DNA of 64,000 bases from a phage. The DNA lies in the sequence record PZ049338.1; one strand, given 5' to 3'. Both the position numbers and the translations under genes were made by a program. Under the pieces are notes generated by a model. The model was not told where the DNA came from and searched no databases. It was given only the letters and a program-made list of their open reading frames with translations. The number at the start of each line of letters is the position of its first letter. Within the stretch, counting starts at the first letter, position 1. Shown one piece after another: positions 1 through 64,000 of this stretch.

Positions 1-171
1 TTAGTAACGTGTACGAGTTACCGGATATTCGGCTTCACGCAGACGTCTCAGGTTTTCTTCAACCGGATTGGCTTGCTTGCGAGAAGCTAGGATGCGCTCA
101 CGGCGTTCAAGAGCATCTTCACGGTATCCGATAGTTGCTGGTAAGGACACAGCTACACGTTTCTTTTTCAT
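1..171 (-). CDS. small hypothetical protein (56 aa)
   Basis: Not in ORF track (<60 aa). ATG at 171-169 overlaps stop of upstream gene (ATGA), TAA at 3-1; translation MKKKRVAVSLPATIGYRE... Confidence 0.35.
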   Translation of the reverse strand: MKKKRVAVSLPATIGYREDALERRERILASRKQANPVEENLRRLREAEYPVTRTRY

Positions 172-539
172 TTTTTAGTACCTATGGTAGATAAGTCTAC
201 GTTTTTGTAAAATTGTGCAACCTGATAAGCGCGGTCGGCGATGGTTGCGTCAGGGATTGGTCCACGTTCCACACCAGCGTCACAGTAGTAACACTGGAGG
301 ATGCAAACTTGTAACGCATATTCACGTCGTTGAACCCAGATACGGAAGAAGGTGTCTAGCTCTTCGTCCGAGTAGCGCAAGTAAGGGTCTTGCTTGATGC
401 GCTCGATTGATTCAGGGTGCAATGGTAGTGGCTTGTTGCCACCCATCACGAAAGGATAAAGCTGTCGCAGCGAAGATAGGACACGCTTGTAGGTATCATG
501 CTCAATTTGGGTGAAGCGAATCGGCGTGTGAGCTTTCAT
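168..539 (-). CDS. hypothetical protein (123 aa)
   Basis: ORF track; co-oriented with neighbours in a packed minus-strand block. Confidence 0.55.
   Translation of the reverse strand: MKAHTPIRFTQIEHDTYKRVLSSLRQLYPFVMGGNKPLPLHPESIERIKQDPYLRYSDEELDTFFRIWVQRREYALQVCILQCYYCDAGVERGPIPDATIADRAYQVAQFYKNVDLSTIGTKK
279..290 (-). other. strand-specific 12-mer (TACTACTGTGAC on minus), exact copy 1
   Basis: exact 12-mer; shares 18-mer with copy at 2539. Confidence 0.6.
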
Positions 540-906
540 TTAATTTTTCCTTATTACGCTGACCGAACATGTAATACGAAGACCAGTTTGCAGTTTGTGC
601 ATTGCAAATTGGGGTGATAACATTAGTGCAACCATTCATCGAAGATGATAACTCGATTACACTTGCAATGGATTGGTTTACGTTGACACTGCCAGCGCCC
701 ATCTGGATTGCTTCAACATAGCCATCAAACATAATGTCTAAGCATTCTTGACGATCTGTTAAATCGTCAACCATATCACACACAGCAGCAGCATCAGAGT
801 TCATCATGTCAACGATGTTGGCTGGAATATCTACCGGAGGAAGTTCAGCGGTAGCAGGCACAGGGTGACAGGCAGAGATAAACAAGGCCAGCAGTAAACG
901 TTTCAT
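502..906 (-). CDS. hypothetical secreted protein with N-terminal signal-peptide-like segment (134 aa)
   Basis: N-terminus MKRLLLALFISACHPVPATA is hydrophobic; start overlaps upstream stop (ATGA). Confidence 0.5.
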   Translation of the reverse strand: MKRLLLALFISACHPVPATAELPPVDIPANIVDMMNSDAAAVCDMVDDLTDRQECLDIMFDGYVEAIQMGAGSVNVNQSIASVIELSSSMNGCTNVITPICNAQTANWSSYYMFGQRNKEKLNESSHADSLHPN

Positions 907-1214
907 ATAATGATTTCCAGAGATTTAAGGTGAACACGCTTGAGGTGTCCATCTTTGAATTTAACAATAACATACGGGGAGAAGTACGGAGCACTGTCAC
1001 TGTGGTATTCACAGAAGGCCGTATGTTCAGATGAATAGCGATACATCAGGTCACGGTTACGCAGAATGCGACGCTTAGTGAAGTCGAGCGCCAGACCTTT
1101 ATCTTTGAAGCCGAGCTTTTTCATCTCAGCTTGTACATGATTCCACACAGAATAACGCATTATCCACCCATCCCAACGAAAGTAATCAGACCGAAAAACA
1201 CACCGAAGGCGCAC
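903..1214 (-). CDS. hypothetical protein (103 aa)
   Basis: ORF track; tight coupling to downstream gene. Confidence 0.5.
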   Translation of the reverse strand: MRLRCVFRSDYFRWDGWIMRYSVWNHVQAEMKKLGFKDKGLALDFTKRRILRNRDLMYRYSSEHTAFCEYHSDSAPYFSPYVIVKFKDGHLKRVHLKSLEIII

Positions 1215-1247
1215 AATGAAATGACGCCAGCCACATGAGCACGCGCC

Positions 1248-1259
1248 GTCACAGTAGTA
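1248..1259 (-). other. strand-specific 12-mer, exact copy 2 (intergenic)
   Basis: exact 12-mer. Confidence 0.6.
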
Positions 1260-1649
1260 TTACGAGTTGCCATGAGTGATTACCTTAACCAGAGTGTTAA
1301 CGTGAATTGAAGTAACGTCGCCAGTTTCCAGAACTTTGCAGCGAATTTCGTCGAACGTGCTGTCAATTTCAAGAACTAAATAAGTTTCTTGATTATCACA
1401 ATGACGATGGTCACATGGACGGCAAACATCATTGACTGACAGCGCGCCAATGGCAATTGGTTTTACTTCATCGGATGGACGCAGACGGCACGCAGCATAG
1501 GCCGGGAACTTTGCAACAGTCTTGCTGATTTCATTGACAGCCAGAACATTGTCATGCTCGCCATACATACGGATGCAAACGTAGACAGTATCATCACTGC
1601 CTAGACTGAATCGGTCGCCTAAATTCAATTCGAACATTTCACGTTTCAT
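1260..1649 (-). CDS. hypothetical protein (129 aa)
   Basis: ORF track. Confidence 0.55.
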   Translation of the reverse strand: MKREMFELNLGDRFSLGSDDTVYVCIRMYGEHDNVLAVNEISKTVAKFPAYAACRLRPSDEVKPIAIGALSVNDVCRPCDHRHCDNQETYLVLEIDSTFDEIRCKVLETGDVTSIHVNTLVKVITHGNS

Positions 1650-1662
1650 AAATCCACCTGAA

Positions 1663-1827
1663 TTAAGATAATTTCAAATTAGTGCCAGCTACAGTCGCAC
1701 TGATTGCAGGCCATACAGCCAGAATAAAGAAAATACCAGCGATTAAATCACCGCCGAAAAGCCAGAAGAAGGCAGAAAGGAACAGAAAGAACACGCTCAG
1801 GATAATTTTCAATAACGTTTTCATCAT
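1663..1827 (-). CDS. small hydrophobic membrane protein (54 aa)
   Basis: Not in ORF track. ATGATG start at 1827 with GAGAGG Shine-Dalgarno upstream; translation MMKTLLKIILSVFFLFLSAFFWLFGGDLIAGIFFILAVWPAIS... gives two predicted TM segments. Confidence 0.4.
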   Translation of the reverse strand: MMKTLLKIILSVFFLFLSAFFWLFGGDLIAGIFFILAVWPAISATVAGTNLKLS

Positions 1828-1943
1828 GAACCTCTCATTCGTTGTTGGGAATAGTCACAGTAGTTGGCACTGGCGGTAATGATGCCAATACTTGAGCGGC
1901 ATAATCAGCCATGAATTTCATGTACTCAGCAGGTGTAAGCATA

Positions 1944-2153
1944 TTAAAACCCCCACACGTTATTGTAGTAAGCATCGCCAGACGGACGGGATGAATCAAG
2001 TCGTGACAAATCATCACGGCGCTTAATACGGGCTTTCATTGCAGCACGGGCGGCAGCACGCTTTTTATAGCTTGCCTTGTTCTTGCCACGGGGCACAGCT
2101 TGCCCTTTCATTTTCTGCAATGAAATCAAATCGTTATAGCGTTTACTTGCCAT
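1944..2153 (-). CDS. small basic (Arg/Lys-rich) protein (69 aa)
   Basis: ORF track; composition KRAAARAAMKARIKRRDD suggests nucleic-acid binding. Confidence 0.45.
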   Translation of the reverse strand: MASKRYNDLISLQKMKGQAVPRGKNKASYKKRAAARAAMKARIKRRDDLSRLDSSRPSGDAYYNNVWGF

Positions 2154-2508
2154 GACGTTTCCCCTTACTTGGTTTTACGTGACGTTTTTTGTGAGTATTG
2201 TACACGCGAGGCTCGGCCTTGCTTGCATTTTGGCGCGGTTTCTCAGCCTTAGCCGCTTTCATTTCTTCCGTGTATGTGCGCTCGTCGCCTAACTTGATGC
2301 GTACACCATTAACCACGGTTTTAAAACCAGTCTGACTAATCTGATAATGAAGACACTTGCGCTTCTGACCGTTCAACAATTTATGGACGGACTCGGACGC
2401 AGTTTTAGTACCGCCCACGGCTTGCAAAGATTGCTTGCGCTTTTTAATGCGTGGACGGTTGACTTTTACAGCGTAGATTGACGCGTTCATTATGAATTGA
2501 ACAGACAT
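2143..2508 (-). CDS. Lys-rich basic protein, possible DNA/RNA-binding (121 aa)
   Basis: ORF track; GAGG SD upstream of ATG; very basic C-terminus. Confidence 0.5.
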   Translation of the reverse strand: MSVQFIMNASIYAVKVNRPRIKKRKQSLQAVGGTKTASESVHKLLNGQKRKCLHYQISQTGFKTVVNGVRIKLGDERTYTEEMKAAKAEKPRQNASKAEPRVYNTHKKRHVKPSKGKRHGK

Positions 2509-2538
2509 AGTTGTGCCTCAAATCGGTTGGGTGGAGTC

Positions 2539-2550
2539 GTCACAGTAGTA
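2539..2550 (-). other. strand-specific 12-mer, exact copy 3 (intergenic)
   Basis: exact 12-mer. Confidence 0.6.
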
Positions 2551-2561
2551 ACACTGCGGCC

Positions 2562-2687
2562 TTACATGAACAGGGAAGCGAAGACACAAGCGGCAACGAT
2601 ACCACAAGCGAAGGTTAACCAGAATTTTGTAGTGCCTTCGTGAATGTCAACATCGCCATACTCGACGGTATACTTATTCTTGTTCAT
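2562..2687 (-). CDS. small protein with hydrophobic C-terminus (41 aa)
   Basis: Not in ORF track; ATG at 2687 preceded by AAGGTG SD; MNKNKYTVEYGDVDIHEGTTKFWLTFACGIVAACVFASLFM. Confidence 0.3.
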   Translation of the reverse strand: MNKNKYTVEYGDVDIHEGTTKFWLTFACGIVAACVFASLFM

Positions 2688-2757
2688 ATTAGTCACCTTG
2701 TCAGTTAAGTAATACTAATAAAGCCCATCATATAGATAGGCTTGATAGTGTCACTTG

Positions 2758-3378
2758 TTACGCAGCTTTCTTGCTTGCTGCCTTGCTGCGCAGTTCACGC
2801 ATATTTTCAGCGGTGAACAGATCGTTGATGGCTTTAATGGCCATGTTACGCAGTACATCGGTATTCGCGCCGTTCTCAATCGCTTGCTGCAATTGGGATT
2901 GGATAGACGAGCGGATTGATTTGGCGGACTTATCCAAATCATATGACTTAGCATCGCGCTCCTTAGTCTTATTGGTATGCAGCAGGGAAGAGTATTCCGC
3001 AGCTACGAAGGCTTTTACCGCGTTACGATATGCAACCTTCTGCTCCTTAGATACCGGAGCTTCACCTTTCGCCGCGTCATGTTTCCAGTTGGTTACGGTG
3101 TAGGCTTTTTCTTTCTTGTCTGCGGACGTGTTATCTTTATCCATTTTGATAACCAGTTTTGCCATAGTCGGCAGCAGGTCATTGATAACAGCACGTTGCA
3201 ATTGTGGGAAACGTTTAATTGCATTGATGAAAAATTCAATATTGGACGGATTGCAGGAGTCTTTACCCCAATAATCGGTCGCAACTACCTCAAAGGTTTT
3301 AACCAGACCGCGCGAACCTTCACGGAAGTTTTTAACGGATTCGATAATCAGCATTTGGGTAGCGTTCAATTTAGCCAT
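2758..3378 (-). CDS. hypothetical protein (206 aa), first sizeable gene of the leftward unit
   Basis: ORF track; GAGGAA SD 9 nt upstream of ATG at 3378. Confidence 0.6.
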   Translation of the reverse strand: MAKLNATQMLIIESVKNFREGSRGLVKTFEVVATDYWGKDSCNPSNIEFFINAIKRFPQLQRAVINDLLPTMAKLVIKMDKDNTSADKKEKAYTVTNWKHDAAKGEAPVSKEQKVAYRNAVKAFVAAEYSSLLHTNKTKERDAKSYDLDKSAKSIRSSIQSQLQQAIENGANTDVLRNMAIKAINDLFTAENMRELRSKAASKKAA

Positions 3379-3434
3379 GATAATATTCCTCGTTGTTTAC
3401 ATTGATTGAGTTATGAATCAGCACGATTCGATAA

Positions 3435-3466
3435 ATAGCCCACGCATCATGGGAATTATGGGCTAT
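3435..3466. other. inverted repeat (ATAGCCCA ... TGGGCTAT) just upstream of the first leftward gene
   Basis: 8-bp arms read directly; possible operator or RNA structure. Confidence 0.35.
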
Positions 3467-4238
3467 TCGAATCATCACTATTTGCGACTTGTCCAGTCGC
3501 CGGACTGATGCGCGCCTGATGGATACGGGGGCGAGTACCTTTTCACTTTACACATCAAATTTTACTCCCCGACTATCTGCGAATTAAAGATTAATCAGTG
3601 TTAATTGACGCAGTGACACGCCTCAAACGAGATAATCAACCATTGAAATCAATCAAGGCCGATTAAATAAAACTTGTCGTTGTTGTGCTACGTTGTCGCA
3701 TTCTTTATATAATCTTTCGGTAGTCTTAGTTGTGAGTAGGTAGAATTTTCATTCATTCGCTATCACTATTCGATTACGCGGCCTCTCGGCCTATCATCTT
3801 TTCAATCACTAGCCCACTTATTCTATTCAGTGAGATACCAAATTAACACTATACCGACGCTTAGATGTATAGATGATGTTCTAGTCTGGTTAAATCAGTC
3901 TTTACTTTGATGGCAACATGACACGTTGTGTAAACCGCTGGCACTTAAGCCGTCACGCATTGCGTTTTACGCCACCTTTTCAACCTTCCTTGCAAGCCTT
4001 GCGACTTTTAAGGTCGGGGCAAACTACTCCGGCTAAGTATTCAGTGTCTTATGTTTCCCACTGTTACCCGCTTTCGTCAATAAGCCGTAATTTAAAACCA
4101 TCCGTTAATCAGGTATGATTGCCACATTGTCGGGGGGAAGTATCCGACTGATGTTTACCGTTGGTTATACGGCGGGCTATTGCCCCTTAAGGTGCGGCCT
4201 ATGTGGTAGGCTGCCTTTGATGGGTAATGATTAACCTA

Positions 4239-4248
4239 TCCCATCTAT
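4239..4248 (+). promoter_or_regulatory. TCCCATCTAT motif copy 1
   Basis: exact 10-mer, repeated 4 times in the control region. Confidence 0.35.
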
Positions 4249-4269
4249 TTACTACTGGATAACTAATCT

Positions 4270-4292
4270 AGTTAATCCACATATATTAAGAG
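4270..4292 (-). promoter_or_regulatory. 23-bp repeated element, inverted copy (CTCTTAATATATGTGGATTAACT on minus strand)
   Basis: 1 mismatch to copies at 25156-25178 and 47913-47935. Confidence 0.4.
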
Positions 4293-4315
4293 ATAATCCC
4301 TTAATACGTCCTACT

Positions 4316-4351
4316 TAAAACATTCTAGGTTATCCCTTCCTACCTTGTCAA
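4316..4351 (-). promoter_or_regulatory. sigma70-type promoter P1 (leftward): -35 TTGACA 4351-4346, -10 TAGAAT 4327-4322, 18-nt spacer
   Basis: hexamers read directly; AT-rich upstream. Confidence 0.5.
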
Positions 4352-4426
4352 CCTTACTTAGAAAATTCTTTCTTCTGGTTGACTCACCTGATAGTTACTT
4401 GGCTATTCAGCTTCACTATCTGGTAT

Positions 4427-4463
4427 GTGGTAGATTATAGGTTTAACCTTTCTACCTTGTCAA
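4427..4463 (-). promoter_or_regulatory. sigma70-type promoter P2 (leftward): -35 TTGACA 4463-4458, -10 TATAAT 4439-4434, 18-nt spacer
   Basis: consensus hexamers; shares CTACCTTGTCAA context with P1; AT-rich UP-like region. Confidence 0.6.
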
Positions 4464-4683
4464 TAAGATATTTTAATTTATCTTGCTGACCTTTACTACC
4501 TATCAGGCTTTCGCGTTGTTGCTGCGTCGTCCTGATATGATTAACTATACGCAATCTTTTCAGATATGCAAACTAATATTTTAATTATTTTCTAACTTTC
4601 TTTCATCTCACTGATTTATAACGGATTATTTCTTGATATTCTTTCTTGATTCAGTGGATAAGATACGGGATACGGCTTATCTA

Positions 4684-4693
4684 TCCCATCTAT
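4684..4693 (+). promoter_or_regulatory. TCCCATCTAT motif copy 2
   Basis: exact 10-mer. Confidence 0.35.
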
Positions 4694-4894
4694 AGCGTCA
4701 CCTTTCCACCTGGACAAATTGGAACATCAATCACCTTATCTATTCCCTACCTTTCCAGCTCATAGATTCATGCCTGATTGATGATCTTTCTTGTGAGCTG
4801 GAAGCTAAGAGATAACACCGCATGAATTAAAACTAGATAAAGGGCACTAGATAGAAACATGCGGAACGTTATCCCATACGTCTTAATTGCTATT

Positions 4895-4932
4895 ACACGG
4901 AAGAAAGGAAAGGAAGAAAGGAAGAAAGGAAG
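4895..4932 (+). repeat. polypurine tract (GGAAGAAAGGAAAGGAAGAAAGGAAGAAAGGAAGA)
   Basis: read directly. Confidence 0.7.
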
Positions 4933-5040
4933 ATACACCATACGGATTAATGCTTATCAAACTATCGTCGGGTAACGGTGCAATGATTAAGATTGATGCG
5001 ACCAATGGTCGTGTTATGACCTGCGGTCATGCGTACCTAT

Positions 5041-5198
5041 TATCAAAGTCAACAATCAAACGATGATTATCAAAGACGATTATCAAACGATAACTATCAA
5101 AGACGATTATCAAACGATAACCATCAAAGGATAACTATCAAAGGATAACTATCAAAGGATAACTATCAAAGGATAACTATCAAAGGATAACTATCAAA
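5041..5198. repeat. tandem array, about 12 units of 13-14 bp with core TATCAAAG/C (5 perfect GGATAACTATCAAA units at 5129-5198)
   Basis: read directly; iteron-like. Confidence 0.85.
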
Positions 5199-5803
5199 GG
5201 CTGGCATTTTAAACACCGACGTTTTAGCCTCACAAAATAACGGGAAGAAATATAGCTCAGGATACTTACTATTAGTAAGAACATAACCATGCTGGTTATT
5301 ATTACCATGCTATCTATGCGATGGCTTATCATTAGGTAGCTAACTATAACATCGTGCATCATATTCCATTGGTATCATTAGATGACTAATCATGTGCGTG
5401 CATAGTATATCACTTGAGATAATAACGCATGAATACTATATCACTTCCCATTATCAGCGGAGGTATATTAATCCCGTGAACTAATAGCCAACTAATTACT
5501 TATGATATAGTTGCCAATGTTATTAATAGATGAGGTATGGTATCATTTGTATATTAATAATAAGCAAGCTATCTATTCACTGGATGCAATTACAGTATTG
5601 TGCTTCATCCAATAGGCTGTATAATCGTTGTTACATTGTTAACGGTATATGTGCCGACCCACTTCCCCCTTTTTAAAAGTTGTGTGCGCAGCTAGCCCCC
5701 TATACCACCGCGTGAGAGTATGAGAATGAGGATACCCTAACCAATTAATGGGTGAGAGTGATTGCCCGTGGGTATGACCTCCCATCAGACAGTACTCATG
5801 ACC

Positions 5804-5813
5804 TCCCATCTAT
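5804..5813 (+). promoter_or_regulatory. TCCCATCTAT motif copy 3 (GACCTCCCATC also at 5776-5786)
   Basis: exact 10-mer. Confidence 0.35.
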
Positions 5814-5872
5814 CAGTGTCAGTAGAGGCCGAAGGCCTTGGTCTTACCAAAGGTAAGTGACTTCCCATCTAT

Positions 5873-5882
5873 TTTCACTTTC
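5873..5882 (+). promoter_or_regulatory. TCCCATCTAT motif copy 4
   Basis: exact 10-mer. Confidence 0.35.
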
Positions 5883-5896
5883 TTTCAGTGTAAACA

Positions 5897-5920
5897 GTGT
5901 AAATCTGTAAGAAAATTGAA
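5897..5920 (+). promoter_or_regulatory. repeat TTCAGTGTAA-N-TCTGTAA copy 1 (candidate late promoter or packaging-related element)
   Basis: near-identical copy at 6168-6188; TAATCTGTAAG also at 12433-12443 upstream of capsid gene. Confidence 0.3.
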
Positions 5921-6167
5921 AATTTTGAACTAAAGTTCATGTACGAAGGAGATAGAGATTGATAAGAGATTCTTAAACAGTTTCTTATATATCTCCTTCT
6001 TATCCATTCTTATATATCCTCTCTTCTCTCCTCTATAAAAGCCCCTCTTATATTTAAAAATCCATAAACCAATTACGCTGAACAAGAAGAAAGTATAAAG
6101 GAGGTTATGACCTTCCATCTGATTGATAAGATGAGTACCCATCAACTATTTTAATCTTTTCAGTGTA

Positions 6168-6188
6168 AGTCTGTAATGTTTTCCATTT
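6168..6188 (+). promoter_or_regulatory. repeat TTCAGTGTAA-N-TCTGTAA copy 2
   Basis: see copy 1; about 135 bp upstream of first late gene. Confidence 0.3.
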
Positions 6189-6322
6189 ATCAGTGCTATA
6201 TGTAACTGTAGCATCTATAAGGTTTATGTAATTAATAAATAGATAGATGGGTGGATGGTGGGAACTACATTCGCTGGAAGCGAAACTATTGCTTCTGGCA
6301 ATTATTAATTGAAGGAGTGAAC

Positions 6323-6709
6323 ATGTCTGACAATAACGAATTACTTGATTCCATTGTTGAAGGTCGCTCCGTCAAGACTGGACAGTTTGTGAAGGGTAAT
6401 ACTCAAGGTAAGGGCCGTCCGAAAGGTAGCCGAAACAAAATGACTCAACGAATGTTGAATCGTGTTGCTGAACGAAGTGAAGATGGTTTGTCTATGGAAG
6501 AAATCATGATGGATATCGCCCAAGACCCTCAAATGCCAGCAGAGCTTCGCTTTAAAGCAGCAGCTAAAGTTTCTGACCTCGTTTATCCTAAAGCATCTTC
6601 TGTTGAAGTTAAGATGGACGATAAAGAAAGCATGACTAAAGAACAGATTGATGCTCGCCTTAAAGCTTTGCTTAGTGGTGGCCATACAACTGAAGACACT
6701 GAGGACTAA
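6323..6709 (+). CDS. putative DNA-binding protein / terminase small subunit candidate (128 aa) with AT-hook-like GRPKGSR motif
   Basis: start moved to internal ATG 6323 (GAAGGAG SD); sits 2 genes upstream of large terminase; function by position only. Confidence 0.4.
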   Translation: MSDNNELLDSIVEGRSVKTGQFVKGNTQGKGRPKGSRNKMTQRMLNRVAERSEDGLSMEEIMMDIAQDPQMPAELRFKAAAKVSDLVYPKASSVEVKMDDKESMTKEQIDARLKALLSGGHTTEDTED

Positions 6710-6711
6710 AT

Positions 6712-6948
6712 ATGATTGGACTGATATTTGATATTCTTATTCCACGCTTCCGTACTTCTGATTTTTGCCTTGAGGGTAATGATGCTGAAGGTTATGACGC
6801 TGTGTGTGAATATACGTCACGAGATGTAGGAGAACGCTTCGATAAGATAGCAAGTATCAGTTACTTTCAACTCTTCGGGTTTGTTCTGTTTCCTAAAGTA
6901 CATCTAGATTCGATTCGTACGTTTACAAGAGAAGACGTACTGAAATAA
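6712..6948 (+). CDS. hypothetical protein (78 aa)
   Basis: ORF track; SD GAGGA in end of preceding gene. Confidence 0.4.
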   Translation: MIGLIFDILIPRFRTSDFCLEGNDAEGYDAVCEYTSRDVGERFDKIASISYFQLFGFVLFPKVHLDSIRTFTREDVLK

Positions 6949-7276
6949 ATTCCTTGCCAGCCAGCGAGGTTGACTTTCGTCGGGTAAGTCGTGAAAGAAC
7001 CCGACCGCGAATTCAAAGTCTAGCTAGGGTGACAAGAGTATGACAGGCTGTCCTAGATAAGTGTCGGTACTCAACTAGATGTTGTATTGGATGTTAGGTA
7101 AGTCAAGAGAGACAAGCCACGGTCGGGGTCGTCCACGTTAAACATTAAAACCCCGCCCCTCGAATACACGACTGAAGATTTTCCAAATGACTAAAGGTTC
7201 AGAAAATTTTGCAGTTGCCGCTTTGCGGATTAGGGTGAGAGCCCTCGAAAGGTTTATAGTATACACGGAGGTAAGG

Positions 7277-8761
7277 ATGGATTTTAATGAAATCGACTTA
7301 GACTCCCTTCCGGAACATATCAAGTGGGAAATTATTGACTTACTAGAGGAAAGGGAAAGGGTCATTAAATATAATCGGATTAACGAATTCGAACCCTACG
7401 AGTTCCAAAAGAATTTTTATTCTGCAAGTGCTAAATTCAAAAGACGCTTCCTTTGTGCGGCTAACCGAGTTGGTAAGTCTTACTCTGAAGCGGTAGAAGT
7501 GTTTTATCATTTGTCAGGTCTGTACCCTGAATGGTGGGACGGACACAGATTTAAGAAACCAATCCTCTTATGGGCTGTTGGTATCACCGGTGACTCAACT
7601 CGAAAGGTGTTGCAGAAGGAGTTGTTTGGTACACCGATGGGCAAAGACCAAGATGCATTGGGAACAGGCGCTATCCCTCGTGACCTGATTGACATTGAGA
7701 ACATCGAGAAAGACGGTAACATCATCAAAATCGCAAAGGTTAAGCATCATGATAAAAATGGTGACTTTGATGGTTGGTCTACTATCGAATTCCGCTCAAC
7801 TCAACAGGGTGAGCACGTACTGATGGGTGCGACTGTAGATTATATATGGTTAGATGAAGAAGACCCGTTCAAGTCTATGGAAATCTATGCACAGTGCGTT
7901 ACTCGTACTGCTACTACTGGTGGTTTGATTACCATCACCGCTACTCCTGAGAACGGTTTGACGAAACTGGTAGACCTGTTCATGAAAGACACGTCAGGTT
8001 ACTTATATTTTCAGAATGCGACATGGGATGATGCTCCCCACTTAGATGAAGAAACTAAAAAAGAGTTGTTAGCATCTATTCCGACATGGCAGCACGAAAT
8101 GCGAAGCAGGGGGATTCCAATGATGGGCGAAGGTTTGATTTACGATATTGCAGAGTCTTCTATTATTACAGAGCCGATTGAGATTCCATCTCACTGGCGT
8201 AGACTTGCAGCAGTTGATATTGGTATCAGTCACGATACTGCGGTTGTATGGACAGCTTACGATGCTGCTACTGACTGTATCTATGTATATGACTGCTACT
8301 CAGCAGATGCGGGCGTTCCTGCTATGCACGCTACAGCTATTAATGCTCGTGGCAACTGGATTCCTGTTATTCTTCCACACGATGCTGATAACACTGAACG
8401 TGGTTCAGGTCGTAGTGTCGCGTCTTATTATGCAGAGGCTGGTGTCAACGTGATGCCTGAGACGTTCTATAATCCACTGGATTGGACGGGTAAGAAGAAT
8501 AACTTCGTAGAACCGGGCATTATGGAAATCCTTCAAAGGATGAAGACTGGTCGCTTTAAAGTGTTTAGCACTTGTGGCAAGTTCTTCGAAGAAATGCGTC
8601 GTTATCACCGTAAAGATGGCAAGATTGTCAAAGAATTCGATGATACAATGGACGCAGCACGATATTCAGCACTCTCAGTAATTGGACGTGGTGTAAGTGC
8701 AGGTGAAGCAAGTGCTGGCTACAATGCAGCATTCAATGATAACTGGAATTACAATTACTAA
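7277..8761 (+). CDS. terL: terminase large subunit (ATPase/nuclease)
   Basis: start moved to ATG 7277 (GGAGG SD); Walker A-like AANRVGKS; about 495 aa; position upstream of portal. Confidence 0.8.
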   Translation: MDFNEIDLDSLPEHIKWEIIDLLEERERVIKYNRINEFEPYEFQKNFYSASAKFKRRFLCAANRVGKSYSEAVEVFYHLSGLYPEWWDGHRFKKPILLWAVGITGDSTRKVLQKELFGTPMGKDQDALGTGAIPRDLIDIENIEKDGNIIKIAKVKHHDKNGDFDGWSTIEFRSTQQGEHVLMGATVDYIWLDEEDPFKSMEIYAQCVTRTATTGGLITITATPENGLTKLVDLFMKDTSGYLYFQNATWDDAPHLDEETKKELLASIPTWQHEMRSRGIPMMGEGLIYDIAESSIITEPIEIPSHWRRLAAVDIGISHDTAVVWTAYDAATDCIYVYDCYSADAGVPAMHATAINARGNWIPVILPHDADNTERGSGRSVASYYAEAGVNVMPETFYNPLDWTGKKNNFVEPGIMEILQRMKTGRFKVFSTCGKFFEEMRRYHRKDGKIVKEFDDTMDAARYSALSVIGRGVSAGEASAGYNAAFNDNWNYNY

Positions 8762-8779
8762 CAATTATAGGAGTTTAGA

Positions 8780-11143
8780 ATGTCAGATAATAAAATTACT
8801 GGCAACATCACAATTGATGAAGACACTCTGAGCACTCTCCAATACCAAGTTGGTACTTATTATAACCACGCTATTGGTTATCATGAAGGGGAACTGGGTG
8901 TTCGTGCTCGGATGGGTTGGGAATATTACTACGGTAACCTCCCAGAACCCGTCACAAAGGGCTCTTCTAAGTGGGTTGACCGAAGTGTATGGGAAAGTGT
9001 GAATGGTACGCTACAGGAGCTTGTAAGCGTTTTTACAAGTGGTGAGGATGCAGTTAAGTTCGCCCCGATGCACTCTAAAGATGCAGATGCTGCTATTGCA
9101 GCGACTAAGATGGTTAACAAGGTTCTTCTCCGTGATAATCCGGGATTCAACGTACTGCATGACGCTTTTAAAGAGTGTCTGATTGCGCGTAACTCGTTTA
9201 TCAAACGTTACTGGAAAGTTGAGAAGAAAGTATTCACTGAAGAATTCGATGGTTTAACCAAAGATGAATTAGATGTGTACCTCTCTGGTATTAAGGGAGA
9301 TATTATTGAGTTTTCCTCTGAGATTAAGGATATGTCAGAAGATGAAGACGGTGATAATATCATTGAGACCCATGCTGAAGAGCAAGAAGAAAATGAATTT
9401 GAACAAATCGAAGATGAACCACAGGCACAAGCTATTCCTGAAGACATGACCTCTGCTGGTGACTTGCAAGACGAGCCAGAACCAGAACCTGTCGAAGAAA
9501 CCGAAGCTGACAACGAAATTGCTGACATTGCTCCGGGTGCTTTAGCTAAGCCTGAAGAAGATTCCGAAGAAGAGGAAGAACAAAACGAAGAAGACCAACT
9601 CTTCTGCGGCATTGTTACCTATGAAGTTACAACCGAAGGTGTTTGCGTTGAATATGTTCCTTTCGAAGAAGTAATCATTGAACCTACGGCTCGTTCCTTG
9701 CATGATGCCAACTATATCGGCCATCGTGTTCGTAAATCCAAGGACGAACTGATTCTTATGGGCTTTGATGCTGATGTTATTGAAGAATTGAACCCAGCTT
9801 CGTCTGATATTGAAGCTGGAGTCATCGCTAACTCTCGTGTTAACAACCTGAACCCACTTAACGTGAGTGATGTGTTGTCTGTAGGTGACGAGAAGGCAGA
9901 TAAACTGTGGTTGCATGAAAACTACATTAAGACATCTCTCATCTCTGGTCGTTTGGAGATTTTGCAGGTGTTTACACTCAACGGTCAGATTCTGGAAGTG
10001 AACCGTGTCAACGAATTCCCATTCGAGACAATGACTCCGTTCCCAATTCCGGGTTCTGTGTGGGGTGAATCAGTATTTGACATTACTAAAGATGTACAGG
10101 ATTTATCTACGACGCTGATTCGTGGTATGATTGATAACATCATGAACGCTAACTTCCGTAGATATGAAGCCATCAAAGGTCAGTACGACCGAGAATCATT
10201 ACTGAACAACCGTCCGGGTGCAGTCGTTGAGGTTCTATCTCAAGGTGCTGTTACTCCTTTCCCATATCACCAATTACCACAAGGTATCGACAACCTGCTT
10301 ACTTACATTAATAGCAAGAAGGAAGAACGTACTGGTGTTAGTAAGGTAGGGCAAGGTCTTGACCCAAACGTGTTTAAGAACGATAACTCGACTGCCACTG
10401 TAAATATGGTCATGAGTGCTGCTCAAAACCGTTTGCGCATGGTTGCTCGTAACATCGCTCAACGCGGTATGATGAGTTTGATGCTGTCCATCTACAACTT
10501 GATTCGTGAGAATGGTAAGACACCTATCAACGTTGAAACAGCTAATGGTAATGTAACACTTGACCCACGTAAACTGCCACATCGTACTCAAATGATTGTA
10601 GCGGTAGCGGTAGGTGATGGTGAGCGTCGTGAACGTGCAGCAGGTTTGCAGAGTTTGATGATGTCTATGACTCAGATTCCTCAATTGCAACAGTTCCTGC
10701 AACCGAACAACGCATACTACTTAGCAACTCAACTGTTTGAGACTATGGGTATCTATGATGTGGAAAACTATCTGACTCCAATTGATAAGTTACCTCCTCC
10801 GAAACCAGACCCGATTCAAGAACTGACTATCCAGCAGTTGCAGGAGACAGTTAAGCAGATTGGTGTTACAACACAGAAGATTCTGTCCGACGTTAATAAT
10901 GAAGACCGTAAATCAGAGTTTGAGCAGCAGAAAGCTGCGGATGAAATGAGTCTGAAGATTAACGAGTCCCGCTCTAAGGTAGACAAGGAAGCTGAGGAGG
11001 TGGAGATTAAGCGACTGGAATTGCAACTTAAACGTGAGGAGTTGGCTATCCAACGTGAGTTGGTTGAGCTTAAGAAACAAGAGATGCTTGTTGAGGCTCA
11101 ATTGGAAGCACGACAGACTCGCCCGGTTTCACTTGGGAGGTAA
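8780..11143 (+). CDS. portal protein (787 aa) with long acidic insertion
   Basis: size and position between terminase and scaffold; Glu/Asp-rich stretch encoded about 9340-9600. Confidence 0.7.
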   Translation: MSDNKITGNITIDEDTLSTLQYQVGTYYNHAIGYHEGELGVRARMGWEYYYGNLPEPVTKGSSKWVDRSVWESVNGTLQELVSVFTSGEDAVKFAPMHSKDADAAIAATKMVNKVLLRDNPGFNVLHDAFKECLIARNSFIKRYWKVEKKVFTEEFDGLTKDELDVYLSGIKGDIIEFSSEIKDMSEDEDGDNIIETHAEEQEENEFEQIEDEPQAQAIPEDMTSAGDLQDEPEPEPVEETEADNEIADIAPGALAKPEEDSEEEEEQNEEDQLFCGIVTYEVTTEGVCVEYVPFEEVIIEPTARSLHDANYIGHRVRKSKDELILMGFDADVIEELNPASSDIEAGVIANSRVNNLNPLNVSDVLSVGDEKADKLWLHENYIKTSLISGRLEILQVFTLNGQILEVNRVNEFPFETMTPFPIPGSVWGESVFDITKDVQDLSTTLIRGMIDNIMNANFRRYEAIKGQYDRESLLNNRPGAVVEVLSQGAVTPFPYHQLPQGIDNLLTYINSKKEERTGVSKVGQGLDPNVFKNDNSTATVNMVMSAAQNRLRMVARNIAQRGMMSLMLSIYNLIRENGKTPINVETANGNVTLDPRKLPHRTQMIVAVAVGDGERRERAAGLQSLMMSMTQIPQLQQFLQPNNAYYLATQLFETMGIYDVENYLTPIDKLPPPKPDPIQELTIQQLQETVKQIGVTTQKILSDVNNEDRKSEFEQQKAADEMSLKINESRSKVDKEAEEVEIKRLELQLKREELAIQRELVELKKQEMLVEAQLEARQTRPVSLGR

Positions 11144-11146
11144 TGA

Positions 11147-11371
11147 GTGAACCTAACTGCATTAAGTAAATTAAAAGGATTAATGGAGGGGGATGACCTC
11201 TCCAACCTTTTACAAGAGTTAAAAAATGATATTGCCCTGAGTATAGTTCAGACTTCATTCGACCAAAAGGAAAAGAGGGAAGAGCTATACATGCTAACTA
11301 AAGCTATAGATGGTTTACAGGTTAAGCTTCAGGAGTATGTTAACGAATATGATAAGATTCAGGAGATTTAA
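11147..11371 (+). CDS. small hypothetical protein (74 aa, GTG start)
   Basis: ORF track; GGGAGG SD upstream. Confidence 0.4.
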   Translation: MNLTALSKLKGLMEGDDLSNLLQELKNDIALSIVQTSFDQKEKREELYMLTKAIDGLQVKLQEYVNEYDKIQEI

Positions 11372-11373
11372 TA

Positions 11374-12429
11374 ATGGCTAATGACGCAATCGAAGTACAA
11401 GAAGTAGTAACTAACCCAATGTTCATTGATACTGACAACTTTAACTTCTTTGACCTTGAAGATGTAGTTGCTGATGATGGTAACGAACTCGGCTATAATA
11501 CTAAGCAGACTGGCAAAGACCTGATGCCTAAAGAAGAAGTAGCTGAAGCCGATGAAGACGAAGGTGATGAGGATACTGATGCCCTCCCTCCGGAAGAAGG
11601 CGAAGAAGGTTACGAAGATGAAGACGAAGAAGGTAATGAAGGCGAAGCTGACGAATCCGAACAAGCTGAAGCAGGCGAAGACGGTGAAGAAGTTGACTTT
11701 GAGACTTACGAAGTAACTCTGCCTAATGGCGAAGTCATAGTTCTCAGTGATGCTATCGCTGGTTACAAAAACGCTCAGGCGCTGGCGGCAGAACGCGAAG
11801 AGTTCGAGAGCGTGCGTAATAAATTCACTGATGAATCTGAGAAAGTAGCTAAGTATCTTGATTTGGCTCGTCTGGAAGCTGACCGTGTAATCGAAGATTA
11901 TGAAGACTTCGACTGGGCAGCATACAAGAAAGATGACCCGGTTGGTTATGTAGAGAACCGTGAGTTCTTAGACCGCTATCGTGCGCGTCGTCAGGAGATT
12001 ATTGAAGCTCAGGAATCCTTAGAAGCAGAACGTGCTGCCAAAGAAGCTGAAGACTTTAAAGAGAAAGCCCGTGAAGCAGGTGTTATTCTGGCTCGTGATA
12101 TTCCGGGTTGGAACAACGATATGTACCAGAGCCTCATGCTGTACGCAGTAGAGAATGGTGCGAATGCTGAAGAAATTGCTAACTCTGTTGACCCAACTAT
12201 TTTTAAGATTCTGCACAAAGCAATGCAGTATGATAAGGGTAAGCAGGTCGTAAAAGCTAAAGTTAAGCGTGTTGGTGGTTCCCCGACTAAAGTAGCTAAG
12301 CCGTCTGCGAAAGTGACGACTACTACCTCTCCGGAGACCGGAAAACGTAAAGCAATCCTTAAGAAAATGGAGAATGGTGGCCTGAACGAGAGCGAACTGC
12401 GTAATTCTTTCAGTTTCTTGGAAGATTAA
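11374..12429 (+). CDS. scaffolding protein (acidic, coiled-coil-like)
   Basis: position before capsid gene; strongly acidic low-complexity N-terminal half; AGGAG SD. Confidence 0.6.
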   Translation: MANDAIEVQEVVTNPMFIDTDNFNFFDLEDVVADDGNELGYNTKQTGKDLMPKEEVAEADEDEGDEDTDALPPEEGEEGYEDEDEEGNEGEADESEQAEAGEDGEEVDFETYEVTLPNGEVIVLSDAIAGYKNAQALAAEREEFESVRNKFTDESEKVAKYLDLARLEADRVIEDYEDFDWAAYKKDDPVGYVENREFLDRYRARRQEIIEAQESLEAERAAKEAEDFKEKAREAGVILARDIPGWNNDMYQSLMLYAVENGANAEEIANSVDPTIFKILHKAMQYDKGKQVVKAKVKRVGGSPTKVAKPSAKVTTTTSPETGKRKAILKKMENGGLNESELRNSFSFLED

Positions 12430-12580
12430 TGGTTAATCTGTAAGGGTTTTATGATAAACGTACTAGAATAGTATGTTAACAACAAGGAAATGCCTTGTGT
12501 GTTCAACAAAGAGTAACGAACGTGTTCGTGCTCACTGAGCCGCAAGGCAAACAACAATATTATCAGAGGAGAATTCTCTA

Positions 12581-13546
12581 ATGGCAGATACTACTTTAGT
12601 TTCTTATGACCTGAATGGTAAGAAACTTTCCTTTGCAAACTGGATTTCTAACCTGTCTCCTACCGAGACCCCGTTCGTTTCCATGACTGGCAAAGAAGCA
12701 ATTAATCAGACTCTGTTCCAATGGCAGACTGATACGCTGGAAACCGCTAACCCGAACAACGCAGTTGTTGAAGGTTCTGCTGCTGAAGCTCCAGTTCGTA
12801 GCTCTACCACTGTACTGAACAACGTTACTCAGATTCTGCGTAAAGTGGTTCGTGTTTCTGATACCGCAAACGCTCTGGCGAACTACGGTCGTGGTCAGGA
12901 ACTCCAGTACCAGATGGAAAAAGCTGGTAAAGAAATCAAGCGTGACCTCGAAGTTGCTCTGCTGCGTAACGGCGCTAAAGTTGACGGTAACGGCACTACT
13001 GCTCGTAAGACCGCTGGCTTTACTGCTCTGGTTGCTGCTAAAGGTGTAGCTGACCCGGACACTGGTGCTGTTGTTCATAAAGAGACTGCTGTTAAGTCTA
13101 AGATTTCTGAAGCAGAACTGTTTGACCTGACGTACAACCTGTACCTGTCTGGTTCTAACGCGAACATCATCATGTTCCACCCGAAACACGCAAGCTTCTT
13201 CGCTTCCCTGATGGACACTCCGGCTGCTGGTACTAACCGCATGAAGATGTTCGACGGTAGCGATACTAAGTTTAACCAGTATGTTTCTAGCGTAGTTGAC
13301 CCGCTGGGTCAGTTGTACAAGCTGATTCCTAACCGTTGGATGGATGAGACTGAGATCTACTTCTTCACTCCTTCTGACTGGGATGCTGCTCGAATGGATT
13401 GGGGTAGTCGTGGTACTACCACTGTTGCTGGTGCTCACGAACACGCATTGCGTATTACTGGTGGTATCTTCTCTCAAGGTGATAACCAGAAGCACAACAA
13501 CATTCAACCATTCATTACTGTATATATGTGGCGTCGCATTTCTTAA
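12581..13546 (+). CDS. major capsid protein (321 aa)
   Basis: position after scaffold, GAGGAG SD, size typical; not motif-verified. Confidence 0.65.
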   Translation: MADTTLVSYDLNGKKLSFANWISNLSPTETPFVSMTGKEAINQTLFQWQTDTLETANPNNAVVEGSAAEAPVRSSTTVLNNVTQILRKVVRVSDTANALANYGRGQELQYQMEKAGKEIKRDLEVALLRNGAKVDGNGTTARKTAGFTALVAAKGVADPDTGAVVHKETAVKSKISEAELFDLTYNLYLSGSNANIIMFHPKHASFFASLMDTPAAGTNRMKMFDGSDTKFNQYVSSVVDPLGQLYKLIPNRWMDETEIYFFTPSDWDAARMDWGSRGTTTVAGAHEHALRITGGIFSQGDNQKHNNIQPFITVYMWRRIS

Positions 13547-13559
13547 TAGGAGTTAGTCC

Positions 13560-15266
13560 ATGCCTTTAATGAGATTACGAAATGTAGGGAAGACTGGTGT
13601 AACAACAGATATCCCTTCATATGATTTAAAACCCTCGGATTGGTCTTGGGCTAACAACGTTCGATTCCAAGCAGATAGGGTTCAGAAAGTGGGTGGCTCT
13701 AAGGCCGCCCTAACTCGTCTTATGCCACAAGAACATCCACTTGGTGTCGTACAGTGGCCTCTTACTGAATCACTGTTATATGGTACTTGGAAGCCTGGGA
13801 CATCTAAGGGTAGTTTATGGGTGGCTCGTGGTAACTCACATGAGAATATTTCAAAAAGAGCCTCCGGAAGTAGTACACCTTTTGAATATGAGTGTTCTCC
13901 AGAGTATTCATGGGACTATACAACACTCTCTAACACAGTTATTTTTAATACTCGTCTTTCAGACCCACAAGGTATTAAGAATGGTCAAGCTTACTTCTCA
14001 GACCTTCCGGGTTGGGGTAAGCCCACAGCATCTACTACTGCAAACTGGAAAGCTAACCGAATTCGTGCATTTAAGAACTACTTACTTTGCATGGGTATGT
14101 GGGAGAATGGTGTAGAGTTTCCTCAGCGTGTACGATGGTCTGATGTTGCAATGGTCGGTTCACTTCCTTCTAATTGGTATGAAAATGACCAGACTAAAGA
14201 TGGTGGATTTAACGACCTGACAGACTCATTATCACACATCATTGATGGTCGTCCTTTGCGTGACTCCTTTGTTGTTTATACAAACCGAGACACATTCATC
14301 ATGGACTACGTTGGTGGTACAATGGTGTTCAACTTCCGTAAAATCTTCTCAGATTCAGGGATGCTTGCACCAAACTGTTGTGTTGAGTTTGAAGGTCAGC
14401 ACTTTGTTATTTCAGAGGATGACATTTTCGTTCACAACGGTTCCACTCGTAGGTCTGTTGCTACAGGTCGTGTGAAAGATTACCTCATGGCTCAGATTGC
14501 CTCTAACAACCACGAAGCTACTCGTGTATATGCATATCCTGCTCGTAAAGAGATTTGGATTACATATGTTAGTGATGGTAACACTCCATCTAACGCTGAC
14601 GATAAGGTTTGGTCTTGTGATAAGGCTGCAATCTGGTCTTGGCAGTACGATACTTGGTCTTTTACAGACTTACCTAATATCTATGATATTGGTATCGGAT
14701 TATCACCTGAGACTGACTCTCGTTTCTGGTATGATAGTGAGTTCGTACCAACACCTGGAGACCCGACACAATATGGTGACTATCCGTGGGAAGATCCTAA
14801 GATTCCTGAAGATATTTGGAAGAACAAGGTTCAGGGGTTCACAAGACATGTAATGTTCGGTGCCTCATCTGATATGTGCTTCTACAACCTTGATAATGGT
14901 TACTATTGGGAGAAGTATGATGCGGTGTCTAAGACTATTTCCAAAGTTCCAGTTGTTTGTGAATTAGAGCGTTCTGCACTGGATTTCGATGAACAAGAAC
15001 CTGATATCTCTTACCATAAATGGTGGAGGGCAGTTTACCCACAGATGGGTGGTACTGGTACAGTTCGATTCTATGTTGGTGGCTCTAACTCCCCTAACGG
15101 TGAACCTGTTTGGGATTCTTGGCAGGACTTTGATATCGAACTTGATTCTAAAGTTGACTGCTTCTCAAACTACAGATACCCAGCAATTAAACTGCTTGAT
15201 TCTACGGAAGGTGAGTGGTCAATGGTTGGATATGATGTTGAATACTTCAAAGAAGGGAATAGATAA
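13560..15266 (+). CDS. virion structural protein (568 aa), possible tail/adaptor component
   Basis: late block position; AGGAG SD. Confidence 0.5.
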   Translation: MPLMRLRNVGKTGVTTDIPSYDLKPSDWSWANNVRFQADRVQKVGGSKAALTRLMPQEHPLGVVQWPLTESLLYGTWKPGTSKGSLWVARGNSHENISKRASGSSTPFEYECSPEYSWDYTTLSNTVIFNTRLSDPQGIKNGQAYFSDLPGWGKPTASTTANWKANRIRAFKNYLLCMGMWENGVEFPQRVRWSDVAMVGSLPSNWYENDQTKDGGFNDLTDSLSHIIDGRPLRDSFVVYTNRDTFIMDYVGGTMVFNFRKIFSDSGMLAPNCCVEFEGQHFVISEDDIFVHNGSTRRSVATGRVKDYLMAQIASNNHEATRVYAYPARKEIWITYVSDGNTPSNADDKVWSCDKAAIWSWQYDTWSFTDLPNIYDIGIGLSPETDSRFWYDSEFVPTPGDPTQYGDYPWEDPKIPEDIWKNKVQGFTRHVMFGASSDMCFYNLDNGYYWEKYDAVSKTISKVPVVCELERSALDFDEQEPDISYHKWWRAVYPQMGGTGTVRFYVGGSNSPNGEPVWDSWQDFDIELDSKVDCFSNYRYPAIKLLDSTEGEWSMVGYDVEYFKEGNR

Positions 15267-15490
15267 TGGCTGCAATCGACAGGACAAAACAACCCTATCG
15301 TATTTACAAACCACTCTTCCTAGATGAAGACCAGATTAAGATGGACTTAGACCGAGAGTTTGAGTCCATCTCTCAGGCACTCATTTGGGTAACGAACAAT
15401 ATGCTTATAATTGTTGATGCGGTCAATCCTCTTCTGATTGCTGCTGGTAAAGCACCTATTGTTCTTGAATATCCTAAGACGAATAGCTAA
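15266..15490 (+). CDS. hypothetical protein (74 aa), TAATG coupled
   Basis: ORF track. Confidence 0.45.
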   Translation: MAAIDRTKQPYRIYKPLFLDEDQIKMDLDREFESISQALIWVTNNMLIIVDAVNPLLIAAGKAPIVLEYPKTNS

Positions 15491-15502
15491 GGAGCTAATA
15501 AA

Positions 15503-16735
15503 ATGGGCAAGAAAAGTACACCGAAGCAGACCACTACTTCAAAAACTGAGAATAATCCGTGGGCTCCGGCCCAAGACCAACTCAAAGATATACTCTCTGA
15601 GGCTCAGAAACAATATGAAGCAACCGGTGGTCTCGATGGTAACTGGATTGATAAGAATTTCCCAGACTTAACACCAGAGATGAAAGCATCTCTTGGTAAT
15701 CTGGCATCTTCTGGTCAGTTAAATCAAGTAGCGGATAATATTAATAAGATTACCTCTAGTGCATCTACAAACGTAAATAATGCCTCTAGTGCATTATCTG
15801 GAATGACTTCTGGTGGCATTACTGGTCAGCAGATTAATGATTTGGCTAGCTCATTATATGATAATGAACTTGTTGACAGTCAAGTTACAAGTCTCACTGA
15901 TGATGCAATGTTAAACTACGACAAACAAGTTAATGCACTTAACCAAGCTGCTGGTGCAACTGGTAACATGGGCTCTTCTCGTGCTGGTGTTGCTCAAGGT
16001 GTTATGGCAGGTGAAACCAACAAAGCAATCGCTAAAGGTACAGCGGACATTACTAATGCCGCTCGTTCCTCAGCGTACAACCAAGCACTTGGTACACTGC
16101 AAGGTAATCAACAGACTAATCTGTCTGCTTCTGGCGCTCTTGGTAGTCTCGGTATGAACCAAGGTCAACTTCAAGCTAGTAACTCTGATATCTATCAGAA
16201 GGTTCTCCAGAACGAAGCTACTGCTGCTAACGTGTGGCAATCTCAAGCACAAGGTAAAGCTGATAACGATTGGTTCAACGCAACTGGTGCTGCTAATGGT
16301 GGCTGGGATAACCTGTCTAAATACTTGCAAATGGTTGGTGCCATTGGTGGTATGGGAGGTACTTCCAACTCTACCGTTACATCTAAGACCTCAGGAAGCA
16401 GTGGTGGTATGTTCAACTCCATCCTTGGTGGTGTTTCTACCGGTGCCGGTTTGATTGGTGCTGGTGCTCAAGCTGGTTGGTGGTCTGACGCTGCTATGAA
16501 GAAGAACGTCAAGAAGACTGGCAAGACTAAGAAAGGTACTAACAAATATGAGTGGGAGTGGAACAAGGCAGGTGAGGAGAAGGGTATGAAGGGTAAGGCG
16601 TCTGGTGTACTTGCACAAGATGTTGCCAAGAAGAACCCTGAAGCTGTTAAGAAAACTCCAAGTGGCAAGCTGATGGTCGATTATGATAAGACTGATGTTA
16701 AGCCTAAAAACTCTAAAGCTAAGAAGAAGAAATAA
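15503..16735 (+). CDS. Ser/Gly/Asn-rich structural protein, possibly fibre-like (C-terminal GVLAQDV...PEAV...VDY resembles fibre chaperone motifs)
   Basis: AAGGAG SD; composition; weak motif resemblance only. Confidence 0.45.
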   Translation: MGKKSTPKQTTTSKTENNPWAPAQDQLKDILSEAQKQYEATGGLDGNWIDKNFPDLTPEMKASLGNLASSGQLNQVADNINKITSSASTNVNNASSALSGMTSGGITGQQINDLASSLYDNELVDSQVTSLTDDAMLNYDKQVNALNQAAGATGNMGSSRAGVAQGVMAGETNKAIAKGTADITNAARSSAYNQALGTLQGNQQTNLSASGALGSLGMNQGQLQASNSDIYQKVLQNEATAANVWQSQAQGKADNDWFNATGAANGGWDNLSKYLQMVGAIGGMGGTSNSTVTSKTSGSSGGMFNSILGGVSTGAGLIGAGAQAGWWSDAAMKKNVKKTGKTKKGTNKYEWEWNKAGEEKGMKGKASGVLAQDVAKKNPEAVKKTPSGKLMVDYDKTDVKPKNSKAKKKK

Positions 16736-16754
16736 GAGCCTTCGGGCTCTTTTC
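16735..16754 (+). terminator. intrinsic terminator (AGAGCC ttcg GGCTCT + TTTTC)
   Basis: hairpin with UUCG loop and T-run directly after stop codon. Confidence 0.65.
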
Positions 16755-16770
16755 TTATAGGAGAATAGAA

Positions 16771-17631
16771 ATGGGTAATATCTTATCAGCAATCACAGAT
16801 GGTGCTTTGGATTCTATCAAAAGCCCCCTTAAGGTTGTAAAAGACATTGGTAAAGGTGATTTCAGCGGGGCATTTAAAAACCTCAAACACATTCCCGGTA
16901 ACCAAGAACGTGCTAACAAAGAGATTCTTCAATCTGCTGGTGTCCGAGGTTGGGTTGGTGACTATCCCGGTGAAAGTGCTGCTGCAATAGTTGGTTCTAT
17001 CTTTGGCGGTGCAGCCCTTATGGGTGGTGGAGCAGCCGCAGCCGGTGGTGCTGGGGCAGCAGGTGCTGGAGGTGCTGCGGGTGGTTCTGCTGCTCTTGGT
17101 GGTGCAGGTGCTGCCGGATATTTAGCACCTACTGCTGCTGGAGGTGTTGGTGCCACAGGTGCTGGCAGTAGCTTAGTATCTACAGGTGCTCTCTCAGCTA
17201 TCAGTTCCCAAGCCCCATCTACTGCTGCACTGTTACAGATGGGTAATGCTGGGGTTGGTGCATCTACAGCAACTGCTGGTGCTTCGTCCTTTACTCCTGC
17301 AATGTTAACAACTCAAGGTGCTGCTGCATCTGGCGGTACTTATGGTGCTGCTTCTGCTCCTGCAATTGCATTGCAAACACCTGCTGCCGGTGGTGCTTCT
17401 GCTGGAAGCTCTACAATGTCAAACCCTGAAACTTGGAATCAAATCTCTAAACTTGTGAACAGTGTTAAAAAACCAGAGCAAGAGAACCAAACACTTGCAC
17501 CTGTTCCAATGGGTTCGGGACATCGAGGTAACTTCAACTTCGACCGTAAGAATTTCCAAAATCAGGCACTAACTCAAACGTATGGTGAACTTTATAATAA
17601 ACCTACGAAAACACCGAATATTAAATTCTAA
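16771..17631 (+). CDS. Gly/Ala-rich low-complexity virion protein (286 aa)
   Basis: AGGAG SD; long GA-rich tract. Confidence 0.45.
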   Translation: MGNILSAITDGALDSIKSPLKVVKDIGKGDFSGAFKNLKHIPGNQERANKEILQSAGVRGWVGDYPGESAAAIVGSIFGGAALMGGGAAAAGGAGAAGAGGAAGGSAALGGAGAAGYLAPTAAGGVGATGAGSSLVSTGALSAISSQAPSTAALLQMGNAGVGASTATAGASSFTPAMLTTQGAAASGGTYGAASAPAIALQTPAAGGASAGSSTMSNPETWNQISKLVNSVKKPEQENQTLAPVPMGSGHRGNFNFDRKNFQNQALTQTYGELYNKPTKTPNIKF

Positions 17632-17642
17632 GGAGAGATTAG

Positions 17643-18197
17643 ATGGCTACTAACGCCTACTTAGAGCGCATGAATCAGCTCCGTTCAGAAAGACGTCAAG
17701 TTAAAACTAGACAGTTAGAAGAAATGGGTGTTCCGATTCGTCGCCCAGAACAACATAGTAATTATAATGGTGCTTCACCTTCAGGTGTTCCTACTGGAGA
17801 AGCTCCTATCCCTCAAGAAGATGAATCATACAAAGACTCCCACTTCTATAATGCGTTTGAAGGTTATAAACAGCGTGATGAGAAGTTTGGTAGTGTCATT
17901 GATGAACTCACTGAGTTAGCTACAGGTCTTCGTGAGCAGGTTAAACTAGGGTATATGCCTGAGCAAGTTGCTCGTCAACGATTGACACAATTCGTAGGTG
18001 ATACTCAACAGCAATTTGTACGTGCTAAGCCTCAACTGGAAAAAGAAAAGCAGAATAAGCAAATGGAAGCAATGTTAGGTGTATTAACTGGTGTTACACA
18101 GCAACAGCAGATGCAACAGCAGCAAGCCAAAGCTAACGAGCCTATCCCAGCAGAGGGTATTTCAGCAGAAGAAGCACAACAAAGGGGAGGTTGGTAA
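17643..18197 (+). CDS. hypothetical structural protein (184 aa)
   Basis: ORF track; AAGGAG SD. Confidence 0.45.
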   Translation: MATNAYLERMNQLRSERRQVKTRQLEEMGVPIRRPEQHSNYNGASPSGVPTGEAPIPQEDESYKDSHFYNAFEGYKQRDEKFGSVIDELTELATGLREQVKLGYMPEQVARQRLTQFVGDTQQQFVRAKPQLEKEKQNKQMEAMLGVLTGVTQQQQMQQQQAKANEPIPAEGISAEEAQQRGGW

Positions 18198-19840
18198 TGG
18201 CTGATTCTAACAGCCTGTCATTTGGTGCTCTCGCACTGAATACTGGCATTAATAATTTAAAGAAGGTTGTTAATCCTGTTATTAACACCTCTCTCGCTGA
18301 AAATGATTTCAAAGAGCAGAATGGTCGGTATCCAAACTCTAAGGATGAGTTGAATACTTTTATCAAGCAGGGTGGTCAATCTGAACGTGACCGTCGTAAT
18401 CCTGCTCCAACTCCTGCTCCTGCACAAGCGGCTCCAGAACAAGCTCCGGGTGAACCATTTAACCCATCTAGTCTGTTAGTTCCAGTGCAGAAACATCTTC
18501 CTACTCAACAGACACCTGATAGTGCTCAGGATAAGGCCGCACAGCAACGTGGGGCTCTTAATCAGCAAGCACAAGGCAAAGCCCAAGCTGTTGCGAAAGC
18601 ACGCTCACAGGGCTACCAGGACGTTCCTAATGCTGCTCAAGACCCAGCGGGTAACTTAGCTGCTCGTAACGCTAACAAAGCTGCTGGTGTGGGTGGTACT
18701 TCTGGTGAGATTAACTTTAATAAAGAAGGCGAAGTACCTTCTCCTCAACAAGCTCAGAACATGCAGCTTGACCAATTGGGTAAGAAGACAGCCTTCAATA
18801 TGGATGATATGCCTGAGTGGTATGAGTCTAATTCGTTTAACTATGGACTCATTTCTTTTGGTCTCAATCTGTTATCTGGTAACGATTTGGCTACCTCTTT
18901 TGGTGCCGCTGGTGAAGCTTTCTCTTCTATGTATGGGCAAGAGCGTCGTCAGATGTGGGCGCAAGATTTGATTAGTCAGGGATATTCCCCTACAGAGGTT
19001 GAAGAGTACATCCGTACTGGTAAGTCTGACGTATTGACCGACCCGATGGAGAAACAGGCTAAGCAGATTCAAATGGCTACTGGTTTGGCTAATCTGGAAG
19101 CTATTCAGTACGAGAACTCTGATGAAGAGCGTCAGTACAAGAAAGACCAAGATAAGTTTGAACGTGATATCAAGATTCAGCAACTCAATGATTCCCGTGC
19201 TGCTCGTGCTGAAAGTGCTGCCCTCCGTCGTGAACAGATGGCTATCAATCAGGAGGAAAGAGAGTTACGTCGTCAAGAGCGTGCTGAGAAAGCTGCTGCG
19301 AAGGGTCAGGAGTATAAAGAAAGCTTGGCTAAGGCTGAGAACTGGTATACCCGTGCTCGTCAAGGTTATAAGAACTACGAAGATACAGTTAAGAGTTATG
19401 GTGGTGTTAACAACATTTACTCCGATAGTGCTTTAGGTAAGATTACTCAGGCTGCACTGACTGATGCTGTGTTCTCTGGTACCTCTGTCAAAGAAGCTGT
19501 TTCGAAGGGTGTTGACGAGAAGTTCGTTACCACTGTTAACCGTGAACGTGAGTTCTTGGCTCCTCTGCTCCGTAAGGACTCTGGTGCTGCAATCTCTCAA
19601 TCTGAATGGAAAACTACGGGTGAGATTTACTTCCCACGTCCGGGTGATACCCAGCAAACGATTGACCAGAAAGCTCAATCTCGTGTTGTAGCAATGTTGG
19701 CAACCAACCCTCATGCATCTGGTGAACTCCGTGGTGCAGTTGATGCTTACACTCGTGGTGAGATTTCCTCTCTCCGTGAGAAAGGTGGTCGAGTTTATGC
19801 TCAATTACCAGACGGAAGGTGGTTGGAAATCCAACAATAA
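18197..19840 (+). CDS. virion protein (about 547 aa)
   Basis: start moved to ATG 18197 (GGGGAGG SD; TAATG overlap). Confidence 0.5.
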   Translation: MADSNSLSFGALALNTGINNLKKVVNPVINTSLAENDFKEQNGRYPNSKDELNTFIKQGGQSERDRRNPAPTPAPAQAAPEQAPGEPFNPSSLLVPVQKHLPTQQTPDSAQDKAAQQRGALNQQAQGKAQAVAKARSQGYQDVPNAAQDPAGNLAARNANKAAGVGGTSGEINFNKEGEVPSPQQAQNMQLDQLGKKTAFNMDDMPEWYESNSFNYGLISFGLNLLSGNDLATSFGAAGEAFSSMYGQERRQMWAQDLISQGYSPTEVEEYIRTGKSDVLTDPMEKQAKQIQMATGLANLEAIQYENSDEERQYKKDQDKFERDIKIQQLNDSRAARAESAALRREQMAINQEERELRRQERAEKAAAKGQEYKESLAKAENWYTRARQGYKNYEDTVKSYGGVNNIYSDSALGKITQAALTDAVFSGTSVKEAVSKGVDEKFVTTVNREREFLAPLLRKDSGAAISQSEWKTTGEIYFPRPGDTQQTIDQKAQSRVVAMLATNPHASGELRGAVDAYTRGEISSLREKGGRVYAQLPDGRWLEIQQ

Positions 19841-19855
19841 TATTGGAGATGATAA

Positions 19856-22800
19856 ATGAATTTTGTGACTGACCCTAAATTGCTTGAGGAGTTAAACGCA
19901 GGATTCAATCCACAGGGGGCTTCGGCCCCTTCGGTTGATTCCCAAACTCAAACCGCTCCACAGGAAGCAGAAACTAACTGGGGTATTTACGCTAAAGAAG
20001 ATGGTTCCATTATGGACACTATCGGTTCTGGTTTGACCAGGATGGGGCGTGCTACCGCAGCAGCTATGGTTCCTAGTGATGATGAGGACATGTCGGATTA
20101 CGCATTAGCTCGCGCTCGACGTGCTAACGCAGAGTACAAAGCTGATGCTGAAAAGCTTGGTGTTGCAGGTCAGGTAGTTGCAGGTGCTGCAACATATGCC
20201 CCTGTTATTGCCGCTGGTATTGCTAACCCTCTGGCAGGTGCTGCTATGATGGGTGGTGCTACTACTGCTGACTCTCTTGCTGCACAGATTGATAACAATC
20301 AAGATTTAGACCTTAACAGTGCAATTGCTGCCGGTGCTGCATCAGCAGGTGTCGACCTTGCTACAATGGGACTCGCCTCTCGTGGCATGAATGTTGCTAA
20401 GGAATTAACATCCCCTGTTAAGCGTGCAATTGCCGGTACTGGTATACAAGCAACTCAGGGTGCTACTTCTAACGCAGCAGCTCAAGCTGCTATTAACTTA
20501 GCATCTGGTCGTCCTTGGAATGAAGGTCTGATAGAAGCTGCTGCCATTGGTGGTGTTGCAGGTGGTGGTTTACATGCTACCCTCTCTGGATTGAACCACT
20601 CTGCAGGCACTCCACCTAATAAGGGTGGTCAGAAGGCTACAGAAGACCAAGTTAAGTTCGAAACCAAAGATGGGATTACTCCTACGGGTGATTATCGTAA
20701 TCAAGTGTACGAATACGCAAACCAACGTCACCAGTATGATGAAGACATTAACAACATCGACATTGATGATACTAATGGTTTGGATGCCGCTGTAAATGCT
20801 AAAGTAGGCATGGCACTTAACAACGGTACTGCCTCTGCTATTCAGGGCACTGCTAAGCTGTTAGATAAGTTTAAAGTACCTAAGACTATTAACTTCTGGG
20901 ATATGGATGTTGGTAATGGTATCAGTAGCCAACCTGTTGGTAACATAGCTCGCGATTGGTTCAATTTCAGTGACAAAGACCTGTTGAAAGCTGGTGAATC
21001 TATTGGCCGTGCCAAGCAGACATTGACTGGACGTACCAAAGCACTGGAACAGGGTGAGTTTGAGGAATCCTTCCTTCGTCAGATGAAAGACTCTTACGAT
21101 AAGGCCCAAAACGACATCTTAGGGCGTGCAGAATCCAACTGGCGTACCGTCGATAACATTCGTTCACAAATGACCGGTGCAGAGCGTCCTATGCGTGATT
21201 CTCTGAATATCCTGTCTCGTAACCTTGAAGACTACTCTAAGATGGTACGTGATGCCAACTTAGGTAAAGCCCCTAACACCGATACTCTCCGTGCTGTTGT
21301 AGAAAGCATTGAAGTTAATGCTAAGAAGACTGGACTTCGTGACAAGCTGAAATCTCTTGTAGATGACGCTGAGCAGTTTGATGGTATCACAAACTTAGAG
21401 TCTGCACTGTTGTTTGCAAAAGGTGCTCAGAAGGTTGCTCCTGGCATCCATCGTGCTAACCCTGACCCACTGAAAGCATCAAGCCAGAAGGCTGATATGC
21501 TGGATGCTGCTGCTGTTGCAACAGGTCAGTTCTGGTTACCTGTGGCTCGTCGTGGTCTTCGTGAGATTGGCGGTAAACGTTCTCAAGCTCGTTTGCGTGG
21601 TGAGAAGGCTCAAGGTGAAGTTGTTTCTCAATCCTTGGCTCGTGACCCACGTCCTGATTTTGTTAACCAAGCTGCTCAGCGTGGTGATTTCAAAGGTGCT
21701 GCTGATGAAGCTGCTGCTGATTTGGAATCAATGGGTATTTCTACTGGTCAGAAAGATGTATGGGGTCGTGAAGCCGAGGCTGCACCTGTACAAGAGACTG
21801 CACCAATCCAAGAAGCCCCGGTTACTCCGGAACCTAAAGTCGATGTTTGGGGTCGTCCTCGTGAGTTCACAGACCTGACTGGTCGTGGAGTACGTGAGGC
21901 AGAAGCAGCTAAGGCTGAAGCAGAGGCCGCTAACGCACCTGTGGTAGACCCAGAAGCAGAAGCCCAGATAAGGTTCAACCTTGGTGAAAGACTCGCTCAG
22001 GATGCTCGTGTGGACGCTCAGAGACGTGCTCCTGCACCAGAACCTGAACCTGCATTCACGGATAAAGACTCTCGTCGTGTAGATGACTTGCAAACCAAAC
22101 AGAACACCGATGGTTTAACATCCTCTGAAGCTCGTGAACTTGAGTCACTTATTCAGCGTAAGCCTACGCCTGAAGTTAAGGAAGCAGAACCTGAAGCCCC
22201 TAAGAAAGAAGGTGTTAAAGCTTCTGAACTGGCTCGTAAACCCATCTCTGATAAGATTAAAGAGTTCAAGGAGTTGTCTCCTGAAGCTAAGAAAGACCCT
22301 CAACTGATTAACGAGTTTACTCGTAACAGACGTCTTCTCTCTGATGCTGATAAAGCTGTATCCTCTAAGGCTACTGCTATGTCTGTTCCTCAGGAAGATA
22401 TTTGGAGAATCATTGAACGTCAAGGTGGCTTGGAGTCTGTATTTAAGGATGGTCACTCTGCTGAACGTGGTCTGAATATTCTTATGCAGAAAGATAAGAT
22501 TGACTTGCAACGTAAAGCTGATATCGAAGCTAAGAATGCCGAAGATGCCGCTGACAGTGTTAATACTAAATCAGGGAAAGGTGAGACAACCTCTACTGAT
22601 GAAGTTGATACTGGAAAGGTAATCGAAGACATGAAGAAAGACTTCATCTCTAAAGGTGTTTCTGGTGAGACATTTGAAGCTGCACAAGTCCGCGCTGAAC
22701 AGACCCTTGGCCCAGATTATACACCAACGCAGTTAGCTAACGTTGTTAAATTACTGGCAAAAGAGAAAGCGGCTAAGGCTCGTGAAGAAGCTAAGAAGAC

Positions 22801-23866
22801 TAGTAAAGCAGCTAAAACCTCTACTCCGGCAGCAACCCCTACCGTTGGTAGAACAATGCAAGACTCTTGGAATGATATTCATGGTTATGCACAGACACTC
22901 GGTGTTGATGCTGAACCTGAAATCCGTAAGGCACTTAAATCAGCCATGAACTCTGGTAACAAGGACAGGGCTAAATTTAAGGCACTTAGCGAGGCCAAGG
23001 AGCGTGAGTTGTACAACAAGGTAGACGACTTCATTGCAGAACAGCAGAAGGCCTACGAGCGTGCTTTAGCGGCTCCTAAGACCGAACAACCTGCTGAGTT
23101 GGGTGAATGGCGTAAGAAGGTTGCAGACCTCAAGAAACGTCGTGCTCGTGTTTCTAACTTCAATGACTGGCAGACTAAGAAAGCTAATGACCGCAAGGTA
23201 GTAGCAGAGAAAGCTATCAAAGAAGAAGAAGCTCGTACTAAGCGTTTAGAGGCTGAAGCTAAGAAGGCTGATGATGAAGCTAAGGCTGCTGAGAAGGCTA
23301 TCAAAGATGCTGAAGAAGCTAAGGCAGCAGAGCAGAAGAAAATGGAAGAAGCTGTAGAGAAGGCTTTCGAAGAGAAAGATATGGATGCTGATGTTATCGT
23401 AGAAGCTGGTTCCCAGTTGTTTGAGAAACTTGCTGCTCGTGTTAACAGTACAGATTCACCTGACTACAATAAGTTGAAAGCCATTATGACTGTTGTTGAG
23501 CGTAACCTGCCAGTTACCAAACTGAAAACAGGTGAACGTAATCAGGCTAAAGCTTTACTGCTGTCCCAGAAGGCACTGTTCGATGGTCTGGCTCGTAAAG
23601 CAGAGTTCCCGAACAATCCTGAATACTGGTTGTCTACAACAGAACGTGACTTAATTGGTGAAGCATACACTGGTAAGCAAGGGACTAAGGAGTACGGTTC
23701 CATGTATCAGCGTCTGCGTGCTGGTCTGTTCGAAGACGAATCAACTCGTGAGTATGTTCGATTCCCTATCGAGGCTCTGAATCGTAAGATTAAGAATCTT
23801 CGTAAGCGTGCTGAGAATACTACTGAACTTGGAGAGGGTGCTATTAACGTTCAGGACATCAAGTAA
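19856..23866 (+). CDS. large Ala-rich/coiled-coil internal virion or ejection protein (1336 aa)
   Basis: size, composition, position at end of structural block. Confidence 0.5.
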   Translation: MNFVTDPKLLEELNAGFNPQGASAPSVDSQTQTAPQEAETNWGIYAKEDGSIMDTIGSGLTRMGRATAAAMVPSDDEDMSDYALARARRANAEYKADAEKLGVAGQVVAGAATYAPVIAAGIANPLAGAAMMGGATTADSLAAQIDNNQDLDLNSAIAAGAASAGVDLATMGLASRGMNVAKELTSPVKRAIAGTGIQATQGATSNAAAQAAINLASGRPWNEGLIEAAAIGGVAGGGLHATLSGLNHSAGTPPNKGGQKATEDQVKFETKDGITPTGDYRNQVYEYANQRHQYDEDINNIDIDDTNGLDAAVNAKVGMALNNGTASAIQGTAKLLDKFKVPKTINFWDMDVGNGISSQPVGNIARDWFNFSDKDLLKAGESIGRAKQTLTGRTKALEQGEFEESFLRQMKDSYDKAQNDILGRAESNWRTVDNIRSQMTGAERPMRDSLNILSRNLEDYSKMVRDANLGKAPNTDTLRAVVESIEVNAKKTGLRDKLKSLVDDAEQFDGITNLESALLFAKGAQKVAPGIHRANPDPLKASSQKADMLDAAAVATGQFWLPVARRGLREIGGKRSQARLRGEKAQGEVVSQSLARDPRPDFVNQAAQRGDFKGAADEAAADLESMGISTGQKDVWGREAEAAPVQETAPIQEAPVTPEPKVDVWGRPREFTDLTGRGVREAEAAKAEAEAANAPVVDPEAEAQIRFNLGERLAQDARVDAQRRAPAPEPEPAFTDKDSRRVDDLQTKQNTDGLTSSEARELESLIQRKPTPEVKEAEPEAPKKEGVKASELARKPISDKIKEFKELSPEAKKDPQLINEFTRNRRLLSDADKAVSSKATAMSVPQEDIWRIIERQGGLESVFKDGHSAERGLNILMQKDKIDLQRKADIEAKNAEDAADSVNTKSGKGETTSTDEVDTGKVIEDMKKDFISKGVSGETFEAAQVRAEQTLGPDYTPTQLANVVKLLAKEKAAKAREEAKKTSKAAKTSTPAATPTVGRTMQDSWNDIHGYAQTLGVDAEPEIRKALKSAMNSGNKDRAKFKALSEAKERELYNKVDDFIAEQQKAYERALAAPKTEQPAELGEWRKKVADLKKRRARVSNFNDWQTKKANDRKVVAEKAIKEEEARTKRLEAEAKKADDEAKAAEKAIKDAEEAKAAEQKKMEEAVEKAFEEKDMDADVIVEAGSQLFEKLAARVNSTDSPDYNKLKAIMTVVERNLPVTKLKTGERNQAKALLLSQKALFDGLARKAEFPNNPEYWLSTTERDLIGEAYTGKQGTKEYGSMYQRLRAGLFEDESTREYVRFPIEALNRKIKNLRKRAENTTELGEGAINVQDIK

Positions 23867-24085
23867 TTGTAAGGTGTTGCAAATTATGGCACTAATATAG
23901 TTTGTGACACACTTGCAGATTCACCGTACCTGAATAGGACTTGATAATGAACGAATATAAACTTCCTTCGAACAAAGATAAAGATTTCTGGGAACGTAAT
24001 AACGAATCTCGGAAAGAAAGCAAAATCACCAAAAAGAAGGGAGATAAAAACCCTTGGACTCCATACCGGAGTTGGTAACCTTTAC

Positions 24086-24110
24086 AGGGCTCCTTCGGGA
24101 GCCTTTTTTC
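24086..24110 (+). terminator. intrinsic terminator (GGGCTCC ttcg GGAGCC + TTTTTT)
   Basis: read directly. Confidence 0.75.
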
Positions 24111-24128
24111 GTTTATGGGGTATAAGAT

Positions 24129-24554
24129 TTGAAAAAGAGATATTACAAGAAGAAAGAAGGGTCGTTGAAAGGGACTGGATACGACTCCTTTTTAGAGAAG
24201 CATGTTCATGAGAACATAATCCCGAATGCCAGATTCCATGATAAGGGAGATAAGGTGTCTTATACCGTTTCTCATACTTACGAACCTGATTTCGTATTAG
24301 AGAAAGATGGTAAGACTTACTTAGTGGAAACTAAGGGTAGGTTCAGGGATTCAAATGAGGCTAGGAAGTACATCTTTATTAGAGAATTCTTACCAGAGAA
24401 TACTGAATTGGTATTTGTATGGGAGAAGTCCAACACCATATTCCCGTTCGCCAAAAAGAGGAAGGATGGGACTAAAGCAACTCATGAGGAATGGGCCATT
24501 AAGAACGGCTTTCGGAACTGGGTTCAAACATCATTCACAGAGGAAGTGTTATGA
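24129..24554 (+). CDS. endonuclease I-like Holliday junction resolvase (PD-(D/E)xK)
   Basis: HTYEPDFVL...YLVETKG and IREFLPE align by eye with recalled T7 gene 3 endonuclease (HTYTPDFLL...FVETKG, IREQHPE). Confidence 0.7.
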   Translation: MKKRYYKKKEGSLKGTGYDSFLEKHVHENIIPNARFHDKGDKVSYTVSHTYEPDFVLEKDGKTYLVETKGRFRDSNEARKYIFIREFLPENTELVFVWEKSNTIFPFAKKRKDGTKATHEEWAIKNGFRNWVQTSFTEEVL

Positions 24555-24970
24555 TTAAGCATATAGCTACATGGGTTAAACAAGTTGTATTTGGGGCTGG
24601 TATTGTGGCAGTCCTTGGTCTATTCCCACTAGGTTACAAATATGGGGTAGATTCTGAACACATTGCTCAACGAGCAGAGTATACCAAAGAACTTGAAACC
24701 TTAGTCAAACGTTATGACCAGACTCAAGGTATCTTATCAGCATTGGCTCAGGGTCAGCAAGTTTCATTGACCCTTTTACGCACTAAACAGGATGGAGTGA
24801 AAAGTGACGTTAATAAGTACAATCAAAGCAGTAATGCTCGTATTTCTTGTCTTGATGATGAGTGGTTGCGGGTCTACAACAACTCCATTACCGGAGATAA
24901 GCATAAATCCGGAAGCAAGGTTGATGGAAAGACCACAGGAAAGGTTAACACTGGAGATGGGAGCAAATAA
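24551..24970 (+). CDS. i-spanin (Rz-like)
   Basis: N-terminal TM (VVFGAGIVAVLGLFPLG) then charged periplasmic domain; o-spanin ORF nested out of frame. Confidence 0.6.
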   Translation: MIKHIATWVKQVVFGAGIVAVLGLFPLGYKYGVDSEHIAQRAEYTKELETLVKRYDQTQGILSALAQGQQVSLTLLRTKQDGVKSDVNKYNQSSNARISCLDDEWLRVYNNSITGDKHKSGSKVDGKTTGKVNTGDGSK

Positions 24971-25082
24971 TGGTAATGCTCTTTCTGTTATCACTGAGAA
25001 TAACATGATATGTGAAAGAGAGATTAATAAACTCACTGATTTGCAAGATTGGGTGGGGTTATTGAAACATGTGCCTAAATAA
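24804..25082 (+). CDS. o-spanin (Rz1-like outer-membrane lipoprotein)
   Basis: signal peptide plus lipobox-like LMMSGC, Pro-rich; overlaps and extends past i-spanin. Confidence 0.6.
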   Translation: MTLISTIKAVMLVFLVLMMSGCGSTTTPLPEISINPEARLMERPQERLTLEMGANNGNALSVITENNMICEREINKLTDLQDWVGLLKHVPK

Positions 25083-25087
25083 GATAT

Positions 25088-25114
25088 AGGGGAATATTAA
25101 TTTCCCCTTTTTTC
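25088..25114 (+). terminator. intrinsic terminator (AGGGGAA tattaat TTCCCCT + TTTTTT)
   Basis: read directly; end of plus-strand late block. Confidence 0.7.
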
Positions 25115-25155
25115 TTAAAAGTTTGTAAGATAATTAGAAATGTTAAGTAGAATTA

Positions 25156-25178
25156 CTCTTTATATATGTGGATTAACT
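25156..25178 (+). promoter_or_regulatory. 23-bp repeated element CTCTTTATATATGTGGATTAACT (copy A)
   Basis: identical to 47913-47935; inverted near-copy at 4270-4292. Confidence 0.45.
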
Positions 25179-25310
25179 CCACCCTATATAATAATAAAGA
25201 CTGAGGTTAATTATCAGTGAAATAATAACTAGAACCAGTGGAATCATCCAATTGTCAAGAAAATTAAGTATTGACAGTGCTATCTTGTTCATACTTTGTA
25301 ATCCACTCCT

Positions 25311-26030
25311 CTATCGTTGGGGGGGTTTAACTTTCTCGATAGCTGCTCTAAAGATTGCAGCACGGTGGAGTTTATCAGATATTTCCGGAGAACGTAACTT
25401 AGTCTTTGGAACAATAATTGAGACATAAGCACTATCAGCAGAATCGAAAGGATATTGACTAATTGCCCTAACATCTAAAGCCCTCAAACCATGAATCTTC
25501 ACAGGATATTTCTTTGTGATGTAAATGTGCTTGAAAACCTCGTCCATTCGCTCTCTCCAAGCCGGGGAGCGTATAGAACGGTGTCTACCAACACAACCTA
25601 TGGCTACACGTTCAAACCTCTCACACAGCCTCTCAAGACGTTCTAGAGACCCTTCGGAGTGCCATACAGGTACTGCCTTGCTTAGTAGGTGTTCTGGTAA
25701 CTTCGCTAGGAGCGCGTCGTTTTCTTCATCAGTGCCGCCAATAACGTCAGGTACAATAAACCACCCGATACGAGCATAAAGAGACTCAACCCACTTATAA
25801 TACTTATTCCAATGTTTATCCCAGTCAACTATCTCACCTTTACGATTCGATTTCATCCAAACAGAGAAAGCACCATTATCAAGAATCAAGTCACAATCTA
25901 ATTGAACTATACGCTTAATCTGGTCAGGGCGATGGAAAGAAACAAGGGCTCCACCTCCACGGTAGAGTGCCTTGATTAGCTCATCACCTTCACCACCCCA
26001 AATAGGGCCACCATGAAAGTGTATTGTCAT
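25311..26030 (-). CDS. hypothetical protein (239 aa), coupled to NADAR gene
   Basis: ORF track; 4-nt overlap with upstream gene. Confidence 0.55.
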   Translation of the reverse strand: MTIHFHGGPIWGGEGDELIKALYRGGGALVSFHRPDQIKRIVQLDCDLILDNGAFSVWMKSNRKGEIVDWDKHWNKYYKWVESLYARIGWFIVPDVIGGTDEENDALLAKLPEHLLSKAVPVWHSEGSLERLERLCERFERVAIGCVGRHRSIRSPAWRERMDEVFKHIYITKKYPVKIHGLRALDVRAISQYPFDSADSAYVSIIVPKTKLRSPEISDKLHRAAIFRAAIEKVKPPQR

Positions 26031-26503
26031 TTTCGTTCCTGTAATAGTTTACGGAGCCTATCAAACTCAGCAAGCATCCAACCATATTGAGGTTGGTTAA
26101 TTACTGTAGCATTATTAGGTTGTCCATAATAATAGTAATGCTCAAATGGCAATGTAGATTCAGAAAGCAAGATGCGGATATCCCGATGCTGTCTCAGTTT
26201 ACAACGAATAGCTGCAAGGATAACTTCCTGATGCTCAAGCTCCATATTACCTCTGGTGTCAATACGGAACTCTTTAACAGTTTTACCAATACGTTTGGAG
26301 CCATGACCAGATGCCAGTCTGAATTCATCAAACTGACAACCAGTTAAGTAGTAATGCCAGAAGCCTTCCATTGAACGGAATGAACCATATCCATCAACAA
26401 TGAAGTCTCTGTCGTACAAGTTAGAAAGCATTCTACCAAGTTCAGTGTGACCTCTTGAGTAGATATTGATGTGCTCAACACCATCCAATGTGGGGTTTAT
26501 CAA
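26027..26503 (-). CDS. NADAR-domain (YbiA-like) protein
   Basis: INIYSRG...LSNLY...FIVDGYGSFRSMEGFWHYY fits recalled NADAR pattern. Confidence 0.6.
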   Translation of the reverse strand: MINPTLDGVEHINIYSRGHTELGRMLSNLYDRDFIVDGYGSFRSMEGFWHYYLTGCQFDEFRLASGHGSKRIGKTVKEFRIDTRGNMELEHQEVILAAIRCKLRQHRDIRILLSESTLPFEHYYYYGQPNNATVINQPQYGWMLAEFDRLRKLLQERK

Positions 26504-26748
26504 AACGGAATATCCTCTTCTAACTGTCTACGAACCTCAGCCTCTGACATTTCAACACAGACAGGGCAATACCACTGATTGTTGAGAACCGTTCCCCAGC
26601 CGCTTGCTACGGCCCCTGTTGTGGTTCGTATGCCACATGGACAAGGGACTAAGCCCTCGTCGTCAAGAATAAGTTTAGATTTAGTTTTAGCCACCAAATA
26701 ACTCCTTCGCCTGCTGTTTAAACTTCGCAACTTCTTCCGGGTTGTCAC
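26500..26748 (-). CDS. small Zn-ribbon protein (82 aa, GTG start)
   Basis: CPC...CPVC cysteine pairs; start codon lies inside a TACTACTGTGAC-like motif. Confidence 0.4.
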   Translation of the reverse strand: MTTRKKLRSLNSRRRSYLVAKTKSKLILDDEGLVPCPCGIRTTTGAVASGWGTVLNNQWYCPVCVEMSEAEVRRQLEEDIPF

Positions 26749-27256
26749 AGTAGTTTAAGTCAGCTTCAAGTAATGCGTAATGGATAACTTTCAAAAGATC
26801 TTGAAGACCATTCTTATCTTTGTGCCGGTATGCATACTTAATCATATTGCACTGTTGAAAATTTAACTGAGGATTTGCGTTGTAGAATTCAATTGGCTGA
26901 ATACGCCCACTACCTGCTTGATAGTGAGAACCACCAACCATAGTGCTTAATGAATTACCCTTAGATGCCATCGCTAATTGCTCCGTGTGGTCATGTGAAT
27001 AGTCTACTGGGGCAGTTTTATGTCCAGTAAGCATTGGTACGCAAATGTGGACTTCATTACGCTTACCCACATCAATTGCCTTTCTTTCATTACTTAATTC
27101 ATACCCTGTCATTTGGGCTAGGTTATGAAGTTGGTCAGACACTATCTCATACATCTTTCTAAAAGCTTTGGCAGATAAGGATGCTTCCTCGTATTTTCGG
27201 CTTAATACCTGAAGTTCCGCCTCAGTCTCGAAGTGATTAATCATCGTCTTCATCAT
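26687..27256 (-). CDS. hypothetical protein (189 aa), C-terminal conserved-looking SHYQAG...IQPIEFY region
   Basis: ORF track; resemblance to a phage DUF recalled only vaguely. Confidence 0.5.
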   Translation of the reverse strand: MMKTMINHFETEAELQVLSRKYEEASLSAKAFRKMYEIVSDQLHNLAQMTGYELSNERKAIDVGKRNEVHICVPMLTGHKTAPVDYSHDHTEQLAMASKGNSLSTMVGGSHYQAGSGRIQPIEFYNANPQLNFQQCNMIKYAYRHKDKNGLQDLLKVIHYALLEADLNYCDNPEEVAKFKQQAKELFGG

Positions 27257-27342
27257 CCTCAGATTTCTTAATCATAATCATCATGCCCATTAATAGTAAC
27301 ATGAAAGCCAATACAAACAAATCACTAACAAATAAAGACGGG

Positions 27343-27687
27343 TTAGTAAACATAACAAGGTTTTCCTAATCGTTTCATCTCTGAAATCATATGCTTAGTC
27401 CCTTTGGACTCACCATCCCACATAATAATCGCTTGGTCGGCGTAGAGAGCCATCTTTGCATTGCGCAAGTGACCAGCCTTTTTACCATGTATGTGCCATT
27501 CGGCTGGGAATCGTTTAACTGGAGCACGACAACGAGCAGCTATACGCTCGCCATGTTGGTCTGGCCCTCGGGCTGTACCTGATACTACTTCGGTAATAGT
27601 CCTGCGGATATCCTTAGGAATCTGATTCCATTGAACCACAAACTCCTCCCAAGTTATATCACGACTTCCGGCAATGATAGTCTTCAT
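27343..27687 (-). CDS. SLOG / DUF2493-like nucleotide-binding protein
   Basis: GSRD...SGTARGPD...FPAEW...GKKAGHLRN...WDGESKGT fits recalled family pattern. Confidence 0.5.
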   Translation of the reverse strand: MKTIIAGSRDITWEEFVVQWNQIPKDIRRTITEVVSGTARGPDQHGERIAARCRAPVKRFPAEWHIHGKKAGHLRNAKMALYADQAIIMWDGESKGTKHMISEMKRLGKPCYVY

Positions 27688-27688
27688 G

Positions 27689-27868
27689 TCAGAGTCCTTC
27701 TACGGTCTTACCTATTACGAAAACCTCTTCATCTGGGAAACGAGCTAAGTAACGCTGACCTGCTTCTTCAGCAGCCTCAGTTGTTGAGTGAACACTCTCA
27801 CAGAACCATTCCCACTGACAGTAAGGGCTATCACTATATGTAGTAGCCATCAAAATAAATACCATCAT
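27689..27868 (-). CDS. small hypothetical protein (59 aa)
   Basis: start trimmed to ATGATG at 27868, 1 nt after upstream stop. Confidence 0.35.
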   Translation of the reverse strand: MMVFILMATTYSDSPYCQWEWFCESVHSTTEAAEEAGQRYLARFPDEEVFVIGKTVEGL

Positions 27869-27869
27869 A

Positions 27870-28310
27870 TTAAAACCTGCTAGATAAGTCAGCACCATGT
27901 GCCGATATACGCTTATACTTCAGCGTCATTTCATAAGTAGAGGTTGCTTTTGTATATGCAATCCACTCTACACCCAATTCCATTGCAACTTCACGCATCC
28001 AACGATAACCACCCACGAGAGCACGCCTGTTAGCGTCTGTGGAGAACGCAACTAGTACAGACATACAATCACCTACATGCATATCAACTTCTCGGTAGAA
28101 GGCCATTGAGGCCACTATATTGCCATCATCACCGAACACTACATACTCATACCGGTTCATACTTTCAATGAGTATTTTTGTATTATAGTAGAACTCGAAT
28201 GACTCTCGATGCTGGAAAAGGGGCTGACCAGCCCACACAACACCAGCAAATCTTGGAGAGAATCCTGCTGTGGGGCTGTTTGGCCCCTTAATGTATTTAT
28301 GTACAGGCAT
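27870..28310 (-). CDS. hypothetical protein (146 aa)
   Basis: ORF track. Confidence 0.5.
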   Translation of the reverse strand: MPVHKYIKGPNSPTAGFSPRFAGVVWAGQPLFQHRESFEFYYNTKILIESMNRYEYVVFGDDGNIVASMAFYREVDMHVGDCMSVLVAFSTDANRRALVGGYRWMREVAMELGVEWIAYTKATSTYEMTLKYKRISAHGADLSSRF

Positions 28311-28324
28311 GGTCAGTTCCTTAA

Positions 28325-28579
28325 TTAATCACAACTAGAGCTAGAGCCAGAGTCACAGCTAGAACTACCACTGTCGTAATTATCACTAGATGTTGCGATT
28401 GTAGTGGAAGTGGAGATACCTGCATCATCAGAAGTTACAGTTGCACGCTTAGTTGTCTTCTTAGCTACAACCTTCTTATCTTCAGGGGTAGGGATGGTGC
28501 CATAACGAATCTTCTCGTTACAACGCATCAGTTCAAACATATTGCTATGAGTTTCTTTACCACATGCTACACAAGTCAT
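28325..28579 (-). CDS. small protein with N-terminal Cys pair and Ser-rich tail (84 aa)
   Basis: ORF track. Confidence 0.45.
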   Translation of the reverse strand: MTCVACGKETHSNMFELMRCNEKIRYGTIPTPEDKKVVAKKTTKRATVTSDDAGISTSTTIATSSDNYDSGSSSCDSGSSSSCD

Positions 28580-28848
28580 TAATGTGCTCCTATAAAAGAT
28601 TTATTTGAGATACTAGTTGGGCCGGTACAGTAATGAGAACCTGTAAAGTAACCACCACAAATTTGACAAGTGTAATCCATGCTGGAGAACGGTTGTCCTG
28701 TGTTATTTACTGGAATCACTTCGCCATTACGGCCACGATTTGCTCGTACAAACCGCTTTGCAGCGGCAAGTAGAACATCATAACCCATCTCTGGGCTTAA
28801 TCCTTCAGACACAGCGATTGCTCGCTCTAACTGGGATAGTGTGTACAT
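28579..28848 (-). CDS. hypothetical protein, start uncertain (track ORF extends to 29016 and overlaps ligase)
   Basis: in-frame ATG at 28848 just after ligase stop; no clear SD. Confidence 0.3.
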   Translation of the reverse strand: MYTLSQLERAIAVSEGLSPEMGYDVLLAAAKRFVRANRGRNGEVIPVNNTGQPFSSMDYTCQICGGYFTGSHYCTGPTSISNKSFIGAH

Positions 28849-28858
28849 TTCATATACT

Positions 28859-29956
28859 TTATTCAATTGGATTTCCTTCTGCATCACATTCGCGGACGTA
28901 GAGTCCGACAGGGAACTGTGGTAAGCCATCGTTAGTGAGGGCTTGGTATTTGTAGGTAATCCATTTACCAAGGAGTTTAACTTGGCTATCATATTTCCGA
29001 AAATCATGTCCACCACGCATTTTACACTTGAAGTAATTCTTAGTACCCTTCATCTGGCAGACGAGTACACCCTCTTCATTAAGGTCTTTCTCAACGTGTG
29101 TTACGAATGCCTCAGCATCCTGCATTAACTTCCACTTCTGTAAGTTATGAGAGCGATGATTGAACTCGTAAAGACCATTCACATTACGAAGCATCATACC
29201 TTCATATCCATCATTAATGAATCTGTTCAGTAGAATCTGAGCAGAGATTTCATTATTGACTAAGATGTTAGGTACAACCTTGATGAACTGAGTTCTTACT
29301 TTAGTAACATCAGCAAGCATGTCATGTCGTGTTTCCCAAGTCACATCTGACACTGGAATATCAAACACATGGAACTCAAGTCGTGATGTATCTTTGTTAG
29401 GCTTCTTAGCCGCACTGACGATGTTTTGAAGAGGTAGTCCGTGGATGTACAACTCACCATCCAGCTTAGTGAATCCTGTCCGTTCAGATACGTCAATGAT
29501 TTCTTTCTTTAAATGCTCATGGCAGTCATATGTCTTACCGCCTCGGCTATGGAGGATAACCCCTTCATGAGTGATCTCAGCAATGCATCGAAGCCCGTCA
29601 AGCTTAGGAGAAACGTAGCAAGGCCAACTAATACGATGTCCCACTTTTGTATAATCGTGGGCCAACATGGGGAGGATTTCTCCGACACCCATCGCTTCCT
29701 CAACAGTGGGTCGGTAGCATTTATCGATTTGTTTGTTGTATTTTGATTCAGCTTCCAACAGAGCTTGTTCTTGTGCTGTCGTTTCATTTGCACGTCCTAC
29801 ATTCTTAGGCTTAGCAACAGTCTCCTTGATTTGCATCTTACCACCAAGACGACCATGTGTGACAATAACAGTATCATCAGAGACTCCGACAGTCCAAATC
29901 TTAATGTTACCCTTCTTGTCCTTAGCAAACAACTCTTTACAATAAACCATTCTCAA
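28859..29956 (-). CDS. ATP-dependent DNA ligase
   Basis: adenylation motif KLDGLR; 365 aa. Confidence 0.8.
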   Translation of the reverse strand: MRMVYCKELFAKDKKGNIKIWTVGVSDDTVIVTHGRLGGKMQIKETVAKPKNVGRANETTAQEQALLEAESKYNKQIDKCYRPTVEEAMGVGEILPMLAHDYTKVGHRISWPCYVSPKLDGLRCIAEITHEGVILHSRGGKTYDCHEHLKKEIIDVSERTGFTKLDGELYIHGLPLQNIVSAAKKPNKDTSRLEFHVFDIPVSDVTWETRHDMLADVTKVRTQFIKVVPNILVNNEISAQILLNRFINDGYEGMMLRNVNGLYEFNHRSHNLQKWKLMQDAEAFVTHVEKDLNEEGVLVCQMKGTKNYFKCKMRGGHDFRKYDSQVKLLGKWITYKYQALTNDGLPQFPVGLYVRECDAEGNPIE

Positions 29957-29962
29957 TCCTTA

Positions 29963-29992
29963 GAGACGAAAAAGGCACCCGAAGGTGCCCTC
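29963..29992 (-). terminator. intrinsic terminator on minus strand (GGGCACC uucg GGUGCC + U-run)
   Basis: read directly. Confidence 0.65.
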
Positions 29993-29997
29993 TTAAA

Positions 29998-30468
29998 TTA
30001 CAGGTTTTTAGTTGCACGCATAACTGCTGCAATGTTGGCGATATCTGTAGCTGACACAGAATCAAGGCCAAGTTCCTGGATAACTTTCACAACATCCTTT
30101 GGGTCAATGTCGTCAGCCTCATCCACTGCAATCGAGCCTTCCACTTGAGCATTTTCACGAGGCTCTTCAAGATTGCCTTCACGAACCAGAGTACCATCAG
30201 AAAGGTCAGTAACGTCTTCAACATCCGTGGTATCAAGTGCATCATAGTCATTCACCGTAGCTTCTTTACCCTTGAACTCAAATACATCAGAACCTGAAGC
30301 TACAAGAGCACTCTCATAGGATGCTCGGGTCGTCTCCAATGTCTGGCCGCTCGTCATCGTAATATACACTGTCGAGTTCTGTGCAAAGCTCACCGCTTCC
30401 ACTTTCTCCATGTTCACAAATACTTCCCGATTCGCATTCGCTAACGTCACTTGATAAAACTTCGCCAT
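29998..30468 (-). CDS. acidic hypothetical protein (156 aa)
   Basis: AAGGA SD upstream of ATG at 30468; overlaps exonuclease 3' end. Confidence 0.5.
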   Translation of the reverse strand: MAKFYQVTLANANREVFVNMEKVEAVSFAQNSTVYITMTSGQTLETTRASYESALVASGSDVFEFKGKEATVNDYDALDTTDVEDVTDLSDGTLVREGNLEEPRENAQVEGSIAVDEADDIDPKDVVKVIQELGLDSVSATDIANIAAVMRATKNL

Positions 30469-31285
30469 TATTTGTATCCTTACTTAGTTCATAATCTAAC
30501 CAGTCCCAGCTAAACAGGTTGTCTGCTGTTTGACCGATGTATAGTAAACGTGCTTGTTCAAGCATAACTTCTTCGTAATTCTCACCAAATACCTTTTTGT
30601 ATTCAGCGGAAACCACATCAAACATTTCCCTCACAGTAGTAAGACCATCCAACAACTTGATAGCTGTTGCCTCACCAACGCCTTTACGACGCAGTTGAAG
30701 TTTACCACCCCACATGACTTCTTTTCGAATACCACATCCGGGAATGTTATCGGTATTGTCTCCAGTCAGCATTTGCTGAAAGAAGAATAATTTAGATTCG
30801 AACTCTGGAACCCAATGTTTCAGAACTTCTGGTTGTCTATCACCACAAGCCCATCTATAATGCCAACCAAAACAAGTCCACATGTCCTTGTCACGAGTAG
30901 CAATCAGTGTATTCTCAGGGTCATTACGCTGCTCTATTGCCATCCAGTCGTCAGCCTCAATACCATCCACAATGATGTGGTTATAATATTTGACTATATG
31001 CTTCTCAACTGTTTCGTAATGGAAAGGCCTCGCTGTGTTTGGGTCACGATTACCCTTGTACTCCTGCTGAACAGCAACCTCATTTCTGAAATTACCTTTA
31101 CCAGACAATGCACAAATGTAACTGTCTCCCTTGTTAATCTTAATGACATGACGTATTAAATCATCTACAAGCTTAACAATCTCTGTCTCGGGTGCCGGTA
31201 TATACTCACCCTTAATGTAAGGATGAGCAGCTTTAATAGCACCAATCTGATACCGAAGAATGTCAGCGTCAATCAGTATACGCAT
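30314..31285 (-). CDS. 5'-3' exonuclease (FEN / T7 gene 6-like)
   Basis: YKGNRD and DxD-rich segments resemble recalled T7 gp6 (YKANRK). Confidence 0.7.
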   Translation of the reverse strand: MRILIDADILRYQIGAIKAAHPYIKGEYIPAPETEIVKLVDDLIRHVIKINKGDSYICALSGKGNFRNEVAVQQEYKGNRDPNTARPFHYETVEKHIVKYYNHIIVDGIEADDWMAIEQRNDPENTLIATRDKDMWTCFGWHYRWACGDRQPEVLKHWVPEFESKLFFFQQMLTGDNTDNIPGCGIRKEVMWGGKLQLRRKGVGEATAIKLLDGLTTVREMFDVVSAEYKKVFGENYEEVMLEQARLLYIGQTADNLFSWDWLDYELSKDTNNGEVLSSDVSECESGSICEHGESGSGELCTELDSVYYDDERPDIGDDPSIL

Positions 31286-31473
31286 TAGTTCTTCTCGTCA
31301 AATTGCTTAAGGGCACCGACTAGAGCATCAGCTTTAAACTTAGCTGTTGGTAGAGAAGGTTCTTCAACCTCCCGAACATTGGTAGTCTTGTTTGTGATGT
31401 TGTACCAGCGCAATCCTTCATCCACTGTTACAACATACTTGTCATTCTCATAAACAACATTATCCATCGTCAC
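31285..31473 (-). CDS. small hypothetical protein (62 aa)
   Basis: ORF track; ATGA coupling. Confidence 0.4.
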   Translation of the reverse strand: MTMDNVVYENDKYVVTVDEGLRWYNITNKTTNVREVEEPSLPTAKFKADALVGALKQFDEKN

Positions 31474-31476
31474 TCC

Positions 31477-32046
31477 TTAACTCTGGAAGTTTACTGATTC
31501 TCTGTCAATGTTAGCGACTAATTGACTTCGAATACGATGGAGACTGACGTAAATGTTATTTGAAGACATGCCATACTTATTGGCAACATCTTTAGTCGTG
31601 AGGTTCTTCAGGTAAACATCGGTGAACAATTCACGTTCTGATTCCTTAAGAGTCTCAAAAGCTCTCTGAACAAACGAGGAAGCTTCATCGGCTAGTAACT
31701 CACGAACAGGGTCAGTTAACCCATTATCATGGCATTCAAATTCGAGGACATTATCGTACATCTCCGTATCAACTCTGTCGAACTCTCGGCGTACATAACC
31801 ATAACGAACATTGTTCGCAATAGTACCTATAACACCGCCTAACTTATCCCACTGGATTCTGTCCCAATACTGCCAAATCCTTAGCAGAGTTTCTTGAGCC
31901 AAATCTTCAGCCAGATGGTAATCTTTTTCCATGTAGTAGAATTGTTTCTGGAGAGGTTTCCAGAACTCTTCGTACAACTCTTCAAAAGTATATGTTTCTC
32001 GTTTTGGAGTAGGGGCACTAATTCTCTTAGCCATCATACATTCCAT
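31477..32046 (-). CDS. ECF-type sigma factor (regions 2 and 4)
   Basis: DLAQETLLRIWQYWDRI (region 2-like) and LTTKDVANKYGMSSNNIYVSLHRIRSQL (region 4 HTH). Confidence 0.7.
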   Translation of the reverse strand: MECMMAKRISAPTPKRETYTFEELYEEFWKPLQKQFYYMEKDYHLAEDLAQETLLRIWQYWDRIQWDKLGGVIGTIANNVRYGYVRREFDRVDTEMYDNVLEFECHDNGLTDPVRELLADEASSFVQRAFETLKESERELFTDVYLKNLTTKDVANKYGMSSNNIYVSLHRIRSQLVANIDRESVNFQS

Positions 32047-32050
32047 GTAC

Positions 32051-32080
32051 TGATGAAAGAAAACCCCTCCGAAGAGGGGC
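32051..32080 (-). terminator. terminator-like hairpin (CCCCUC uucg GAGGGG + U-rich) immediately upstream of sigma factor gene
   Basis: read directly. Confidence 0.55.
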
Positions 32081-32275
32081 TAAGTTTCAAGCCGCACTTA
32101 AGGTAGCGAATCACCTTTACAAACAGCCTCTATCTGTTGCACACCGTTAGCATTAAGGTTCCGGGTTCTATATTATCGAGGATAAAGTATATGCTGATGG
32201 ACATATAGGCCATAGGTTATCTCCCAATTAGCCATCACCTTGGGGTAACATGCCCTTGCCGCTGTTTGAATTTAA

Positions 32276-33049
32276 TTAGAACGGGCAATCGTCGTCAAAA
32301 TCCAGACCTTCATCTGGTTTATTGGTCGGCTTATTGTTACCGTACTTCTGTTCTTCACGAGTAGTGGTATTCTTTGGCTTTTCACCATCACCACTGTCGG
32401 CAATTGGTTCTTTGCCTGCATACGGAATGTGTTGTGCATCTTTAGCTTCTGCAATCACATCACGCTGGAATTTGTAAAGCTTGGAGTATGCTTGCAGCAT
32501 CTCAGGGGTATCAATGTAAGGGTTATATGCTACCAGTTCTGAACGTGCTTCACCAACTTTGGACTTGTTTCGAGAAGAAACAGCACCAATGGAAGTCACT
32601 TTGTTACGCTTCACACCTTTCTTCGTGGTATAAGAACCAACACCGATTGAAACAACTTCATTCAGGCGTTCCATGAACCACTCGAGATTACGAGGAACTT
32701 CGGTAATAGTTGGGTCAATTGCTTTACAGAGGTCGAATACACCACCACGTTTAGCACCGGGGAAGAGGTAGAAGTCTTTGAACTGACAGGAAGGGCGAGG
32801 GTCGATAGGCTTACCGACTTTATCTTCTTCACCTTCGTATGTGCGACCAGTTGCGTCAACGTCAATAAGTTCAAAAGCAATGGTACACTTGAATGCGGGA
32901 GCTTTCGCTTCACCTTGCCAATCTGGTTGAGGCTGAACACCTAAGCCAACAAAGCGAACGATACGTGCGTCGAATACATCATCTTCAATCGCGTCGTATA
33001 CAGTGAAAGATTTTTTAGAAGTGGAAGTAGATGGAATAGCAGTAGTCAT
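32276..33049 (-). CDS. ssb: single-stranded DNA-binding protein with host-SSB-like acidic tail (…DFDDDCPF)
   Basis: C-terminus matches recalled E. coli SSB tip DFDDDIPF. Confidence 0.65.
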   Translation of the reverse strand: MTTAIPSTSTSKKSFTVYDAIEDDVFDARIVRFVGLGVQPQPDWQGEAKAPAFKCTIAFELIDVDATGRTYEGEEDKVGKPIDPRPSCQFKDFYLFPGAKRGGVFDLCKAIDPTITEVPRNLEWFMERLNEVVSIGVGSYTTKKGVKRNKVTSIGAVSSRNKSKVGEARSELVAYNPYIDTPEMLQAYSKLYKFQRDVIAEAKDAQHIPYAGKEPIADSGDGEKPKNTTTREEQKYGNNKPTNKPDEGLDFDDDCPF

Positions 33050-33144
33050 TATTTAATATCCTTATTAATTAATCTCAATGTTGAGAGAACTGTTTATATC
33101 TCTCGCTCAGTTGTATATAGATTAGTGTAAGATAACTGAAAATC

Positions 33145-33576
33145 TTACATACTTTCTTGCATTATTTGAGAGCGACTAACACCATCAAAGTAACAAAAAT
33201 CGCCCACAATATTGCTATTAATATGGTATACTTCATTGAGGTTCTCACCTGTACGCTTGTGATAGTGATGGCAGATAGCTTTGTGAGCACAAATCAACCG
33301 ACTCATGAACGCATACACATGGCTCCTGCCGTATGTACGACCATCCACTGTAGATGATTTCGTATTCACAAACCTGTCAACAGCGTCATACTCTATCACT
33401 GGTAACATTCTTAGTGCAACAAATAGTGCATTGGTTGATGAAGGGCGGGAATGTCCCGAGTTCGCCGCCCCGTATAACACATCCTGCAACCAACCACTAA
33501 GTTCATGGAGTTCATCAAAGTTAGAAAACAGGGACTGAATACAATGATTATCTAAATGGACTGTAGGACGTGACAT
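33145..33576 (-). CDS. hypothetical His/Cys-rich protein (143 aa)
   Basis: ORF track. Confidence 0.5.
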   Translation of the reverse strand: MSRPTVHLDNHCIQSLFSNFDELHELSGWLQDVLYGAANSGHSRPSSTNALFVALRMLPVIEYDAVDRFVNTKSSTVDGRTYGRSHVYAFMSRLICAHKAICHHYHKRTGENLNEVYHINSNIVGDFCYFDGVSRSQIMQESM

Positions 33577-33584
33577 TCTAAACC

Positions 33585-33989
33585 TTAAATCTCGAAGTGA
33601 GGGCCATCAAAACGTTTGTTCTTGTTCCAACCGTCAGTGGTTGGTGCCCAAGTACCACCCCACACAACACGAACGCCAAGTTTATCAGCGGAAGCTAACA
33701 TATGAGCAGCCATAACAACAAAGCTTTCCAGATTATTCCAATCAACAGGGTAAGGTACAATATCAATTGCATGACTATACCCATCAGATTGACGAAGGTG
33801 TTTAGAGTTCATAGTCCAAGATGAACCCTTGGCTACATATTCACGCTGCTTCTCAATAGTACGCATACCTTCTGTGATTGTCACATCGAAAGGCATATTC
33901 TTGAAAGCTTCGACACAGACAGCACGTAAGTCTGGATGAACTTGGTCAAGACGTTCTTGAGAGCGAGCACTAAGTTTAACATTACTCAT
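33585..33989 (-). CDS. endolysin, L-alanyl-D-glutamate peptidase (M15-like)
   Basis: SKHLRQSDGYSHAIDIVPY fits H..D..H zinc peptidase pattern. Confidence 0.7.
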   Translation of the reverse strand: MSNVKLSARSQERLDQVHPDLRAVCVEAFKNMPFDVTITEGMRTIEKQREYVAKGSSWTMNSKHLRQSDGYSHAIDIVPYPVDWNNLESFVVMAAHMLASADKLGVRVVWGGTWAPTTDGWNKNKRFDGPHFEI

Positions 33990-34007
33990 TATTAACTCCT
34001 TAAAGCA

Positions 34008-34520
34008 TTAAACATTGTCTTCAATATACCCTTTTTTAGGTGCTTCGTTGTGCATAACCTTACGAAGTTCTTGAAGGGAGATTGGGGTGTAGTTTAATTG
34101 CTCACATGATGTGCAGAAGTATCGCTTATCAACAATCTTAGCACGATGCATGTGTCCATGAATGTTCATCTTACCACGTAACTCAGCGGGATGCACTGGA
34201 ATGTGGGTAAGCCAGAACTCTTTGTACTTAATAGGGCCAGAGACCCAATTGAATGCCTTGTGGAAATCCACATGGAAATCATCATGGTTGCCCAGAATAA
34301 GATGTTTATTAGGGCAATTAATCTGCCTGATTAAGTCCAAAGCTGTAACATCAAACACCCAATCACCCATAAAGAACATCTTATCACGAGATGTGACTAA
34401 GTTGTTAATGTTTGTGATGATTGTCTGGTCATGATGCTCGATTGATTCAAACTCAGGGCGATACTTTAGGATGTTACGATGGGCGAAGTGCCCATCTCCT
34501 AGGAAATATACTTCAGCCAC
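34008..34520 (-). CDS. calcineurin-like metallophosphoesterase (GTG start)
   Basis: GDGHF, GNHD, GHMH motifs. Confidence 0.7.
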   Translation of the reverse strand: MAEVYFLGDGHFAHRNILKYRPEFESIEHHDQTIITNINNLVTSRDKMFFMGDWVFDVTALDLIRQINCPNKHLILGNHDDFHVDFHKAFNWVSGPIKYKEFWLTHIPVHPAELRGKMNIHGHMHRAKIVDKRYFCTSCEQLNYTPISLQELRKVMHNEAPKKGYIEDNV

Positions 34521-34522
34521 GA

Positions 34523-34684
34523 TTAATCCTCTTCTAAGGCTACAAGTTGCATTAATGCACCACCAAGCAGTTTGTGGTTCATCTTAGCTTCAGCTTCATC
34601 TTCGTAGACTTTCTGAACAACCTTCTGGTCTTTGCCAGAGGAAATAAGGAATGCGTGGTAATAGTAAATGCGCTTCTCAACCAT
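34523..34684 (-). CDS. small hypothetical protein (55 aa)
   Basis: Not in ORF track; ATG at 34684, stop 2 nt before phosphoesterase start. Confidence 0.3.
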   Translation of the reverse strand: MVEKRIYYYHAFLISSGKDQKVVQKVYEDEAEAKMNHKLLGGALMQLVALEED

Positions 34685-34830
34685 TAATCTCAACCTCGTC
34701 TACATATGAATAGGAATTATCGTAATCATAAGACTCACATACACGGTATGCTTCATCCTTGTCATGAGTTGCTAGGATAAGTCTCCAACCTTCTCCATCT
34801 ACCCCATCAACCCATACGTGGTAATACTTG

Positions 34831-35034
34831 TTAGAGGTCACTATTCAGTAAGTCCACCGCATATTCATAACCTGACCAGTTATCAACACCTGCTGCACGA
34901 AGGGCTTCAAGAAACTCAAGTTCCTCGTCTGCTTCTTCTAAAGTATTAACGATGCCTTGTAACTCTTCAGTCATCTTAACATCATTACCTTCGATGTACT
35001 TCTTTAAAATAGATGATAACATTAGATTGTGCAT
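34831..35034 (-). CDS. small hypothetical protein (67 aa)
   Basis: ORF track; start of a coupled run of five small genes. Confidence 0.45.
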   Translation of the reverse strand: MHNLMLSSILKKYIEGNDVKMTEELQGIVNTLEEADEELEFLEALRAAGVDNWSGYEYAVDLLNSDL

Positions 35035-35237
35035 CCATCACAAGTTAAGTCACCCATAAGTGACAGGGAGAGTAGGCGAGATTGTTCGTCACTGTAAAGC
35101 TGGTCAATCTCTTCTTTGAGTTTAGCCAGTTCAGTGAAATTAATCAACTGACCGTGTTCGAGGCAGTCCGTCTTAAATACAAAGAGTGCTTCAACTTCTG
35201 TTGAATCTTCATCTGTATATTTATCAATATATTCCAT
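35022..35237 (-). CDS. small hypothetical protein (71 aa)
   Basis: ORF track. Confidence 0.45.
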   Translation of the reverse strand: MEYIDKYTDEDSTEVEALFVFKTDCLEHGQLINFTELAKLKEEIDQLYSDEQSRLLSLSLMGDLTCDGCTI

Positions 35238-35464
35238 TATCGTACCTTCTTGTAAACTAACATACCAACATCGTTGGTGAATGGTTCAAGTTCTTTTACC
35301 CGGAATAACTCAACACGGCAATCAACTGTCGAGTATTTCTCAATGTTCTTTTTGACAGCTCGAGCATTCTTACGAGTTTTACATGAGACTGTAGTGTATG
35401 ACTGTGTTCCACCACTGTAGTTATAGGTCGTCTTTACAACCCATTTATCTCCACTGTAAATCAT
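35237..35464 (-). CDS. small hypothetical protein (75 aa)
   Basis: ORF track. Confidence 0.45.
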   Translation of the reverse strand: MIYSGDKWVVKTTYNYSGGTQSYTTVSCKTRKNARAVKKNIEKYSTVDCRVELFRVKELEPFTNDVGMLVYKKVR

Positions 35465-35811
35465 ACTTTAACTCCAAATTTATTTTTAAGAGTATCTTTA
35501 ATCCACTCAAGACGGTGTAAATTCAAGTGATGCTTGCGATAATTCTGGTCATTGATATATTGTTTTGAGCCAAACGGGAAGTCTGGGTCAAGATTATCTT
35601 CTTTGAAGAGATTTATCAATTGACGCATGATTGCAGTATTACTCCTCAACCCGTAATAGCTTGAGTAAGAAATAGAGTTACTGCACAGGCCATTATGGAA
35701 ATCAACCCACTCTGGTGGCTTGAGTGAATCATGAATGTGATAATACTGATATAGGAAGTCTTGAAGATTTCGTTCCTTCTTACGGAACAGTTTTCGGAGG
35801 AAATTAATCAT
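35461..35811 (-). CDS. hypothetical protein (116 aa)
   Basis: ORF track. Confidence 0.5.
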   Translation of the reverse strand: MINFLRKLFRKKERNLQDFLYQYYHIHDSLKPPEWVDFHNGLCSNSISYSSYYGLRSNTAIMRQLINLFKEDNLDPDFPFGSKQYINDQNYRKHHLNLHRLEWIKDTLKNKFGVKV

Positions 35812-36002
35812 TGTTGTGGAATCTCAAATGTTAATGGTTTAACCCTGAAGGTTATGTGTGGGTAATCTTTAATAAGACTTGCAGCTTTGACTATAGCATC
35901 TTGCTCTGTCGTGAAGATTAACAATTGACCACCGAGGCTTGCTACAGAGCCTAACTCGGTAACAATGGCCCATGTGACGTGTACGTGAATCTCTCTTCCC
36001 AT
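35808..36002 (-). CDS. small hypothetical protein (64 aa)
   Basis: ORF track. Confidence 0.45.
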   Translation of the reverse strand: MGREIHVHVTWAIVTELGSVASLGGQLLIFTTEQDAIVKAASLIKDYPHITFRVKPLTFEIPQQ

Positions 36003-36062
36003 TATTCCACACCTGCAATTAATGTTACTGTATATTTACGACCACCTCTAACATCTTCAACC

Positions 36063-36524
36063 TTAGTTACAATACCTTCCATTATGATTCCTTAATCGGT
36101 AATAAATTGCGGATTCAGTTCTGCCCAATCGTGCAGCTATAGTTTTAACAGGAACACCTGCTCTCCACATCTCAAAGCAATCGTCATGACTTTCTCTGTA
36201 ACGATTTACGTTTGTTTCAGTAGCATGTTCAGAGCCTTCAAGAATTTCAAGGTGTTCTGGGTTACAGCAAGCCCTGTTCCTGCATTTGTGATTAATCTCA
36301 CAACCTTCAGGGATTGAGCCGTTAAGTTCTTCCCACACTAACCTGTGGTACATCACCCAAGTATTTTTACCAATATTCTTGCGGAAGTACCCATCACTGT
36401 TAAGTTTATGAGAAACGGGGATTTTACACCCCGTATTAGTAATATCAAATACAAGTTTCTTTGGCATATTCAATGGGTATGGAACCAGCTTGCACCAAGC
36501 ATTGAGTCTGAAGCTAATGGACAT
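36063..36524 (-). CDS. HNH homing-type endonuclease
   Basis: INHKCRNRACCNPEHLEILEGSEHATETN HNH-like core; overlaps 3' end of polymerase gene. Confidence 0.65.
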   Translation of the reverse strand: MSISFRLNAWCKLVPYPLNMPKKLVFDITNTGCKIPVSHKLNSDGYFRKNIGKNTWVMYHRLVWEELNGSIPEGCEINHKCRNRACCNPEHLEILEGSEHATETNVNRYRESHDDCFEMWRAGVPVKTIAARLGRTESAIYYRLRNHNGRYCN

Positions 36525-38314
36525 TCCATATTCAACGACTCTCCAGCTTTTTTAACACACTGGTCAATCAACTCTCTTAATTTAACTACATCTTTGGTGG
36601 CGCAAGTGAACTGCATCTCATCGTGCATCATAATGACCTGATTTGCAAACAGCTTATCACGTTTAACCCAAGAAATCAGGTAGCAGTCAGCAATCTTCAT
36701 AACAATAGAACCAGCAGACTGGAGCATTGTATTCAGTGCTTTATGGGTCATCACCTCACCGGAGTTAGGGTCACGACGCATAATCAACTTACGACCATCA
36801 ATAGCTGGAACCCAACCATGTTTCGCTGCGAATGTTTGTACCCACTCCATAAGAACTGGAATACAAGGACATTCTTTCAGGAACTTATCACGAGCTTCCT
36901 GACCTTCGGCAACACCACCACCTAACTGAGCACCTAAGTTCGCATTACCAGCGCCATAGAGGAAAGCATAGATAAACGTCTTAGCCTGCTTACGAGTTGC
37001 TAGACCTGCAAGCTTCTGGTTGTGCGAGTGGATATCACCATTCAGAAGAACTTCACGATACTCTAGAGCGGAGTCGAGTGCTTTCTGATAATACTCAGCC
37101 TCTCGTGTCTTACCAGCTTCGAGAGCTTCCTCAAGCAGCATACGAGATACAGCAATGAGGTAGTGAGTAAGCATACGAAGTTCAAGACCTGCACCATCCC
37201 CACCTACGAAAGCCTGTTGGCCCTCTGGGATAAGGTATGTACAGTGTCCTACATCTTCCCACTTCTTACCATTGAACTCCTGCATGATGTTAGTCAGTGG
37301 CTTACGACGAAACTTGCCAGACTCAATCATTTTCTTGGTGAGCTTAGGAACCAGAATGCCACGACGACCCATCTCAGAGTCACAGTAGTCACCCTTAAAT
37401 AAGTGACGACATTCTTCACCCAGCAACGCACCAGCAGCAGGAATGTTAACAATTGTCTTGTGACGCATACGAGCAGTTGGTGTAGCGCATGGGTTGGCTT
37501 CACCAGACAGCTTACCATCAGCACGTACTTGAGCAATCAAACCTTCTAAGAGGGAACGACGATGCGCAAGCTGCATACGATGCTTCAAGAGCGTCAATGC
37601 CTGACTCTCATCCTCACCAACTGAATCAAAAGAATCATCAGTGATTTGTGGAGAAGTCGGCCAGAACTGTTTCAGTAGAAGTTTCTTCTTAATGGCATCG
37701 AAGTTAGGAACCTTTCTGCTCAGGTCGAAACCTAAAGCAACCAGAATTGCCTTCATGTAACCCTTCGTCTGGTCACGGAAGTGTGTATCAATAAACCCGT
37801 TAACAGCGTTGGTGAATGCAAGTCTGTCCTCAGAATCACACTGTTCATTGATGAACTTAGCGTATGAGGTTTTCTCCAAACGTTTGCGATACTGCCAAAC
37901 TTGGAAAGGTGTCTTCTTCTCGTTCCACTCAGTAGGAACCCAACCCATATCCATCATGACTTTCTTCAGTCGAGATGTTTTACCAGGGTCGAATGGTGTA
38001 TACCATACAGCGGAGAATGGCCCACTAACATCTTCAGAAGAGAGTCCATGAATGTCCATGTACTTCTGAACGAATGCTTTAGGTTGACCGTTCAACTTAA
38101 ACGGAGCTTTATACTCTGAACCCTTGTGCATCATAGGAGGAAGCAAAGGGATTAATTCGAGGTCAATCTTGAGGATACGCTCATTCAATGAGTGAACCAA
38201 CCAAGAAGCACCACGCTTATCAAAGTTACAGCCATGTTTCCACTGATTCGAAATCAAATCAGCGACTTTCTGTTCTAACAGGAATGGTTTAGTCCAATCC
38301 GGCTTGATATCCAT
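36470..38314 (-). CDS. family A DNA polymerase, polymerase domain only (614 aa)
   Basis: motif A DGAGLELR, motif B RKQAKTFIYAFLYG, motif C HDE; no 3'-5' exo motifs in this ORF. Confidence 0.85.
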   Translation of the reverse strand: MDIKPDWTKPFLLEQKVADLISNQWKHGCNFDKRGASWLVHSLNERILKIDLELIPLLPPMMHKGSEYKAPFKLNGQPKAFVQKYMDIHGLSSEDVSGPFSAVWYTPFDPGKTSRLKKVMMDMGWVPTEWNEKKTPFQVWQYRKRLEKTSYAKFINEQCDSEDRLAFTNAVNGFIDTHFRDQTKGYMKAILVALGFDLSRKVPNFDAIKKKLLLKQFWPTSPQITDDSFDSVGEDESQALTLLKHRMQLAHRRSLLEGLIAQVRADGKLSGEANPCATPTARMRHKTIVNIPAAGALLGEECRHLFKGDYCDSEMGRRGILVPKLTKKMIESGKFRRKPLTNIMQEFNGKKWEDVGHCTYLIPEGQQAFVGGDGAGLELRMLTHYLIAVSRMLLEEALEAGKTREAEYYQKALDSALEYREVLLNGDIHSHNQKLAGLATRKQAKTFIYAFLYGAGNANLGAQLGGGVAEGQEARDKFLKECPCIPVLMEWVQTFAAKHGWVPAIDGRKLIMRRDPNSGEVMTHKALNTMLQSAGSIVMKIADCYLISWVKRDKLFANQVIMMHDEMQFTCATKDVVKLRELIDQCVKKAGESLNMECPLASDSMLGASWFHTH

Positions 38315-38417
38315 ATCTACCTCAACATTACTAGCCGTACACCTGACGAATCAGTTGGGAGTTAAGTCGGCATTCGTAGTTATCCTTGCCGCCTCCGAAG
38401 AGGCAGCGATGTAGGTC

Positions 38418-38684
38418 TTAGTTAGCCCACTTAGTAAATCGACCGGTATTCAAATCACGTACAACGACGTTGGTTCGGAACAACTCTTTGAGTTCTTCTT
38501 TAGCCTTCATCAGTTTTTGTTGTTTGTAAATCTTACCAACCTGAATACGTGTAGGTTCGTCATTCGTTTCAAACAGAATCTTAATGTCCTTGCTGACAAG
38601 CTCAGGAAGAGTCCTATAAACTGCTGAAGATATGAAACGACCTTTGGTAGTGTATTCACGGTACTCGATAACTAATTTACTCAT
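38418..38684 (-). CDS. hypothetical protein (88 aa)
   Basis: ORF track. Confidence 0.45.
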   Translation of the reverse strand: MSKLVIEYREYTTKGRFISSAVYRTLPELVSKDIKILFETNDEPTRIQVGKIYKQQKLMKAKEELKELFRTNVVVRDLNTGRFTKWAN

Positions 38685-38935
38685 TTTGCTGCTCCATTAG
38701 CATTAGGGAAATAACGTTCATAATTTCTTGCGTGGTTAGTTTCCAACTTAGCCACACATTGACGACAGAATGGATACAATCCACTGTCAGAGTTCGCAGA
38801 TTCATCGAAGTGATAAACCCCACGAAGTTGTTTACAGCACTTGCAAGTGATGCACTGGCCGTAAGTTGTTCTTGCGTAATTGTTAATTAAACGCTTAACC
38901 ATGTCCATTAGGACTCCAGAGACAAAAAAGGCCAC
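38681..38935 (-). CDS. Cys-rich hypothetical protein (84 aa)
   Basis: ORF track. Confidence 0.45.
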   Translation of the reverse strand: MAFFVSGVLMDMVKRLINNYARTTYGQCITCKCCKQLRGVYHFDESANSDSGLYPFCRQCVAKLETNHARNYERYFPNANGAAK

Positions 38936-39044
38936 CCGTAGGCAGCCTTGTGTTAACCTTCACCCCAGCCCGTATTAGAATCCATCGAATTCATCATACG
39001 TCCCAGTTCTCTTCACCAGCAGTGTAACCAATTGCATTCATTCG

Positions 39045-39401
39045 TTAATCCTTCTTCTTCTTGCTCTTAGGCTTGCTCACAGGTAAACGGGACTTAGCGC
39101 CCTTACGTCCACCTGCGGCCTTACCTTTTGAGCTACCAGACTTACCACCAGCAGACATATTCTCGCTGGCATCACGTAAACGCAAATTACTGCGGTCATT
39201 GGAGCCACCATCTTTAACTGTCTTCTTGTGGTCAACGTGTACAGATGTTGGCAATTTTCTACCGATGCTCTTTTCCATCTCTCGACGGGCACGGTGTCGC
39301 ATTGCATCCTTAGACTTCTTACCAACGCCGGTATCACCACGCTTTATAGCAGTGATACGTTCTTGTGCGTAGTTTCGTACATAACCCGGTGAACTAGGCA
39401 T
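39045..39401 (-). CDS. basic protein with HNH-like motif (HVDHKK...GGSNDRSNLRL)
   Basis: motif read by eye; candidate small HNH nuclease. Confidence 0.45.
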   Translation of the reverse strand: MPSSPGYVRNYAQERITAIKRGDTGVGKKSKDAMRHRARREMEKSIGRKLPTSVHVDHKKTVKDGGSNDRSNLRLRDASENMSAGGKSGSSKGKAAGGRKGAKSRLPVSKPKSKKKKD

Positions 39402-39413
39402 TCAACCTCCATG

Positions 39414-39629
39414 TTAATCAGAGCATGAACGGGTGACCCCTCGCTCTCCAACTGGTGCGCGTTCTTTTGCTTGCCAGTCTTGTGCGAGTTTTTGATAATT
39501 CTCAGCTTCTTCCACATTGCCATTTGCATATGCTTCATCACGCATTGAAAAACACCAGTCAACCGTTGATGCGTTACTCTTGTCCATTATAATCACCCCA
39601 TTCGTATTCATATTCGTCGAAACGTTCAC
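39414..39629 (-). CDS. small hypothetical protein (start uncertain)
   Basis: ORF track; alternative frame 39344-39562 overlaps neighbour. Confidence 0.3.
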   Translation of the reverse strand: MNVSTNMNTNGVIIMDKSNASTVDWCFSMRDEAYANGNVEEAENYQKLAQDWQAKERAPVGERGVTRSCSD

Positions 39630-39795
39630 CCGGCATTGTTTCTTTACAACACGGGCATATGTAATAGTGTGAATAGTCCTCAGTGCTTACGCGTTTCATG
39701 GGAACAAAACACCAATCACATTCAATACTTTTCACACCGTACATAATGAATACCTTATTTAAGACTCTTCTCAACTCTACGAGTAATATACTCAC
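39574..39795 (-). CDS. small Zn-ribbon protein (73 aa)
   Basis: CDWC...CPCC. Confidence 0.45.
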   Translation of the reverse strand: MSILLVELRRVLNKVFIMYGVKSIECDWCFVPMKRVSTEDYSHYYICPCCKETMPGERFDEYEYEWGDYNGQE

Positions 39796-40024
39796 GAGCT
39801 ACTTTAGGATTACATTCCATTAAGAGGTCTTCAACATCTTCGTTGATTTCACTCTTCGTTACAGTTAACTGATGAAGATACTTACCCTGAATAATCATTG
39901 CAATCTGCAGAGCTTCATCAAAACTTGATTGATTGACAGCCTCTTGTGAGGCCATAACTGATTGGATGATTTGGTTTACATCAAATTCAACCAAGGAGCC
40001 ATCATCTTTCTGATATTTTACCAT
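39755..40024 (-). CDS. hypothetical protein (89 aa)
   Basis: ORF track. Confidence 0.45.
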   Translation of the reverse strand: MVKYQKDDGSLVEFDVNQIIQSVMASQEAVNQSSFDEALQIAMIIQGKYLHQLTVTKSEINEDVEDLLMECNPKVAREYITRRVEKSLK

Positions 40025-40032
40025 TCACTACC

Positions 40033-40482
40033 TCAGCGACCAGAGCGTACAAAGTATGCCAGCTTGTCGATGGCAGCTACTAATTCTTGCAAGATGCTAA
40101 CAGTCACATCATCCTCTGTATCAAACAGACGAGCCACATGACCAGTTATTGTTTCCAGAGTTTCGACCATATCAGACAACATCTCTGAACTGTCGTAGCT
40201 GTCAACACCTTCACTGAACCAGCGAACTTCATGATAATACCCTGCCGTTGATTTGACAGGATGCTGTAGGCCACGTAGCCGCTCAGCAACAATATCAGAC
40301 CATTCATCAGCAACAGTATCAATATCTTCGAACAGTTTATGGAGACTTCCAAAGTTGGCTCCGGTTACGTTCCAATGATAATTCTCTGCCTTGATGGACA
40401 GTAATTTGAGGTTGGCAACCACTGGATTCAATGGGTGCAGATTATCTTCACCACTTTGACGTGACGGTCTTGGAGATAACAT
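40033..40482 (-). CDS. Dps-like ferritin-fold protein
   Basis: YHWNVTGANFGSLHKLFEDI and DIVAERLRGL align by eye with recalled E. coli Dps (HWNMRGANFIAVHEML, DTMAERAVQLGG). Confidence 0.6.
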   Translation of the reverse strand: MLSPRPSRQSGEDNLHPLNPVVANLKLLSIKAENYHWNVTGANFGSLHKLFEDIDTVADEWSDIVAERLRGLQHPVKSTAGYYHEVRWFSEGVDSYDSSEMLSDMVETLETITGHVARLFDTEDDVTVSILQELVAAIDKLAYFVRSGR

Positions 40483-41138
40483 TACTCAGTTTCCTTAATA
40501 GTTGCTTTCAAGGCCGACCAAGCGACCGGATAAAGGTCAGTCATGATTGCATCAAGTTGCTGTGCAAACAAACGAACCTCGTATTGAGCATGAGTGCTCG
40601 AACGTTGACGGTATACTTCAAACCAACCATACAGTGAACCAGTCCATACCCATTCTGTAACCATCCCTTGCGGGAGTACAAAGCGAGCCTGCTCTGGTGC
40701 AATGAACTTAATCAGCTTATCGTAGGCAAGTAATGCTGCTTCATATGCGTAATTATACAACACAAGAGCTTCATATTTCTTAACACCTTCAAGAAGTACA
40801 CCACCGCCATCATGCAAGTTATCAGGTCGTGCAAAGATTTCCTTAGGAATGAACACTTCGACATTACCATCTTTATATCGACGGCTCATTTCGTTCCAAG
40901 AAAATCCAACCTGATGCTTACCTAGCTGGCGAGCGATTGCGATTGGGGCTTTACAGCGAAGGGTCACTGTTGCGTGCCGGAATGGGGTTACATGACGTTC
41001 ACGAGCTAAGAACTTGACCAAGCGAACATCTCGCTCATTCAACTCACCTTCTCGTGTTACACCATAAGATACTCGTGCTGCGTTAACAACTGAAGTATCA
41101 TCACCCATTAAATCTACTAATTGCGCTTCAATAGTCAT
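40482..41138 (-). CDS. thyX: ThyX-like flavin-dependent thymidylate synthase homologue (signature appears divergent)
   Basis: ARQLGKHQVGFSWNEMSRRY resembles ThyX motif region, but canonical RHR seems replaced by KHQ. Confidence 0.6.
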   Translation of the reverse strand: MTIEAQLVDLMGDDTSVVNAARVSYGVTREGELNERDVRLVKFLARERHVTPFRHATVTLRCKAPIAIARQLGKHQVGFSWNEMSRRYKDGNVEVFIPKEIFARPDNLHDGGGVLLEGVKKYEALVLYNYAYEAALLAYDKLIKFIAPEQARFVLPQGMVTEWVWTGSLYGWFEVYRQRSSTHAQYEVRLFAQQLDAIMTDLYPVAWSALKATIKETE

Positions 41139-41152
41139 CCTTGACCCTTATA

Positions 41153-41362
41153 TTAATATTCGATTTTACTTAAAATGAAAATAGCACCATCAGGTGTTAT
41201 ATTAGCCTTATGCATTGACACTTTAATGTTATGCTTACGGGCAGGTATGAGGTTTTTCAACCCTGCACGGGCTTCTTTTCTTGTTTTATAAGTCATTAAC
41301 AATGGTAAGTCGTCTGACTTATCTTTATTAAGAAGCTTGAGTACCCAAATCCATTGAGACAT
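41153..41362 (-). CDS. small hypothetical protein (69 aa)
   Basis: ORF track. Confidence 0.4.
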   Translation of the reverse strand: MSQWIWVLKLLNKDKSDDLPLLMTYKTRKEARAGLKNLIPARKHNIKVSMHKANITPDGAIFILSKIEY

Positions 41363-41371
41363 GATTGTACC

Positions 41372-41557
41372 TTAAATATGTTCGAAATCTTTACGAGTGG
41401 CTTCACGAATATAGAAGCCTTTATAGCCATGACTTGTTGCTAAATCATGTGCTATCTTCTTTGTAGCACAGATAGCCATAAGGCAACCCTGCACGACAAT
41501 AACATGGGCACGTAGTTCACGTTCCATTAACTGTATTCCATTTCTGTTGATTGACAT
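41372..41557 (-). CDS. small hypothetical protein (61 aa)
   Basis: ORF track. Confidence 0.4.
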   Translation of the reverse strand: MSINRNGIQLMERELRAHVIVVQGCLMAICATKKIAHDLATSHGYKGFYIREATRKDFEHI

Positions 41558-41702
41558 TCATTACATCGGGTTTTCTTTACAGTAATCTCGACATATTGTT
41601 TGTTCTTCCCACGAGAAGGAGAGCCTTTCTTAAGCTCTCGAATCTTCGTATAGGAAATGTTAAGCTCTATTCCAGAGCAGGTTGGACATCTCACTATTCA
41701 CC

Positions 41703-41945
41703 TCAGTAATTGTAAGGGTCGTAGTCCAAAGAATCAAACCCGTAATCTGAACTATCAAGATAGCGACCCGGAAAACCCATTCGCTGATAAGTTGGTTCGC
41801 TAGGGATGGTGTTACCACGAGTGATTTTCTTAACTTGGTCAGAGGAGAACAAAGCTAATCCTTCAGAGGTTCGGGCCGAAGCCCGTTCCCCTTTCTTGAC
41901 AACCTTACCCTTCTTTAACCAATCTTCGAAGGAGCGGTATTGCAT
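41703..41945 (-). CDS. hypothetical protein (80 aa)
   Basis: ORF track. Confidence 0.45.
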   Translation of the reverse strand: MQYRSFEDWLKKGKVVKKGERASARTSEGLALFSSDQVKKITRGNTIPSEPTYQRMGFPGRYLDSSDYGFDSLDYDPYNY

Positions 41946-41947
41946 GG

Positions 41948-42163
41948 TTATTTACCCCAATGTTCAACAAACTGTTGAAACACTTTACGGTCGAATGTGA
42001 AATTACGAGCAATATTACATTCAACAAAAGTAGAGCCCATATAGTCTATAGACAATTCATCAGTGTGACCGTGAACTTGGATAAGGCGTTTAATCTTATC
42101 CTTCTCCTTCCGAGGTAACATACGGAATGCTTCCTGTATGTCTGTAATATGCTTAATTTTCAT
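41948..42163 (-). CDS. hypothetical protein (71 aa)
   Basis: ORF track. Confidence 0.45.
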   Translation of the reverse strand: MKIKHITDIQEAFRMLPRKEKDKIKRLIQVHGHTDELSIDYMGSTFVECNIARNFTFDRKVFQQFVEHWGK

Positions 42164-42429
42164 CAGCGAGTCTCTTCTAAGTCTCGGTTAACACCCACAT
42201 TACCATCAAGGTTAGCCTGCACTTGAGCAGAAATAACAATCAGGTTCTTAGGGTAGGAGAGGGTTGTTTTACCAGAGCTAAGCACATGGATTCGAACTTT
42301 CAGAGGAGTAACATCCACAACTCGGGCTATTTCTAGCCCTTGGTTGTATTTACCATTACCCCAGACAACAATATCGTCCAGTCGAATCACCCGGTGCAGC
42401 TTATCACGGTGATTGTGTGACAGTAACAT
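42163..42429 (-). CDS. hypothetical protein (88 aa)
   Basis: ORF track. Confidence 0.45.
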   Translation of the reverse strand: MLLSHNHRDKLHRVIRLDDIVVWGNGKYNQGLEIARVVDVTPLKVRIHVLSSGKTTLSYPKNLIVISAQVQANLDGNVGVNRDLEETR

Positions 42430-42719
42430 TAATCAAGACCTCGCACTGTAGAGAGGATGAAATTACGCAGCATGTCTTCAGTCTGCATCCCTGTTTTGAA
42501 ACCTACTGGCTTCTTGTTTTCATCAAACACGATGATGGTTGGGACACCACGGATGCCAAAGGTACGAGCTTCTTCGCGTACTCCGTCGTCTTCGATGCTA
42601 CGGGATTCAAAAGTAAATCCCTCTTCTTCCAGTTCATCTTGAACTTTCTTGAAGATAGGCTCGATTGCTTTGCAAGGAGCACAGGAAGTACCAAAGTATT
42701 TAATTACAGAGTAAGCCAT
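42429..42719 (-). CDS. thioredoxin
   Basis: CxxC active site SCAPC in thioredoxin-sized (96 aa) protein. Confidence 0.75.
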   Translation of the reverse strand: MAYSVIKYFGTSCAPCKAIEPIFKKVQDELEEEGFTFESRSIEDDGVREEARTFGIRGVPTIIVFDENKKPVGFKTGMQTEDMLRNFILSTVRGLD

Positions 42720-43477
42720 TATTCACCACCTTCGTTGTCTAATTCCATTGCTTTAACCACTGCCTTACAGAAGCCGCTTCGAACGATATCGTCAGAAGTA
42801 CCTTCAACAACAGCAGCATAGTCGCCCAGAGCGTGACGGTTGATAAAATCAATCGCCCAATCCAGACCATTTTCACCACCCATATCATTCTGCTCGGAAT
42901 CCCCGATACAGAACAGCTTAGAGTTCTCACCCAAGCGAGTCATGATTGAGTACATTTCATCAGGTTTGGTATTCTGAGATTCATCCACAATGACCACAGC
43001 GTTCTCGAAAGAACGACCACGAACATATTCCAGTGGTACGAATTCAATGTTACCAAGACCCATCTGGCACTCATAGAAGCCATGACCGTAACGACCTTTG
43101 ATTACATCTACCATAGGCATCAGATACGGTTCAAACTTCTCTTTCAGAGTGCCGGGCAGGAGACCAAGAGATTTACCCATACCAACCGAAGGTCGGCTCA
43201 GTACAATCTTCTGAATCTTGTTCTGCTTAAGCCAATCTGCGGCTTGACTCATGAGTACAAAAGTCTTACCGCAACCAGCAGGAGCGTCAACAAACACAAC
43301 CTGAGCTTCCATCATGCTAGTATGAAGTTCACGTTGGAACTCATTCTTAGGGATGATAGGCTTGATAATGTTTGCTGTCTCAAACTCACGACGAGCGTGT
43401 TGGCTATTACGACGAACAGTTTCTTCGCGCAGTGCTTCACGACGTAATTCACGACGACTAGGCTTAAGTTTCTTCAT
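42719..43477 (-). CDS. phoH: PhoH-like ATPase
   Basis: Walker A DAPAGCGKTF; overall PhoH-like pattern. Confidence 0.75.
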   Translation of the reverse strand: MKKLKPSRRELRREALREETVRRNSQHARREFETANIIKPIIPKNEFQRELHTSMMEAQVVFVDAPAGCGKTFVLMSQAADWLKQNKIQKIVLSRPSVGMGKSLGLLPGTLKEKFEPYLMPMVDVIKGRYGHGFYECQMGLGNIEFVPLEYVRGRSFENAVVIVDESQNTKPDEMYSIMTRLGENSKLFCIGDSEQNDMGGENGLDWAIDFINRHALGDYAAVVEGTSDDIVRSGFCKAVVKAMELDNEGGE

Positions 43478-44081
43478 TATTCAACTCCTCAGTGTGACCA
43501 GAGCCAGCATATGCTTGAGTAGCACCCTGCTGACCGTTGTAGTTACCTTTAACAGCGTAAGAGTCGTTACCAACGTCTTCGTGTTCAAAGAATACCATCT
43601 GACCAATGCGCATACCGGGTTTGATAAGGAGTCGGTGATACTTGTTCATATTCTTGAACTCCATAGTAAGCTGTGCGCCATGCCAACCGGCATCTGCCCA
43701 ACCTGCCATCATGTGTTCAAGGAAGCAACGAGCCACTGTAGAACGTAATACAAACTGACTGGAGATAGTATTTGGTAAGTTAAATGTCTCAACAGAGTGA
43801 GCCAAGAAACACTGACCCGGTTCGATAATCAAACCAGTCTCAGGGATAATCTGTTTGATGAACTTAGGAGATTGCTTTGCAGCAATATCAATCGGTTCAG
43901 AATGAACACCCGGAACAGCTTCAGCCATACCAGAAAGGTCTTGGTATTGCCATGCAGGGGCTTCGACCAGAATCTCGTTACCAATACGGATATCAATACT
44001 CGCTGAGTTTACGTTCTCATGCAGAGCGTCAATAACATTTTCATCAATCAGTTGGTGCAATCGTGTAGAAGAGAGTAACAT
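43464..44081 (-). CDS. dcd: dCTP deaminase
   Basis: SIDIRIGNE, RSTVARCFL, KPGMRIGQMVFFE, YNGQQGA align with recalled E. coli Dcd. Confidence 0.75.
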   Translation of the reverse strand: MLLSSTRLHQLIDENVIDALHENVNSASIDIRIGNEILVEAPAWQYQDLSGMAEAVPGVHSEPIDIAAKQSPKFIKQIIPETGLIIEPGQCFLAHSVETFNLPNTISSQFVLRSTVARCFLEHMMAGWADAGWHGAQLTMEFKNMNKYHRLLIKPGMRIGQMVFFEHEDVGNDSYAVKGNYNGQQGATQAYAGSGHTEELNNEET

Positions 44082-44264
44082 TAACTATCCTTAGTCTTCG
44101 TCGTTGTCGTTAAAGCGGAATGGGTCGGAGCATTCAATTACCCCAGCGTCTTCGTCTAAGCGAAAGGTCATTCCTGCAATTTCAAAATCGGAGTCCATCA
44201 TGTGTTATTCCTTAACAAGAGGCCACACTTATTATAGTGACCTCTAGAGAGTATCCTTACACCG

Positions 44265-44762
44265 TTATTTGTAAAAGATTCTGCTATGTGGAGGATTCAA
44301 CCAATCAAATCCAGCCAGATTGCAAAGATGCTCATACAAAGCAACGGTAACATTTACGTCCTGCTCACAGTAAGTGAACATGTCTTCAGTGAACACATCC
44401 CAAGCATTCTCTGTCTTGCCATAATCGCCTTTATAGATACCAAGCTCACGACCCCATGAATCCAGTGAATGACCACCGGGGCGGTCAGGCTGGAGCATAC
44501 GGCTGAGAACTAAGGTATCAAAGGTGTTCATGTGGAATTCAAGACCACTGAGTTTAGCCAGAGTCGGGAGGTCATAATCAATGATGTTATGGCCAACCGT
44601 TAAATCGAAGGACATTAAATCCTTCATATACTTGTCTAAATCTTGTGGTCTATAACCCTGTCGCTCTTTCGGTTGACTAGGGTCAATAATCCAGGCACAG
44701 TGAAATTTGGAGACATCAATATAGAGATTGTTAGTCTCTATATCTGTACAAGCAATCTTCAT
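44265..44762 (-). CDS. DnaQ-like 3'-5' exonuclease (stand-alone polymerase proofreading domain)
   Basis: Exo I DIET, Exo II HNIIDYD, Exo III YCEQD. Confidence 0.7.
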   Translation of the reverse strand: MKIACTDIETNNLYIDVSKFHCAWIIDPSQPKERQGYRPQDLDKYMKDLMSFDLTVGHNIIDYDLPTLAKLSGLEFHMNTFDTLVLSRMLQPDRPGGHSLDSWGRELGIYKGDYGKTENAWDVFTEDMFTYCEQDVNVTVALYEHLCNLAGFDWLNPPHSRIFYK

Positions 44763-44771
44763 TAATACACC

Positions 44772-46568
44772 TTAGAATGGTCGACTATCATCACGACTGA
44801 CTTCATCAGAGTCAGGCTCCTCTCCCGGGATAGAGAAAGGATTCTTAGGGTCATACTCATCAGCAGTACGCTGTCTCAATCGACCTGTAACTGGGTTATA
44901 GGAAGTTGGGACAATACCTGTCTGACCGAAGTTACGGTCTTTCAGGAGACGAATCTGAGACAAGTTACGAGCATCACCATCTGCCTGCTTGTTACGCTCA
45001 AAGCCCAGAATTAACTGGGAGAATCGCATAAGAGCACGCGAACCTGTGAACTGCACTTCCTGAACCTGACCACCTTCCTCGTGCGGAGCACCAGTTTTAG
45101 GTGGGTTCAAGTGACTGAATACGAAACATGTGAACTCCAGTTCGTTACACAGTCCAGCCAGTTCTACAGCAATACGAGCAACTTCGGTGTTAATCTCAGT
45201 CGCTGATAAGTGTGATACCAGTGCGGTGATGTTATCTAAGAAGATGAACTTCACACCATGCTCCACAACCCAGAAACGCATACAGCGTTTGATATCTTCC
45301 CAATCATTCTGACCAAAGTTCCGGTAAAGGAACAGATGGCCATCATACTTCAGAGCTTCACTCTTAAGCAGTTCAGGGTCGAACTCAACATCTGGGCGAT
45401 GGAAAGGTATATTAGCAGATTTACCTGCGATGTTTTTGATTGTGTTACCTACAGTCTCTTCCAACATGAAAGCGCCCACTTTCTCTTTGTGGACGTTAAT
45501 GAGGTGAGCACTAAGTTCGTGAGCAAGCAGTGTTTTACCACCACCCACACCACCACCAATTGCAATCACTTCACCATATCGGAGACCGAAGGTTAACTCT
45601 GTAAGACCTTCCCAAGGGAATGATAAACCCCACTCAGGCTTCTTCAGCGCATCTTCCAGACACTCAGCTACAGTCGTTGAGCCAGCCGGAGATTCTTTTG
45701 CAGCATTGAAGCGTAAGCAGTTATTAAGTTCGAGGTCACGACCGTCCATGAGGAGGTCATTAGCGTCCTTAATTGGAGCACCATCTTTACGGAACCCTTT
45801 AGGGATTCGGGCAATCTTAATGTTCGGATACATCGCTCGAATCTTGTTCACAGCATCATCACCAGCTTCATCGTTATCCATGCAGACAACAACTTCAGCG
45901 AATGATTCTACGAATGCACGGTCACGAGAGAACGCAGCCGCTGCTGATTTCGAGCCATCCGGTAAAGAAACACATGCTGGTTTGTATGTACTCTTAGAGT
46001 TCTCTGTCAATACCTGAAAACCAGACATTGCACTGAGTTCGTCTTCAAATACAAACAACTTACCTGTGTACACATCACCAAGACGTGCTTGGGACATACC
46101 GAAGAAACTACAACCTGATGCTGCACCTACAGCATAAAAACCTTTAGGTTCTAAGGTGCGAACTTTGTAAGCACGGATTGCTCCGTCCTTTTCCTTCGGG
46201 TAAAACTGAGAGATAGGTTCCCGGTTAGTGGATGAAAGACCAATACGAACACCAAAACGTTCGGCAACTTCTTTCTTCACACCACGAATGGTGCAGTTCT
46301 GAATAGGAAGCTCTTGGACTTCCGCTAAACGTTCTTGTACTTCTTCCTCGGTCAGTTCACGGAATTCATGACGAACTCCTTCCCACTTCTCGCGGTTACC
46401 TTCTTCAACCTGTTCGTAAAAACCATCACGACTACAGTAAACCCACTGCTCGCCGGTCTCAACATTTTCCCAATGCTGAAGATGGTTGCCAGTTCGGTCA
46501 TGGCCTGCTGCCGTACAGGTTGGACATGCAGAATCACCAAGGATTCTTTTGTTTCCATAAACTTTCAT
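44772..46568 (-). CDS. primase-helicase (Zn-finger + TOPRIM + DnaB-like helicase)
   Basis: N-terminal CPTC Zn finger, TOPRIM-like CMDNDEAGDD, Walker A GGGVGGGKT. Confidence 0.8.
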   Translation of the reverse strand: MKVYGNKRILGDSACPTCTAAGHDRTGNHLQHWENVETGEQWVYCSRDGFYEQVEEGNREKWEGVRHEFRELTEEEVQERLAEVQELPIQNCTIRGVKKEVAERFGVRIGLSSTNREPISQFYPKEKDGAIRAYKVRTLEPKGFYAVGAASGCSFFGMSQARLGDVYTGKLFVFEDELSAMSGFQVLTENSKSTYKPACVSLPDGSKSAAAAFSRDRAFVESFAEVVVCMDNDEAGDDAVNKIRAMYPNIKIARIPKGFRKDGAPIKDANDLLMDGRDLELNNCLRFNAAKESPAGSTTVAECLEDALKKPEWGLSFPWEGLTELTFGLRYGEVIAIGGGVGGGKTLLAHELSAHLINVHKEKVGAFMLEETVGNTIKNIAGKSANIPFHRPDVEFDPELLKSEALKYDGHLFLYRNFGQNDWEDIKRCMRFWVVEHGVKFIFLDNITALVSHLSATEINTEVARIAVELAGLCNELEFTCFVFSHLNPPKTGAPHEEGGQVQEVQFTGSRALMRFSQLILGFERNKQADGDARNLSQIRLLKDRNFGQTGIVPTSYNPVTGRLRQRTADEYDPKNPFSIPGEEPDSDEVSRDDSRPF

Positions 46569-46635
46569 GACTTAATCCTTTTCCATGTCATTAAGCTTGC
46601 TGCGGGTATTACTTAGTGCCTTAGGTTAGATAACA

Positions 46636-47310
46636 TTACAGAGTGTCATAGTAGTCTGCGCGATTATGCAGACACCAGTCACCCGACTCAACACGGTTAC
46701 TGTCGCCTTGGTCTTCATCAATGTGATAAATCCAAGCCTTTGCGAAGGAACCATCATCCAGTTGGATTTCAACCTGCGTACGGTTATAGAAACCATTCTC
46801 AGGGTCACAGGCACTGTACCCTTCCAGCATGTCGTATGCACCAGTCAGACCTTCCAGAGGTGCTTCAAATACATCAACAACAACCTGCTTGCCAGACTTG
46901 TTAGCCTTAAGGTTCACGGAAGGGAAGTAGGAGCCACCGTAGCGATATAAATCGAACTGGTCTACAGTCACACCCTTACTTACAAATTCACCGCCGCCAC
47001 GAGCGTTTACGTGGAAATTCTGCATGTTGCGACGCAGAGAGCCATAAGTTGCGATGAATACTTTACCGTCTGAAGGAATTACTAAGTTCTTTGACATTAC
47101 TTGTCCTGTTTTAGGTTGTAGATAATATTTAACTTCGACAAATCGCCATGTGTTCTGGAGGTTCTCTGCCATTTCTTTTGCTTCTGGGTAAGTTAAGCCA
47201 CAGCCAAGCTGATAACCTTCCTCACCCTTACTCATGCGACCAATCAGTAAATAACGAACTTCATGGTCACCTGTTAGTGGTTCTTTAATTGAGAGCTTCA
47301 TCTTATACAC
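46636..47310 (-). CDS. gamma-glutamyl cyclotransferase-like (AIG2/GGCT fold) domain protein
   Basis: FIATYGSLRR ... DMLEGY ... YNRTQV fits GGCT pattern. Confidence 0.55.
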   Translation of the reverse strand: MYKMKLSIKEPLTGDHEVRYLLIGRMSKGEEGYQLGCGLTYPEAKEMAENLQNTWRFVEVKYYLQPKTGQVMSKNLVIPSDGKVFIATYGSLRRNMQNFHVNARGGGEFVSKGVTVDQFDLYRYGGSYFPSVNLKANKSGKQVVVDVFEAPLEGLTGAYDMLEGYSACDPENGFYNRTQVEIQLDDGSFAKAWIYHIDEDQGDSNRVESGDWCLHNRADYYDTL

Positions 47311-47366
47311 TTCTCACCCCTTGTTATGTTCGACAAAGGCCACTCCGAAGAATGACCTTTAGCAAA

Positions 47367-47903
47367 TTACCAGAGCTTATTAAGAGCCAGATTATTAGTA
47401 ATCACTGGTGTGCTTTCGTAATCATCCAGAGATGTTGGGCCCATACTAATAGCACCATATCCAGTTACGTGAACACTTACACGGGTCATCTGGTCGAAGA
47501 ATTCCTTCATCTGAGACGGTTCTGTGATGTTCTTTCCAGCAACACCAAGAACCTGTACACGCTGACCAGAGGAGCGCAGACCCTTCTTAGTGACCACTGC
47601 CGTAACTGTCTGACCAACAACAGTGGGCTTAGTTAATACCTCAAAGAACACACCGGATATGTCAGTTACACCCTGTTCCATATGCATTGTTGCATAGTTA
47701 ACTTTGTAGGTGTTTGGAACTTCATATACACGGGTAGATTTGAAAGTAGTACCAATGTAGTTATCTGCATTGAAGTCACGGGAACGGCTACGACGTTCAG
47801 CCTCAATGAGAAGTGATTGGTAATAACCTTCCAGTATTTCACCAACACCTTTACGAGTTGTACTTAACCCGATTACTCGGGAATATCCAATAATTAAGAA
47901 CAT
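47367..47903 (-). CDS. hypothetical protein (178 aa)
   Basis: ORF track; 23-bp repeated element immediately upstream. Confidence 0.5.
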   Translation of the reverse strand: MFLIIGYSRVIGLSTTRKGVGEILEGYYQSLLIEAERRSRSRDFNADNYIGTTFKSTRVYEVPNTYKVNYATMHMEQGVTDISGVFFEVLTKPTVVGQTVTAVVTKKGLRSSGQRVQVLGVAGKNITEPSQMKEFFDQMTRVSVHVTGYGAISMGPTSLDDYESTPVITNNLALNKLW

Positions 47904-47912
47904 TAAGAATCT

Positions 47913-47935
47913 CTCTTTATATATGTGGATTAACT
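47913..47935 (+). promoter_or_regulatory. 23-bp repeated element CTCTTTATATATGTGGATTAACT (copy B)
   Basis: identical to 25156-25178; 10 nt from start codon of 47367-47903. Confidence 0.45.
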
Positions 47936-47936
47936 A

Positions 47937-48476
47937 TTACAATTTCTGAGTCACTGTTTCGTAGGTGGTTACTACCTTTTTCTTCTTCTCAGTGATACCG
48001 GAAAGAAGTGCCCAATAGAAACGACCGCCATGACGTTCAGCCATCTCAGCAGCAATCTGCTCTGCCTTCTCAGCAGTTTCCACCACTACGCGAGGTGGAC
48101 GAGATGATTCAGGACACCACAAGATATACTTACCGAGGTTCTTATCTTTAGGAGAAGCCTTGGCTTCCGCTTTAGCTGTCTCTTGGGTAGCAGTAGAACT
48201 TTCACCCAAATCGTTGAGACGCCATGTATACAAGGCAGTACCTGATAGTAGGGTCAGTCGGCTACGAATGATGAAGCTGGTTGGTCGCTGATTCAACTGT
48301 ATAGAATACAATTGACGACCATGCTTGTCAATTAAGCACACTTCCCAACGACCCGGATATAACAAGTAGATTCCAATAGTGTACATGAACCTATTACCAA
48401 TACGAGCCTCTGCACGGTCATGGTCATGGAAGTTGAAGTTAACAGAAGAGGGGATGTGGATTAACTTCTTAGACAT
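47937..48476 (-). CDS. hypothetical protein (179 aa)
   Basis: ORF track. Confidence 0.5.
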   Translation of the reverse strand: MSKKLIHIPSSVNFNFHDHDRAEARIGNRFMYTIGIYLLYPGRWEVCLIDKHGRQLYSIQLNQRPTSFIIRSRLTLLSGTALYTWRLNDLGESSTATQETAKAEAKASPKDKNLGKYILWCPESSRPPRVVVETAEKAEQIAAEMAERHGGRFYWALLSGITEKKKKVVTTYETVTQKL

Positions 48477-48682
48477 TATTTACCAACCTTAGTTACGCTT
48501 TCAACAAGAGCATAAGGGAATGCGGCTTGCAATTCCATGTGACCTGCCTTACCACCAATAGTCTTGTTCTCAATGAAGATGTAGAACTTGTAGTGGTGAG
48601 GGTCAATCTGAACCATTGTTGCAGGAATGATTTTATCCGCAGAGTCAAGAAGTTTTACACGATATTTAATAATCTCAGCCAT
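48476..48682 (-). CDS. small hypothetical protein (68 aa)
   Basis: ORF track. Confidence 0.45.
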   Translation of the reverse strand: MAEIIKYRVKLLDSADKIIPATMVQIDPHHYKFYIFIENKTIGGKAGHMELQAAFPYALVESVTKVGK

Positions 48683-48686
48683 TTCT

Positions 48687-48956
48687 TTAATCCCAGTTAG
48701 GTTGGAGGTCTTTCATTGCGAAGTCACGTACTTCACCACGTTCACGGCAAACAGCTTTTACGAACCACTGTTCACCTTCATGGTACTCAGAGATACCATA
48801 CCAAATATTGATTGGTACAATAGTGCGCTCTGCTGTTTCACCGCGCCAGTTAGTGTAGGTCACACGGTGTGGTACTTGTAGAACTAATAACTTTGGTCGT
48901 GCTGTTTCAGAAGGGACTTTCGTCGTCATAATCTTCACCGTAGACAATAGAATCAA
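48687..48956 (-). CDS. hypothetical protein (89 aa)
   Basis: ORF track. Confidence 0.45.
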   Translation of the reverse strand: MILLSTVKIMTTKVPSETARPKLLVLQVPHRVTYTNWRGETAERTIVPINIWYGISEYHEGEQWFVKAVCRERGEVRDFAMKDLQPNWD

Positions 48957-49182
48957 TGAACGCTTGATGTTTTGCCAACTTCTTTTTCATGAGTTTGTTG
49001 TGGACTTGAAGAATATTAGAGACCTCTTTGGTGACAGTCACATGAGGTACAGCAACACCTTCAGCGAATTTTAGTCGCTTAAAGGGAGCGACAAGGTAAA
49101 TGAACTTAGCAACTTCAGTGTTGTTTCGTAAATTTACCTCTTCCCCATTAGTTAACTTATAATACACCCAGAGATTCCACAA
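48907..49182 (-). CDS. hypothetical protein (91 aa)
   Basis: ORF track; overlaps both neighbours. Confidence 0.4.
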   Translation of the reverse strand: MWNLWVYYKLTNGEEVNLRNNTEVAKFIYLVAPFKRLKFAEGVAVPHVTVTKEVSNILQVHNKLMKKKLAKHQAFIDSIVYGEDYDDESPF

Positions 49183-50344
49183 TAATTACATCGTTAGTTG
49201 TAACCATGATTTCCCAGCCAGCCAGTTCGAACATACCACCGGTGAATACACCTACGTTACGAACATCATCGTTACGCATCTGAACGATGTAGATGCCGTT
49301 TTCAACCAAGCGAATTGGTTCCTGACGCGTCACAGTAGCTGTTACCTCTGCTTCGATAGCGAAGTTTTCATCTTCAGCAGCTTCTACTGCATTGTCTGTG
49401 GCAGTCTGGTTCTGAGTTACAATGTCAACCAGTTCCTGAGCGGCAGCGTTACCACGAACGATTGCTGCTTGCAATTCACTGTTGGTGTTCACTTCATTTT
49501 GCAATTCAGCCAGAGCTTCATTAATATCTTCGACAGCATAAACTTCCTGACCATTGAAGATTGCCATTACGTTGGCTGCAAAACGTTCTGCGTTAGAACC
49601 GGTCATACCCGGAGCAGTGTTAACTTCCAGTACCCACGCTTCATCACGACGAGTAATGAGGTCAACTGCACCGTAGTCCAGACCCAGAGCAGCGATTGCT
49701 TTCAGGGCTTCACGCTTAGCTTCTTCATTAGGCTCAGCCTGCTGAGTTGCATAAATCCAACCAGTGTGGTGATTTCGGATAATATCACTGTATTCTGGCA
49801 GGTCAGCGTAACCGTTCACACGCTTCTTCTGCTGAATGTTAGTGATAACACCATTCATCACATGGATGCGGTATTCACGACGCTGAGCATTAACACCCTT
49901 GGTGTAAAGCTGTGCATTAGCCAGAGTACCTTGAACACCATCACCGAAAAGCTCTTCGTTGTTGGTTGCAATCACAATGCCTTCACCAGAGTGTCCAGAA
50001 AGGCGTGTACGGCAATAAACCAGATGACCTGCATCAAGCCATGACTGAGCTTCTTCACGGTCTGTAGTGTACTCTACAGTCTTCACATCATTGCGACGGA
50101 ATACTTCGAAAGAGATACGTTTGTTGGTCGCATTACCAACGTTGTACGGGTTGTTCAGGATGCGGGCATTGCCGATGATTTCGGCAGATAGGGAGGATGA
50201 ACCGTAGTTGACAATTAAGTCACCACTGCGACCACGGAAGCGAGAGCCATCAGTCAGGAGACGAAGTGCTCCCGGCATTAAAGGCATGAGTTCGTTCAGG
50301 GTGTCAGAAGGGCCATTTGAATATACACGTAAGCGAGGTGCCAT
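49157..50344 (-). CDS. ATP-grasp ligase
   Basis: C-terminal ATP-grasp signature WVLEVNTAPGMTGS. Confidence 0.7.
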   Translation of the reverse strand: MAPRLRVYSNGPSDTLNELMPLMPGALRLLTDGSRFRGRSGDLIVNYGSSSLSAEIIGNARILNNPYNVGNATNKRISFEVFRRNDVKTVEYTTDREEAQSWLDAGHLVYCRTRLSGHSGEGIVIATNNEELFGDGVQGTLANAQLYTKGVNAQRREYRIHVMNGVITNIQQKKRVNGYADLPEYSDIIRNHHTGWIYATQQAEPNEEAKREALKAIAALGLDYGAVDLITRRDEAWVLEVNTAPGMTGSNAERFAANVMAIFNGQEVYAVEDINEALAELQNEVNTNSELQAAIVRGNAAAQELVDIVTQNQTATDNAVEAAEDENFAIEAEVTATVTRQEPIRLVENGIYIVQMRNDDVRNVGVFTGGMFELAGWEIMVTTNDVIIVESLGVL

Positions 50345-50389
50345 TGTTGTTACCTTTTCAGTGGGTTGTTGGAAATCAATATTATAAGA

Positions 50390-50409
50390 GGCTCCGAAGA
50401 ACCTCTGAA
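50390..50409 (-). other. conserved intergenic hairpin (RNA AGAGGUUC uucg GAGCCUCU)
   Basis: UNCG tetraloop hairpin; family member. Confidence 0.5.
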
Positions 50410-50417
50410 ATATGGAC

Positions 50418-50657
50418 TTAAGCGGCCATCAATGCGATGAGTTTGCGGTTTTCATTCCTGAGAGCACCAATCTCATCATCAATAAGACTGTAGTGGTACG
50501 ATAACATTTGGAGGGACATTTCACCTACATCTGAGGCAGTCATCTGCTCGACGTAAGTTGCCTTCTCCTCAATCAGCCGTCCAATGTCTTTGTTGTTTTG
50601 TGCTATTAAATCCATCGCCTCTTTACGAGCAGCTCTTGCGACTTCATTATCAGCCAT
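50418..50657 (-). CDS. hypothetical protein (79 aa)
   Basis: ORF track. Confidence 0.45.
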   Translation of the reverse strand: MADNEVARAARKEAMDLIAQNNKDIGRLIEEKATYVEQMTASDVGEMSLQMLSYHYSLIDDEIGALRNENRKLIALMAA

Positions 50658-50881
50658 TAGACTTCAATCCCCTTCAGACGGCAGTAGTCAGCCAGCATCA
50701 TGTGGATTGATACCGGATAAGGGATAGCCACTTTAACACCTTTTTGCTCTTCGTAAAGACCAATCTGGTAGGCACGAACTGCACGGAGCATATCAGAACC
50801 TAAATCAGTCATTGGAACTTTACGAATCACAACCGGGTTCTCCAGACGAAGAACCTTAACTTCTTTCATTGAATCATCCAT
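50657..50881 (-). CDS. hypothetical protein (74 aa)
   Basis: ORF track. Confidence 0.45.
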   Translation of the reverse strand: MDDSMKEVKVLRLENPVVIRKVPMTDLGSDMLRAVRAYQIGLYEEQKGVKVAIPYPVSIHMMLADYCRLKGIEV

Positions 50882-50896
50882 ATTCTCATTTACCTA

Positions 50897-52888
50897 TCAT
50901 TTCTTGTTTGAAACTTTACCCGGAACCTTTCCAGTTTCCAGAACTTTTGAACAGCGTTCACAGCAAGGTGTACTGCCGATAAACTCTGTAACCGCTGCTT
51001 TGTTGAAAGGAATCTTGTAGTTGCAGAAAGAGCAAGTGTTCATCTCTTCCCACTGAACCAGAGTCACTTTCATACCGTTTTGCAGAGACTTGCGATAAGT
51101 CAGGATTGGTCGGACATTACTGCCGCTATTCTTCCGCGCTTCCACAATCTCATTCTGGAGAGCTTTCAGTTCACTCTTCAGATGCTTGTTACTGTGGCAC
51201 TGTAAGCAGAGGCTCTCAACCTCTGATTCAGCATCAACAGGTAACTCTTCTTGACAGTTGATACATTCAAAACGAAGCGAGTCGTCAGAGGACGTCTTTA
51301 CACCATCAACTAACCCCGCATCTACACAACCACCACAATAGGCGTAATCATGATAGATTGTTGAGTCTGCCACGAAATCGAACGGTATTGGAGAGCCACA
51401 GTTTCCGCAGCAATTGTAAGACCCGTTTCCCTCCCATTCCTTTTTTGTGACTACAGTTCCGTCACGAGTTGTGTCCATTGTGTAACCATCATCTTCCTCT
51501 TCTTCGAGTTCAGAGAAGTCACCAATTGAAACACCGGGAGTGGTAAGAGTTAGAGCCGGCGGGGTACGATTGTTCTTGACAGTGTTGAACTCTGTCAGAA
51601 TATCATTGATATCTTCATCTAACGAACCTTCATCATCCAAATCCAATGTTGAAGGAATTAGGGTCTCACCTTGTGGTGAAACATCAGATACGATGATAGT
51701 CAGGATGTAGTTTGATTCGTAACAAGAGATAATCTTGCCTTCGAACATACCACCATCGGTGTACATTTCCAGAGGAACGCCATGACCCTGAACCTCAATG
51801 TAAGCGCCTTCACCTATCCAACCGGTAAGTTGACCTTTCTGAGGATTCTTAGGATACGGTTCGTACTGATACGCTTCGAACACCATACGTTCATGCATCT
51901 TGTATGGAACCTGATGCACTTCCAGAAGTTCGTTAAGCTGCTTGTACTTGTTGCTCACTGAATCAGGGACACCAATGTGAGAAGGCTCAACGTTGCTTCG
52001 ATTAACGCTGCTGCGAGAAGGATTGTTATAAACACGCGACGAGCCGTAGGTGTCATAACGGTCTGAAAAGTAGTCATCATACGACTGGTAGGAATTGCCC
52101 CAGTAGCGCGATTGGTATACCGTTTGAAACACAGGCAGCTCGTGCTTGATTTCCTCCTTAAATACCAGACCATCAGTTGCATCAAATACATACTGAGTTC
52201 CGACTTCGAGTTCAAACTCTTTGTCGAAAGTTGGGTTCCACTTCTTACGGGACATAATCCACTTGAGCATGTCCTTCTCAGAAGCACCATACCAGTCACC
52301 ACCAGTGGTCTTCATCATGTAGAATGGACGCTCGTCGTTACGCAGGAAGTTCAGCGTATTCAGCTTAGCGTCATGCCACACCAGAACGAATGCACCATGC
52401 AATTTCTTGATGGTTTCTTCGATACCGATAGTTGCGATTGAATGGCAAACGTTCTCACTGTCCACTTCAAACTGCTCATGGTCAGGGAGTAGGCTTTGGT
52501 TTACTAATGAGCCGTTGTGAACCAGAGTGATATGTCCACATTGGAATGGGTGGGCGTTCTTGTCAACCACAGCTCCAGCAGTTGCATAGCGGTTGTGACC
52601 AACAATGAATCGAGGGTACGACACTGATGTTGTTTTAACACCGAGGTTGTTAACATTCTCAGAACGATGCTGAGCAATATCTTTCCACAGAGTTGAACGA
52701 AGGAAAATGTCACTTGGTACAGCTTTCTTAGCCGTCTTCAAGAAGGCATCCTGCTGATACGGCTTGTAATAAGCCATCACCCCAGTTGAATGGTCGCCTC
52801 GGAACACATCGGCATACAACATCTGCTCGAAACGCTCGAGGTTAGTTGAAGATAAGGCGGTTCCACCTACAAATACAATTCCACACAT
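50897..52888 (-). CDS. class II glutamine amidotransferase (Ntn, Cys2 nucleophile) with long Cys-rich Zn-ribbon C-terminal extension
   Basis: N-terminus MCGIVF as in PurF/GlmS-type amidotransferases; C-terminal clusters CCGNCGS, CINCQ...CLQCH, CSFCN...CCERC. Confidence 0.7.
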   Translation of the reverse strand: MCGIVFVGGTALSSTNLERFEQMLYADVFRGDHSTGVMAYYKPYQQDAFLKTAKKAVPSDIFLRSTLWKDIAQHRSENVNNLGVKTTSVSYPRFIVGHNRYATAGAVVDKNAHPFQCGHITLVHNGSLVNQSLLPDHEQFEVDSENVCHSIATIGIEETIKKLHGAFVLVWHDAKLNTLNFLRNDERPFYMMKTTGGDWYGASEKDMLKWIMSRKKWNPTFDKEFELEVGTQYVFDATDGLVFKEEIKHELPVFQTVYQSRYWGNSYQSYDDYFSDRYDTYGSSRVYNNPSRSSVNRSNVEPSHIGVPDSVSNKYKQLNELLEVHQVPYKMHERMVFEAYQYEPYPKNPQKGQLTGWIGEGAYIEVQGHGVPLEMYTDGGMFEGKIISCYESNYILTIIVSDVSPQGETLIPSTLDLDDEGSLDEDINDILTEFNTVKNNRTPPALTLTTPGVSIGDFSELEEEEDDGYTMDTTRDGTVVTKKEWEGNGSYNCCGNCGSPIPFDFVADSTIYHDYAYCGGCVDAGLVDGVKTSSDDSLRFECINCQEELPVDAESEVESLCLQCHSNKHLKSELKALQNEIVEARKNSGSNVRPILTYRKSLQNGMKVTLVQWEEMNTCSFCNYKIPFNKAAVTEFIGSTPCCERCSKVLETGKVPGKVSNKK

Positions 52889-52944
52889 GGATAATAATCC
52901 TCTAAGTTCATTTAAATGGGGCCGAAGCCCCTGTTTGTTAATAC

Positions 52945-54612
52945 TTAAGCGATATGGTCGTTATCTGGCTCATAATCATCGTCTTCTTCAATATCGTCAT
53001 CTTCAGATGATTCATACATATCGTAATCACCACCACGACGAGGTACAGGGACTTCATTACGAGCTTCACGGTTCTCTTCATTACGCATGTCTACGAACTG
53101 ACGGTAGAAGTTTCCGAACAGACGAGAACGTTGAGCCTGATTGGTTTCGTAGATGAACCAATCAATGTCAAAAGTGATGCCAAGCATATCGCACTTCCAA
53201 CGCAACTCAGCTAACCAACGGAATGTCAGCATTGGAGGGCGGGTGTTCTCCAACAACCAAGTGCCATTACTGCGGGTTTCCAGATTGATTCGCAGGTGTT
53301 CCCAATAGCGAGGTTCCAGATAGAAATTTGTACGATGACTTGAATCATCCTCGGCAGATTTCACAGTGTGAACGTAAGCACTGAGTTTGCGTAGGGTTGA
53401 CATTGAAATCACTTCATATGCCAGTTTGTAGCCAATGTCCAAATCTTCTTCGAAGTTCTGAACAACCTTCGGCAGACCCTTACGAATTGCGCTGTGAATC
53501 GGCAATGTTGATAGGTACTCAATGAAGTCACTATCAGTACCTTCGAAGTTCACCGCCAGTTCCTTCAGTGATAAGAAGCGGTTAGTCAGGCGAATAATGC
53601 TGCCCTTACGCCACTTGGCCTCACTAATACGGAATTCAACTGAACCAAAACTACTCATCGGTAACAAGTTCAGTGAAGTGTACTTATCCCATTCACGGGT
53701 TACACGATTAGTGAAATCGTGGTTGTCCAGATGCCAGTTGTTAGCCAGAGTAGCTAACTGCTCCTGTGCAAAACCAAGAGCAACACAGAAGTTGTTCTTG
53801 TAACGATGCCAACCAGAGCAGCGGAACAGTACACGCTCATAAACAATATACGCAAGAATCATGCGCTTCAGTTGAGCGACACTCAAATCACGTACATCAA
53901 TGTGAACGTGGGTGGAGCAACGCCAAGATGTATCTGGCGTATGACGGAACAGGAAGGAGTCGATTTCCAGGGATGCTGCATAGAGGTCACGACCACCCCA
54001 AGGGGATGAACATACAAACTCCATACCTGAGTTACGAAGTGAACCATCTAGCTTTGCTTCCCAATACTGGAAAGTTGGCTCATCACTGAGGTGAATCTCT
54101 TCGAGTTCAATCTCAATACCTGCCAGATGTGTTCCAACAATTAAAGGATGACCCTGAATAGTTGGGTAGGTTGCACGTTGCCCGTAAATCTGTGCAATAT
54201 TCATGTTATTCGATACCTCTACGTTTCCGGAGATGAAGCCGTTGCGGCTTGGATTATTAACGCTTCCGTGTCTCTGGTTACCAATCTCTTCCCGTAGATT
54301 GTCTCGTGTGTATGCGTGTTGACCTCTTTGAAGTCCAGTGAAGAGGCTAGGTCTCTGGCTTTCGCGCTCCATTCTCCGCTGTCTTGCTTGTTCATCAGCA
54401 CGGTTATTCAACCACGTCATGAAGGCACTATCTTCTGACTGAGCTACCCCCTGATTCACTATTGGCACAGGTGGCTCTTCGAAAGCTTGAGATACAACAC
54501 TTTCTGTTACATTCGGAGGTTGATAATTAGCCCATCTGTCCATGTGTACAGTGGCTTCAACGTCGAAGAAACCCCCAGTTAATCCTGGGGAGTTGTTACT
54601 GTTATTTGGCAC
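52945..54612 (-). CDS. glutamine-synthetase-fold carboxylate-amine ligase (GCS2/YbdK-like amidoligase), 555 aa
   Basis: GIEIELEE, THVHIDV, FGSVEFRIS match recalled YbdK motifs GIELEM, HVHVG, FGTVEVRVMD. Confidence 0.55.
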   Translation of the reverse strand: MPNNSNNSPGLTGGFFDVEATVHMDRWANYQPPNVTESVVSQAFEEPPVPIVNQGVAQSEDSAFMTWLNNRADEQARQRRMERESQRPSLFTGLQRGQHAYTRDNLREEIGNQRHGSVNNPSRNGFISGNVEVSNNMNIAQIYGQRATYPTIQGHPLIVGTHLAGIEIELEEIHLSDEPTFQYWEAKLDGSLRNSGMEFVCSSPWGGRDLYAASLEIDSFLFRHTPDTSWRCSTHVHIDVRDLSVAQLKRMILAYIVYERVLFRCSGWHRYKNNFCVALGFAQEQLATLANNWHLDNHDFTNRVTREWDKYTSLNLLPMSSFGSVEFRISEAKWRKGSIIRLTNRFLSLKELAVNFEGTDSDFIEYLSTLPIHSAIRKGLPKVVQNFEEDLDIGYKLAYEVISMSTLRKLSAYVHTVKSAEDDSSHRTNFYLEPRYWEHLRINLETRSNGTWLLENTRPPMLTFRWLAELRWKCDMLGITFDIDWFIYETNQAQRSRLFGNFYRQFVDMRNEENREARNEVPVPRRGGDYDMYESSEDDDIEEDDDYEPDNDHIA

Positions 54613-55196
54613 TGTGGTAATTCCTTGGCTAAAAAGCGAACCAAGTGACGTGCTTCAGCAGCCACTTCGATAGCATCGTCAGAGAGGAACTTACCGATGC
54701 TCACATCCTTGTAGCGTAAGTCTGAATTGACACGCAGGAATACCCCTCCAATAACTTCAGGATACTCATTTTTGTTGAAGAACGCTTTGATGTTCTCCCA
54801 ACTAAAGCGGAAGTTGTTACAGATACGGCTGTGGGTTAACCCCTTCTTAGTTGAGCGATTTGCACGATAACTGACCCATACGAAGTTGTTTCCAATCTTC
54901 ACGAATGCAGGCTCAGGTAATTCTAGAACCAGATTCGGGTCAGTATGAGAGATGGATACGTTACGGTAATTACCATCGTCACCCATCGTCGTTCCGTGGA
55001 ATACCAGAGCATCTTCAGCTTCCTGAGAATACGCTGCACGGTCACGCTGTGCTCGCGTCATTTCACTGAAATCCAGAACAGTATTGTCATGGGTCACTGC
55101 GTCAATCTGGAAGGGCTGGACTTTACCAGCCTCATCCTTCAGACCAACGTAAGTCCCAGAGTAATACATTGAGAAATCGTCGGTAAGCATTAGCAA
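54579..55196 (-). CDS. hypothetical protein (205 aa) within amidoligase cluster
   Basis: ORF track; overlaps both neighbours. Confidence 0.5.
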   Translation of the reverse strand: MLMLTDDFSMYYSGTYVGLKDEAGKVQPFQIDAVTHDNTVLDFSEMTRAQRDRAAYSQEAEDALVFHGTTMGDDGNYRNVSISHTDPNLVLELPEPAFVKIGNNFVWVSYRANRSTKKGLTHSRICNNFRFSWENIKAFFNKNEYPEVIGGVFLRVNSDLRYKDVSIGKFLSDDAIEVAAEARHLVRFLAKELPQCQITVTTPQD

Positions 55197-55993
55197 ATCT
55201 CCATCACACGTACATATTCTTTAGCCAGAGCTTTGTCATTGTTGTTAATGACACGCTGTACTTCTTCCGGGTTGATGATTGATGCGATGCCACGGAAATC
55301 ACCACGCATCATAGCGAATGCTTTCTGAGCTTGTTCCCAAGCCCATTTGCGATTCTCTTTGTTCATAATCCAGAAGTTGGACATTACACGATATTCGATA
55401 CCGTATGGCTTGAAGCGGCAAGCACCAGCTTTACCATACAGTTCTTTTCGACGGTCATCACCGTCCAGCAGGAGGGCGGGCAGTCCCAGGAAGTAGTCAC
55501 ACATCACGCCGAGAACTTTCTGACTTTCGGACGTCACAGTAGTAACTGTATCGTAGCCAACGTGGATGTGACCACCTGCTGTACGAAGACCGGGGTCAGC
55601 AGCTTGAGGTTTAGGATTACGCATACCAGTCAGTGCGTTGTAATCAGGCTCACAGCCGAATACGAATGCATCTTTGTGGAAGCGTTCCAGTTCAGCAGCG
55701 GTGTAGATATGAGAACTGACATTCATTGCCAGTTCATGACCTACATAACCAACTGCTTCTTCACAGTATTTGATACCATCAACAATGTTCTTGTCGAAGG
55801 ATTCAAAATCACTATGCGGGTTGGTGTCGAACTCAACCAGCACGTTATCTTCCTGAATACGAACGTCTTCCGTGACTGCTTTCTTGTTGTACTTGTCCGC
55901 TCCAAGCAGACCTGAAACAGAACTGATAGCCCCTGTGCTCGAATCACGAGTGAACAACTCAGGGTCGGTAGCCAACAAAATAACATTAGACAT
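55190..55993 (-). CDS. glutamine-synthetase-fold carboxylate-amine ligase (GCS2/YbdK-like amidoligase), 267 aa
   Basis: GGHIHVGYD and YGIEYRVMS match recalled YbdK HVHVG and VEVRVMD. Confidence 0.6.
   Translation of the reverse strand: MSNVILLATDPELFTRDSSTGAISSVSGLLGADKYNKKAVTEDVRIQEDNVLVEFDTNPHSDFESFDKNIVDGIKYCEEAVGYVGHELAMNVSSHIYTAAELERFHKDAFVFGCEPDYNALTGMRNPKPQAADPGLRTAGGHIHVGYDTVTTVTSESQKVLGVMCDYFLGLPALLLDGDDRRKELYGKAGACRFKPYGIEYRVMSNFWIMNKENRKWAWEQAQKAFAMMRGDFRGIASIINPEEVQRVINNNDKALAKEYVRVMEIC
55533..55544 (-). other. strand-specific 12-mer, exact copy 4 (intragenic)
   Basis: exact 12-mer. Confidence 0.6.
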
Positions 55994-56013
55994 TTCGTTT
56001 TCCTTAAAGAGGG

Positions 56014-57150
56014 TTAATATTTAGGGTTGTAACCGTTTGCTTCTGCGAAAGCAGCCAAAGCAGCAATTGCAGCTTCAGCATCTCTCTTGTTCATGTCACT
56101 ATGAACCGGACTGTATGGGTGGTCTTGCGAACCAGATGTTGGGCCTGCAATGTAGAAACCAACAACACTGTTCCATTCTTGCACGCCTGGGATTACTTCA
56201 TCACCAGCGATACTGAAAGCATCAACCATCTTACGGTAGCGAATTGCGTTAGAATGGTCAGTATCAATATCACCAAATGTATCACGCTCACGCGCTACAT
56301 CACGGGAATTGGTTCTCCAGTTCCAGTAAATACCCTTGTAGCGGTCATCAAACACCACTTCAAGACTTTTAAAGTGCGAGTCACGATAGTAACCACGCTG
56401 ATTCTTCCACGTATCCTGCACGTAGTCGAACTTGTCAACACGCTGATGGAGGAGGTTAATCAGGCCTTGAGAACCAATGGTGTCCGGAGAGAACCAGTTA
56501 TACTCACCAGTACGAATTGGTTGATAATACTTATCGACCTTGCCCGAGAATGCACTCTTGTTAACAGTGATGTTAAAGAAGTGCGCGATGATGGCAGAAA
56601 AACGTCGCGTGTATCCACAATGCAACGCCTCTTTATAAGCGGTGACGAATCCACCATAGTTACAGAGGTTGCGGAACAATGACATTGCCAACATAACTTC
56701 GTCAGCTTTGCGCTTGCCAATGTGGAAACGAATTACGCCAAGCTTTGGATGAACCTTCACCCAAGACTTATACATTGGCAACTCTTCCAGCAATAACTTC
56801 ATTTCACTGAAATAGTTTGGGCCACAAGTTTTAAGCATGTACTTGACGCGTGATTGTTGATTTTCGATTTGGTAGAATTCCTCAGGATATTCACCATCGC
56901 CATGAGTATCCATTGGGGCAGACCACATGTGACTAATGCCATACTCAACTTCAAAATCGATGTGCTTCTGTTGGTGACCATCACGCTCACGGATATTACT
57001 GGCTTCTACCGGAGTGAAATGTTGTGTCGGGCTGTCAGGGTTAATTAGGCGCTGCTCATGCCAACGATTAACACCCATTTTACCGAAACAAATACCTTGG
57101 GCACGGAAGGATTTTCCGTCCTTAAACATTACGCGATATTGAACTGACAT
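56014..57150 (-). CDS. hypothetical protein (378 aa) within amidoligase cluster
   Basis: ORF track. Confidence 0.5.
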   Translation of the reverse strand: MSVQYRVMFKDGKSFRAQGICFGKMGVNRWHEQRLINPDSPTQHFTPVEASNIRERDGHQQKHIDFEVEYGISHMWSAPMDTHGDGEYPEEFYQIENQQSRVKYMLKTCGPNYFSEMKLLLEELPMYKSWVKVHPKLGVIRFHIGKRKADEVMLAMSLFRNLCNYGGFVTAYKEALHCGYTRRFSAIIAHFFNITVNKSAFSGKVDKYYQPIRTGEYNWFSPDTIGSQGLINLLHQRVDKFDYVQDTWKNQRGYYRDSHFKSLEVVFDDRYKGIYWNWRTNSRDVARERDTFGDIDTDHSNAIRYRKMVDAFSIAGDEVIPGVQEWNSVVGFYIAGPTSGSQDHPYSPVHSDMNKRDAEAAIAALAAFAEANGYNPKY

Positions 57151-58107
57151 TTAGTTACCTTTTACATGTTCGTTAATGAGAGCAATGCAATTGAGGAGTT
57201 CTTCTTCATCAAGCTGATGGTAGCTTGAGGAATTATTACGAATCAGGCTCTCCAGTGTCTGACTGGTTGGTGAATCTGATGGAGCACCTTGTACATCCAT
57301 GAGAATATCCTTTAGGTCTGCTTCATGACCTATACGCTCGAAGATAGGTGCTGGTTCACCTTCCCCATCGTAGGTGGTCTCCATCGTACCATCACGGCCA
57401 TAGCCGCTTGCAGTGGAACCCCACTCACCTTGCCATGCGTGTCCCAGACGACCTTCCATAATCATAATAATGTCATGGATTTCAGTATCATCTTGGAACA
57501 GTTCAGAGTCATCACTGCATTGATACCAGTAACGAACCTCACCTTTCCAATTCGCATTGCCATTAAACATCATGGAGTAGATGAAGGCTTCTTTAGGTGA
57601 GTAACCTTTGTTACGAAGGAGTTCGTACAGTCGGTTACATGCTGTGTATTCAATCAAGTTACGGAGCATCATTGCACCGACGATTGTTACCTGCATTTGC
57701 TGACCGCATAGAGGCCATGTAATACGAACGTTGGCATTACCCCAATTGCCACTATATTCAGATACCTTATCAAGGTTCTCTACAGTCACATTGCTGTAGA
57801 ATTGTGGGAATGCTTCCATGATTGCAACTAAATCAGCTTCAATCATCCCCTTAACCGCGTCAGAATTACAACGAGGCACTGGTAACCAAATTAAGAAGTG
57901 AATGTTATCTGATTCGAAGTCGGGGTTTGCGCAGTAAACACTTTCTGCATCCTCCCAATCAAAATCTTCATCATCTTCATTTACAACATGCCCTAATCCA
58001 TTAACGTAATGCTCGTTCCATTGATTGATGTAGGCCATGAAGCCAAAGCATGGGCGAGAGTGACGGAGTTCCTTCCCTTGTCCGTTAACAGTGATAGCTT
58101 GTACCAT
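57151..58107 (-). CDS. hypothetical protein (318 aa), first gene of the cluster
   Basis: ORF track; hairpin and RBS upstream. Confidence 0.5.
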   Translation of the reverse strand: MVQAITVNGQGKELRHSRPCFGFMAYINQWNEHYVNGLGHVVNEDDEDFDWEDAESVYCANPDFESDNIHFLIWLPVPRCNSDAVKGMIEADLVAIMEAFPQFYSNVTVENLDKVSEYSGNWGNANVRITWPLCGQQMQVTIVGAMMLRNLIEYTACNRLYELLRNKGYSPKEAFIYSMMFNGNANWKGEVRYWYQCSDDSELFQDDTEIHDIIMIMEGRLGHAWQGEWGSTASGYGRDGTMETTYDGEGEPAPIFERIGHEADLKDILMDVQGAPSDSPTSQTLESLIRNNSSSYHQLDEEELLNCIALINEHVKGN

Positions 58108-58169
58108 TTGTTTGTTACCTTAGAGAGTTAAAGCTTAGAGCCCTCAATTAAGAGGGCGACCTTGAATTA

Positions 58170-58541
58170 TTATTCAGTTACTTGCAGCTTGGAAGATTCC
58201 CAAAGCTGGTCTACCAGATGAACGCGCTTAACTGCGTCGTCAATGAATTGGTTGAGTTGAATACGCTGGAACTTCTCAGCCTGACGAGAAAGCAGGAGCT
58301 CTTGGTACTGAGCTTTCAGGAAGTTGCGAGTTACCACCAGAGTTTTCTGACGATGCCCAGCTTTGCCCAGACGGATTTCAGCATTAATAACACTGAGTTG
58401 GTCGCTGATTGATTTGCGTAGGACTTTCGCCGCAGACACTTCCAGATTAAAACGCTTAAGGTCTTTACGAGCGTTAGTCAGTGCTGAGCCTTCAGATTTC
58501 AGGATTGCTTCGATAGTTGCGATATTACCAATCTTATTCAT
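58170..58541 (-). CDS. hypothetical protein (123 aa)
   Basis: ORF track. Confidence 0.45.
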   Translation of the reverse strand: MNKIGNIATIEAILKSEGSALTNARKDLKRFNLEVSAAKVLRKSISDQLSVINAEIRLGKAGHRQKTLVVTRNFLKAQYQELLLSRQAEKFQRIQLNQFIDDAVKRVHLVDQLWESSKLQVTE

Positions 58542-58986
58542 TGCTTTTACCCTTAGGTTTGTGGAGTTTTAGGAAATAATGGTTACGATATTTAAACGCT
58601 TTCTTACCTTTAGCCCAATAAGGTCTATCAGTACCACTGTAGAAGTGGGTGTAGCGATACTTGGGTTTATAACCGGGCTTCATCACCTTGCTGGCTAAGA
58701 ACATTGCCTGTGCATAAGCTGCCTTCTCTTGACTCGTTTGTGGGTGAGTCTTGAAGACCTTCTTTTGCATAGTCAGCAAACCGTTGAAGTCTTTGTGTTT
58801 AAGGCGTTTTGTCCAATCGAACTGACTCTTTTGCAGAACAACTTTACAAGCAGTATCTGGGTAACGTTCATCAGTGACACGAGTCGCTATAACATCAGCA
58901 ACTAATTCCATGCCCTTGTCACCCTCGCCTCCGGCCTCCGTATATATTGTTAATGTAAGTGCTAATAAGCACGCTGCAAAGCTCAT
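58534..58986 (-). CDS. SleB-like cell-wall hydrolase with signal peptide
   Basis: N-terminal hydrophobic leader; TEAGGEG...VIATRV...YPDT...VVLQKSQF fits recalled SleB/CwlJ hydrolase pattern. Confidence 0.55.
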   Translation of the reverse strand: MSFAACLLALTLTIYTEAGGEGDKGMELVADVIATRVTDERYPDTACKVVLQKSQFDWTKRLKHKDFNGLLTMQKKVFKTHPQTSQEKAAYAQAMFLASKVMKPGYKPKYRYTHFYSGTDRPYWAKGKKAFKYRNHYFLKLHKPKGKSNE

Positions 58987-59018
58987 TGGGGATTGCTCTC
59001 CTAGTGAGGTTAGTTAAT

Positions 59019-59037
59019 GGCTCTCGTAAGAACCCTT
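59019..59037 (-). other. conserved intergenic hairpin (GGCTCTCGTAAGAACCCTT family)
   Basis: family member. Confidence 0.45.
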
Positions 59038-59047
59038 AGTAACTTCG

Positions 59048-59311
59048 CTACGAAGCAGTTATTTCAACTGATTTAAATACCTTCTCAACAGGTAGGTTGT
59101 GGGCCATATTTCGGGCTTCACCTGTTTCGAGATTAACAACTTTCATGTACTCTTTACCACGGCAAACACCACCGAGTAGCATATATACACGGTGCAATGG
59201 GCACCCTTCGAGGGCAAATACAGAGCCCATATGTAACTCACCAACAGTGATAGTTGTTGGATTAAGGTTAGTGGTAATTTTAACCTTTGTCATTTTCGAC
59301 AATCTCCACAC
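59048..59311 (-). CDS. hypothetical protein (87 aa)
   Basis: ORF track. Confidence 0.45.
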   Translation of the reverse strand: MWRLSKMTKVKITTNLNPTTITVGELHMGSVFALEGCPLHRVYMLLGGVCRGKEYMKVVNLETGEARNMAHNLPVEKVFKSVEITAS

Positions 59312-59759
59312 GAGGACAGTATTTATCTTTATTGCTGCGATACATCACAACAATCCAGTTTGAATCACGACGCTCTTTCTTACGTCGTTTCTTTTCAGCA
59401 CGAGTTTCATATGTGCCAGTTCGGTAGTCACGGTATATTCCACGAAGGTAGTAGAATAACCAACCAACACCAAATGATACACCAGCCAAAGCAGCAAAAG
59501 ATAAGGCACCAAGAGCAGGGGCAGCGAACCATGTCCACCAATTGAATGACAAAATATTCTCATGTCCAAGGAGAGAGCCACCAACCATTGACAGTGCAGC
59601 GTACAATACTGCAATGAGACCTGATAGCATCACAAAATGAAATACTGTCCGCCAGAAGTATTCGCAGAAGTTGCTCATGTTATCCCAATGATAACTGGAA
59701 AGGCTTGACATTTTTTTGTTAAACTTGTGCAGCCAACCGTTCTTATTAACCTTAATCAT
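59280..59759 (-). CDS. membrane protein (2-3 predicted TM segments)
   Basis: hydrophobic stretches VFHFVMLSGLIAVLYAALSMVGG and WFAAPALGALSFAALAGVSFGVGWLFYY. Confidence 0.5.
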   Translation of the reverse strand: MIKVNKNGWLHKFNKKMSSLSSYHWDNMSNFCEYFWRTVFHFVMLSGLIAVLYAALSMVGGSLLGHENILSFNWWTWFAAPALGALSFAALAGVSFGVGWLFYYLRGIYRDYRTGTYETRAEKKRRKKERRDSNWIVVMYRSNKDKYCPRVEIVENDKG

Positions 59760-60025
59760 TACGCATCCCCGATATGTTTACATTCAACTTTAACACGGAC
59801 AACCTGAGTATCAGCCAGTGGTGCGCTGACATTACCAGTCTCGATGTTAGTCAGGTGTACGCGGTGGTATCCCGGAAGAGCATTAATACTAACATTTGAG
59901 GAGTTGGCTACATCACCAACTAGGTAAAGAGTGTCGCCATTAACAAAACGAACAACTTCACCGGGTTTTGCTTGACAAAGACCAATAACTTTTGGCATTG
60001 GTACTTTTGATTTTGTCACTTTCAT
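59759..60025 (-). CDS. hypothetical protein (88 aa)
   Basis: ORF track. Confidence 0.45.
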   Translation of the reverse strand: MKVTKSKVPMPKVIGLCQAKPGEVVRFVNGDTLYLVGDVANSSNVSINALPGYHRVHLTNIETGNVSAPLADTQVVRVKVECKHIGDA

Positions 60026-60327
60026 TTATGTAACCTCAGGAATACATGTAACACAGTGGATGCACGGTTAGTAACTGAATTAACCGAACGGTTTAGCTTC
60101 TTTGCAATCCAATCGCGAGGACGAATACCAGCCCACTTGCGAATGAAGTCATCATCCTTGTCAGTGTAAGGTTGACGCTGTTTTGCACGGGAGATTTTGA
60201 ATCGTGAGCAGGCACCAATGATAACCGTCACAGTAGTACCCATCTTTTCAGCCACTTCTTCAACTGAATACTTCTTAATCAAACGTTCTAAACGCTTGAT
60301 GTTCTTATTTGTCCAAGTAAATTGCAT
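60022..60327 (-). CDS. small basic protein, possible HTH regulator (101 aa)
   Basis: AGGAGG SD; motif and hairpin upstream. Confidence 0.5.
   Translation of the reverse strand: MQFTWTNKNIKRLERLIKKYSVEEVAEKMGTTVTVIIGACSRFKISRAKQRQPYTDKDDDFIRKWAGIRPRDWIAKKLNRSVNSVTNRASTVLHVFLRLHK
60227..60238 (-). other. strand-specific 12-mer, exact copy 5 (intragenic)
   Basis: exact 12-mer. Confidence 0.6.
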
Positions 60328-60350
60328 ATGAACCTCCTAAGTATTTAATA

Positions 60351-60370
60351 AAGGGCTCCGTAGAACCCTT
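60351..60370 (-). other. conserved intergenic hairpin (RNA AAGGGUUC uacg GAGCCCUU)
   Basis: 8-bp stem with UACG tetraloop, then RBS. Confidence 0.5.
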
Positions 60371-60375
60371 GATAA

Positions 60376-60453
60376 TTACTCAGCATCAACAGTGAGTGAA
60401 ATGCCGAATGCGATTAGGGCAAGAACTACAGCCGCTATTGCATACCAATCCAT
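60376..60453 (-). CDS. micro-ORF, 25-aa hydrophobic peptide (MDWYAIAAVVLALIAFGISLTVDAE)
   Basis: Not in ORF track; strong AAGGAG SD 5 nt upstream of ATG. Confidence 0.3.
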   Translation of the reverse strand: MDWYAIAAVVLALIAFGISLTVDAE

Positions 60454-60597
60454 AATCACTCCTTATTCCATTTAACATTAAATGAGATAAGGCACGCCGC
60501 TGCCAGTGCAGTTTCAACAACAGCGATCACATGATTACCAACAGTCACATCGTATATCGCAAATCCCAACCAGAATGCTGTAAGGTACAGATATAGT

Positions 60598-61350
60598 TTA
60601 CGACTGGATAATGCTTTCTTGAGCCAGTTCATCTTTCACCTGTTTAAGTGTAAATGTATTGTCGTCACAATCAATACCAATAGGGCCGATAATACGGTAT
60701 TTAGTATTGCGAGTTTCAACAAAGAAAGTACCAACCTTCTCAGAGATATTTACTACACGGGAGGTACTGATTGACAACCCATCACGGAAAGGGTGATTTC
60801 CGTGAGTGTGGGTATCGCTCCAGATTCGACCAGTCATGTACCAGTTGCTATCATTGGACTTGTAAATGATAGCAGATGACAGTTTGGCGTCGAATTGTGG
60901 AATTGGTAATGGGACATAACCTTCACGCAGTATCGGATTTTGTTCATCCGGCATTTGAGTGAAAGGCTTCATCTCAAACATTATTTCAAAGTCACGAGCC
61001 CATTGGCGAATCCGTTTTGGATTTAAACCATTGACACGTTTGAAGTAACCCTGCTGATGTTCAGCACTGATTAATTCATATGACAAATCCAAATCCGTAC
61101 GATGAACAGTGGAACACATCATCATAAGGTATTCATGACGACCACACCACACGTAAAGAAGATGTCCAATCTCCTCTTTAGTGAAATCTGTCGCTTCCGC
61201 CAGACGGTCAGTGATACCAAGCGCCAGTGGTTCAGGGAAACGCTTGTAGAAAAGGATTGGGAACTTCTCAATAAGTTCCGGCATACGACGCTTATAGAAA
61301 TCGTACTGAACAGGGGTAACAGGGCGAAGTTTTACGCGTTGAGTTGTCAT
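60598..61350 (-). CDS. ProQ/FinO-domain-like RNA-binding protein with C-terminal extension
   Basis: LIEKFPILFYKRFPEPLALGI...LLYVWCGRHEYL...DLD resembles recalled ProQ/FinO N-terminal pattern. Confidence 0.5.
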   Translation of the reverse strand: MTTQRVKLRPVTPVQYDFYKRRMPELIEKFPILFYKRFPEPLALGITDRLAEATDFTKEEIGHLLYVWCGRHEYLMMMCSTVHRTDLDLSYELISAEHQQGYFKRVNGLNPKRIRQWARDFEIMFEMKPFTQMPDEQNPILREGYVPLPIPQFDAKLSSAIIYKSNDSNWYMTGRIWSDTHTHGNHPFRDGLSISTSRVVNISEKVGTFFVETRNTKYRIIGPIGIDCDDNTFTLKQVKDELAQESIIQS

Positions 61351-61613
61351 CTATTTGCCTCACATTTAATTACTTCGTTTATTTCTTCAGCCACACTCTT
61401 TGCCTCTTTATACGAGGTTAGTAAAGAGTTCCAGTAATCGTCACGGTATTCGTGAACAGTTAATGAACTAAGGCGCTCTTTGTAATACTTAGCGCGCTTT
61501 ATTGCATCACGTCCAGTTTCTATCATGTGACGTGTGTTTTTAAGTCTTTTATTTCTGACGAGATTCTTCGTCATCCATAAATTTACGCTTCTTGTGTTCA
61601 TAATGAACCTCAA
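61347..61613 (-). CDS. hypothetical protein (88 aa)
   Basis: ORF track. Confidence 0.45.
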   Translation of the reverse strand: MRFIMNTRSVNLWMTKNLVRNKRLKNTRHMIETGRDAIKRAKYYKERLSSLTVHEYRDDYWNSLLTSYKEAKSVAEEINEVIKCEANR

Positions 61614-61757
61614 TTGCGATGATTGTCACAACTGCAACAGCAGCGAGAGCGTATTCAATCCACCAGATATCAGCTAGGCTTGACATAGATGAAACCCTCA
61701 TAGGCGGTGTAGATGAACTTACGACCGAGCAGTGTGCCTACAAGCACGTACTTTTGT

Positions 61758-61946
61758 TTAGTGGAGTTGGACACTACGGCCCCCCTGATATGGTGAGGAG
61801 TTAGGATACCAGAACATGTTCTTACTGTTTGCAATCATACCGAATCCGGTAAGACCCATCAGTTGGTCACACAATGCTTGAGCGATTGATTGAGGCTTGG
61901 TGGTAGATTCACTAACCTTGAAACTGACTTTAGGCTCTTTGTACAT
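61758..61946 (-). CDS. small hypothetical protein (62 aa)
   Basis: ORF track. Confidence 0.4.
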   Translation of the reverse strand: MYKEPKVSFKVSESTTKPQSIAQALCDQLMGLTGFGMIANSKNMFWYPNSSPYQGGRSVQLH

Positions 61947-62164
61947 TACAAACCCCCATGTCTACATTTAACAAGAATGCCGTCAATGATGATGTAGTGT
62001 GAATGGTAAACCATTTCACGAGGTATATCACCATGTTCGCTGTTCCACTGGATAAAGTTCATCCGTTCCCAATCAATATATTGGGACTTCGCTTGAGCAA
62101 TTACTTCTTCCAGAGTGACTTCACCATAAGGACTCATTGACTTCATCATTTCACAAACTGACAT
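61946..62164 (-). CDS. hypothetical protein (about 73 aa)
   Basis: start trimmed to ATG 62164, 1 nt after upstream stop. Confidence 0.4.
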   Translation of the reverse strand: MSVCEMMKSMSPYGEVTLEEVIAQAKSQYIDWERMNFIQWNSEHGDIPREMVYHSHYIIIDGILVKCRHGGL

Positions 62165-62165
62165 A

Positions 62166-62477
62166 TCAACTCCTGTCAAAGTCGAGAACAACACTACCGT
62201 TCTTCTCAATCTCAGCCATAACTTTATTGTACTCATTCACTGTTCGAACGAGTGCAGCCTTCGGGTTGGCTTGCATGGCAATACCCATGACAACGCCTTG
62301 AACTTGAGGGTCAGTCACCCAAGTATTAACGATTGCTGATGCACAACCAACAATCTTAGGAATCACGCGTGGTTTACGCTTTTCAGTGCGAGCACTATCA
62401 CACTCGATAAGGTAAGTCATTATCAGTGCTTCAAGGGCTTCCTCATACTGAAAGAGTTTTTCATCTTGAACAATCAT
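62166..62477 (-). CDS. hypothetical protein (103 aa)
   Basis: ORF track. Confidence 0.45.
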   Translation of the reverse strand: MIVQDEKLFQYEEALEALIMTYLIECDSARTEKRKPRVIPKIVGCASAIVNTWVTDPQVQGVVMGIAMQANPKAALVRTVNEYNKVMAEIEKNGSVVLDFDRS

Positions 62478-62696
62478 TAGAAGTCCTTAAAATAGGAGGC
62501 GGGGACGAGCCGCCTTTACCCTATGAGTTAAGTTTGCATGTAAGACCTAACAATCGGATGCCTTCAGCGGAATAAGCGTTATGCGTATCCTGCACTAAAC
62601 TCCCGCCCCCTTAGTGGGCTGGGTGTATAAAGGGTAACGCCCTTATGGGCTAGTTACATGAATGTTAGTTTGATAGGAGATCTGACGTCCTATCTC

Positions 62697-62720
62697 AAAG
62701 GGCTCTCAGAAGAACCCTTT
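62697..62720 (-). other. conserved hairpin (AAAGGGCTCTCAGAAGAACCCTTT) in 250-bp intergenic region
   Basis: 10-bp stem; family member. Confidence 0.45.
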
Positions 62721-62728
62721 ACGATAGT

Positions 62729-62977
62729 TTACAGATGCAGCATGTACGTGTGCAGTGCATCGTGAGCCATCTCACGAGTTGGATAAGGCATAGACCAAAG
62801 TCCAGCTTCATCACTGTACACATAAGCACACTCATTACTTACCGGGTCACGCAGTTTGGTAATCAGTGGGTCAACATGCTCAACCACTATTGCACCGTGT
62901 GATGCTGCTTCTTGGAGGAGGTTTGCAGTATTACTTGTAACCCTCACACCTCCGAAGTATTGAAGATGTCTTGCCAT
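62729..62977 (-). CDS. hypothetical protein (82 aa)
   Basis: ORF track. Confidence 0.45.
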   Translation of the reverse strand: MARHLQYFGGVRVTSNTANLLQEAASHGAIVVEHVDPLITKLRDPVSNECAYVYSDEAGLWSMPYPTREMAHDALHTYMLHL

Positions 62978-63315
62978 TATGAGAATAAACCTCCTCGACT
63001 GAATTTAGGTTTTGGTGGTTCAACCGACTTCTTCATTGTTACGAGTGAGTTCAACCCCTTCTTAATAGCTTCAGATATTTCAGCGTATATCTTTGCATCA
63101 AGTAGGATGAAATCCCCAACAGGCTTGCCACCAGATAGTACACTCTGGATGGTTTCCTCACCAAAGGTAAACTTTGGCCCGAACCCTCCGAAGAAGTGGA
63201 CTGTACCAGCCAATTCGTCACGAGAAACAATGCTCATTTCGATGTGAGTAACACCCGGCACTGAATCAAACTGACAGCGAATCTTAACAGATGGAAAACT
63301 CAGTACACTAATCAT
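62977..63315 (-). CDS. hypothetical protein (112 aa)
   Basis: ORF track. Confidence 0.45.
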   Translation of the reverse strand: MISVLSFPSVKIRCQFDSVPGVTHIEMSIVSRDELAGTVHFFGGFGPKFTFGEETIQSVLSGGKPVGDFILLDAKIYAEISEAIKKGLNSLVTMKKSVEPPKPKFSRGGLFS

Positions 63316-63587
63316 TGTTTCTTACCCGGAAGAAGTTTGTAGAGGAAATCCACCCAAAGTTTACCGAAGCAAATTCCAGTGAACACACCCAAAACAGCGA
63401 CAAGGCCTAGGGGCCATAAGAAAATCATCACAGTAGTAAACGTTACATCTGGATGACCTTTCTTCTCACGACTTCTGAACATATCAGAGCCTAGTTGGTC
63501 AGCCAGACGTACCGCACCGATTGTGGCTACAATTCCTATTAGGTAAATGGCAACTATAAGGATGAGGTAATCAGAAAAGCTGTTCAT
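63312..63587 (-). CDS. small two-TM membrane protein (holin-like candidate)
   Basis: two hydrophobic segments in 91 aa; function speculative. Confidence 0.45.
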   Translation of the reverse strand: MNSFSDYLILIVAIYLIGIVATIGAVRLADQLGSDMFRSREKKGHPDVTFTTVMIFLWPLGLVAVLGVFTGICFGKLWVDFLYKLLPGKKQ

Positions 63588-63750
63588 TACAACATCTTCA
63601 GAGTTATTGATGAATCTTCACCTTCTGTAAACACGTTTGCATCCTTAACAGGATACTCATTACCTGAGGCATCTTCTATATAGACAATAGCTTCCGGCCC
63701 AGATTTAACAGAGAGGTTTTCAAGAACTCTGATTAATTCATCAACTGTCA
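63587..63750 (-). CDS. small hypothetical protein (54 aa)
   Basis: Not in ORF track; ATG 63750, TAATG overlap with next gene. Confidence 0.3.
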
Positions 63751-63769
63751 TAACAACCTCAATAATTAA

Positions 63770-63964
63770 TCAGCAGGATTGGTCACAAGGCTGGTCGCCA
63801 CAGGTTGTGCAGATTACCGGAGAGTAACTACACGCTGGGTATACTGACACACCATCCCACGTTTCACACCCACAAGCAGGGCATGTACCGTTAGATTCCA
63901 TGTCATCGCCATCTTCAACTTCACCACCACCGTAACAAGTCATCGGTAATACCCCAAGTAACAT
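63770..63964 (-). CDS. Cys-rich small protein (64 aa)
   Basis: ORF track; CPACGC...CTTCGDQPC. Confidence 0.4.
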   Translation of the reverse strand: MLLGVLPMTCYGGGEVEDGDDMESNGTCPACGCETWDGVSVYPACSYSPVICTTCGDQPCDQSC

Positions 63965-64000
63965 AATAAGGTTTCAAGACAGTTAAGATGGAATTCTTCT

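Follow-up and report, generated by a model that had tools for sequence, protein, structure and literature searches.

A virulent-phage protein with a FinO/ProQ-type domain joined to a DUF6957-like beta-domain

INTRODUCTION

Bacteria have three major classes of RNA chaperones. FinO/ProQ proteins make up one of them, and to our knowledge all members studied so far are chromosomal or plasmid borne. The crystal structure of RocC with RocR defined two recognition elements, a pocket for the 3' nucleotide and a helix N-cap motif (PMC9674577). In the pocket, Gly52, Tyr87, and Arg97 bury the 3'-terminal nucleotide, and the R97M exchange lowers the affinity more than 200-fold; the N-cap motif, with Ser70 as the cap and K71, K73, and R75, reads consecutive phosphates of the hairpin backbone, and R75D results in a more than 100-fold loss (PMC9674577). 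Phage-encoded homologues exist in a heterogeneous, horizontally spreading branch of the family, according to a review that describes none of them functionally (PMC9977716). Our literature searches found no study of, or experiment on, any FinO protein of a virulent phage.

Here, we describe a 250-aa protein encoded in a 64,000-nucleotide stretch of phage DNA (the window), which belongs to a virulent phage of the Grimontviridae of the Salmonella/E. coli type. That phages carry FinO-domain proteins is already known from the review cited above and from some database annotations; the protein is a member of the FinO-domain family with an undescribed domain architecture and does not represent a new type of system. 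We consider it fairly probable that it acts early in infection, with its FinO domain binding RNA 3' ends that consist of a hairpin plus a tail and its DUF6957-like domain adding a second function.

RESULTS

The 250-aa gene encodes a real FinO/ProQ-type domain (Table 1). The sequence-only reading had noted a resemblance to this domain in the N-terminal 90 residues and had named an HMM search as the check; the ProQ/FINO family profile PF04352 matched residues 24 to 101 with an E value of 3.6e-9 and 37.0 bits, against a curated cutoff of 27, and the resemblance was borne out further by the family profile, the fold, and the pocket residues described below. The domain is therefore present, but it spans residues ~10 to 125 and is somewhat longer than noted. 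Three homologues (P0046, P0059, and P0069) score 42 to 45 bits on the same profile, and PHROG 35316 covers the whole 250-aa protein (E value of 2e-69); NCBIfam gave no match. A single-sequence search against PDB sequences returned noise only, and a family profile of eight members found the N-terminal domain of E. coli ProQ (5nb9) as its best match there (E value of 8e-5), followed by FinO, NMB1681, and RocC. An AF2 model of the full protein, based on ten homologues (mean pLDDT of 87.9; pTM of 0.80), predicts the FinO fold, a helical core with a beta-hairpin, with a strong match to known FinO-domain structures.

Across homologues from different phages, 30 residues are invariant. This conservation and the fold exclude a chance resemblance or a noncoding or spurious open reading frame, to which we assign a negligible probability: its only support is that all genes of the closest phage record are labeled "hypothetical," and it would have to account for a Pfam score above the cutoff, the fold match, the invariant residues, and a PHROG match over the full length.

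The three residues predicted to form the 3'-end pocket, G45, Y74, and R84 (Table 1), are invariant in the phage family, including homologues down to ~41% identity, and the pocket looks functional. Since the domain is identified by profile, fold, and pocket residues, RNA binding is a reasonable inference, and the protein is a credible, predicted phage RNA-binding protein. The sequence-only reading had proposed a phage RNA chaperone that could remodel host sRNA networks or stabilize phage transcripts; this proposal is supported in part, in its FinO/ProQ assignment, while chaperone activity and an influence on host sRNAs would be further, hypothetical properties. The N-cap region is more divergent. 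Its cap position is kept as T57, and G62 occupies the place of an arginine that is Arg in ~80% of the FinO/ProQ family; this position is Gly, Ser, or Asn in most of the phage clade and K in P0175. In addition, the position of RocC K73 is an invariant Glu60 in the phage clade. The N-cap motif thus departs in part from the pattern with a conserved Arg, which leaves the membership of the domain in the family unaffected. Because of these exchanges at the Arg and K73 positions, recognition of the hairpin backbone may be weakened or may be unlike that of the characterized members. The first helix carries an invariant basic motif of the phage clade's own, D-F-Y-K-R-R-M-x-E-L, and the core domain carries a net charge comparable to those of ProQ and RocC.

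Behind the FinO domain, the sequence-only reading had seen only about 160 residues of unknown sequence. The region is present, but in the AF2 model it resolves into a linker, an all-beta domain, and a C-terminal helix. The conserved linker may impose a fixed geometry on the two domains (pTM of 0.80), which we regard as tentative because the alignment used for the structure prediction contained only 10 sequences. A model of the C-terminal region by itself reached a pLDDT of 92.3, and its fold matches in BFVD were uncharacterized phage proteins only, among them T4-like "cd.1" proteins and homologues from LIMElight and from Proteus, Klebsiella, Caulobacter, and Rhizobium phages. A profile of the C-terminal domain against PDB sequences gave nothing meaningful, the best hits being coiled-coil matches of the helix at an E value of ~0.3, and no confident solved structural relative of the beta-domain was found.

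Besides the motif listed in Table 1, the beta-domain contains a second one, T213-x-N215-x-x-Y218, and it is matched by PHROGs 11960, 2063, and 13035, all lacking a function label. A profile search of 5.8 billion proteins recovered stand-alone beta-domain proteins of 68 to 87 aa (P0010 to P0024) that carry the motif D-T-H-T-H-G-N-H-P-F-R-D-G ... T-R-N-T-x-Y-K, and an exhaustive HMMER search of 1.84 billion representatives yielded 220 members at an E value of ≤1e-3, mostly of 64 to 100 aa and mostly standing alone. The window's own beta-domain did not match PF22275 (DUF6957) at E values up to 10; it is nevertheless related to DUF6957 at the superfamily level, because 61 of the 118 scanned relatives recovered by its family profile match PF22275, with a best E value of 3.5e-7. 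A literature search for DUF6957 or PF22275 found no papers.

When the beta-domain is fused elsewhere, its partners include FinO domains, in P0046, P0059, and P0069, which have the same architecture as the 250-aa protein. In P0126, the partner is an Rv2179c-like 3'-5' exoribonuclease domain; P0154 carries two copies behind an unassigned N-terminal region, and P0100 is a tandem duplicate. In T4-like Klebsiella phages, the beta-domain gene ("cd.1") lies directly upstream of that of dCMP deaminase. The two partners related to RNA 3' ends give a hint of an RNA-linked function of the beta-domain. Its conserved residues are polar or acidic, not basic, which is unlike the surface expected of a classical RNA-binding domain.

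Full-length homologues are few and are found in PKM-type phages, in Salmonella phage 7-11 and its relatives, and in a small number of metagenome contigs, at 44 to 92% identity; the one from phage 7-11, at ~50%, is labeled "ProQ/FinO domain-containing protein" in UniRef. Homologues with the FinO domain only are encoded by Erwinia phiEa21-4-like phages (43% identity) and by E. coli Gordonclarkvirinae (e.g., ECBP2_0092; 30% identity). Some of the phiEa21-4-like records are labeled "ProQ/FINO family protein," "sRNA-binding protein," or "proQ: RNA chaperone," and phiEa21-4 gp115 scores 66 bits on PF04352. In phage 7-11, the fusion gene, gp122, is located just upstream of Prs and NAMPT, and in the related Grimontviridae phage GAP52, gp014 is a beta-domain alone between an Srd-like gene and Prs plus NAMPT. 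Since the gene at the syntenic position in GAP52 encodes only the beta-domain, the FinO domain appears to have been joined later onto a preexisting small beta-domain gene in this lineage.

The idea that phages with split halves carry the FinO-only and the beta-domain-only genes as neighbors was rejected, as the two are not adjacent in L002 or ECBP2: in contig L002, the 166-aa protein encoded upstream of the beta-domain gene resembles, on inspection of its sequence, an HNH nuclease and not FinO, and no beta-domain gene was found beside the FinO gene of ECBP2. Genes with either half repeatedly adjoin genes for NAD salvage (ribose-phosphate pyrophosphokinase and nicotinamide phosphoribosyltransferase; Table 1); because of the synteny between 7-11 and GAP52, these represent at most two independent occurrences. 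A link of the 250-aa gene itself to NAD salvage was discarded, as tblastn found neither Prs nor NAMPT in the window.

The same phage encodes a second, divergent FinO-like protein of 123 aa (Table 1). It is similar to the 250-aa protein over residues 12 to 79 of the latter (BLASTP E value of 2e-7), to ECBP2_0092, a PF04352 protein (tblastn E value of 3e-5), and to PHROG 18901, the phage FinO-only family (E value of 2.9e-6). Because it has no Pfam match and has lost the Gly and the Arg of the pocket while keeping the Tyr, it may represent a degenerate or repurposed FinO fold.

These observations bear on an alternative in which the beta-domain is the functional core, acting on a host protein or a small molecule, and the FinO-like domain, having weak RNA binding or none left, plays an accessory part in scaffolding or targeting. 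Most of the 220 beta-domain representatives do stand alone, GAP52 gp014 makes the FinO fusion look secondary, the N-cap helix has lost its Arg and contains an invariant acidic residue, and the 123-aa paralogue without the pocket Gly and Arg shows that the fold can drift in these phages. On the other hand, an unused pocket would not be expected to keep G45, Y74, and R84 invariant, and FinO-only homologues persist in Erwinia and E. coli phages. Taken together, we judge this alternative to be quite improbable.

The 250-aa gene starts with ATG, 9 nt downstream of GAGG, and overlaps as ATGA with the stop codon of a mechanically listed upstream open reading frame of 88 aa. The hydrophobic 58-aa frame that overlaps its 3' end is also annotated in PKM.Hi.22.6 and had no family match; it likely encodes a cotranscribed small membrane protein. 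Between 59.5 and 62.5 kb, the window is ~95% identical to Salmonella phage PKM.Hi.22.6 and phage PKM.Lu.22.1 (Grimontviridae), in which all genes of the region are labeled "hypothetical." The 250-aa gene differs from its PKM.Hi.22.6 counterpart at 13 nucleotides, with 5 synonymous and 7 nonsynonymous codons, which are too few differences for a meaningful selection test.

The gene lies within a run of small minus-strand genes, on the same strand as, and upstream of, genes for a phiEco32-type amidoligase, GATase, and ATP-grasp protein and larger minus-strand frames; this position suggests that it is part of an early gene block of the host-takeover type. The ligase genes are clustered and encode a phiEco32-type COOH-NH2 ligase (PF14395), an amidoligase (PF12224 score slightly under the cutoff), a glutamine amidotransferase, and a RimK-like ATP-grasp protein. 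Phage gene sets of this amidoligase, ligase, and ATP-grasp type are predicted from comparative genomics to carry out peptide or metabolite modification. The neighborhood also includes genes for an endolysin-like cell wall hydrolase, ~1.6 kb downstream of the 250-aa gene, and, two genes downstream of it, for a 101-aa protein of a regulator-type PHROG (Table 1). In Proteus phage Privateer, a similar endolysin is encoded two genes away from a beta-domain-only gene.

A location among small early-type genes would also suit a different role, in which the phage FinO domain is a host-takeover decoy that draws RNA ligands away from host ProQ or from FinO-type proteins of plasmids. The sRNA or antitoxin-RNA networks of the host would then be rewired, rather than phage transcripts acted on, and a possible benefit would be that RNA antitoxins are kept stable after the shutoff of host transcription and abortive infection is avoided. 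The 3'-end pocket is the same as that of host ProQ, and FinO/ProQ proteins are regulators of mobile elements and toxin-antitoxin loci (PMC9977716). However, such competition is a purely inferential proposal that differs from the main explanation only in the RNAs bound, and the divergence of the N-cap region suggests that the phage domain and host ProQ differ in specificity; we regard the decoy role as unlikely.

As for RNAs that the protein might bind, the sequence-only reading had pointed to nearby intergenic regions as hairpin rich, a description that found no statistical support: between 57.5 and 64 kb, a scan for terminators and promoters showed no enrichment, with 6 terminator-like sites against 5.0 ± 2.4 in shuffled sequences. 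Searches of the window with Rfam and ARAGORN returned no RNA family and no tRNA, and no candidate sRNA emerged from the Rfam and terminator scans.

A pattern search identified two related, very stable stem-loops, AAGGGYUCU...AGAGCCCUU, both of the AAGGGUUCU-loop-AGAGCCCUU type, on the coding strand directly after gene blocks of the small-gene region (Table 1). The RNA folds of the surrounding segments have dG values of -20.6 kcal/mol (z of -4.4) for 60330-60385 and -26.1 kcal/mol (z of -6.5) for 62680-62735. Both could be terminators or elements of RNA processing or stability. The first could plausibly mark the 3' end of the transcript of the 250-aa gene and is a candidate ligand of the 250-aa protein.

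TABLE 1 Positions of the features discussed, in the window unless a contig is named
Feature	Position	Strand	Remarks
250-aa gene	60598..61350	-	FinO/ProQ domain, linker, DUF6957-like beta-domain, and C-terminal helix; from the ORF list
FinO/ProQ domain, residues ~10-125	60976..61323	-	Pfam match at 61048..61281
Predicted RNA-contact residue stretch	61099..61218	-	HMMER alignments (5nb9, 1dvo, 3mw6, 7rgs) and MAFFT
G45	61216-61218	-	Equivalent to RocC G52 and ProQ G37
T57, N-cap residue	61180-61182	-	Equivalent to RocC Ser70
G62	61165-61167	-	In place of N-cap Arg (RocC R75, ProQ R58)
Y74	61129-61131	-	Equivalent to RocC Y87 and ProQ Y70
R84	61099-61101	-	Equivalent to RocC R97 and ProQ R80
Conserved acidic linker, residues 126-154	60889..60975	-	pI 4.3; N138 and P139 conserved; pLDDT at least 90
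All-beta domain, residues 155-227 (~75 aa)	60670..60888	-	Phage small-protein family related to DUF6957
Motif D179-T-H-T-H-G-N-H-P-F-R-D-G191	60778..60816	-	In the beta-domain
C-terminal amphipathic helix, residues 235-249	60604..60648	-	Only in closest relatives
Upstream 88-aa ORF	61347..61613
58-aa hydrophobic ORF	60456..60632	-	Overlaps 3' end of 250-aa gene by 35 nt
Stem-loop 1, followed by UAUUAAAU	60351..60370	-	~85 nt downstream of 58-aa ORF, just before RBS of next gene
Stem-loop 2	62698..62719	-
101-aa protein	60022..60327	-	PHROG 323 "transcriptional regulator, D5-like," E 1.7e-17
SleB-type cell wall hydrolase	58534..58986	-	PF07486, E 4e-16
Ligase, amidotransferase, and ATP-grasp cluster	49157..55993	-
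Divergent FinO-like gene, 123 aa	168..539	-	Same phage
NAD-salvage neighborhood, fusion gene	L003 (phage 7-11) 3066-7261
NAD-salvage neighborhood, beta-domain-only gene	L007 (GAP52) 2486-5234
NAD-salvage neighborhood, beta-domain-only gene	L002 5001-7782		GAP52-like phages
NAD-salvage neighborhood, FinO-only gene	L004 (phiEa21-4) 1-1956		Right after nadV

DISCUSSION

Judged from its domains and its genomic setting, the most likely function of the 250-aa protein is the binding of RNA ends composed of a hairpin and a 3' tail early in infection. In this model, the FinO/ProQ domain would bind structured RNA 3' ends in which a hairpin is followed by a short single-stranded tail, with the terminal nucleotide buried in the Gly45/Tyr74/Arg84 pocket as in RocC, FinO, ProQ, and NMB1681. 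Certain transcripts or sRNAs of the phage or the host would thereby be protected or marked in the infected cell. The beta-domain, predicted to be held in place by the conserved linker, would supply the second function, which might be to contact a host factor or to carry out another RNA-related activity. Counting against this explanation are the loss of the N-cap Arg, Glu60, the nonbasic conserved residues of the beta-domain, and the absence of a candidate sRNA from the Rfam and terminator scans.

Going one step further, the fusion might be a dedicated phage device that couples the recognition of RNA 3' ends to a second activity or a host contact, a possibility to which we give a rather low probability. 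If true, it would offer the first handle on the function of a beta-domain family found as a stand-alone early protein in many virulent phages, and the first characterized FinO-class posttranscriptional regulator used by a lytic phage, one that, for example, shields phage transcripts from host 3' decay or disarms RNA-based host defenses. With its 3'-end pocket intact, its N-cap altered, and its partner domain new, the 250-aa protein provides a testable entry into the manipulation of RNA stability by lytic phages, and it would give the first functional context to a widespread orphan domain, the DUF6957-like one, which includes T4-like cd.1.

Among described systems, the closest are NMB1681 (the ProQ of N. 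meningitidis), RocC (L. pneumophila), FinO (F plasmid), and FopA, which are minimal and plasmid-type proteins of the "eclectic" branch. The phage protein is only ~17 to 24% identical to them and differs in having Gly62 for the N-cap Arg and Glu60 for RocC K73, in the first-helix motif D-F-Y-K-R-R-M-x-E-L, which is restricted to the phage clade, and in its DUF6957-like C-terminal module and its origin in a virulent phage. Enterobacterial ProQ has a superficially similar three-part layout, in which an N-terminal FinO domain and a linker precede a C-terminal domain that is small and beta rich. However, neither a ProQ C-terminal domain nor a Tudor-like match was found in the 250-aa protein, and its linker is acidic, whereas that of enterobacterial ProQ is basic; the protein is therefore not a ProQ orthologue.

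The stand-alone phage FinO proteins of PHROG 18901 (phiEa21-4 gp115 and its relatives, and ECBP2_0092 and those of other Gordonclarkvirinae) are homologous to residues 9 to 130, at 30 to 43% identity, and have the motifs D-F-Y-x-R-R and V-W-x-x-R-x-E-Y in common with the 250-aa protein. They lack the C-terminal beta-domain, which is fused to the FinO domain in the window protein and in its 7-11-like relatives (PHROG 35316). On the other side of the fusion, the small phage proteins related to DUF6957 (PF22275), including T4-like "cd.1," GAP52 gp014, and the LIMElight and Proteus phage homologues, share with the window's beta-domain the motif G-x-I-x-x-D...[R]F-x-D-G-x-x-I-x-T-S...T-x-N-[ST]-x-Y and the predicted fold. 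Unlike these proteins, the subfamily of the window's beta-domain carries a T-H-G-N-H-P insertion in a conserved loop, and whereas most DUF6957-related members stand alone, the window's copy is joined to a FinO domain.
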